DNA of 30,477 nt, taken from the IMG/VR virus record IMGVR_UViG_3300020524_000002, positions 1-30,477 of that record, one strand, 5' to 3'. Below the pieces are notes generated by a model, which saw only the letters and a list, made by a program, of their open reading frames with translations, was not told where the DNA came from and did not search any database. Positions 1 through 30,477 of this stretch are shown one piece after another (the first letter of the stretch is position 1; each line of letters starts with the position of its first letter). The position numbers were made by a program, and so were the translations under genes. Origin of the DNA: a virus. Taxonomy: Duplodnaviria > Caudoviricetes.

Positions 1-127
1 AAATGGTTATTCGATGAGGTGTTTAGTGATGCAGGATTCACTTACGAATCGTCATCACTTGAAACAATTATTCAACGCTACTATATGCCGTTTATCACGG
101 GCAAGGACATCAAGACGGTTGAGACAA
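1..127. repeat. Terminal direct repeat, left copy (circular assembly overlap)
   Basis: Identical to 30351-30477. The 127-nt length matches a common assembler k-mer, and a CDS reads in frame through the join. Confidence 0.95.
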
Positions 128-2253
128 CTGATGTCGCTTATTTTGATTTAGCGGCTGATGACGCGACGAATTTATCTGAGGGTACATATTTACTTACCGA
201 TATACCAACTGTTGAGTATGCTGACAACGGTGGCAACGTGGATGCTAACTTTGTATTTACTGCACCTTACGCAGCATCATTTCAATTCGGTATTAAATTC
301 GGAACATACCTAGACGATTGGACAACGAATAACATTGGCAACAATTTTTGCAGCGTTAGTCTTTACGATGTAGATACGGGAGCTGCGCTATGGGGTACGT
401 TTGCTCCTGAGTATTGGTATCCAAATGAATACTATTTTACACCCACACTTACATTGGCTTACAATCAACGTGTGGCAATGAAGTTTAAACTCAATAAATA
501 TAATTACACTAATCCGTCAACTGGTGTAAGTTACCAATGGGACGACCACGTAGTAAGTTATGGTAGCGGTTTTAAATTACTTGCTACTAATAGCGGAGTA
601 ATACTTCAAGAAGGAACATTTGACGCAGCATTGAACGCTCCCGATTATGGTCAAGCAGAACTTGTCCGCGATATGGTTAAGATGCACAACCTCGTTATTA
701 TTCCCGATGAGAACAATCCAACTCACGTAATCATCGAGACAATGGATGACTACTTGCAGAGTGGCGGTTCTGCGGATTGGACAAAGAAACTAGACTATGA
801 AAAAGACGTAGTGTTATACGCTCCAGTTGATGAGCAAAAAAAGAAATTTAGATGGACATACAAGGCAGGTAACGAATACTTATCTCAGCTATTTGTCACG
901 ATTGGAAAGAGGGTGTTTGGAGATTATGAATTATACCAAACGAATAACGATTTTGCAACTGGAGAGGAAGTGATGGAGTTAGGTTTTTCTAGCACACCAC
1001 TCAATGAGGTTGCTAATACTGCCATACCCATTCCAAAATTTGTGGACAGTCAAGGTGCATTCGTGAACGCAGGTGCGAGGTGTTTGTATGTGTCAGAACT
1101 TGAACCATCAATAGCAGTGTACGACGAGGTTGCAGAAGAAGGGGTGTTAACACCTATATTTTCATTTAGTCATTCAGATGTTATAATTCCAGATGTCGAT
1201 AGCAACGACCTAAACTTTGCGCCCGAAACATACCTACAAGCATACACGGCATTTCCCGTTAACAACTTGTTCAATCGTTTTTGGCGCAGGTATTATAATG
1301 AGATTTATGACGAGCAGTCAAGAATAATGGAGGCATACTTCACGCTCGATTTGAATGACTATAAATCAATTCAATTCAACGATGTGATATTTGTTAAGGA
1401 TAGCTATTGGAGAGTGCTAGAGATTAGTGATTATGTCGTAGGGCAGCGAGTAAGTAGCAAGTGTAAGTTAATTAAGATTATAGACATACCAGAGGCGTGT
1501 GGATTTACACCTAACGCATCAGCAGAAGATGGACAAATACTATTTACTGATGGTGTTGATACGGGCTTAGATGGTTCGCAATCTTGCTGCGAGTTGTATG
1601 GTTACACTTGGAACGCAAACGTGGACAAGTGCTACGCTTTTGGTGGTGGTGACAGACCTTCGCAAGTAAGTAACAGATCCTTTGAAGCGGTCAGCCAACC
1701 GACAGTAAGAGGTAACGGTAACGTCGTAGAGATTGGCGTGAATGATTCGCAGGTGTTGGGTGACTTCAACCGTGTTGTGTCGGCAGCTAGCGGTTCGTTG
1801 GTGGTTGGTCAAGGTGTTGACGCAAAATATAGAGGTGTTCACTTTGGTGTCAACCCATCTTTGGGAAAATCACAAGGCGGTCTATTGTCATTTAGTGGGG
1901 CAGGAACGTATGCTGCTACGGGTGACAAGGTTGAAATAAAGTTGAACGGTGTTGATAGATTGAATCTTGACAACGGCACTATGTGGCTTTGTGAACTGTC
2001 GGTTGTAATGTCGCAGAACGCATCAACCAAACATAGCGCAGTGTTCTCTTTTCACATCTACAAGAACACGACTGCGGCAGTTAGTGCTATCACTACCATC
2101 ACGCAGATTGGAAGTTTGAATACACTTGCAGGTTCAGTTGATGTGTCAACAGATACTGCGCAACATAGACTTCAAATCGGAATGAGTGGTGGTAGTGGTT
2201 ATCCATACACTGTTGAGATAAGTGCTATACTAAAATACACACAAATCAAATGA
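1..2253 (+). CDS. Large virion tail/baseplate protein, 3' part (gene starts at 29763 and wraps the join; about 946 aa total)
   Basis: Frame is open from base 1 (KWLFDEVFSDAGF...) and continuous with 29763-30350. It lies in the tail module upstream of the tape-measure-like gene and has a beta-rich C-terminus. Confidence 0.75.
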   Translation, partial: KWLFDEVFSDAGFTYESSSLETIIQRYYMPFITGKDIKTVETTDVAYFDLAADDATNLSEGTYLLTDIPTVEYADNGGNVDANFVFTAPYAASFQFGIKFGTYLDDWTTNNIGNNFCSVSLYDVDTGAALWGTFAPEYWYPNEYYFTPTLTLAYNQRVAMKFKLNKYNYTNPSTGVSYQWDDHVVSYGSGFKLLATNSGVILQEGTFDAALNAPDYGQAELVRDMVKMHNLVIIPDENNPTHVIIETMDDYLQSGGSADWTKKLDYEKDVVLYAPVDEQKKKFRWTYKAGNEYLSQLFVTIGKRVFGDYELYQTNNDFATGEEVMELGFSSTPLNEVANTAIPIPKFVDSQGAFVNAGARCLYVSELEPSIAVYDEVAEEGVLTPIFSFSHSDVIIPDVDSNDLNFAPETYLQAYTAFPVNNLFNRFWRRYYNEIYDEQSRIMEAYFTLDLNDYKSIQFNDVIFVKDSYWRVLEISDYVVGQRVSSKCKLIKIIDIPEACGFTPNASAEDGQILFTDGVDTGLDGSQSCCELYGYTWNANVDKCYAFGGGDRPSQVSNRSFEAVSQPTVRGNGNVVEIGVNDSQVLGDFNRVVSAASGSLVVGQGVDAKYRGVHFGVNPSLGKSQGGLLSFSGAGTYAATGDKVEIKLNGVDRLNLDNGTMWLCELSVVMSQNASTKHSAVFSFHIYKNTTAAVSAITTITQIGSLNTLAGSVDVSTDTAQHRLQIGMSGGSGYPYTVEISAILKYTQIK

Positions 2254-2456
2254 TAAGAATAGACCAACTGCACGATAACTTGAACATTATGTTTGAGATG
2301 CACAAGCAAGGAATAAGTGGAGAAACTGACTGCTCAAAAGTAGCGGAAGGAAAGCACCACTTAAAAAGTAAAGCGAAGTTCAATGCACTTAAGTGGACAT
2401 TGCAAATCTGTCCAATTCTAGTCATTGTTTATATTATCATTAAAGCAGTAATATAA
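2250..2456 (+). CDS. Small hypothetical protein with C-terminal transmembrane segment
   Basis: ATGA overlap with the upstream gene, stop overlapping the next start, and hydrophobic C-terminus ICPILVIVYIIIKAVI. Confidence 0.7.
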   Translation: MIRIDQLHDNLNIMFEMHKQGISGETDCSKVAEGKHHLKSKAKFNALKWTLQICPILVIVYIIIKAVI

Positions 2457-4291
2457 TGGCAGAAGGCAATGTATCGTCGGCAAGTAATGGCGTAGAAAAT
2501 CTAACGGCACAACTTCGCATTCTTAAAAAAGAACTTGCCACACTCGACCCTAACTCTGCAAAATTTGCTGAATTAGCCGTACAAGTCGGTGAGGTAAAAG
2601 ACAAAATGAATGATGCTGCGGAAGCGATGAACGCTAACGCAGGTTCTGCTTTTGAAAAACTGCAAAACAATGCAGGACTTTTAAAAGAACGCTTGTTCAA
2701 TATGGATTTTGATGGGGTTACAAGCTCTGTCAAAGGATTAGCAACAAGTGTGAAAGGTGTTTCTTTCAAAGAAATGATATCGGGTATTGGCGGTATGATT
2801 GCCGCAATGGCTCAACTTGCGGTTGCTATTGCTTCAAATCCGTTCTTATTGTTGGCAGGTGTTATAACTGCAATAGCTTACAACTTTAAAGATTTAAAAG
2901 CGTGGGTAAGGGATGCTTCGGGCGAAATAGCACGAATGGCTGAACTTACAAACGACTTGAATAGCGCAATGGATGCTCAGTACAAAGAGCAATCAAAGTC
3001 AATCGCTCAAATTGAAGTATTAACGGCAACAGTCACAGATCATACGCTATCTGAAAAAGAAAGAAGAAAAGCCTTAACACTATTGTCCGAAATGTACCCA
3101 GAGTATTTTAAAAATATCAAAGGGGATATTGATAATACGGATGCGTTAACTGCTGCAAAATCTGCATTGATTAAAAAGATTACTGAGGAAGCAAAAGCAA
3201 ATGCGGCAAAAAGTTTATTGGAAGCGGAGTATGCTAAAAAATTAGCCGCAGAACGTGCGGTTAATGATGCTAAGGCGCGAATGTCTGCTGAAGATTTTGC
3301 GGAAGCGGTTGAGGATGCGAGAGACAATTCACAAACATTATTTAAAGAGACAAACCAAGCAATATCTGAATGGATTAACGGAACTGATAATGCAGGTGCA
3401 GCTGCTTTGCAACTTGAAAAGTCTCTAAAAAATATTGCATATCTTGAAGGTATAGCGGCACAAGCAGTTGTTACTGGTGCTGAAAAAGAAGTTGAAGCCA
3501 AAAAGAAAACGGAAGAATCTCACAAAAAAACAAATAAGGAGAAAAAAAAATCTGACGAAGAAATACAAGCAGAAAAGAAAAAGTCAGACAATGAGTATTA
3601 TGAATGGTCGAGAAAGGAACTTAATACTTTTCTTGATAACAAAAATAAAACTGAAGTTGATGCACTTGTAAATAGTATCAAGACAACAGAACCAATACTT
3701 AAAGAGTGGCACGGAACACAACTTAAACTATCAAAAGAAGAAGTTGAAGCCAATAAGTTATTACAAAAAGAAAAATATGCAACACAAGTACAATTAGCTT
3801 CGGATGCGGTTGGCTCATTGATGGCATTAAACGATGCGTTTGCTAATGGTTCTGAGAAGTCAGCTAAAAGAGCGTTCCAAATAAACAAAGCCTTGTCACT
3901 TGCTCAGGCAATTATGTCAACGTATCAAGCAGTGAACGCTCAATTAGCAGTACCGCAAGATGCGATAACGGGAGCGAATTATGTCAAGGCAGGTATATCA
4001 CTTGCGATGGGTCTTGCGAATGTGGTTAAAATATCCAAGACTCAATTCAATAGTAGTTCAGCAGGTGGCGGTGGTGGTGGTGGTTCAATGAGTAGCGGTG
4101 GCGGTTCACTTGGTGGCGGTGGTGGTAGTGGTTCAATGACTTCTGTCACACCTGCTTTCAACCCACTCAACACATCATTCCTAAATAATAGACCTGCACA
4201 GACGGGCGCAGTACAAGCATATGTGCTAAGTAGTAACGTGTCATCTGCAATGGAAGCGAATCAAAAAGTTAAAGACCAAACAGTTTTATAA
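2456..4291 (+). CDS. Tape-measure-like tail protein (611 aa)
   Basis: Ala/Lys/Glu-rich helical composition, hydrophobic segment (IAAMAQLAVAIASNPFLLLAGVITAIAY), Gly-rich linker and position in the tail module. Confidence 0.7.
   Translation: MAEGNVSSASNGVENLTAQLRILKKELATLDPNSAKFAELAVQVGEVKDKMNDAAEAMNANAGSAFEKLQNNAGLLKERLFNMDFDGVTSSVKGLATSVKGVSFKEMISGIGGMIAAMAQLAVAIASNPFLLLAGVITAIAYNFKDLKAWVRDASGEIARMAELTNDLNSAMDAQYKEQSKSIAQIEVLTATVTDHTLSEKERRKALTLLSEMYPEYFKNIKGDIDNTDALTAAKSALIKKITEEAKANAAKSLLEAEYAKKLAAERAVNDAKARMSAEDFAEAVEDARDNSQTLFKETNQAISEWINGTDNAGAAALQLEKSLKNIAYLEGIAAQAVVTGAEKEVEAKKKTEESHKKTNKEKKKSDEEIQAEKKKSDNEYYEWSRKELNTFLDNKNKTEVDALVNSIKTTEPILKEWHGTQLKLSKEEVEANKLLQKEKYATQVQLASDAVGSLMALNDAFANGSEKSAKRAFQINKALSLAQAIMSTYQAVNAQLAVPQDAITGANYVKAGISLAMGLANVVKISKTQFNSSSAGGGGGGGSMSSGGGSLGGGGGSGSMTSVTPAFNPLNTSFLNNRPAQTGAVQAYVLSSNVSSAMEANQKVKDQTVL
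4064..4139 (+). repeat. Imperfect 28-nt direct repeat encoding a Gly/Ser linker
   Basis: GGTGGCGGTGGTGGT(G/A)GTGGTTCAATGA at 4064-4091 and 4112-4139, with one mismatch. Confidence 0.85.
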
Positions 4292-4292
4292 T

Positions 4293-4877
4293 ATGAAAAA
4301 AGAAGTAAGACAATACGACATCGACGAGGAAGGTTTCTTGGGTGTCCAAGCAATTTCACTAGTTGAATTTCCTGCTATCGAAGTAGACTTTATCGCGCTC
4401 TCCAAAGAGAAGAAAGTAAAGCTATCTGACATCCAAGAGGAAAGAAAGATGGTGTACGGTGCGGCACTCATTCCCGATAAATTGATCTACAGAGAAGACG
4501 GTGACGGAACGCCATACTACGCTCAGTTCACTTCTAAACTAATTGAGAAGGTAGCGCACAATTTCTTGCTAAAGAATCTGCAACACAACCACACGGTTGA
4601 GCATACTTTTGCCGTGACTGGTTTAACTGTTGTTGAATCGTGGTTGAAAGAAGGCGAGAGTGATAAGTCGGTAGGCTTAGGATTTGAACTGCCGAACGGA
4701 ACTTGGTTTGTTGGTGTTAAAGTTGACAATGAAGAAGTGTGGCAGCAAGTGAAAGAAGGCAAGATTAAAGGATTCTCGATTGAAGGATTCTTTAATGAGG
4801 TGGGTGTTGAAATGTCACGAGGAGAAATAAGAGAAAATTGGGCGAATGAAATAGATAACTACCTATCTTCGCTATAA
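4293..4877 (+). CDS. Prohead maturation protease, XkdF-like (Peptidase_S78_2 type)
   Basis: Motifs MVYGAALIPD, H-x-x-E-H, VVESW and GTWFVGVKV...VWQQVKEGKIKGFSIEG; lies upstream of scaffold and capsid. Confidence 0.85.
   Translation: MKKEVRQYDIDEEGFLGVQAISLVEFPAIEVDFIALSKEKKVKLSDIQEERKMVYGAALIPDKLIYREDGDGTPYYAQFTSKLIEKVAHNFLLKNLQHNHTVEHTFAVTGLTVVESWLKEGESDKSVGLGFELPNGTWFVGVKVDNEEVWQQVKEGKIKGFSIEGFFNEVGVEMSRGEIRENWANEIDNYLSSL
4864..4871 (+). promoter_or_regulatory. Putative Bacteroidota -7 promoter element (TATCTTCG)
   Basis: One-base variant of TAnnTTTG immediately upstream of the 4876-4964 non-coding unit; TTG at 4838-4840 with slightly long spacing. Confidence 0.45.
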
Positions 4878-4964
4878 GATTATTGTGTTTTGTGTTCATT
4901 GTGTTAATGTGTTTTTGTTAAGGTTAGGGAAGCCCGTTGCTAATGAGTGACGGGCTTTTCTTTT
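4876..4964 (+). ncRNA. Putative small RNA antisense to phage start-codon regions
   Basis: Intergenic U/G-rich tract with four TGTGTT copies (4884, 4891, 4900, 4908) around CAT (4897-4899), followed by an intrinsic terminator; 8-12 nt complementarity to several gene starts. Confidence 0.55.
4930..4964 (+). terminator. Rho-independent terminator
   Basis: AAGCCCGTTGC-TAATGA-GTGACGGGCTT hairpin followed by TTCTTTT. Confidence 0.85.
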
Positions 4965-5031
4965 ACTGTTAATAAATATTTGTCTAATGGTTTTCGCTCG
5001 ATATATTATTGGGTGTAAATCAATATACAAA

Positions 5032-5616
5032 ATGAAAGTAATAGAAACATTGAGTGCTATTCTAAAGAAGCACAACATCAAAGGCATTTCGCTTTCTGAA
5101 GTAGTTGAAGTTAAGATGTCGATGGAGGGAACTCTTACAGATGGTACGGTGGTGGCTACACCTAGTGACTCGTTTGAAGTAGGAGCAGAACTTTACGTTA
5201 TCGATGCTGAGGGTAACCCACAACCTGCACCAGATGGAGAGCATACGCTTGACAACGGTTCAGTTATAGTTACCGTTGGCGGCTTCATTACTGAAATGAA
5301 AGAAGCGGAAGTAGCAGAAGAAGAAATGAGTGCAGACATCGCAGCGGTTATCGCAGCAATGGATGAGCAGTTGACATCTATCAAGAATCAACTAGCAGAA
5401 CGTGACACGCAGTTGTCAGCAGTTACAGAAGAATTGTCAGCGGTTAAAACTGACCTTACTATCGCAACGGCTAAGGCTACTGAATTGTCAAAAAAAGCAG
5501 GGGCAGTATCTATCAAAAGTGAAACACCTGCGGCTGAAATCTCAGCAGTAAATTTTTCAAAAAAACAAACTAAAAACGACAGAATCTTAAGCAAGATTAT
5601 GTCACTAAAAAAATAA
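5032..5616 (+). CDS. Capsid scaffolding-like protein
   Basis: Acidic protein with a C-terminal coiled coil between protease and capsid. Likely start is ATG 5032 (MKVIETL) in an A-rich context, not 4987. Confidence 0.7.
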   Translation: MKVIETLSAILKKHNIKGISLSEVVEVKMSMEGTLTDGTVVATPSDSFEVGAELYVIDAEGNPQPAPDGEHTLDNGSVIVTVGGFITEMKEAEVAEEEMSADIAAVIAAMDEQLTSIKNQLAERDTQLSAVTEELSAVKTDLTIATAKATELSKKAGAVSIKSETPAAEISAVNFSKKQTKNDRILSKIMSLKK

Positions 5617-5622
5617 TAAGAA

Positions 5623-6570
5623 ATGGCTACATCATTAACTATTAGCAGTTCTTCATACGCAGGTGAATTAGCACTTCCGTATATCCAAGCTGCTATTCTA
5701 TCGGGCGATACTCTAGCAAATGGCTACATCGCTATCAAAGAAAACGTAAAGTACAAAGCGGTTATCAAGAAGCTATCATCTAGCGGATTGGTAGTAGCTG
5801 CTACTTGTGACTTTACAGTCGCAGGTTCTGTTACTCTAGCTGAGACAGTACTTACTACAACTGACTTGAACACTAATGTTGAACTTTGCAAAAAGCAATT
5901 CGTTCAAGATTGGGAAGCTTACAACACGGGTGCAGGATTCATCAATGACCAAGTACCAGTTGAGTTCGCTGACTTTATGTTGGCTCACATTGCTGCAAAA
6001 GTTGGAGAGGCTATCGAGTTCAACTTGTGGCAGGGTAACTTTGATGCTGCGTCTTCAAATTCAACACCAACTTACAGTGCGTTCACTGGTCTTCTTCGCT
6101 TGATTGACAACGCGAAATCAGGTACTCCTGACGTTGACTTCTCTGCTGCTACTTCTGCATCAAACGTTATCGCGCAAATGCAATCAGTATTGGCTGCTTT
6201 GCCATCTACATTGATTGGTAAGACAGACACTGTGAAGCTTTACGTTAACCGCAAAACTGCTCAGTTCTACCGTCAAGCAATCAATACACTTGGTTATCAG
6301 TTCACATACAACGCAACGGGTGAAGCACCAGTGCTAGTTGATGGATATGAAATCTATGTTTGCCCAGGTATTCCAGATGCAACAATGGTCGCTGCTGAAG
6401 CTGACAATTTGTTCTTTGGTACTGATCTATTGAGCGACTTGAACGAGGCGAAAGTGATTGATATGTCAATGACTGACGGTTCAGACAACGTGCGTATTGC
6501 AATGCGTTACAGAGCAGGTACTGCTATCGGATTCGGTGCAGATATCTCTTTGGGTTACGTTAATCCATAA
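5623..6570 (+). CDS. Major capsid protein
   Basis: 315 aa, follows protease and scaffold, followed by a terminator; sequence pattern resembles capsid proteins of Bacteroidota siphoviruses (YAGELA.PYI.AAIL, FNLWQG, NVRIAMRY.AG). Confidence 0.8.
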   Translation: MATSLTISSSSYAGELALPYIQAAILSGDTLANGYIAIKENVKYKAVIKKLSSSGLVVAATCDFTVAGSVTLAETVLTTTDLNTNVELCKKQFVQDWEAYNTGAGFINDQVPVEFADFMLAHIAAKVGEAIEFNLWQGNFDAASSNSTPTYSAFTGLLRLIDNAKSGTPDVDFSAATSASNVIAQMQSVLAALPSTLIGKTDTVKLYVNRKTAQFYRQAINTLGYQFTYNATGEAPVLVDGYEIYVCPGIPDATMVAAEADNLFFGTDLLSDLNEAKVIDMSMTDGSDNVRIAMRYRAGTAIGFGADISLGYVNP

Positions 6571-6589
6571 TTGAAATAATAACTTAAAG

Positions 6590-6623
6590 AACGGGTGGGC
6601 GTTAAACACCCATCCGTTTTTTT
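6590..6623 (+). terminator. Rho-independent terminator after capsid gene
   Basis: AACGGGTGGG ... CCCATCCGTT stem followed by a T-run. Confidence 0.8.
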
Positions 6624-6640
6624 ATTAAAAAAAAAATACT

Positions 6641-7180
6641 ATGTGTAATTTAACTAGAGGTTTTGGTCTTGGATGTAACGATACAATCGGTGGAGTGAAG
6701 GCTCTTTATTTTGCTGATTGGGAAGATGTAGTAGCAGGTGTAGCTTACGACGCTACTAGCGGTCAAGTTGAGGTATTGCCTACAATGACTATCTACAAAT
6801 ATGTGCCACACCGTAACACGGGAAATTGGGTTGAAGAAACAACTGCAAACCTTGATACTGGTTCTGTGTTTTGGACATCAACTATCTCTGCTTCATTGAA
6901 AGAACTTTCTCATACTGCTCAGCAAGAACTTCAAAACTTGGCTTATGGTCGTTGGGTTGTTTTCGTTGAAGATGCAAACAGAAATATTTGGATGGTAGGT
7001 GCGCAGGAAGGTGTACTTGTTAGCGGTGGTAACGGCTCAACGGGTGCTGCAAAAGGTGACTTGAATGGTTACACTTTGACTCTTTCAGCAGAGGACAGAT
7101 ATCGCGCTCCACGTTTGGAGAATTATACTACTGTTCCTTTCGATAATGCTACATTTGGCACTATCACGATTGAGGATTAA
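6641..7180 (+). CDS. Probable major tail tube protein
   Basis: 179 aa, beta-rich, with C.L..G....C.D..GG.K..YF at the N-terminus and TG...GD.NGYTLT at the C-terminus; followed by its own terminator. Confidence 0.6.
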   Translation: MCNLTRGFGLGCNDTIGGVKALYFADWEDVVAGVAYDATSGQVEVLPTMTIYKYVPHRNTGNWVEETTANLDTGSVFWTSTISASLKELSHTAQQELQNLAYGRWVVFVEDANRNIWMVGAQEGVLVSGGNGSTGAAKGDLNGYTLTLSAEDRYRAPRLENYTTVPFDNATFGTITIED

Positions 7181-7190
7181 TTCTTAACTA

Positions 7191-7226
7191 ATAGTGGGTA
7201 AGTTGGAAGATTTACCCACTATTTTA
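7191..7226 (+). terminator. Rho-independent terminator / hairpin
   Basis: Perfect 11-bp inverted repeat ATAGTGGGTAA (7191-7201) / TTACCCACTAT (7212-7222) followed by T's. Confidence 0.75.
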
Positions 7227-7238
7227 TATTGTTCTTAT

Positions 7239-7622
7239 ATGGTATATCTTTTACCGAATACTGCAAGTCAGACATTGTATCTGTCACTTTACGAAGGGCG
7301 TTATACATTGCCTGACTTTACGCATTATATGCTCTCAATAATTCGTGAAGAAAATAGTGAGACTGGAGACAAGTTGAATCAAGTTCCCACTATCGTTACA
7401 GATGGCAGCGGATACACTCGAATCGTAGTTACAACTGTCACACTTACACAAGCAGGTAGATATAGATATGTCGTTTATGGACAAAATTCGTCCACAAATA
7501 CAGATGAAGAAGATGCTTCGGTAGTAGGCATAGTGGAGATTGGTTACTTAGAACTTACAGATAGCGGTTCATATTATGACGTTATCGAAACAACATCAGC
7601 AAATGATATCATCATTGATTAA
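7239..7622 (+). CDS. Hypothetical structural protein
   Basis: Likely start is ATG 7239 (MVYLLPN), since the 7194 GTG lies inside the terminator; sits between tail tube and portal. Confidence 0.65.
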   Translation: MVYLLPNTASQTLYLSLYEGRYTLPDFTHYMLSIIREENSETGDKLNQVPTIVTDGSGYTRIVVTTVTLTQAGRYRYVVYGQNSSTNTDEEDASVVGIVEIGYLELTDSGSYYDVIETTSANDIIID

Positions 7623-9534
7623 TAACACCACATCAATCAAGCTTTCATCTAACTACACGCAAGTGTCAAGCGATGAAAAAGAATCCTCAAAAGGATGGGT
7701 TGACTACGGTGACAGAAATGGATTTCCACAATACTGCATCGAACTTGCAGACCAATCACCAGTACACGGAAGTCTTATCCGGTCAATCTCACAAATGATT
7801 GCAGGTAAAGGTATCACTTCGAAAGATGTTGGTACTGCTTCGCTCATTAAATCACTTGGATTTGATAGGTTGACAGACAATACTTCTATTGATCTAGAAC
7901 TTCACGGGGGTTTCTTTTGGCAGGTGTTGTGGACATTGGGCGGTGAGTTGTCATCTGTTGAACATTTGCCTTTTGAGAATTGCAGAATCGGAATCAACCG
8001 TGAGAATGGAGATGTAAATGGTGTGTGGTATTCGAATGATTGGGCAAATTTGAAGCGTAAAAGAAACGCTCCTAGATTCATTCCGCTATATTCAGAAGCT
8101 AACAAAAAAGACAGTCCTAGACAAGCATACTTCTGTTTCAAGAACAGTTCGACTGCTAACTATTACGGTAAGCCTGACTATATTTCTTCGCTGAACTACA
8201 TCGAGTTGAGCAGACAGATAGCACTCTTTCACGTTAACAATATTCAGAACGGTCTATTCCCTTCTATGGTTGTTTCGATGAACAATGGAGTGCCAGAGAC
8301 GCAGGAAGAAATGGACATTGTACGCAATGACATTGAGCGCAATATTAGCGGAGCAGTCAACGCAGGTAAGTTCATCTTAATGTTCAATGAGAACAGAGAT
8401 AGAGCAGCGGAGTTCACTCCGTTTCCAATCACAGACGCAGACAAACAATATCAATATCTTGAAGACACTTGCACTCGTCACATAATGATTGCACACCGTG
8501 TCACTTCTCCACTTCTTTTTGGTATTCGTGAGGGCGGTGGACTGGGTTCGAATAAAGATGAAATGGAAGCGGCTCTCAAGATATTTGATGAGCAGGTTAT
8601 CCAACCATCACAAAGACTTATCACAGATTCAGTTGAAGAAATACTACAAGCGGCTAACTCATCGAGTGCGGTTATCATTGTAGGCAATAATCAAGAACAG
8701 ACAGACGCTGAAATAGGCGTAGACAATGCTAAAATGATGTCAGCTATTGACATTATCGCAAAGGTTCAAGAAGGTAAATTGACAGAGCAACAAGCGTCTA
8801 TCTTCTTAACTGAATTTATAGGATTGCCAAGTGAAGTTGTAACATCTTTTTTCAATCCAATAGCGGCAGAGTTATCGATTCACCTAAAAAAAAAAGTAGC
8901 AACTGAAGTTTGCTGCACGAAGGAAGCACCAGAGTTCACGGTTGAAGAAGAAGACAAGTGGCTAAATAAGTTATCTCACCTTGGCGAGATAATAGACGAG
9001 GAAGAATGGGAGTTGATGAGTGAAGAAGAAGCAGGAGGTAGTGCAGACGAACTTGAATATTTCAAAGGACTGAAGAACGTTAATATGGCTTATGGTTCTT
9101 ATGCAAATGCGAATGAAGCGAGTGAATGGGGAGATAGTGGTTTGTACAAGTTACGTTACAAATACTCTGAAAACATTAGCGCAAACTCACGCAGGTTCTG
9201 CAAACAGATGGTAGGAGATAGTTCAAATGGTAGAGTGTTCAGATACGAGGACATCGCAGATATGAGTAGTAATGGAGTGAACGGTGAGTTCGCAGCAGAA
9301 GGTCAAAGCACCTACGACATATTCACTTGGAAAGGTGGCGCATACTGTCACCATTCTTGGCTCAGAAGAATCTACTTTAGAAAAAGAAAGGACGGTAAAT
9401 TTTTACCAAACAACGGACTTAAAAATGACGAGCGTGTAAAGGATAGTGGACTAGATTTCTTGAAGCCAAAAGGCAAAGAATCAATAAGACCAATAAACAC
9501 CCCGAATCGCGGCTCACTTAAAAACATAGACTAA
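7576..9534 (+). CDS. Portal protein with a roughly 210-aa C-terminal extension
   Basis: Portal-like motifs WVDYGDRN.FPQY, SPVH, YYGKPDY, NGLFPS, NAGK and IMIAHRVTSPLLFGI; the C-terminal part has SRRFC..M and WKGGAYCHHSW. Exact start uncertain (7576, 7603 or 7615). Confidence 0.8.
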   Translation: MTLSKQHQQMISSLINNTTSIKLSSNYTQVSSDEKESSKGWVDYGDRNGFPQYCIELADQSPVHGSLIRSISQMIAGKGITSKDVGTASLIKSLGFDRLTDNTSIDLELHGGFFWQVLWTLGGELSSVEHLPFENCRIGINRENGDVNGVWYSNDWANLKRKRNAPRFIPLYSEANKKDSPRQAYFCFKNSSTANYYGKPDYISSLNYIELSRQIALFHVNNIQNGLFPSMVVSMNNGVPETQEEMDIVRNDIERNISGAVNAGKFILMFNENRDRAAEFTPFPITDADKQYQYLEDTCTRHIMIAHRVTSPLLFGIREGGGLGSNKDEMEAALKIFDEQVIQPSQRLITDSVEEILQAANSSSAVIIVGNNQEQTDAEIGVDNAKMMSAIDIIAKVQEGKLTEQQASIFLTEFIGLPSEVVTSFFNPIAAELSIHLKKKVATEVCCTKEAPEFTVEEEDKWLNKLSHLGEIIDEEEWELMSEEEAGGSADELEYFKGLKNVNMAYGSYANANEASEWGDSGLYKLRYKYSENISANSRRFCKQMVGDSSNGRVFRYEDIADMSSNGVNGEFAAEGQSTYDIFTWKGGAYCHHSWLRRIYFRKRKDGKFLPNNGLKNDERVKDSGLDFLKPKGKESIRPINTPNRGSLKNID

Positions 9535-10109
9535 TGGCAGAGATTTGTATCATAGACGAGAACTACGTTAAGAAGTACACCAACGTAAACGGTGCGGTTG
9601 ATTCTAATCGCATCTATGCAGCTATCTATTTGGCGCAGGACTTACACATAGAGCAGTATTTAGGTACTGACTTGTGGGAAAAAATCAAAGATGATAGCGC
9701 AGATGCATCGATAACGGGTGTGTACTTGACACTTCGAAACGATTACATACGCAAAGCGTTAGTATGGTTCGTAATGGTCGAACTTCTACCTGCTATGTAT
9801 TACCGTCAAGACAATGGATCGTTAGTGAAACGCACAAGTGAAGATTCAGAAGTTATAGCACAAAGTGAACTTGATAGATTAATAGACGATGCAAGAGGAA
9901 AGGCTTTGCACTATACTAAAAAAATGGTTGACTATCTTTGTCACAATAACAATTCATTCCCTGAATATTCATCCAATTCATTTCCCGATACCACTCCAGT
10001 CAAGAATGTTTACGGCAGGGGCAAGATGGTATTCAGCACTGGCAATTCAGTATCTACAAGAAAAAATTTCCCATATGATAACAACTACGACTGCAAGTGG
10101 TGGCGATAA
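9534..10109 (+). CDS. Probable head-tail adaptor / head completion protein
   Basis: Directly follows portal (TAATG overlap); helical 191-aa protein with a Y.AQD.HI..YLGT.L pattern. Confidence 0.55.
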   Translation: MAEICIIDENYVKKYTNVNGAVDSNRIYAAIYLAQDLHIEQYLGTDLWEKIKDDSADASITGVYLTLRNDYIRKALVWFVMVELLPAMYYRQDNGSLVKRTSEDSEVIAQSELDRLIDDARGKALHYTKKMVDYLCHNNNSFPEYSSNSFPDTTPVKNVYGRGKMVFSTGNSVSTRKNFPYDNNYDCKWWR

Positions 10110-10188
10110 AAAGAAAAGAGGCAAGGCTATCCGCAAGGAGGTTGAAGCTAAACTCAAAAAATTCATAGCTGATAAAAAGAAAAACTAG
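10075..10188 (+). CDS. Small very basic peptide (37 aa)
   Basis: MITTTTASGGDKKKRGKAIRKEVEAKLKKFIADKKKN fills the gap between adaptor and holin; start uncertain. Confidence 0.4.
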   Translation: MITTTTASGGDKKKRGKAIRKEVEAKLKKFIADKKKN

Positions 10189-10194
10189 TGTGCT

Positions 10195-10680
10195 ATGAGA
10201 GATGATTCGCTATCCATATTTTATCCATATCTTGACTTACTTAAAATGAAAATGCCGCTATTGATTGCCATCAGTTGGTCTAGCTTGGCAGCGTTTTTCA
10301 ATACTTATTTCTTTGATGATTGGTCTTTCTTAATCTATCTGGTCATAATGATTGCGATAGACACAATGCTAGGTATTTGGAAGGCTTGGAAGTATAGTGT
10401 TCTAAGTAGTTCGCGGTTTGGTGGTATGATTATCAAAAGTGTACTCTATGCGTTCTTCTTGATAGTTGTGCACAATCTAACAAACTTCAGCACCAACGAA
10501 ATAACTAAGTCACTATTTTTGTGGGTAGAAGAACTATGCTATGCGGCTCTTTTAGTTCGTGAAGCAATTAGTATCGTTGAAAATATCGGAGCAATTAAGC
10601 CTGACTTATTGCCCAAGTGGATACTGAAAAGGTTACAATCATTTGACGAGAAAGGACAATTTCAAATAGACAACGAATGA
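10195..10680 (+). CDS. Holin (Phage_holin_4_1-like)
   Basis: Several transmembrane segments with D...G.WKA, SS.F...I.K and EA.SI.EN motifs; immediately upstream of the endolysin. Confidence 0.85.
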   Translation: MRDDSLSIFYPYLDLLKMKMPLLIAISWSSLAAFFNTYFFDDWSFLIYLVIMIAIDTMLGIWKAWKYSVLSSSRFGGMIIKSVLYAFFLIVVHNLTNFSTNEITKSLFLWVEELCYAALLVREAISIVENIGAIKPDLLPKWILKRLQSFDEKGQFQIDNE

Positions 10681-11087
10681 GAACAATAACACACATAGTA
10701 GTTCATTGCAGTGCTACGGGACAAGATGCAAAAGTCGAAGCAATACAACGCTATTGGAAGCAGAACTTAGGATGGAAGTCCCCTGGTTATCATTACATCA
10801 TTGAAGCGGACGGAAAGGAAACACAACTACTTTCAATCGCTCAACCTTCGAATGGTGTGAAAGGATGGAATAAGTCAATCATCAATGTGTGTTATATCGG
10901 CGGCGTGAACAAGTTAGGGAAGGCAGCAGACAATAGAACGGATGCGCAGAAACGCCAACTAATGACAAGATTAAAAGCATTAAAGACTATGTTTCCTAAC
11001 GCGATAATTCAAGGACATAAAGACTTTCCAAATGTGGCAAAAGCTTGTCCATCATTCGACGCGAAATCGGAATATAAAAATATCTAA
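10677..11087 (+). CDS. Endolysin, N-acetylmuramoyl-L-alanine amidase (Amidase_2, T7 lysozyme-like)
   Basis: Zinc-amidase motifs IVVHCSAT, GYHY, CYIGG, GHKD and KACPSFD. Confidence 0.93.
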   Translation: MRTITHIVVHCSATGQDAKVEAIQRYWKQNLGWKSPGYHYIIEADGKETQLLSIAQPSNGVKGWNKSIINVCYIGGVNKLGKAADNRTDAQKRQLMTRLKALKTMFPNAIIQGHKDFPNVAKACPSFDAKSEYKNI

Positions 11088-11113
11088 AGGGGCAGTTGTC
11101 CCTTTTCTTTTTT
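11086..11113 (+). terminator. Rho-independent terminator after endolysin
   Basis: AAAGGGGC-AGTT-GTCCCTTT followed by TCTTTTTT. Confidence 0.7.
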
Positions 11114-11133
11114 ACTTACTTAATAATTACACA

Positions 11134-12090
11134 ATGACTAACACTCCAAAATGGGAAGAAGTTTTCAAGATTGAAATCCAACTTGAAGGCGAAAAGATTA
11201 CAGACTTCAAAAGAAGATTAGCCAAGAAGTACAACACGACTCTAGGCAACATTGCTTCAAAGTATCACCGTCACGTTACAAACAAAAACAATCCGAAGAA
11301 GTTTGATGAATCAATACCAGTGGCTCATCACTTGCCTAAGTCAGACACAAAAGAAAAAAGCATTATCGATATTGAAGGTAGAAAGGTTCTTGCCTTGTTC
11401 GATGTTCACATTCCATATCACGACATCAAAGCTTTGCATCTGGCAATCGACTACGGTGTGAAGCAGAACTGCGACACTATTTTATTGGGCGGTGACTTTA
11501 TCGATTGTTATGAAATTAGCAGTTTTGAGAAGGACAGAACAAAGCGTTCATTTAGATCAGAGATTCAGTTGACAAAACAATTCTTTTCATTCCTGCGTTT
11601 CAAGTTTCCTAAAGCAAGAATATACGCGAAGATGGGTAACCACGAGGAACGCTACGAGAGATACATCAGAAAGAATGCAAGTGCGCTAGATGGCATTGAA
11701 GATTTCGAGTTGAGCAATCTACTAGGCTTTGACAAGTTTGGAATAGATATTATTCACGGCAAACAGTTGGCACGTATTAACTCTTTAGCGGTGGTACACG
11801 GTCACGAATTTGGCAAGTCAACATTCTCACCCGTGAACGTTGCAAGAGGTCTTTATATGAGGGCTAAATCGTCTGCTATTTGTGGACACTCACACCAAAC
11901 AAGTGAGCATACGGAGAAGGATATTAATGGAAAGTTGACTACGTGTTGGAGCGTTGGGTGTTTGAGTGAATTAACACCAGAGTACGCACCATTTGCGAAA
12001 TACAACCACGGCTTCGCCATCATAACAAAGCGTGGTAGTGAAGGTTTCAACGTGCAGAATTTCAGAATACACGAAGGAAAAATCTTATGA
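11134..12090 (+). CDS. Calcineurin-like metallophosphoesterase
   Basis: Complete motif set DVH, GD..D, GNHE, HGH and GHSH. Likely start is ATG 11134 (ACACAATG context), downstream of the terminator. Confidence 0.9.
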   Translation: MTNTPKWEEVFKIEIQLEGEKITDFKRRLAKKYNTTLGNIASKYHRHVTNKNNPKKFDESIPVAHHLPKSDTKEKSIIDIEGRKVLALFDVHIPYHDIKALHLAIDYGVKQNCDTILLGGDFIDCYEISSFEKDRTKRSFRSEIQLTKQFFSFLRFKFPKARIYAKMGNHEERYERYIRKNASALDGIEDFELSNLLGFDKFGIDIIHGKQLARINSLAVVHGHEFGKSTFSPVNVARGLYMRAKSSAICGHSHQTSEHTEKDINGKLTTCWSVGCLSELTPEYAPFAKYNHGFAIITKRGSEGFNVQNFRIHEGKIL

Positions 12091-12296
12091 TGATAGATTT
12101 GAATCTCAAAGTACGTTATCGCATTGGCGATATTGTCTACTGTCGGTCAGATGTTGACAGTCGGTTACGCTTTGTAACTGGCTTTATCATCCGCAAGGGA
12201 ATGATAATATACATTGTATCAATGGAAGGCAGCGAAGCCTACTTTTATGACTTTGAATTGATTAGTGAGAATGAGCAGTTGATGGGGTTAAATTGA
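12087..12296 (+). CDS. Hypothetical protein
   Basis: ATGA overlap with the upstream gene; Y.IGD.VY N-terminal pattern typical of small SH3/KOW-like phage proteins. Confidence 0.7.
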   Translation: MMIDLNLKVRYRIGDIVYCRSDVDSRLRFVTGFIIRKGMIIYIVSMEGSEAYFYDFELISENEQLMGLN

Positions 12297-12710
12297 TACG
12301 ATAAGATAAATTATCACACCTTCCAGAATGGCGATTGCAGACACTACAAATGTCCGCTTTCGCCATTTCTTTTTTCTATCAATTTCGTCATTCAACACCT
12401 TTGTCTGTTGATCTATTTCAATCTGCTTCTTTAGGTTGTAAATGCTTTCGATATCATCCTGCTTCTGGGCTTGGATGCCCGTGATATCAACGTACTTCTT
12501 CAACATAGAATCTTTCTGAATCATAATTGAATCTTGAAGCTTCGCATACTCCCACCAATACTCTAGTGAATAGTAACAAAGGTTGAAGGCTTGGTCTTTA
12601 TTTAGTTGGAGTGTATCGACCTTTAAAGTATCGACGCTCGAACTCGCGCTGATTTGATTCGCGAATGATAGCATTAATACTATCATTAGAAGTAAGTATG
12701 ACTTTCTCAT
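12288..12710 (-). CDS. Membrane protein, spanin-like candidate (signal peptide, coiled coil, C-terminal TM)
   Basis: N-terminal MRKSYLLLMIVLMLSFA and C-terminal TFVVSAIAILEGVIIYLIVSI; overlaps the upstream gene by 113 nt. Confidence 0.55.
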   Translation of the reverse strand: MRKSYLLLMIVLMLSFANQISASSSVDTLKVDTLQLNKDQAFNLCYYSLEYWWEYAKLQDSIMIQKDSMLKKYVDITGIQAQKQDDIESIYNLKKQIEIDQQTKVLNDEIDRKKKWRKRTFVVSAIAILEGVIIYLIVSI

Positions 12711-12963
12711 TTTTGAAATAATTGTTAGTGATAATCGGTTTCTTTGATTCGTAATAGTATACGGTATCGCGCATCATTTTAATGTCAATAAGTGCATCGT
12801 GAATCATTCTATCTTGCTTGTCTATTTTCTTTTGGAGTTTCTCTATTTCGATTTGAAGTGGTGACGAATCTTCACGCTTTCGATTTGAAAGAAGAATGAA
12901 GAAAACAGTTAATAGGATAACTGAGATGAATATAACTATGTGTGTCTGGTTTATATTTCTCAT
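12598..12963 (-). CDS. Membrane protein, i-spanin (Rz)-like candidate
   Basis: Single N-terminal TM (IVIFISVILLTVFFILL) followed by a coiled coil. Confidence 0.55.
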   Translation of the reverse strand: MRNINQTHIVIFISVILLTVFFILLSNRKREDSSPLQIEIEKLQKKIDKQDRMIHDALIDIKMMRDTVYYYESKKPIITNNYFKNEKVILTSNDSINAIIRESNQREFERRYFKGRYTPTK

Positions 12964-13151
12964 AGTGATGAAAGTCTTTGAATATAATAATCATTTGGAA
13001 CGTGCGCCATTAGTCGCATTGTGCCGTCTGCTTCTTCAATATAAAATCTTGTAAATCCTTCTTCATATTGTACTCTGTTCGCTTGAAATTCAAAGGCCGT
13101 ACTGTTTGGCATTGCTGCCATAAAACTATGTACCATATCTGTTTTTTTCAT
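12960..13151 (-). CDS. Hypothetical protein
   Basis: 4-nt overlaps with both neighbours, consistent with translational coupling. Confidence 0.7.
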   Translation of the reverse strand: MKKTDMVHSFMAAMPNSTAFEFQANRVQYEEGFTRFYIEEADGTMRLMAHVPNDYYIQRLSSL

Positions 13152-13420
13152 TTGTCACCTCCGTATGTTTGGATGTAGTATTGTTCCGAACCTGCATATT
13201 TTGGCTCATCATCATATTTTGCATCATCCCAAGCGTCAGCAAAACCTATTTCATAAGCATCTTCTATCTGCTCCTTCTCCATTGCTTTGGCTTCTGCGAC
13301 TATTTTTATCATCCATAAATTAACTTGAGAAGATTCAAATTCAGAACCCAAATCTGATTCTAGGTAAAATATTTTACTCAGTTCATTATTCAACCATTCA
13401 ACCGCAGTTTGTTTTGTCAT
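13148..13420 (-). CDS. Hypothetical phage protein (KQTAVEWL...MEKEQI type)
   Basis: Likely start 13420 in an AAACACAATG context; the longer ORF start lies inside a terminator. Confidence 0.75.
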   Translation of the reverse strand: MTKQTAVEWLNNELSKIFYLESDLGSEFESSQVNLWMIKIVAEAKAMEKEQIEDAYEIGFADAWDDAKYDDEPKYAGSEQYYIQTYGGDK

Positions 13421-13441
13421 TGTGTTTATTTTTTGTAAGTT

Positions 13442-13474
13442 AAAAAAAGTGGGCGCAAACTTAATTACGCCCAC
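13442..13474 (-). terminator. Rho-independent terminator
   Basis: GTGGGCG (13449-13455) / CGCCCAC (13468-13474) stem with A7 at 13442-13448, i.e. a T7 tail on the minus strand. Confidence 0.75.
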
Positions 13475-13480
13475 AGTTAA

Positions 13481-14482
13481 TTAAGCGAAAGGTGTTAAAC
13501 TAATTTTCTTTGTATTCAGATTTGCATAAGCTTCAAGTCTGAACTCCTTACCAGTAAGCGGTAAAAAGTGAACAGTAAACTTGATGTGAGCAGGTTTCGA
13601 ATAGTCAACATCAGCTAGTGAATCTACATCAAGAATAAATGAATCCGCATTTTCTTTTGTCAGATACGCAGACTTCCAACACTCGCCAAAGTTACCCATA
13701 CTATCTGCATCGATAGCGTTAGCAGGGCGGTCGCATCCGTTATACAAAGTCCAAGTGATTCTGAAATCACCTTGTGCCGTACCATAGCAGGTGCGAAGTT
13801 GTGAGTAATTGAACGCACTCCACTCTGTCTCATTCACAAAGAATGAACCTTTCAACACATTGCCGTTCCATTCAAGCGCAGGAAAGATGTTTGTGATGTG
13901 CGTATCGGGTGTTTTAAATTCGCCCGTGAAATAGTCATTCTGGAAAGCGAGAACAGTGTCCTCATTCACTTTCATAATGTCAGCAATCTCTGAAACATCA
14001 TAGGTCAAAACAGTTTTCTTGCCGTTTACAATCCAATCAAATGACCATTGATTCTTATTCTCGAAATCGTCAAACATAACATCAGTTCCGTCTATCACGA
14101 TCGTGATTAACTTCTCACTTTCGGTGTGAGTTGTCCCATCGGGCAACTGCCAAGAAAGTTCTGACCGGTATAACTGCCAGTGTCCATTCTCATTCTTACC
14201 GGTAACAACATAACCGAAGTCATTAATGTACATTGACACAAGGTTGAGCAGGTAGCTAGGTGAAAACACAAAGTTTGAAGTCGGTAAGAATCCATCTTTC
14301 CAAACATATTTGGTTTGTGTCAGGTATCGACCTGCCCATTTTGGGTTAGGAACTTTCAAAGTCTCCTTGACCAACTGACGATTTAATCTCAGTTCGTTGA
14401 CATTTCGCCCATCAAGAACGAAATACTTTAGCTCGTCCCACATTTGGGTGGGAATGCCAGTAATACTTTTGTCTAAAATCAT
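13481..14482 (-). CDS. Hypothetical protein (333 aa)
   Basis: Long ORF with A-rich start context between TerL and a terminator; no motif recognised. Confidence 0.8.
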   Translation of the reverse strand: MILDKSITGIPTQMWDELKYFVLDGRNVNELRLNRQLVKETLKVPNPKWAGRYLTQTKYVWKDGFLPTSNFVFSPSYLLNLVSMYINDFGYVVTGKNENGHWQLYRSELSWQLPDGTTHTESEKLITIVIDGTDVMFDDFENKNQWSFDWIVNGKKTVLTYDVSEIADIMKVNEDTVLAFQNDYFTGEFKTPDTHITNIFPALEWNGNVLKGSFFVNETEWSAFNYSQLRTCYGTAQGDFRITWTLYNGCDRPANAIDADSMGNFGECWKSAYLTKENADSFILDVDSLADVDYSKPAHIKFTVHFLPLTGKEFRLEAYANLNTKKISLTPFA

Positions 14483-14499
14483 TTTGTTTATTTGTTTAA

Positions 14500-15801
14500 T
14501 TATCGTATAGCATACCTGCCATAGTTCGGATATAGTTCAAAGTACATTCTCATCATCATCATATCTGCGAAGTCGGGAGAGAAGCCGTGTTTCTTTTTGA
14601 TTTCTTCCTTACTGGTAACTGCTTTCTTTCTCTCACGATCCATATTTGCTACTCGCACTACTTCAAGGTGCTTTATTATTTCAGTCTTGTATCTGTCAGC
14701 CGTTATCGTTATCTTGTTTGAATTAATCGATTCTCCTAGCTTAAAATAACACTCCGCTTTCAAGTTCATATAGGTTTCGCTATCTATCGCACGACCACCA
14801 TTGTTGAATGATTGACACTTTAAAATACCAACTACTCCGATACCTAATCCGTCAGCATCAACCACAATGTTAGACAACTTCACGTTTCTTTCTTTGGCTA
14901 AAGTACGAATGAACTCCGCTACTTCGTTTGGATACTTATGCTCCATCATAAACACATCGACCAATGACATTCCCGACCACAGACCAATGATTGTTTTATC
15001 ATTTCCAAGTGCTGCGATGTCGGCAGTGATGTAAGCGGTAGTGCCTATCAATTCGTTTCTAAAACATCTCAACAAGTCATCGTAGTAGTAAAGTCTATCG
15101 TTGCTCTCATCATAGTCCCAATCACCATCTAAAAGTCTTTTACGGTCAATCTCTGGAAGGCGTGACAACTTCTCAAGGTAGGCAGGTTCAAGATTCGGAT
15201 TGTCTGTCGGCAATGCCTTGATGAATGCTCTGTCCTCTCGCAGCGTTCCATTTCGTGCAGCGTCGAAGTAGTCAGCGTATAACCACCCTTTAGTTGGGTT
15301 GCAGGAGAGTAATCCTTTCGGCACACCATTGATTAAGTTATAACGCACACGGCTATCTAAAATATCGATTGCTCGTTGAGATACTTCTGCTACCTCGTCC
15401 ACAAAATAGTCTGTGATTTCAATCGAACCAAGACGGCTGAACTCAGGGTCTGACGGCATAAAACCTAAGTCCATCAAGATAATTTGCGAACCATTGTAGA
15501 ACTTGATAACGTGGTCTTGACCGTTGTATGTGTAGTGAGTGCCAGGGCGAAGTCCCATCTGGTTAGCAATCGTCCAAAAGGTAGCCATTGTTGACTGCCT
15601 AAGTCGCTTTAATTCTGCACGACCGATTAAACCTCTGGTGTTTGCATATTTTAATCTGCGATTAATCTGCCAAGAACACCCAAGAAATGTCTTACCACCA
15701 CCTGCACTACCGCCATATAACACCGTTTCTGTTATCAAATCTTTTGGAGATAACAAAGTCAATGCTTCATCTTGGCGGTTAGTATATTGGGGTGTGTACA
15801 T
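14500..15801 (-). CDS. terL: Terminase large subunit
   Basis: Walker A GGSAGGGKT, Walker B YFVDEV, coupling motif SCNP, DNP.L...Y, RLL.GDW, nuclease Asp in ADIA and C-terminal SPDFAD. Confidence 0.95.
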   Translation of the reverse strand: MYTPQYTNRQDEALTLLSPKDLITETVLYGGSAGGGKTFLGCSWQINRRLKYANTRGLIGRAELKRLRQSTMATFWTIANQMGLRPGTHYTYNGQDHVIKFYNGSQIILMDLGFMPSDPEFSRLGSIEITDYFVDEVAEVSQRAIDILDSRVRYNLINGVPKGLLSCNPTKGWLYADYFDAARNGTLREDRAFIKALPTDNPNLEPAYLEKLSRLPEIDRKRLLDGDWDYDESNDRLYYYDDLLRCFRNELIGTTAYITADIAALGNDKTIIGLWSGMSLVDVFMMEHKYPNEVAEFIRTLAKERNVKLSNIVVDADGLGIGVVGILKCQSFNNGGRAIDSETYMNLKAECYFKLGESINSNKITITADRYKTEIIKHLEVVRVANMDRERKKAVTSKEEIKKKHGFSPDFADMMMMRMYFELYPNYGRYAIR

Positions 15802-15832
15802 TTGGTAAAATTAGTGATTAATTTTATACTGG

Positions 15833-16330
15833 TTATTCATTTGGCAAGTTGTAGTAATCATTCCAAATATGCTTGTCAACTTCGAATGAATGGTCACGGG
15901 CTGCTTTGTCAAGAAAGGCTATTTGTCTGAATATACAAAAAGTCCAATCCTCGACCAATTTACTTCTACAACTTGTAACGCAATACTTACATTGTTTTAT
16001 AGAAGTCCAATCCACAACCCTATCACCGTTGCATCTTCTTGCGACTTCTGAAAGATAAGCTAAGGCGTTGAGGTGTTTGTTTAATCTGTACAAAGAAGCA
16101 TCTTGATTCATAGTGCCAGTGCTATAATTGGTCACTATTCTTGTATCTGAATCATAACGCCACATAATCTCTCGGCACGTTTCCCAAATTGGTTTGGTTA
16201 AGGTGTCTGGAGTAGATGATTTGCCCATTTCCCTTTTTACATAAGTCTCGCCATTGAGAACTATCTCAGTTGACACGTTCTTGATTTCATTTCCGTCATT
16301 ATCATAGACGGTGATTACTGTTGCTTTCAT
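15833..16330 (-). CDS. Hypothetical protein
   Basis: 165-aa ORF in operon context with an AACAAAATG start. Confidence 0.75.
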   Translation of the reverse strand: MKATVITVYDNDGNEIKNVSTEIVLNGETYVKREMGKSSTPDTLTKPIWETCREIMWRYDSDTRIVTNYSTGTMNQDASLYRLNKHLNALAYLSEVARRCNGDRVVDWTSIKQCKYCVTSCRSKLVEDWTFCIFRQIAFLDKAARDHSFEVDKHIWNDYYNLPNE

Positions 16331-16334
16331 TTTG

Positions 16335-17117
16335 TTATTTGTTTTTTGTTAAATAATTCAGGTACATAATCACTTTCATTTCCCGTGCAATACTGTTCGT
16401 ATACTGCTCCTTTAGTCGTGGGTTGGCTTGAATCCGTTGAAGCTTTGTCTTGCCGATTTCTTGTTGATCGTGAACGAGTCGTTTCGCCCTCTGCTTAAAA
16501 CTCAACCACTCGTCATCCGTCCAATAGTCATCGGTCACTAGACCACTTTTGTACAAGTTCTCTAACATCACAAACCCCATTAATTCAGCAGCCATATAGT
16601 TACCTAGCTTCGCATTCTCGATATCTTTATTTAACGAATCATTAAACCAATTCAATGACTCGTTAGCTGATTCTAACTGTCGTGCAGGTTCGATGTAGTT
16701 GACATTGACTTCATTCCATTTCTTCATCGCGTCCATTCTCAACTGGTAGTATTCGCTCAACACACTACCGACATAGGTCGCGTCAAATGATTTGAATGAT
16801 GTCAACTTGTTCGCCAACTTACTAGCTGCATTGAACTCAAAGGCTAACTTGAAATCAACCGTTGTACACCAACTAAAGTTATCAGAGACAAACGAGTGAA
16901 GTTGTTGTATTGGTTCGATTCTGTCGGGCTGCGGTATGCCGTGAAAAACAAGCTGAGCGTAGTATTCAACCGCGAAGTCCTTACCACTAATCAATGCGAT
17001 TAGTGGTGCTTCTTTTGCAGCGATTATCTTCCTGAAGTCAACGTTAGCGACCTTAGTCAAATTGGCTAAGGAGTGATTGAAGCCCCTCGCTACTTGTGCC
17101 TTTTCCAAATGATCCAT
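16335..17117 (-). CDS. Hypothetical protein, possible helicase-loader position
   Basis: Directly downstream of and overlapping the replication-protein-like gene, as in lambda O/P-type pairs. Function inferred from position only. Confidence 0.55.
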   Translation of the reverse strand: MDHLEKAQVARGFNHSLANLTKVANVDFRKIIAAKEAPLIALISGKDFAVEYYAQLVFHGIPQPDRIEPIQQLHSFVSDNFSWCTTVDFKLAFEFNAASKLANKLTSFKSFDATYVGSVLSEYYQLRMDAMKKWNEVNVNYIEPARQLESANESLNWFNDSLNKDIENAKLGNYMAAELMGFVMLENLYKSGLVTDDYWTDDEWLSFKQRAKRLVHDQQEIGKTKLQRIQANPRLKEQYTNSIAREMKVIMYLNYLTKNK

Positions 17118-17442
17118 TGTTAATTGTTTTAGTGGTTACAAATTTACTCATATCCCAAGCAGCTACCGCAGCTCGTCTCCAGTCTTTCAATTTCTTATTG
17201 CCATACTTCCAATCCTTCAACTCGTAGTGGGCGATGAACTTGGATGCGAATGTAATGCCGTCTGATTGACTGCCGCCCGTCTTAGATTGAAAGAATGAAA
17301 CCACATCTTCCATTGAAGGGGCAACGAACTCGCCTACTATGTGCTTGTGGTATTCATTCATTAGTTTGATGCACTCGTCTGGAGAGATGCAATCTTGATA
17401 GGTTGCTTTTGCGTTTTTGTAAAAGAAGTCTTTTGCCGTCAT
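17053..17442 (-). CDS. Replication-initiator C-terminal-like domain protein
   Basis: F.APS.EDV..F ... KF..HY....W..G.KK.KDW..A...W resembles the C-terminal domain of phage replisome organisers. Confidence 0.6.
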   Translation of the reverse strand: MTAKDFFYKNAKATYQDCISPDECIKLMNEYHKHIVGEFVAPSMEDVVSFFQSKTGGSQSDGITFASKFIAHYELKDWKYGNKKLKDWRRAAVAAWDMSKFVTTKTINNGSFGKGTSSEGLQSLLSQFD

Positions 17443-17479
17443 TGTGTTGTGTTTTTATAGTTGTTGATGTTTTATTACG

Positions 17480-17890
17480 TCAGAGTTCTCCAGTAAATAA
17501 AATTTTAAATCGTTTCAACAAACCAATCTTTGGCTTTGGATTGCAAAATTTTACGTTTGATACTCGAATCTTTGGCTCTGAAAAAACAATAGGTATTTGT
17601 TTATCTGTTGGTTTGTTTCCTGATGCTTTAACATCCTTGTAATGCTCCTTAATTAGCTCAACACACTTATCTACTCTGCTATCGTGCAGCCTAACAATGC
17701 CGCGATAGTACCCTTGTGAATCTTTGTAAACAACGCCTGATTGAACTAGTATTTTAGTCAACCAATGACCAATCTTGACATCCCCTAAAGCTTCATTAAG
17801 TGATGTATAATTTCTTGAATTGAGCGTCTTGATTAAGTGCATTAATCGTTTACGCAGCACTTCTTTGTCCTTAGTTAATTTTTGTCTCAT
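17480..17890 (-). CDS. Hypothetical basic protein (possible winged helix)
   Basis: Likely start 17890 (MRQKLTKDK) in an AAAAACACAATG context; L...GVV.K...G.Y pattern. Confidence 0.65.
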   Translation of the reverse strand: MRQKLTKDKEVLRKRLMHLIKTLNSRNYTSLNEALGDVKIGHWLTKILVQSGVVYKDSQGYYRGIVRLHDSRVDKCVELIKEHYKDVKASGNKPTDKQIPIVFSEPKIRVSNVKFCNPKPKIGLLKRFKILFTGEL

Positions 17891-17903
17891 TGTGTTTTTA
17901 TTT

Positions 17904-18068
17904 TTATCGTTTTGGAAATTCTGCAATCTTTATAATGTAGTCCTCACCTAGTCCATACTTTTCACAGACCTCAGTAATAAGTTCAGCAGACGGATGAAGC
18001 TTTCCGATTTCCTTTCGGTCAAGAATTTCTTTGATGCAGCATTGTACTGCCAGTGTGTGTTGTTTCAT
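17904..18068 (-). CDS. Small hypothetical protein (54 aa, absent from the ORF track)
   Basis: Manually translated MKQHTLAVQCCIKEILDRKEIGKLHPSAELITEVCEKYGLGEDYIIKIAEFPKR; fills the operon gap. Confidence 0.7.
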   Translation of the reverse strand: MKQHTLAVQCCIKEILDRKEIGKLHPSAELITEVCEKYGLGEDYIIKIAEFPKR

Positions 18069-18079
18069 TGTTCGTGAAA

Positions 18080-18544
18080 TTATTTAGGTTGTTGCAGTGT
18101 TTGTGAAATCTTGGCTAAAGTAGTGAAGCCCCTCAGATTCAAATACTCATTCAAACTAATTAACATTTGGTTTAACTTTTTGTCATAACCTAGAGTATTA
18201 GCGCATCGTTTGGTCGCGTGTATCACAGATGCGTGGTGACGGTTAAATATCGCGGCTAATCTTGTTAAGGTCATTCGCTGCGAGAATTCCATTTGAATAC
18301 AGTAAAGGGCAATGTGTCTTATGTAAACGATGTCCTGCAACCTGCTCTTACTTTGGATTTCTTTCATTCCAATCGAGTGGTAGCATTGTGACCATTCGCA
18401 GATAGCGGAAATGAACTTGGATAGCTCGATATCGTCAACGGTTGAGTGGTCGCGTGACTTGTTCTGAGCGATAATTAACTCGATGAACTCTTGCTTATTC
18501 GCGTCCTTCACCATCGGTAGAAGTGTGTTTATGTCTATACTCAT
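18080..18544 (-). CDS. DnaA C-terminal (Bac_DnaA_C-like) HTH protein
   Basis: SKSR.QDIV..RHIA.Y ... TL..LA..FNRHHASVIHA matches the DnaA domain IV pattern; there is no AAA+ domain. Confidence 0.8.
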   Translation of the reverse strand: MSIDINTLLPMVKDANKQEFIELIIAQNKSRDHSTVDDIELSKFISAICEWSQCYHSIGMKEIQSKSRLQDIVYIRHIALYCIQMEFSQRMTLTRLAAIFNRHHASVIHATKRCANTLGYDKKLNQMLISLNEYLNLRGFTTLAKISQTLQQPK

Positions 18545-18761
18545 TTTGTATTAGTTGTATTAAGTCGTTAATGTTAGTGCCAGTGTGTGCAGCGACTTTC
18601 ATTATTTGAAGTGCTGACATCTGTTGGGGTTGATTCGCATAATGCGTGGCGGTGTTGCGGCAGACCTTAAGAAACGTGCCGAAGTTCGACACGCTCTTAA
18701 AATTCTGCTTCACGAACACCCTAAAATCAGAAAGGCAAATCTGAGTAGTCTTCTGTGTCAT
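18495..18761 (-). CDS. Small HTH (Cro/XRE-like) DNA-binding protein
   Basis: SVSNFGTFLKVCRNTATHY...P..MS..QI.KVA...G....DL has HTH-like spacing; start uncertain. Confidence 0.55.
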   Translation of the reverse strand: MTQKTTQICLSDFRVFVKQNFKSVSNFGTFLKVCRNTATHYANQPQQMSALQIMKVAAHTGTNINDLIQLIQNEYRHKHTSTDGEGRE

Positions 18762-19389
18762 TAGGTCGTGGGTCTTCTTGTGGTTTAATCGGTTGAACTG
18801 TTCTTGACTTCGCGGCTAACTCCGCCTGAATCTTTCCGTACTCTGGAGTAGCAGCCATTTGGTCTTGTAAGAACTTTGGTAGTTCATTAAACAATTCAAA
18901 GTTGAAGTTGTCATAACTCAATATCTTACTTGAATTGAATTGATCGGGACAAGTCATTCCTTTCATCACGGGCGCGATAGCTGCGATGTTCGAATAAGTC
19001 TTACCTTCCTTTTCGGTGTGAGTGACAGTTATCATTCCTGCCGCACCCAAAAGATTTGACACATCAAAGCGTTTTGCTTCATCTTCGGTAAATGTTTTAC
19101 CTCTCCAGTTCTCCAAGAATTTGCGAAGTCCTGCCTTCTCGTGCATTGAAAGTGTGAATGTCTTACTGATAGACATAGGCTGCTCACCGTTCTCAGGCTT
19201 AAAAGTTCTGAGTTCGTTTGGTAGTTCAAAGCTTAGACGAACTTTCTTGCTCACTTTACTTTGTCCTTCCCAAGTTTCTGCGACTGAACCGATTTCAATC
19301 ATTGAGTAGCATCTCGCCACTTGAAGTCCTGCAGGGATCAATTCTCTTTCGAAATTTCCACCGCCATTGTTTTCTGCTAAAATTGCCAT
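18727..19389 (-). CDS. Probable single-stranded DNA-binding protein
   Basis: Acidic C-terminal tip DTEDYSDLPF and a beta-rich N-terminus; lies in the replication/recombination module. Confidence 0.6.
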   Translation of the reverse strand: MAILAENNGGGNFERELIPAGLQVARCYSMIEIGSVAETWEGQSKVSKKVRLSFELPNELRTFKPENGEQPMSISKTFTLSMHEKAGLRKFLENWRGKTFTEDEAKRFDVSNLLGAAGMITVTHTEKEGKTYSNIAAIAPVMKGMTCPDQFNSSKILSYDNFNFELFNELPKFLQDQMAATPEYGKIQAELAAKSRTVQPIKPQEDPRPNDTEDYSDLPF

Positions 19390-19399
19390 TTTGATTTAT

Positions 19400-19783
19400 T
19401 TATTTAATTGTTACTGAAATAGTTGATTTTCCTTCTACTTTTTTCGCAGGTTCAATCTGCAATCCGTTCTCATCATAGAGTTCAGAGTTGACTGCTAACT
19501 GCGCGAGTTCCTGCATTGTCTTGAGTTTTGCTGACAAGTGATTCACTTGAATGCAGTTTGAATAGTCCCAACGCGATGCAGCATTCTTAAGTTCTACTTT
19601 CGCACCGAACTTGTCAAACGTGCGCTCACCGTATCTGGAAGCTTCATCCAGTGCGTACGGCTGCACGTTAGCTATCACAGAAGCAAGTGCCTTCTCTAGC
19701 TTCTTCAAGTTGATGTAGGCTTCAAGTGCGTTGGCATTGCCGTCAATCACTTGTTGTTGTAAGTCGAATAGTGTGTCTATCAT
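19400..19783 (-). CDS. Hypothetical protein
   Basis: 127-aa helical ORF with an ACACAATG start context. Confidence 0.75.
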   Translation of the reverse strand: MIDTLFDLQQQVIDGNANALEAYINLKKLEKALASVIANVQPYALDEASRYGERTFDKFGAKVELKNAASRWDYSNCIQVNHLSAKLKTMQELAQLAVNSELYDENGLQIEPAKKVEGKSTISVTIK

Positions 19784-19794
19784 TGTGTGTTTTA

Positions 19795-20034
19795 TTAAAG
19801 GTAAATAATTTGATTAGCTTGTTCTGAAAAGGCAGGTGAAAAGGTTAGTTCGCTGATATCTATTTCACCGTCTTCAACTGTGCCTGAGAATGTAATTACC
19901 CATCCGTTGTAATCTATCTGTTGGTCTTTTAAGTAGGTTACATCGTCTCCATAAGCTTCAGCGAAAATGTCGCGGATGCGTTTTGAAATTTCATGCATTT
20001 CTGCCTTGTTGATGTATGGCGTGAAGTCTATCAT
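19795..20034 (-). CDS. Hypothetical acidic protein
   Basis: 79 aa, coupled to the upstream ORF by an ATGA overlap. Confidence 0.7.
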   Translation of the reverse strand: MIDFTPYINKAEMHEISKRIRDIFAEAYGDDVTYLKDQQIDYNGWVITFSGTVEDGEIDISELTFSPAFSEQANQIIYL

Positions 20035-20186
20035 ATCTCTTTGAGTGTTTCGATTATTGATTTCTTTAATCTTTCGTATGGTGTTGACTTGGTAGTGGAA
20101 GCAATGTACTTGCTCTGCTCATTGTAGTTCAGTCTGTCAAGCGGCTCGGCTGAGGACTGGACACATATAAATTTTCGTTGTTTCAT
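20031..20186 (-). CDS. Small hypothetical protein (51 aa, absent from the ORF track)
   Basis: Manually translated MKQRKFICVQSSAEPLDRLNYNEQSKYIASTTKSTPYERLKKSIIETLKEI; ATGA overlaps at both ends. Confidence 0.75.
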   Translation of the reverse strand: MKQRKFICVQSSAEPLDRLNYNEQSKYIASTTKSTPYERLKKSIIETLKEI

Positions 20187-20530
20187 TTTTTTAGGTTGGC
20201 TTTAATTTGGTTATCAAGAAGTAGCATAGAGTCAGAAGCTAGGAATTGATCTACACCTGCTACCCAAACTTCAAATAGTCTGTCAAACTCTGAGGCATCC
20301 GAGTCAAGCGGACAACTGAACTGGCAAGATGCGTTAATGTCTCCGCCATCCAATAGCACTAAATGAATGGTGCAGGTGTATGGGTAGTTACCAAATGATA
20401 GGCTGCTAGATGCTTGTTTTGTGTTTATCCAACTAATTGTTTTAGTTGGGTTGCTCAATGGCTCATAAACTCTTACGTTGTCAAATACTCTTTGCGCAAG
20501 TGTGATGAAATGTTGAAATGGTGTGTTCAT
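20183..20530 (-). CDS. Hypothetical protein, first gene of the leftward operon
   Basis: 115 aa, starting about 40 nt downstream of a consensus promoter. Confidence 0.75.
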   Translation of the reverse strand: MNTPFQHFITLAQRVFDNVRVYEPLSNPTKTISWINTKQASSSLSFGNYPYTCTIHLVLLDGGDINASCQFSCPLDSDASEFDRLFEVWVAGVDQFLASDSMLLLDNQIKANLKK

Positions 20531-20553
20531 TGTCGTGTGTTTATTAATTTGTG

Positions 20554-20561
20554 TATCTTTG
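20554..20561 (+). promoter_or_regulatory. Putative rightward Bacteroidota promoter -7 element
   Basis: TATCTTTG matches TAnnTTTG; TTG at 20530-20532, 21 nt upstream. Confidence 0.55.
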
Positions 20562-20571
20562 TTTTGTTTGA

Positions 20572-20602
20572 CAAATGTACTACAACTTTCCGATTGCGCA
20601 AA
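20572..20602 (-). promoter_or_regulatory. Leftward Bacteroidota primary-sigma promoter
   Basis: The minus strand reads TTTG (20599-20602), 19 nt, TACATTTG (20572-20579): the full -33/-7 consensus with canonical spacing. Confidence 0.8.
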
Positions 20603-20651
20603 TATTTGAGCATAAAGAATTGTTAAAAAAAGTTAAAATCTGTATAACTGC

Positions 20652-21026
20652 TTGATACTAAATAAGAAAGCCATAGGAAAAAAAACTACTGAGTATGAAG
20701 ATTCGGTGCAAAAAGCCGTAATCAACTATCTTAAGTACGCTTATCCTACCGCCCTATACTGCGCTTCCGCAGGGGGTGTGAGGACTTCCTATAAACAAGC
20801 GGTTAAAATGAAGCAGACTGGATATGTCAAAGGCTTCCCCGACCTATTCATCTACGAGTCGCGTAATGGTTATAATGGTCTAGCCATCGAACTGAAGACA
20901 TTGAAAGGTGTTGCGTCACCCGAACAGAAAGAATGGAATAAGCGACTCATTGAACGAGGTTATTCTGCTCACATATGCAAAGGGTTTGACGCTGCCATTC
21001 AAGTGATAGATGCCTATCTAAAATGA
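20652..21026 (+). CDS. VRR-NUC domain nuclease (resolvase-like)
   Basis: E...Q, G..KGFPDL, IELK and S.EQK.W...L...GY PD-(D/E)xK motifs. Confidence 0.88.
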   Translation: MILNKKAIGKKTTEYEDSVQKAVINYLKYAYPTALYCASAGGVRTSYKQAVKMKQTGYVKGFPDLFIYESRNGYNGLAIELKTLKGVASPEQKEWNKRLIERGYSAHICKGFDAAIQVIDAYLK

Positions 21027-21517
21027 ATAATCTAACCATCATATACAATAGACTCAAATCATCTGCAAATCGGATGACTAAAAATAGTTATGATGGGGAT
21101 GAACTTTTGCATTTTACTATTGAGTACGCTCTCGACCACTCAATGAACAGAGTCGACGAATTATCGCCCGATCAATTATTCAGTTATTTAAATCGCGCTA
21201 TGTGGCTTGGATGGAATAGCAAGACATCAGCATTTCGCCAGGTGTATAAACTTGACACAGTTGAGTTCAGCGAGACATTAATCGAGTTTGAATCGTTTAA
21301 CCTGCACGATAGAATCAGAATCGAGAATGTTGACATCGCGCTTTCTCGCCTTCCAGACCACGAAAGAATTTTGTTTGAAGCTTATCTGGAAGATGACTTC
21401 AATTATAAAGAGTGGGCTGACATCGCAGGAGTAAGTGTAGAGTATATGTACAAGTACATTAACTATATCAAATCTAAAATTAAAAAGTATGTGGTTCGCA
21501 CCTGCAAAAACAATTGA
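21023..21517 (+). CDS. Sigma-70/ECF-like transcription factor
   Basis: Region-4-like C-terminus ALSRLPDHERILFEAY....NYKEWADIAGVS and region-2-like N-terminus (DELLH); 164 aa. Confidence 0.7.
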   Translation: MNNLTIIYNRLKSSANRMTKNSYDGDELLHFTIEYALDHSMNRVDELSPDQLFSYLNRAMWLGWNSKTSAFRQVYKLDTVEFSETLIEFESFNLHDRIRIENVDIALSRLPDHERILFEAYLEDDFNYKEWADIAGVSVEYMYKYINYIKSKIKKYVVRTCKNN

Positions 21518-21902
21518 GGAACGTAGGGCTATTTGTTCTGCGTGTAAGTTTAGCCAAAGAGAAGCAAAAGTCTTGTGGTGTGGTAAGCCATTAATCGGCG
21601 GCGAAGTGACCTACAAGAAAAAGAAGCACAAACTCTGTGGCTGCAATATGTTTCTCAAGACTGCCTTCAAGAATGTAAAGTGTCCACTTGACAAATGGAC
21701 TAGCGTAGGTAACCTAACACTTGACGAAAAGGATGAAATCAGAACATTCCTGAAAGACATCCATACCGACTACGTGTCGCAAGAGCAGTTGAAACAGTTG
21801 TATGATTATGCGTCGAAGGCTACTGGACACTATATTGAGCCAACTAAGTGTAGTCCTTGCATCAAAGACTTATTAACGAAATTGCGAAACGATATTGAAT
21901 GA
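21489..21902 (+). CDS. Cys-rich, probable zinc-binding protein
   Basis: R.AIC.AC, LCGC, CPL.KW and CSPC motifs. Confidence 0.75.
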   Translation: MWFAPAKTIEERRAICSACKFSQREAKVLWCGKPLIGGEVTYKKKKHKLCGCNMFLKTAFKNVKCPLDKWTSVGNLTLDEKDEIRTFLKDIHTDYVSQEQLKQLYDYASKATGHYIEPTKCSPCIKDLLTKLRNDIE

Positions 21903-21916
21903 GTAAAGATTCGATT

Positions 21917-21924
21917 TATTTTTG
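21917..21924 (+). promoter_or_regulatory. Putative -7 promoter element upstream of the structured RNA
   Basis: TATTTTTG matches TAnnTTTG; TTG at 21895-21897, 19 nt upstream. Confidence 0.55.
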
Positions 21925-21927
21925 TGA

Positions 21928-22038
21928 TGTATTAAAGCTAACCCTTCCAATGTCGGAATCCATTGAAAGGGTTAAGCAATCGAAAGTTGAAAGCTTTTGA
22001 CCTTAGCCCCTAGAGATTCCGCTAGGGGCTTTCTTTTT
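21928..22038 (+). ncRNA. Putative structured ncRNA with kissing loops
   Basis: Three hairpins (21939-21974, 21980-22000, 22005-22030); loop 1 CGGAATC is the exact reverse complement of loop 3 GATTCCG. Confidence 0.6.
22005..22038 (+). terminator. Rho-independent terminator-like hairpin
   Basis: AGCCCCTAG-AGATTCCG-CTAGGGGCT followed by TTCTTTTT. Confidence 0.75.
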
Positions 22039-22159
22039 GATAGATATAGAACAACAAAAGAAACATAAGCATACAAGTGATGATGGTATGCGCGAACATC
22101 GATACTTGCACAACACCAGTGCTTGGAACGAGCAACTTATGCATTGAAAACAAAGTTAG

Positions 22160-22242
22160 TTTTTTCTTAGGGGGACTTTTTTCTTTGTTTTCTTTCTTTC
22201 TTTTTTGTCCTTTTTTCTTTCTTTCTTTTCTTTCTTTTTGTT
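22160..22242. repeat. Polypyrimidine/polypurine low-complexity tract (TTTC-like units) with a G5 run
   Basis: About 65 nt of almost pure T/C on the + strand after TTAGGGGGAC; intergenic. Confidence 0.85.
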
Positions 22243-22303
22243 AAATAATCTACAACAGACAAACAATTTACTATAATTGTACTCACAATAACAAACACAA
22301 ACA

Positions 22304-23524
22304 ATGAATGTATTATCACTATTCGACGGAATGTCTTGCGGTCAACAGGCATTAGAACGTGCAGGTATTAAAGTAGACAACTACTATGCAAGTGAAATTG
22401 ATAAACACGCAATTTCAATTACTCAAAAGAATTATCCAAATACTATCCAGTTAGGATCAGTTGTTAATGTTGATATTAATAACCTGGAGAAAATTGATTT
22501 GCTTATTGGCGGCTCACCTTGTCAAAGTTTTTCTTTTGCCGGTAAGAGAAAAGGAATGAGTACAAAGGATGAGATTGAGATATTGACACTAGATCAATAC
22601 CTAGAGCTTAAAGAGCAAAATTTTGAGTTTGAAGGTCAGTCCTATTTGTTTTGGGAGTATATGAGGATTCTAACCGACATCCGAAAAACTAATCCTGATG
22701 TAAAGTTTCTTTTGGAGAATGTAATGATGGGCGAAAAGTGGGAGAAGGTATTGAGTAAGGCTATCGGTGTTAATGCAATCGAGTTTAATAGTTCATTGGT
22801 CAGCGCACAAAATAGACGGAGATTGTATTGGACAAACATCGGAATGAAGCCATCGGGACTTTTTGGAGACTTGGAGAGCGTAATTGTTCAGCCAAAGGAT
22901 CAATGCATTTTGCTTAAAGACATTCTTGAAAGTGAAGTTGATGAAAAGTATTTTTTAAGTGAGAAATTAATTAGTTCTTTTCAAATACACGAACAAAGAC
23001 ACAAAGAAAAAGGCACGGGTTTTTTTTGGAAGCCAACAGAGGGTGATGTAAAGGGGAATTGTTTAAGAGCAAATGGCGCATTAGCTCCAACCGATAACAT
23101 TATTATTCATAACCTAATGCAACGTTCATCGACAACTGGCAAAGGCGGAACAGGTCATTTAAGTAGAAATGATGGAAAGACTTACTGTCTTGATACAGGC
23201 AACACTAATGCAGTTGAAGTTAGAGAGGTTAGGCAGTTGAATAGAAATAATGAATCAAACAACAATACTCAACCATTTCAACAGAATAGAGTTTACGATA
23301 TTAATGGCATCTCACCAGCACTACAAGCTCAGTTGACAAAAGGAAGTACAATGATTAATACTCCGAGGATCCGCAGACTAACACCAACAGAATGTGAGAG
23401 GCTTCAAACGGTTAAAGATTCATACACGGAGGGCGTGAGCGATACGCAACGCTATCGAATGTTAGGCAACGGATGGACAGTTGAAGTTATTAAACACATT
23501 TTCAGTTACCTAAATAATAATTAA
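22304..23524 (+). CDS. DNA (cytosine-5)-methyltransferase
   Basis: Motif I LSLFDG, catalytic GGSPCQ, ENV, Q.R.R.YW, RRLTPTECERLQ and YRMLGNGW. Confidence 0.95.
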   Translation: MNVLSLFDGMSCGQQALERAGIKVDNYYASEIDKHAISITQKNYPNTIQLGSVVNVDINNLEKIDLLIGGSPCQSFSFAGKRKGMSTKDEIEILTLDQYLELKEQNFEFEGQSYLFWEYMRILTDIRKTNPDVKFLLENVMMGEKWEKVLSKAIGVNAIEFNSSLVSAQNRRRLYWTNIGMKPSGLFGDLESVIVQPKDQCILLKDILESEVDEKYFLSEKLISSFQIHEQRHKEKGTGFFWKPTEGDVKGNCLRANGALAPTDNIIIHNLMQRSSTTGKGGTGHLSRNDGKTYCLDTGNTNAVEVREVRQLNRNNESNNNTQPFQQNRVYDINGISPALQAQLTKGSTMINTPRIRRLTPTECERLQTVKDSYTEGVSDTQRYRMLGNGWTVEVIKHIFSYLNNN

Positions 23525-23525
23525 C

Positions 23526-23533
23526 TACATTTG
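23526..23533 (+). promoter_or_regulatory. Putative -7 promoter element (near-leaderless transcript)
   Basis: TACATTTG, identical to the leftward promoter element, ending 4 nt before ATG 23538. Confidence 0.5.
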
Positions 23534-23537
23534 TAAT

Positions 23538-23897
23538 ATGAATGAAGAAACAACACAATTAGAATTAACTCAGGAGCAGGTAGCAGACATCACTCTACAA
23601 GTGTCAGACTTCGAGATGAACGCACTGGCAAAGATTCTAAAGTCTAAAGACATTACTTTTAGAAGTGAAAGACAACTATCGGCATTTGTCCGCAAACGCC
23701 TATTTAAGACATCAGAAGGCAATACTATAACGTATCACTATACGGAACTTGGAAGTAAGAAAAAACGCTTCCTATTTCAAATAATCAAAACAATCACTAC
23801 CAATGAAGAAGGTAGCGCAATTCTTAATCTAAACATTGAACTCGATGAAAACAAAACTGTTAATCCTACTAGTGTCAATGACACTACTAGCTTGTAA
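23538..23897 (+). CDS. Hypothetical protein
   Basis: 119-aa ORF after a promoter-like element. Confidence 0.7.
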   Translation: MNEETTQLELTQEQVADITLQVSDFEMNALAKILKSKDITFRSERQLSAFVRKRLFKTSEGNTITYHYTELGSKKKRFLFQIIKTITTNEEGSAILNLNIELDENKTVNPTSVNDTTSL

Positions 23898-24111
23898 AAA
23901 AGAAGAACACGAATGTGAACAACTGCCAATGGTCAAGTGCTATTGCGGTGAGGTTGTTGAAATTGGTACAATACCAAACGAACTATTTAACAATCACTAT
24001 GTGATAGCTATTAACAACTGCACGGGCAGGGCAAGAACATTCTACAACTCTACGCCATTCTCTCCAGATATGAAGACTATCTGTTTGGGTGACACTTTAG
24101 ATGCTTGGTAA
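23845..24111 (+). CDS. Small Cys-rich lipoprotein
   Basis: MKTKLLILLVSMTLLA-C signal peptidase II lipobox followed by KKEE; likely start 23845. Confidence 0.8.
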   Translation: MKTKLLILLVSMTLLACKKEEHECEQLPMVKCYCGEVVEIGTIPNELFNNHYVIAINNCTGRARTFYNSTPFSPDMKTICLGDTLDAW

Positions 24112-24465
24112 ATGATAACGATACCTTCCATACTCGAATCAGTCGCTACTCGGAAAGATGGCAGCGTTAAACTTACGTTTGGCACTAATGAACTTTCGCC
24201 AAATGTGATGACTGAACTATTCAGAGGTGTAAACAATTTTGTTTACTTGGCTATCAAAGATGAAGACTTCAAGCCGAATGAGATTGATAAGTTGAGTGCT
24301 TTGAAAGTTGATTATGACGATAGATCAAAGACTCAATCGCAAAGACTTCGCGGTGTGTTCTACAAGTTGTACGAGCAGGACAATGAAGGCTTCAAGTCAT
24401 TCACTACTTATTATGAACATCATATGGAGCGAGTGATTGAACACTTTAAAACAAAAATTTTGTAG
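24112..24465 (+). CDS. Hypothetical phage protein
   Basis: 117-aa ORF abutting the upstream stop, with a KT.SQRLR.V motif. Confidence 0.75.
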   Translation: MITIPSILESVATRKDGSVKLTFGTNELSPNVMTELFRGVNNFVYLAIKDEDFKPNEIDKLSALKVDYDDRSKTQSQRLRGVFYKLYEQDNEGFKSFTTYYEHHMERVIEHFKTKIL

Positions 24466-24486
24466 TCATCAAAATAGTACAAAAAA

Positions 24487-24777
24487 ATGGGCTTACATAA
24501 AGGGCAAACAAACAACCCGAACGGCAGACCGTCTGGAAGCAAGAACGAGAAGACTAAACAGTGGGAAGAACTACACGAATCAATCGTTGGTATTCACGCT
24601 GAAAAGTTCAATTCAATATTGCAACAATGGGCGGAGAGTTATGACGCTGAAGAACAAGCGCAGTTCGTCGACGCTTATATGAAGATACTTGAATACTTCA
24701 AACCTAAACAAGCAAGAACAGTTCACGCAGGTGAGCAAGATGCTCCCGTTCAAATTACAATTTCTGATAAGATATGA
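24487..24777 (+). CDS. Probable terminase small subunit
   Basis: N-terminal KGQTNNPNGRPSGSKN motif (G.SGNP.GRP type), small helical body and C-terminal beta-like tail PVQITI. Confidence 0.6.
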   Translation: MGLHKGQTNNPNGRPSGSKNEKTKQWEELHESIVGIHAEKFNSILQQWAESYDAEEQAQFVDAYMKILEYFKPKQARTVHAGEQDAPVQITISDKI

Positions 24778-25352
24778 TGCACCCAGTACCTACCAAATTC
24801 ACTAGCATAAAAGTTCATCATTATGTCGGTTGGCACAATGCCACAAATGACCTAATGAAGTACCGAGCAATTAGCGGAATCAGTGAGGAGCAGTTACGCA
24901 AGGTGAAGCTCGAAGACATCAACACCTGCAATGAACTTTTTGAAGAAGCATTGAAAGAATCAGTCGCTACCTTTAAACCGATTGTAACTCTATCCGGTAA
25001 AGATTACGGACTCATTCCAAATTTCAAAAATATATCAGCCGCTGAATTTGTCGACCTTGTAGAGTTCACTAAACCTGCTGCTATTTTTGACAACCTAGCC
25101 AAAGCATTGTGCATCTTATATCGTCCCGTCAATGCCAAGCTAGAGGACAAGTATGACATCGAGGTGTACGATAGCACCAAGCATATGGACAATGAATCGG
25201 TGATGCTGATGATGCCGATGGACATCGTTCAAGGTGCATTGGTTTTTTTTTCGATTGTTGCAAACGACTTGCAGAAATCTTCCCTGACATTTTTGGAGCA
25301 GAAGATGGAGGAGTTGATGATGACAGTTCAGGAGTTGAAGAACGAGCAGTAA
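24774..25352 (+). CDS. Tail-assembly-chaperone-like protein (unshifted product, 192 aa)
   Basis: Heads the tail module and has a T9 slippery run near its 3' end. Confidence 0.6.
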   Translation: MMHPVPTKFTSIKVHHYVGWHNATNDLMKYRAISGISEEQLRKVKLEDINTCNELFEEALKESVATFKPIVTLSGKDYGLIPNFKNISAAEFVDLVEFTKPAAIFDNLAKALCILYRPVNAKLEDKYDIEVYDSTKHMDNESVMLMMPMDIVQGALVFFSIVANDLQKSSLTFLEQKMEELMMTVQELKNEQ

Positions 25353-25516
25353 AGACGGTAGCAGAGCAATTCGGTTGGTACTACTTTATAATGCAGTTAG
25401 CCGATGAAGATTTGGTGAAATTCAAGGTACTGCTATATTATCCAATGGAGGAACTTCTTTACAATTATATGTATCGATTAAACATTAAAAGAGCAAGTAA
25501 TGTCAAACAGTTATAG
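25250..25516 (+). CDS. -1 frameshift extension of 24774 (fusion of about 247 aa)
   Basis: The -1 frame is open for 88 codons from the slippery site (FDCCKRLAEIFPDIFG...FGWYYFIMQLADEDLVKF...KQL) and fills the 25352-25500 gap. Confidence 0.75.
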   Translation, partial: FDCCKRLAEIFPDIFGAEDGGVDDDSSGVEERAVKTVAEQFGWYYFIMQLADEDLVKFKVLLYYPMEELLYNYMYRLNIKRASNVKQL

Positions 25517-27932
25517 GACACTCATAGAAAGGTTACGTCAATTCGCGGACGGTCACTACATCATTCAGAAGTTTTATCACGGGCAGATAGACGCTGCCGA
25601 TCTAGACAAAGAACCTAGATATCCAATGATGCACGTTCTACCCGTCGACATTCGGGCGAGTGAAGGAACGCTAGACTACGCTCTGGAGATTCGATTTGCT
25701 GACATTGGCAGAGACAAAGAAATCAAGACCGACTACCAGAAAGAAATCATTAGTGATATGTCGCGTCTTGCTCTATCACTTATTAGTGAGATTGAGAACG
25801 GTCAAGTATTGTTTGGAGAGGATGCTGAGATAGTAGACAAACAAGCTACCATCATTCCATTTATTGAGGAGTTCACTCACGTTCTAACGGGTGTTCAATT
25901 AAATGTTACTATCAGACTACCTTATAATTGGTCAGCTTGTGACATACCTGCGGACTATTCGCCAAACATCACAGACAACCCAGATACGGGCAGCGGAATA
26001 CTTACCAAAATTGGTGTGTATAATGACGGAGACTTTGTTGGCTACACTTCATTCTTAGATTTTTCAGATGACTTCAATGTAACTGTTAACGGTAATAAGA
26101 TAGAGGTCACTCTTGTGGGTGGTGGTGGAGGGGGCGCAGGTACGCTTCAAGAGACAACTGACTTGGGCAACACAACGACCAATGACATAGAGTTGATAGA
26201 TGCAGCCGAGTTATTATTCGGAGCAGGTGGTGGTGTGTTACTAGATAACGCTTCAAGACTTCGAGAGGGTACTATCGATGCGGGTACGGGCGGTAACAAT
26301 GGCATTGCTTTAATCTGTGGCGTTGGGTATGAACTTAAATGGGAAGCAGGTAGTCAGTATGTGATGAATGGCAATGGTGATAACATCCGTATTGTTAACT
26401 ACAAGTTCAACATCGTGCCATCAGCAACAGACGATAGTTCAAGTGGCTTCTATGTTGGTTCACGATGGATTCTAGACGATGGTGTATCTTACATCTGCAC
26501 GGATGCGACAGTAGACGCTGCGGTGTGGGAGATTGAAGTGTCACCTTTCATTCCATTAGCAGGAACGGATAGCGGAAGCCCCGTGACGGGGAGTATTGAA
26601 ACTACTTTAGGAGTAGAGGTGTTTGTTGAGAACTCCGCAAGGGCGGGAGTTTTATGGGATGACGGGACGGTACAAGTGTTCGGAAAAGCGTTAGACGCTT
26701 CTGAAACCACCGCGATAAATGTTAATCAAAGTGGTGTATCTGTTCAATCTGATGTTCCAACATTTGCGGGAGTTATTTATGACGCTGACTACTCCGCCAA
26801 CTTCAACAATCTTTCCCTTATCAATCAAGAAGTATTAAAGAAAAGAATTTGGACAAAGGCAGGAACGCCAACAGTAACAGATGACGCTTCGCTAGGTTAT
26901 TTAGTCGGCTCATTAATTTGGGACACGACTAACTCAATCTTATACAAATGTACTGACAATACGGGCGGTGCAGCGGTTTGGTCTGCCGCGATTGCAGGTG
27001 GTGGTGATATGCTGAAATCGGTTTACGATACAGACAATGACGGCATCGTAGATAGTGCTGAGACAGTTCAGATAGTTGTTCGCAATTCAACGGGCAGCAC
27101 ATTAACCAAAGGTCAGGTAGTATATCTATCTGGTGCAACGGGCAACCGACCAAACGCAATTCTTGCTCAAGCAGACACAGAGGCAACTTCGGATAAGACT
27201 ATCGGAATAGTAGTGGCTAACATTGCCAACAATGCAGATGGTCAGATAGCGGTAAGTGGTACGCTTCACAACCTAGATACTTCTGCTTTCACGGCAGGAG
27301 ATGCGGTGTGGTTAAGTGCGGCAACGGCAGGGGCGATAACGGCTACTGCCCCAGCTGAACCAAATCATACTGTCTTCATTGGCTACATCGCAAGAGCGCA
27401 TCCAACGCAAGGTCGTTTGGTTATTGCGATTCAAAATGGTTATGAGTTAGATGATATTCACGGTGTCAGTATCACAACACCTGCGACAGATGACTATTTA
27501 TATTATGCTGCTGATGGCTTGTGGAAGAATAGAGCGTTGCCTTCTCCCGTTTATTTGGAGTTAGTGAGGACGGGTTCAGTTATTCCCGTGTCAGCGACAA
27601 GATATGCGGCTGAAGGTCTTGCGGGTATTGCGACAAGTATAGTGATAACCATTGCGCCACGAAAATTATTTACAACGTTTCGAGTTTTTATCACAACTAC
27701 TCAACCTGCTTCTGGTACTTTAACAGTAATGAGAAAGTTTTACAATATCGCAGGTACTGAAATAGGTTCTCAGTCTCTTGTTATTGCCGCTTCAAGTGTC
27801 GCAGGTATTTACGAGTACACGGGAGCTACTTATGATATGAGCGCAACAAATGGTAGTTATGGATTCACGATCGTGAACGCAGCAACCTCTAGTAGTGCTA
27901 ACGTTAACTCGATAGAAAGTGTTTACGAATAA
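25500..27932 (+). CDS. Virion protein: tail-completion-like N-terminal domain fused to fibre/appendage modules
   Basis: About 150-aa globular N-terminus ending SACDIP, then Gly linkers, Thr/Ala/Gly-rich beta modules and a duplicated P..TDD.S.G..VGS...Y.CTD.T..AAVW unit. Confidence 0.7.
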   Translation: MSNSYRTLIERLRQFADGHYIIQKFYHGQIDAADLDKEPRYPMMHVLPVDIRASEGTLDYALEIRFADIGRDKEIKTDYQKEIISDMSRLALSLISEIENGQVLFGEDAEIVDKQATIIPFIEEFTHVLTGVQLNVTIRLPYNWSACDIPADYSPNITDNPDTGSGILTKIGVYNDGDFVGYTSFLDFSDDFNVTVNGNKIEVTLVGGGGGGAGTLQETTDLGNTTTNDIELIDAAELLFGAGGGVLLDNASRLREGTIDAGTGGNNGIALICGVGYELKWEAGSQYVMNGNGDNIRIVNYKFNIVPSATDDSSSGFYVGSRWILDDGVSYICTDATVDAAVWEIEVSPFIPLAGTDSGSPVTGSIETTLGVEVFVENSARAGVLWDDGTVQVFGKALDASETTAINVNQSGVSVQSDVPTFAGVIYDADYSANFNNLSLINQEVLKKRIWTKAGTPTVTDDASLGYLVGSLIWDTTNSILYKCTDNTGGAAVWSAAIAGGGDMLKSVYDTDNDGIVDSAETVQIVVRNSTGSTLTKGQVVYLSGATGNRPNAILAQADTEATSDKTIGIVVANIANNADGQIAVSGTLHNLDTSAFTAGDAVWLSAATAGAITATAPAEPNHTVFIGYIARAHPTQGRLVIAIQNGYELDDIHGVSITTPATDDYLYYAADGLWKNRALPSPVYLELVRTGSVIPVSATRYAAEGLAGIATSIVITIAPRKLFTTFRVFITTTQPASGTLTVMRKFYNIAGTEIGSQSLVIAASSVAGIYEYTGATYDMSATNGSYGFTIVNAATSSSANVNSIESVYE

Positions 27933-27940
27933 TAAATACT

Positions 27941-28480
27941 ATGCTAGACATTGACGATGAAATAGAAGCTTTGCTAAATGATATTGCGTCATCCATTGTG
28001 CAACGTGCAAAGGATAACTTGATGAAGAAACGCAAGGGGCGTGGTGTCACGGGCAATTACAATAGTGCAACGAACACTACTGGTAAGCTGCGTGATTCAT
28101 TGCGTTATAGAATAATCAACAGAGGTGGTGTGCCAGAGATGAAGTTTTACTCTAAGGGAGCGCAACAGTACGCAGATGTGATTGAGCAAGGCAGAAGACC
28201 AGGGCGAAAACCACCACCATCTGAATCACTTATTCAGTGGATAAAAGACAAGAACATAAAGCCAAGAGATGCCAATGGTAAGTTCATCAAAGTAAACAAT
28301 GTTGACAATTGGCGCAAAGGATTAGCCTTCATAATAGGGCGCAAGATTGCAAAGGACGGCTTCAAAGGGATTCACTATTGGGAGGAAGCAATTGAAACAG
28401 AACTTCAGACAAGAGGCAAAGACATAGCGAATACAATTCAAAAATATGTGGTTAAAAAAATAAACGAGGGATGGCTATAA
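27941..28480 (+). CDS. Neck/tail completion protein (HK97 gp10 / virion morphogenesis-like)
   Basis: Basic protein with TGKLRDSL and YA.VIE.GRRPG motifs. Confidence 0.65.
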   Translation: MLDIDDEIEALLNDIASSIVQRAKDNLMKKRKGRGVTGNYNSATNTTGKLRDSLRYRIINRGGVPEMKFYSKGAQQYADVIEQGRRPGRKPPPSESLIQWIKDKNIKPRDANGKFIKVNNVDNWRKGLAFIIGRKIAKDGFKGIHYWEEAIETELQTRGKDIANTIQKYVVKKINEGWL

Positions 28481-29766
28481 CTATTCAAGATAAACCTTAC
28501 TCAGCGACTAAGGTTGGTCAAAAATTAATCTATCGCGTGACATCTACCAATGTCGCAAACGATGGGTTTAAATTTGTATTTAAGATATACGAGGGGACTA
28601 CTAATCTGATATCGACTATCTATGTTCAGCCAACTCCTGAAGCTACGCCACAAGGTGTTCTAGACTTGTCTCCAATTCTTAAGCATAGAATGGAAGCAAA
28701 GCTTGATTTAGACACGGCAGACGTGAGTGTTGACTTTCAAGATAGCACCTATCCATACTATCTCTACAAGATAACAGTTCAAGAGGGTTATATCGTGAGT
28801 GGTGTGTTTACTATCAACGCGACAACATTAACTGAGTATCACTACCTGCTACCTTGTAGCTACTCTCATATGGATGGGTATCGACCTAACCCTGACAACA
28901 GATATGGTCTTGATGGATCAACGAAGTTATTGATGGGAGATAGGACATCATCTACCCATTTGCCTCGTGTCTATCCAGTTGGTCTTAGCGCATCATCCTC
29001 TCGCGTGTTCATTCCTATCCGTTCTAATAATTTGGATAGCGGATACCTATATTACATCACCGACTATTCAGACACACTGAGTGATAAAGATAGCGGCATA
29101 TCAACTGAGACGGCTATCAGAATGAAGCTTGTTCCGAGTGGTGGTGGTAACGTGTTCGAGACAGTTGTAGTGGGTGATAACGGACTCGTAAAGATTCCTG
29201 CCTATCCGAAAACATTAGAGACAACTACAACACTATTAAATCCTGCTGACTATCCAAACTTCAAATACTATTCGTTGATGGTCACAAATGACACCGGCAC
29301 AACTCAACTCAGTGCGGAATACATTTTTTATCCATACGATGAACCTTGTATTTATGACAATGTAAGACTCGCGTGGTGGTCACCGGTAAGCGGTGGGTTC
29401 GACTACTTTAACTTTGATAAAAAGAATGAGCAGTCGATAGAGGTTGAACGTAAACGTGTGCAGAGAGTTGTTGGTAACTATTCAACTGCTAGTGGTGGGT
29501 TTGCTTATGATACTGCTGACAGAGGATTGATGGAAGGGGACATTGAAACGCGAACTTACCTGACAATAGCTAGTGACTACATTCGAGAGAATGAATTTGC
29601 GCTTCTTAAAAATATGATAAGGAGCAAGAGTGTTTATATCATTAATGATGATGCTAGTATCTTGCCCGTAGTGATTGAGGAAAATAACTTTACTTCGCGT
29701 AGGACACGCGATGGTAAACTTTACCAACTGACAATTAAAGTACGTTATTCAAACGAAGACCTATGA
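28471..29766 (+). CDS. Tail structural protein (431 aa)
   Basis: In the tail module; beta-rich, with C-terminal L.W....GGFDYFNF and L....S..VY patterns. Confidence 0.65.
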   Translation: MAITIQDKPYSATKVGQKLIYRVTSTNVANDGFKFVFKIYEGTTNLISTIYVQPTPEATPQGVLDLSPILKHRMEAKLDLDTADVSVDFQDSTYPYYLYKITVQEGYIVSGVFTINATTLTEYHYLLPCSYSHMDGYRPNPDNRYGLDGSTKLLMGDRTSSTHLPRVYPVGLSASSSRVFIPIRSNNLDSGYLYYITDYSDTLSDKDSGISTETAIRMKLVPSGGGNVFETVVVGDNGLVKIPAYPKTLETTTTLLNPADYPNFKYYSLMVTNDTGTTQLSAEYIFYPYDEPCIYDNVRLAWWSPVSGGFDYFNFDKKNEQSIEVERKRVQRVVGNYSTASGGFAYDTADRGLMEGDIETRTYLTIASDYIRENEFALLKNMIRSKSVYIINDDASILPVVIEENNFTSRRTRDGKLYQLTIKVRYSNEDL

Positions 29767-30477
29767 TTCACTTAACACTCTACGATAGTTCAAACAATCC
29801 GTTCATTCTAGACTTGAATGAAGCGGAAAGTATCTATCTAAATAAGCAGTTCAGTAGCATATCTGACTTTACTACCAGGGGAGGTTACTCGCGTGACTTC
29901 CGCATTCCGATGACTGCACGAAATAGTGAGTTCTTTTCTAGTATCTGGAATCCAAACGAGGTAGGTTTCAACTTCAAGACGCGAGTGAAAGCGGTTGTGA
30001 GTGTTGATACTATTCCAATAGCGCAAGGTCACATACAAGTCAAGAAGGTTTACAGTAAAGGGGAGAGATGGCACGAGGCTGATATCGTTTTTTTTTCAAC
30101 GGTTCCAAACTTGATTTCTGCTATTGGTAGTAAGAAGATTTCAGAACTTACTCAGATTACTGAGTTAAATCACTCAATGATTTACGCAAATTGTCCGCTA
30201 CCATTTATTGATGGTAGTGTGAGATATGGTCTTACTGATCGCGGTCAAAAGTGGAGTGAGTTAGAAGCGGATTGGGCAGCAGGTGGCAGACCAATAGCAT
30301 CAACAACTAATCCTTTGTATGTCGGTGACCTTACACCATTTGTAAAAATTAAATGGTTATTCGATGAGGTGTTTAGTGATGCAGGATTCACTTACGAATC
30401 GTCATCACTTGAAACAATTATTCAACGCTACTATATGCCGTTTATCACGGGCAAGGACATCAAGACGGTTGAGACAA
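29763..30477 (+). CDS. Large tail/baseplate protein, 5' part (absent from the ORF track; continues at base 1)
   Basis: ATG 29763 (ATGA overlap) MIHLTLYDSSNNPFILDL...YSRDFRIP... stays open to the window end; 30351-29763=588 keeps frame with base 1. Confidence 0.88.
   Translation, partial: MIHLTLYDSSNNPFILDLNEAESIYLNKQFSSISDFTTRGGYSRDFRIPMTARNSEFFSSIWNPNEVGFNFKTRVKAVVSVDTIPIAQGHIQVKKVYSKGERWHEADIVFFSTVPNLISAIGSKKISELTQITELNHSMIYANCPLPFIDGSVRYGLTDRGQKWSELEADWAAGGRPIASTTNPLYVGDLTPFVKIKWLFDEVFSDAGFTYESSSLETIIQRYYMPFITGKDIKTVET
30351..30477. repeat. Terminal direct repeat, right copy
   Basis: Identical to 1-127. Confidence 0.95.

Follow-up and report, generated by a model that had tools for sequence, protein, structure and literature searches.

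At the 3' end of its head maturation protease gene, a phage with a probable Bacteroidota host carries a conserved element whose GU-rich strand is complementary to the starts of several of the phage's own non-structural genes, and which co-varies among relatives with the start of one of them, gene 17442 (genes are named here by the position of their start). The most likely reading, which we hold with moderate confidence, is that the element works in the manner of the small RNAs FopS and GibS, but against early genes of the phage itself, gene 17442 being the best candidate. By analogy with these RNAs, it would probably be a phage-made brake on early protein synthesis.

The DNA analysed (the window) is the 30,477-nt record IMGVR_UViG_3300020524_000002, a whole phage record with direct terminal repeats at its ends. 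The plus strand carries the tape measure, head protease (4293-4877), scaffold, capsid, portal and lysis genes, together with the sigma-like gene 21023 and a methyltransferase, and a leftward operon runs from 20530 to 12288. The large terminase gene (14500-15801) lies in this otherwise non-structural operon, distant from the head genes and without the start signature described below. TAnnTTTG boxes precede leftward genes at 20579, 17146 and 13463, and the nearest isolates by capsid are Nonlabens phages (27% identity); a Bacteroidota host is suggested by both. Minus-strand hairpins with U tails were seen within the leftward operon at 13463-13474 and 18693-18670, the former holding the TAnnTTTG box in its loop and arm directly ahead of gene 13420, and a long run of T and C only (22160-22240) lies upstream of the methyltransferase gene. 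Searches of the window found no tRNA or tmRNA and no Rfam match at the gathering score.

The unit at the end of the protease gene

The protease gene (4293-4877, plus strand; PHROG head maturation protease matches, PF14550 on homologues) ends with a stop codon at 4875-4877. Its last codons contain a -7-like promoter box, TATCTTCG (4864-4871, plus strand), of the TAnnTTTG type with one change; a canonical -33 element at the usual spacing from it is absent. The 3' UTR contains a GU-rich, mostly single-stranded tract (4878-4925, plus strand), with a mean unpaired probability of 0.66 and an opening cost of about 2 kcal/mol, which by its pairing statistics mirrors a Bacteroidota translation start. 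Within it, four TGTGTT copies (4884, 4891, 4900 and 4908) flank one CAT (4897-4899), the anti-AUG of a 17-nt seed core at 4892-4908. The motif TTAAGGTTA follows at 4918-4926 on the plus strand; it is held in common with the FopS consensus of the Rfam alignment and, judged by the leaders of viral contigs, is the mirror of a leader word frequent in Bacteroidota. The intrinsic terminator (4926-4965, plus strand) has 16 pairs and a U tail at 4926-4961 (fold z -3.84; 0 of 200 shuffles as good), and an RNA-library contig ends in its loop. With the start placed by FopS spacing, a plus-strand RNA of about 90 nt (4876-4965) is predicted. Separate from this unit, a promoter-like element at 4979-5009 on the plus strand (TTTG, 19 nt, TATATTAT; both boxes kept in relatives) may serve the scaffold-capsid operon.

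The first-pass annotation had located the box, the four repeats, the CAT and the terminator correctly, and had described a non-coding unit between protease and scaffold. That description holds for tract and terminator, but not for the box, which lies inside the protease reading frame and codes for L-S-S; the unit therefore overlaps the protease gene and is its 3' UTR too. Like a 3' UTR-derived small RNA, it shares its terminator with the gene, the tract lying between protease stop and terminator. The 90-nt RNA may instead be cut from the protease mRNA or act as its 3' end. RNA data came from four of nine runs labelled freshwater metagenome, all as assembled contigs whose depth cannot rank genes. 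One contig of 330 nt (4618-4947, 16 differences), the only one over the tract among the RNA pieces listed, passes from the protease gene through the tract into the terminator loop. It shows co-transcription of tract and protease gene and, though strandless, fits plus-strand termination and 3' UTR status. Positions 4948-5064 are uncovered among the pieces listed, which carries no weight as evidence.

Is the unit conserved beyond what the neighbouring gene requires? Among nine loci with 98-100% protease identity, the tract is identical in seven. One relative at 99% has a C>T change in the CAU that still permits a G-U pair and removes the minus-strand ATG, and in one of the nine the tract is joined into the scaffold gene. 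At L002:3578-3620 the tract is fused straight into the interior of the scaffold gene, with terminator and promoter deleted, a junction that is either a deletion or a misassembly. At 87-89% protease identity the 17-nt core is unchanged in eight of eight loci, with indels on both sides of it, while four-fold sites have drifted to 44-61% identity; the comparison of relatives proposed in the first-pass annotation thus came out in favour of the core. The -7-like box is invariant in all nine aligned loci down to 73% protease identity (four-fold sites 33-61%), an invariance which could also reflect constraint on the protein. The 73% relative keeps box, GU tract and terminator without a CAU, and relatives at 63-65% have only a short UTR, with a GU-rich tail lacking CAU ahead of the terminator. 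It had also been considered beforehand that the CAT might simply be the start of a translated minus-strand ORF. The frame from this CAT has 35 codons in the window and 6-8 in the 88% clade, and a conserved minus-strand ORF or minigene was rejected on this variation.

A wider survey covered 132 distinct protease loci. A terminator follows the stop codon in 65, and among these a -7 box lies within 25-110 nt on the minus strand in 57 and on the plus strand in 9. At the same place a large sister clade has a unit that is built alike but inverted, with a minus-strand -7 box in 48 of 50 loci; counting exact boxes, it has six spellings that differ mainly in the two free positions, against a shuffle rate of 0.16. 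There the terminator is two-way, and the minus-strand box precedes a GU-rich tract, often with CAU. In both orientations promoter and terminator thus bracket the GU (antisense) strand. Since the inverted unit carries its own minus-strand -7 box, it cannot be the protease 3' UTR in that clade, and the sharing of the gene's terminator does not hold there. The inverted form is one well-supported clade and therefore counts as one origin; its -7 box might in part belong to a late promoter, but no second promoter of this type was found. The mirrored ATG of the inverted loci opens a frame of 2-12 codons in 24 of 26, runs off the contig end in one, and in one (L154) runs in frame into the scaffold gene.

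Some further arrangements were observed. Loci L142-L154 have a small conserved hairpin and the word CCCGACAAA between protease stop and two-way terminator, some with an extra inserted hairpin. After the protease stop, L149 and L151 have units on the plus strand whose -7 box is wholly intergenic, together with a AGAUUUAGGUU word resembling the FopS consensus. A third arrangement occurs in G007 (50% protease identity), where the box lies in the end of another gene and is followed by a GU tract with CAU and a terminator. This unit (L627:4310-4440) stands behind a 346-aa gene, and 14 nt of it match the leader of gene 20530 in the window. Starts of the form ACACAATG number 4 of 51 in G007, 5 of 47 in the window, 4 of 44 in G001 and 4 of 41 in G002, with 0-1 in eight other records.

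Pairing and co-variation with early gene starts

The first-pass annotation had proposed that the plus-strand RNA is antisense to the start codons of many non-structural genes. On recomputation the match lengths it gave were the same, and energies were calculated with ViennaRNA (duplex plus opening energies) rather than IntaRNA. The best predicted target is the conserved 129-aa early gene at 17053-17442 (minus strand; net -21.1 kcal/mol, rank 1 of 42 starts), whose perfect match of 10 nt over the AUG becomes a duplex of 9 + 11 pairs when a 3-nt bulge is allowed. It is followed by gene 17890 (17480-17890, minus; 10 nt, net -18.3) and by gene 20530 (20183-20530, minus; 12 nt, net -18.1), the first of the leftward operon, preceded by a TAnnTTTG box at 20579-20572. 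Further predicted targets are a metallophosphoesterase gene (11134-12090, plus; 9 nt, net -15.8) and the first gene behind the box at 13463 (13148-13420, minus; 10 nt, net -15.1). Weaker ones are 19400-19783 (minus; 9 nt, net -12.8), 17904-18068 (minus; 8 nt, net -12.5) and the DNA methyltransferase gene at 22304-23524 (plus; 8 nt, net -11.9). With accessibility included, the top 13 of the 42 starts are all non-structural. An early gene at 18080-18544 with a DnaA C-terminal helix-turn-helix (Pfam E 2e-11) is among the better predicted targets.

The late genes behave differently, as had been noted for a few structural starts. At all 17 late or lysis starts the match is 6 nt or shorter, and none has ACAATG, which is present at 9 of 25 non-structural starts (Fisher p 0.005) against a background of 49 among 1031 ATGs. 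The mean duplex energy of the 18 leftward starts is -18.9, compared with -15.9 +/- 1.0 for dinucleotide shuffles of the tract, of which 1 in 300 was as good. For the late starts 234 of 300 shuffles paired as well as the tract, and for the rightward non-structural starts 102 of 300. Both controls suggested in the first-pass annotation, the count of start tags and the shuffling, therefore agree with selective complementarity to early starts.

This selectivity has its bounds. The proposed antisense relation stands for several non-structural starts, but not for the whole class, since 16 of the 25 lack the tag; nor is silencing of a class through one tag supported, as the tag varies by sub-clade and co-variation centres on one or two genes. 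Counting against selectivity, raw duplex energy finds equally strong sites within coding regions: of the 29 non-self sites that ranked highest in a raw scan of 12,176 genome windows, only 7 are gene starts, and the top site (-32.1, +8306) falls inside the portal gene. True FopS also pairs with starts of the window phage beyond shuffles (z -2.6), and 65 of 81 matches to a 15-nt core are the reverse of open frames, i.e. the seed mirrors a very common phage start. Part of the fit of tract to starts is thus generic.

Do tract and starts change together in evolution? To this end, 25 tracts were paired with the opposite-strand starts of 26 phage records, the starts in relatives being chosen by a simple A-richness rule, and row and column means were removed. 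The matrix has no tract for G008, G009 and G028 and no column for G010 and G024, which have too few early genes. Tracts of the window clade pair preferentially with window-clade starts (-2.5 to -5.2 kcal/mol), those of three inverted sub-clades likewise favour theirs, and a fifth sub-clade is weak; since the five are not independent, they amount to about four contrasts, all in the expected direction. Sub-clades differ in preference despite 95-100% identical proteases. Of 23 tracts, 19 place their own genome among the first 9 of 26, and the other 4 place it 12th-21st. Own non-late starts exceed dinucleotide shuffles in six of seven phages (0 of 40 in each) and late starts in none; the exception is the G015 tract, for which 10 of 40 shuffles were as good. 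For G007, whose early genes share the strand of the protease, unlike the opposite-strand starts of the matrix, this shuffle test used that strand.

The signal centres on the orthologues of gene 17442, which rank fifth or better among own targets in 15 of the 23 genomes. Among 30 shared gene families this one co-varies best (-4.1 kcal/mol, best of 120 clade permutations), although it was seen and then confirmed in the same data, so that with 30 families the permutation rank alone is not significant. It was, however, already the top start from the window alone. It is still the best of 24 with the window clade left out, and letter-shuffled tracts give -0.15 +/- 0.58 against -4.49 for this family. 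Second comes an early gene absent from the window clade (-2.9, best of 24), followed by -1.0; structural genes show no co-variation among the 30 families. The co-variation test asked for in the first-pass annotation thus gave tracts that prefer the early starts of their own group, with the 17442 family in front.

What might gene 17442 encode? Its product is probably the C-terminal part of a replication initiator, for which the evidence is weak: a 250-aa orthologue has low-scoring matches to DUF1376 (E 0.009) and to a primosomal protein (E 0.014), and Atlas neighbours with replication-type families score 0.82-0.83. A Pfam search of the 129-aa window protein gave no family, and a fold search with its model (pLDDT 61.6) gave no PDB match at E <= 0.001. 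We regard a replication role as a lead only.

Relation to FopS, GibS and other phage RNAs

The first-pass annotation knew of no described system like this one, but such systems exist in Bacteroides. FopS RNAs (RF04319; PMC11697453) consist of a single-stranded 5' seed followed by a terminator, are made from a sigma-ABfr promoter and pair over many mRNA starts; they repress translation, bind the RRM protein RbpB, which also binds 3' UTRs, and repress host outer-membrane transporter mRNAs. The same paper describes a 3' UTR-derived member, FopS-14, and notes one FopS copy in a phage. GibS acts likewise with a long seed, repressing translation over start codons (PMC7366714). In Bacteroidota, Shine-Dalgarno pairing is not used and upstream adenines matter, according to PMC6847099. 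Judged by its build, the mechanism proposed here is that of the FopS and GibS RNAs of Bacteroides thetaiotaomicron and is not new. The window unit is like them, as far as those texts describe them, in its GU-rich single-stranded 5' part with CAU, the UUAAGGUUA word, the intrinsic terminator, the one-to-many pairing over start codons (in silico for the window unit) and a probable host that does not use Shine-Dalgarno pairing. Its -7 box is of the sigma-ABfr type but has one change, lies in coding sequence and has no -33, whereas the inverted clade has exact boxes. It differs from FopS in having its seed centred on the AUG, mirroring AC-rich leaders, in its predicted length (about 90 nt, against the 65-70 nt given in the same texts), in being a single copy in a freshwater phage where FopS is described as multicopy in Bacteroidaceae genomes, and in being found in either orientation at one locus. 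Its predicted targets are its own early genes, and not the host glycan transporters described for FopS and GibS.

Is this likeness one of descent? FopS gave the highest-scoring weak Rfam match, which at 18.3 bits against a cut-off of 56 (E 1.3) did not reach the level of sequence homology. The FopS model had no match at cut-off in the phage genome, and the R1/R1' 5' seed of FopS is absent from the unit, whose own, different seed resembles it only in GUGUU...CAU and lies some 15 nt inside the predicted 5' end. A profile of 11 FopS-type or FopS-like phage units, with the window unit excluded, missed the window unit in 448 kb; on the window alone the unit was its top match, at 7.8 bits and E 0.088. 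As the profile fails to recognise the unit, the likeness to FopS is one of build rather than of established homology. A search of genome contigs for a host-encoded copy by the promoter-seed-motif pattern gave four matches, none with a terminator. The promoter-seed-TTAAG pattern gave 76 viral matches, and of the 73 new loci only those in the window phage's clade have a terminator.

FopS-type units as such are present in 61 of 80 viral loci (L421-L500) taken from at least 120 pattern matches; all five FopS-type units tested pass the Rfam cut-off, and nine of nine divergent ones do not. FopS-type small RNA genes are thus common in viral contigs, compared with the single phage copy noted in PMC11697453. 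Divergent promoter-seed-terminator units were seen in L423, L438, L448 and L489, in L447 and in L500. Of 80 matches to core plus motif, 50 are the reverse of open frames, i.e. the whole module reads as a reversed Bacteroidota start. In one phage (L491:5487-5560) the start of a real 223-aa early gene is covered exactly, on the opposite strand, by a FopS-like unit, possibly a cis-antisense precursor state; an origin of anti-start units from a reversed gene start is plausible.

Lambda OOP, lambda PreS and Vibrio phage VpdS are likewise phage-encoded and regulate phage or host mRNAs by base pairing, but OOP is cis-antisense to one mRNA and PreS is Hfq-dependent, with host genes as its studied targets; in the accessible text of bioRxiv 10.1101/2024.10.31.621285 none of the three is described as a trans-acting mirror of the phage's own early-start signature. 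The window unit is not encoded opposite its predicted targets as OOP is: these are 6-17 kb away, and there is no conserved opposite-strand gene. A literature search for a phage RNA that silences its own early starts, which most subscription literature lay outside, returned only other systems.

Competing explanations and biological meaning

One alternative, which we consider unlikely, is that RNA and mechanism are as proposed while the real targets are mRNAs of the host or of competing phages; the early starts would then merely share the host's start dialect, and the late genes would avoid it to escape host shut-off. FopS itself represses host outer-membrane transporter mRNAs (PMC11697453), and PreS acts on host mRNAs (bioRxiv 10.1101/2024.10.31.621285). 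The abundance of FopS-type units in gut viral contigs and the 14-nt match of the G007 tract to the leader of gene 20530 in another phage also speak for such a use. A host dialect leaves unexplained why a single conserved phage gene shows the co-variation when at least 27 other families do not, and why sub-clades with nearly identical proteases differ; phage and host target sets may nevertheless both be real.

It is quite unlikely that the tract is an ordinary 3' UTR, whether a U/G-rich spacer, a site for an RbpB-like RRM protein or the relic of a deleted gene's start, with complementarity as a by-product of composition and shared ancestry. This would accommodate the co-transcription with the protease gene, the GU-rich tails without CAU in the 73% and 63-65% relatives, the binding of RbpB to both FopS and 3' UTRs (PMC11697453), the reading of the module as a reversed start and the overlap of the L491 unit with a real gene start. 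Yet order-preserving shuffles lose the fit, inverted copies with their own conserved promoter box are not UTRs, and a relic would neither have preserved a core of 17 nt while synonymous identity fell to about 50% nor track gene 17442. Very improbable is a functional AC-rich strand, acting as a minigene or as a decoy start titrating either ribosomes or a protein that binds starts. The minus strand does read as a strong start, with its ATG at 4899 and the 35-codon frame, and in L154 the mirrored ATG continues into the scaffold; but frame length is kept neither in the 88% clade nor in the inverted loci, L006 has lost the ATG and many inverted units lack it, the minus strand between 3647 and 13463 has no TAnnTT[TC]G box with C or T as the next letter, and the promoter box always points along the GU strand.

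Under the preferred reading of an RNA aimed at the phage's own early genes, a plus-strand RNA of about 90 nt would be made from the -7 box in the protease end, or as the 3' end of the protease mRNA, or both, and would end at the terminator with its GU-rich seed exposed. The seed would pair with a few of the phage's non-structural mRNAs across their A-rich leader and AUG. Chief among them would be gene 17442, probably a piece of a replication initiator, and the genes that come first in the leftward transcripts. Ribosomes, which in this host would do without Shine-Dalgarno pairing, would be kept from loading, and late structural starts, avoiding the signature, would escape. The likely use would be to hold down the synthesis of early and replication proteins after the RNA has accumulated. 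The early-to-late switch of the first-pass annotation is unsupported, since the box and the early promoters share one host-sigma type.

The orientation flip and the co-variation of seed and target raise the unit above a bare sequence likeness. To our knowledge, few phage-encoded trans-acting RNAs have been characterised. A bolder scenario, possible but somewhat doubtful, is that lytic freshwater Bacteroidota phages carry, beside the capsid operon and in either orientation, an RNA that mirrors their own early starts, co-evolves with the start of a replication gene and throttles early and replication synthesis, while structural genes escape by the design of their start sites, the whole forming a post-transcriptional switch of programme. 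The same scenario would make the unit one of a wide, undescribed class of phage anti-start RNAs that originate as inverted gene starts. Bacteroidota read their starts through A-rich leaders and not through Shine-Dalgarno pairing, which makes a mirrored start a cheap and evolvable repressor. The co-variation provides natural swaps of seed and target, so that the idea is directly testable with reporters, and it offers a route for the origin and spread of FopS-like RNAs on phages.

Follow-up and report, generated by a model that had tools for sequence, protein, structure and literature searches.

The window considered here, namely the whole analysed stretch of 30,477 bases, is a complete virus record carrying direct terminal repeats. 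Scanning 41 ORFs with PHROG and Pfam identified a protease, portal, holin, amidase, large terminase, VRR-NUC nuclease, sigma-factor-like protein, and C5 methyltransferase, a gene content that marks the virus as a tailed phage. Among cultured records, its capsid-like protein matches only those of the Nonlabens phages P12024S and P12024L (27%), and TAnnTTTG boxes are found at the operon starts of the window; together these suggest that the host probably belongs to the Bacteroidota. No integrase or repressor was recognised by PHROG or Pfam among the 41 scanned proteins, so a lysogenic state is not evident, and the same scans of the window ORFs recognised no transposase. Two overlapping TTG...TAnnTTTG promoter-like sites in opposite orientations lie between the leftward and rightward gene blocks (20530-20601). 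The gene for the large terminase, which is of the Terminase_3 type (Pfam), is on the minus strand amid replication genes (14500-15801), distant from the head genes and from an ORF (24487-24777) that we take to be small-terminase-like on the basis of an N-terminal motif.

The RNA element is located 3' of the sigma-factor-like ORF and a Cys-rich 137-aa ORF, 265 nt 5' of the methyltransferase gene (Table 1). The family of the Cys-rich protein, a candidate Zn-binding regulator, comprises 444 representatives without a Pfam match, and a sigma-factor-like gene precedes it at the inspected loci. The gene block 3' of the cargo gene, which is the methyltransferase in the window, has its own promoter box at 23526.

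Table 1. The element and its neighbours, with positions numbered along the window.
Feature	Position	Strand	Remarks
Sigma-factor-like ORF	21023-21517	+	phrog_1740, E 1.9e-8; fixed upstream neighbour, also in relatives without the RNA
Cys-rich 137-aa ORF	21489-21902	+	fixed upstream neighbour, also in relatives without the RNA
-33 TTG element of predicted Bacteroidota sigma-A type promoter	21895-21897	+	19-nt spacer to the -7 box
-7 box TAnnTTTG of predicted promoter (TATTTTTG in the window)	21917-21924	+	present in 13/13 sequences
P1 hairpin	21937-21977	+	16-nt 5' arm; invariant G-C/C-G base; two-sided changes at 13/16 pairs
Possible alternative (antiterminator) helix	21969-21976 with 22002-22009	+	in 8/13 sequences, not universal
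Loop 1	21953-21960	+	last 7 nt, CGGAATC (21954-21960), pair with loop 3
P2 hairpin	21980-22000	+	6-9 bp, -3 to -7 kcal/mol; formed in 13/13 constrained folds
P3, intrinsic terminator-like stem	22005-22030	+	8-10 bp; two-sided changes at 8/9 pairs
Loop 3	22014-22021	+	GATTCCG (22015-22021), exact complement of CGGAATC in loop 1
U-tract (TTCTTTTT in the window)	22031-22038	+	at least 6 T within 7-8 nt 3' of the stem, 13/13 sequences
Non-coding module C	22039-22303	+	G5 run and long pyrimidine tract; would be entered on read-through
C5 cytosine DNA methyltransferase	22304-23524	+	PF00145, E 5.5e-39; variable cargo, other genes here in relatives

The first-pass annotation of this DNA had described a promoter-like TTG-19nt-TATTTTTG layout, three hairpins followed by the T-tract TTCTTTTT, and an exact 7-bp complementarity between the first and third loops, and all of these were found in place, including the 13 of 14 pairs of the P1 core (21939-21952/21961-21974) with its single C/A mismatch. 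P1 is, however, longer than first noted and reaches a G-C/C-G base with one bulged A. Across the 13 aligned sequences, the -7 box varies only at its fourth base, which is a free position, and a TTG ends 18-21 nt 5' of it in 11. From the available part of PMC9723704, which also gives the consensus, the Bacteroidota -7 box extends from -12 to -5, and the RNA would be expected to start at approximately 21929-21931 and to end at 22038. P2, of which the loop is not conserved, shows two-sided changes at five of eight pairs and shortens the linker between P1 and P3, whereas the alignment cells of P3 are 100% paired.

Homologues were gathered by DNA patterns and by searches with the upstream protein. 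The full element was found on 18 contigs, one of them the window, and its locus is the same in all; two duplicate-looking records were left out, and two further copies are cut at contig ends (L021 and L135). The 18 contigs yielded 13 sequences for alignment and 12 distinct loop pairs, given as loop 1/loop 3: TCGGAATC/AGATTCCG in the window, ACAATCAC/AGTGATTG (L022), TTCGAGAC/AGTCTCGA (L023), AACGACAAC/AGTTGTCG (L024), AACGACGAC/AGTCGTCG (L031), TCCGGAAC/AGTTCCGG (L039), ACTGCAAC/GGTTGCAG (L049), ACTGCGAAC/GTCGCAG (L062), ACTGCAAA/GTTTGCAG (L068), ACTACTAC/AGTAGTAG (L069), AACAGTCAC/AGTGACTG (L070), and AGTACAAG/CTTGTAC (L094). L074, which has the same loops as L062, was excluded from the loop counts. 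Several candidates were rejected: 19 of the 20 loci from a first loop-anchored pattern are chance, the last degenerate pattern returned 10 known contigs among 21 and nothing above 15.2 bits in the other 11, and L026, L027, and L071 (60% protein identity) carry another hairpin and terminator with no loop match.

As to whether homologues keep the stems and lose the loop complementarity, a question raised in the first-pass annotation, the opposite was found: seven contiguous Watson-Crick pairs form between the cognate loops of 11 of the 12 alleles and six in L062, compared to none at 7 bp and two at 6 bp among 132 non-cognate pairs. In a permutation test of the cognate match sum, 0 of 200,000 permutations reached the observed value. 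Two-sided changes occur at 26 of 33 stem pairs in the model-fitted alignment A10, which leans toward these stems, and at all seven kissing pairs, which are absent from the model; the covariation score of the kiss is 0.71, compared to at most 0.14 for slid registers. L094, held out from the model, was matched at 46 bits and shows its own 7-bp loop match, although the model contains no pseudoknot pairs. The relatedness of the sequences inflates shuffle tests, yet twelve distinct sets of letters cannot be explained by it. Furthermore, an exact 7-nt complement has a probability of ~4e-5 per register, and among 25 terminator-like hairpin candidates in the window only P3 meets at least six complementary bases in an upstream hairpin loop.

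The strand had been left in doubt at first. The element folds far better than its shuffles on both strands (z of about -5 on the plus and about -6 on the minus strand; 0/200 shuffles as good), so that folding by itself carries no strand information. The stem cells of the 13 aligned sequences, however, contain 46 G-U pairs on the plus strand versus 4 C/A, which settles the doubt in favour of plus; together with the TAnnTTTG box and the U-tract, this G-U excess supports that strand as the RNA strand. The cognate loop matches, the covariation, and the G-U excess collectively indicate that the loop pairing is under RNA-level selection on the plus strand. The three-hairpin sequence is very likely a genuine RNA element, and the conserved structured RNA with a true pairing of loops 1 and 3 that had been proposed is strongly supported by covariation.

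What is conserved in this element is geometry rather than letters. The 5' arm of P1 is 16 nt long in 11 of the 13 sequences and 15 nt in the other two, and the unpaired linker bases flanking P2 sum to 5-6 nt in 12 of 13. Most invariant columns belong to the U-tract, to the G-C/C-G base of P1, or to a few positions in P2 and P3. None lies in a loop, where the best columns are an A and a U at 12/13; in the kiss, one A-U pair is kept in 12/13 and the adjoining C-G in 11/13.

The element occurs once per genome, always 3' of the Cys-rich ORF, and no second copy was found in the window or in genomes G001-G005. Among 72 further loci with the Cys-rich ORF, four carry the element (three already known, one new) and 68 give no model match, many of these being of one lineage and one being cut at the element start. 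At most element-free loci the Cys-rich ORF runs directly into the following genes, and the complete genome G005 is without the element, which by this distribution is accessory. Where the 400 nt upstream are 86-95% identical between phages, the elements agree to only 57-82%, with three to five of the seven kiss positions changed, the exception among such close pairs being L062/L074 with an unchanged kiss; conversely, the elements of L024 and L031 are 94% identical next to upstream DNA of 53% identity. By these comparisons, the element is mosaic and moves between lineages.

Downstream of the element lies one of at least four interchangeable non-coding modules of ~240-360 nt, followed by a variable cargo gene, and both module and cargo assort independently of the loop allele. 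For 8 of the 12 alleles the script called a first gene, and this begins 236-365 nt downstream. Module C is also found in L025, L069, and L070, and with indels in L094, and modules A, B, and D occur elsewhere. A separate TAnnTTTG box is present in the last part of the module before the gene in 4 of 12 alleles (L049, L068, L069, and L070), so that read-through would not be needed for the cargo there. Just 5' of the methyltransferase in the window (22289-22303 region) is a -7 box with one mismatch (TATAATTG), where L068-L070 have a perfect box.

The modules themselves were also inspected. The G5 run and pyrimidine tract of module C are kept with frame-breaking indels in the distant L094, and its minus strand has a likeness to the purine-rich linker found in replication-initiator genes of phages; the initiator-like ORF of this phage (17053-17442) is short. 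Module C might possibly be a replication origin, but module A phages are without G-runs and tract, while modules B and D do have G-runs. The minus-strand 61-aa ORF at 22167-22352 was rejected as a type I toxin because its frame is lost in L025 with the same module. Module A (L022:4548-4850; also in L031, L039, L049, and L062) spans ~300 nt of non-coding DNA that is highly conserved across distant phages; it shows two-sided changes at 5 of 85 predicted pairs and is a candidate structured RNA of its own. A module-A-like stretch in a phage without the kissing element (L026:4592-4683) gives a weak Rfam match to Betaproteobacteria-1 (33.5 bits, gathering 49.4, E 0.009). Directly 3' of the terminator of L024 lies a tRNA-like sequence (4560-4675) with a D-arm-like start, a T-arm-like end, and a long insert, for which ARAGORN made no call.

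The interpretation that we prefer, with about an even chance of being right, is that the element would attenuate transcription close to the promoter, the kiss hindering completion of the terminator. Of the two functions offered in the first-pass annotation, anatomy and analogy favour the cis switch on termination; its tie to the downstream tract turned out to be loose because the pyrimidine tract belongs to one of at least four interchangeable modules that are independent of the allele. The proposal starts from what sequence comparison gives, that is, a promoter box, three stems, a 7-bp loop pairing, and a U-tract on the plus strand. Given the established geometry of the polymerase, P1 and P2 would fold first and loop 3 would emerge during the pause at the U-tract. 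As long as P3 is paired at its top only, loop 3 would then be within reach of loop 1, but next to a folded P2 a linker of 5-6 unpaired bases would be insufficient for both the kiss and the full terminator. Kissing would favour read-through, and zipping of P3 would favour the release of an RNA of ~110 nt. The amount of transcription that continues into the swappable module and the cargo gene, whether started at the element's promoter or arriving from the upstream sigma-factor operon, would depend on the balance of kiss and terminator.

The steric step draws on a rough length model and on the guanidine-IV precedent. In the model, at bends of 0-60 degrees, the kiss together with a 9-bp P3 has to span 78-90 A, compared to a linker reach of ~67 A, and the kiss becomes feasible with two to three base pairs of P3 open. 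The model is crude: at bends of at least 90 degrees, or with a frayed weak P2, the kiss and the full terminator are compatible, so that the kiss could merely compact the finished RNA and the model is supportive rather than proof. Kissing-helix angles of 180 and 120 degrees are used in RNA design according to the accessible text of PMC10376919. In guanidine-IV, as described in the available portions of the sources, pairing takes place between the loop of P1 and that of the terminator (PMC7736828, PMC9788692, PMC11611296, bioRxiv 10.1101/2020.10.21.349134), and a linker too short for both this contact and the full terminator results in read-through (PMC7736828, PMC11611296, bioRxiv 10.1101/2020.10.21.349134).

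In addition, eight of the 13 sequences are predicted to be able to form an antiterminator helix of -9.6 to -13.3 kcal/mol between the 3' strand of P1 and the 5' strand of P3; in each of them, at most 5 of 300 pair-shuffled controls are as strong. This helix is absent in the other five, seven of its eight bearers are related, and its covariation on the alignment is not above shuffles; it is possibly a helper in some alleles. A 5' mini-hairpin competing with P1 exceeds the controls (at most 11/300) in only 5 of 13 sequences and is not claimed. As for the input of the attenuator, no regulator acting on the element was identified; since no loop base is invariant, we consider a metabolite less likely than either kinetics or a protein that influences shape or pausing. 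A purely cis role, however, leaves the loop divergence between phages with 86-95% identical upstream DNA unexplained.

This divergence is addressed by an action in trans, which we regard as unlikely: the released RNA would pair through loop 1 or loop 3 with nascent leaders of the same allele and shift their termination, or would form head-to-tail oligomers. Its effect would grow as the RNA accumulates, giving autoregulation or an immunity-like or copy-number-like control, and such pairing suits a molecule for which the cis kiss is hard once P3 is complete. A terminated short RNA acting on the read-through form has a precedent in IsrK and P4 CI, as far as the accessible part of PMC4825925 describes them. 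The loops are nearly orthogonal between alleles, but random 7-mers would be orthogonal anyway. Within seven related alleles (21 non-independent pairs), the kiss is the fastest-changing helix, with 0.51 of positions differing compared to 0.36 in P1, 0.38 in P3, and 0.14 in P2; however, P1 and P3 diverge almost as fast, and the pattern may stem from old alleles having been shuffled and not from selection on the loops. Several alleles coexist in each phage lineage and near-identical RNAs occur in distant lineages (L024/L031). Intramolecular pairing has a large concentration advantage, which weighs against partners in trans, as does the fact that no lysogenic state is evident from the 41 proteins.

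The two actions could also be combined in an RNA identity code, which we consider quite unlikely, with one leader serving as both a cis attenuator and its own trans regulator. The kiss would open the terminator in cis and, after release, the freed loops would ignore all nascent leaders but those with the same allele. If this were true, sibling phages with other 7-base codes would escape mutual control, and each of the twelve near-orthogonal alleles would define a type of immunity or incompatibility. A partner site outside the element that covaries with the loops was not found among exact complements, in one genome pair, or in the downstream regions of the 12 alleles. Two other CGGAATC sites in the window are unchanged in G001, of which the loops differ, and in 11 of the 12 alleles the cognate complementarity to downstream DNA does not exceed the non-cognate one in length. 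A second partner of loop 3 at the methylase start was rejected, its 6-nt matches occurring in 5 of 12 alleles, versus ~2.6 expected by our estimate, and at unrelated places.

It is equally improbable, in our estimate, that the element is a stand-alone compact small RNA with P3 merely as its end and a kiss that locks a rigid shape for protein binding, for use as a decoy, or for nuclease resistance. Such an RNA would be expected to have its own promoter and terminator, as predicted here, and it would agree with the fixed geometry and free sequence, the accessory distribution, and the downstream DNA that swaps freely and at times has its own promoter box. Nevertheless, a cis kiss with the full P3 is strained in the rough model, the choice of the terminator loop as partner couples the kiss to the termination step, and the few invariant bases available for recognition by a protein are mostly stem bases and the U-tract.

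A riboswitch that senses a metabolite or ion by a guanidine-IV-like design with another ligand appears very unlikely. The topology is shared with guanidine-IV and Gd4v, the cargo is often a DNA methyltransferase, and one A-U pair and the adjoining C-G pair of the kiss are nearly constant, but no loop position is invariant, compared to single loop bases conserved at 97% in guanidine-IV (PMC7736828, in its available part). Moreover, the cargo genes are heterogeneous and distant, and the element is known from one phage group only.

More doubtful still is a classical terminator/antiterminator attenuator in which the helix of loops 1 and 3 is the outer helix of an alternative nested fold. When the transcript is cut at loop 3, this nested fold is below or within 1 kcal/mol of P1 and P2 in 9 of 13 sequences, and it comes closer than shuffled controls in the eight with the antiterminator helix; however, it is 5-10 kcal/mol worse in L022, L062, L068, and L074, where the loop match is kept, the fixed loop sizes and P1 length point to kissing of intact hairpins, and covariation gives no support. 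A DNA-level or insertion-sequence-derived element resembling an IS200 left end has a close to negligible chance, because its weak minus-strand match to STnc490 (RF01405; 21.3 bits) is far under the gathering score of 56 with no repeat for 11 other element-bearing loci, and because the G-U pairs favour a plus-strand RNA and the one copy per genome at a single locus, with no transposase recognised, stands against the suggestion made by its movement between lineages.

Collectively, the preferred reading remains the cis attenuator, and the natural alleles would serve as ready compensatory mutants for its steric model. They are also a possible source of orthogonal RNA control parts and, if they act in trans, would represent an RNA self-recognition system in Bacteroidota phages.

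In the databases, the element is absent from Rfam: the whole window gives no match at gathering score, and the E-value scans of the window and homologue loci list sub-threshold matches only, so that the Rfam check proposed in the first-pass annotation turned up no family reaching threshold. Cultured phage records contain no informative DNA match, only pieces of up to 36 bases, and no match to the two upstream proteins; plasmids gave no match, and GTDB genomes none to the core pattern or upstream protein. In the cultured Nonlabens phage P12024S, a TAnnTTTG box is followed within ~60 nt by a strong terminator-like hairpin before recombination and replication genes (L162:10175-10250), in the transcribed part of which a clear loop-loop match is absent. 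The full-text literature searches found no description of a phage kissing-terminator leader, the viral-RNA supplement being only partly searchable. PMC10690425 lists, in its accessible part, ~10,000 candidate viral RNAs, of which 1241 of those from IMG/VR have terminators; the searchable part of its supplements gave no match, and the motif may sit unnamed in the remainder.

Among known systems, the PyrR attenuators (RF00515) are the best plus-strand Rfam resemblance, with a hairpin, possible antiterminator, and terminator, but the match reaches 24.6 bits against a gathering score of 54, there are no pyrimidine genes, and the antiterminator exists in only 8 of 13 sequences. The phi29 prohead RNA, a phage RNA of ~110-120 nt essential for packaging, has two self-complementary loops that covary between phages. 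It is similar to the element in length and in its complementary, covarying loops, whereas the element consists of three serial hairpins with one loop on a terminator, is absent from most relatives (68/72 loci and the complete G005), and belongs to a phage with a Terminase_3-type terminase. The element also resembles the IsrK (Gifsy-1) and P4 CI RNAs, as far as PMC4825925 was accessible, in having a predicted phage promoter, a short RNA predicted to end in a terminator, and non-coding RNA downstream, 3' of a transcription-regulator gene. It differs from these and from P1 c4 in that covarying outside target sites are absent among exact complements and in one genome pair, and from the first two in that no Q-like or antirepressor gene was recognised here and no Rfam match was obtained. 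In the lambda pR'-6S RNA-tR' leader, a promoter-proximal terminator follows a nuclease/regulator block and precedes accessory and late genes, and the element, judged by its sequence, would likewise be a promoter-proximal terminator ahead of accessory or late genes. The downstream gene block here, however, has its own promoter box, PHROG and Pfam detected no homologue of the Q-family antiterminator among the 41 ORFs, and to our knowledge the lambda leader has no counterpart of the kiss.

The closest likeness is to the guanidine-IV riboswitch, also named the mepA/GGAM-1 motif, and its variant Gd4v (PMC7736828 and PMC9788692, in their available parts), in which a 5' hairpin loop likewise pairs with the loop of an intrinsic terminator over a short linker and a steric competition of kiss and terminator is likewise proposed. 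No guanidine family is listed in the Rfam 15 scan to E 10, which bears on guanidine-IV as far as that release contains a model of it. The element differs in having the extra covarying hairpin P2 in its linker in 13/13 sequences, compared to two hairpins and a single-stranded linker in guanidine-IV, in a P1 fixed at 15-16 bp, and in a kiss of free sequence with no invariant loop bases instead of 97% conserved nucleotides. Furthermore, it is phage-borne and is followed by a non-coding module and methyltransferases or variable ORFs rather than by sugE/mepA-type genes, the distance to the first gene being ~240-360 nt. With three defining features different, the element is, on its sequence, of guanidine-IV-like topology and not a member of that class. 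It is an uncatalogued element with an unusually clean natural covariation of a terminator-loop kiss, for which we infer a function in attenuation. In the accessible part of the surveyed literature, antitermination by a kiss onto a terminator loop is shown only for the guanidine-IV class (PMC7736828, PMC11611296), and a phage version, with its twelve near-orthogonal loop pairs and helices of fixed length, would demonstrate that no ligand pocket is needed for this mechanism.
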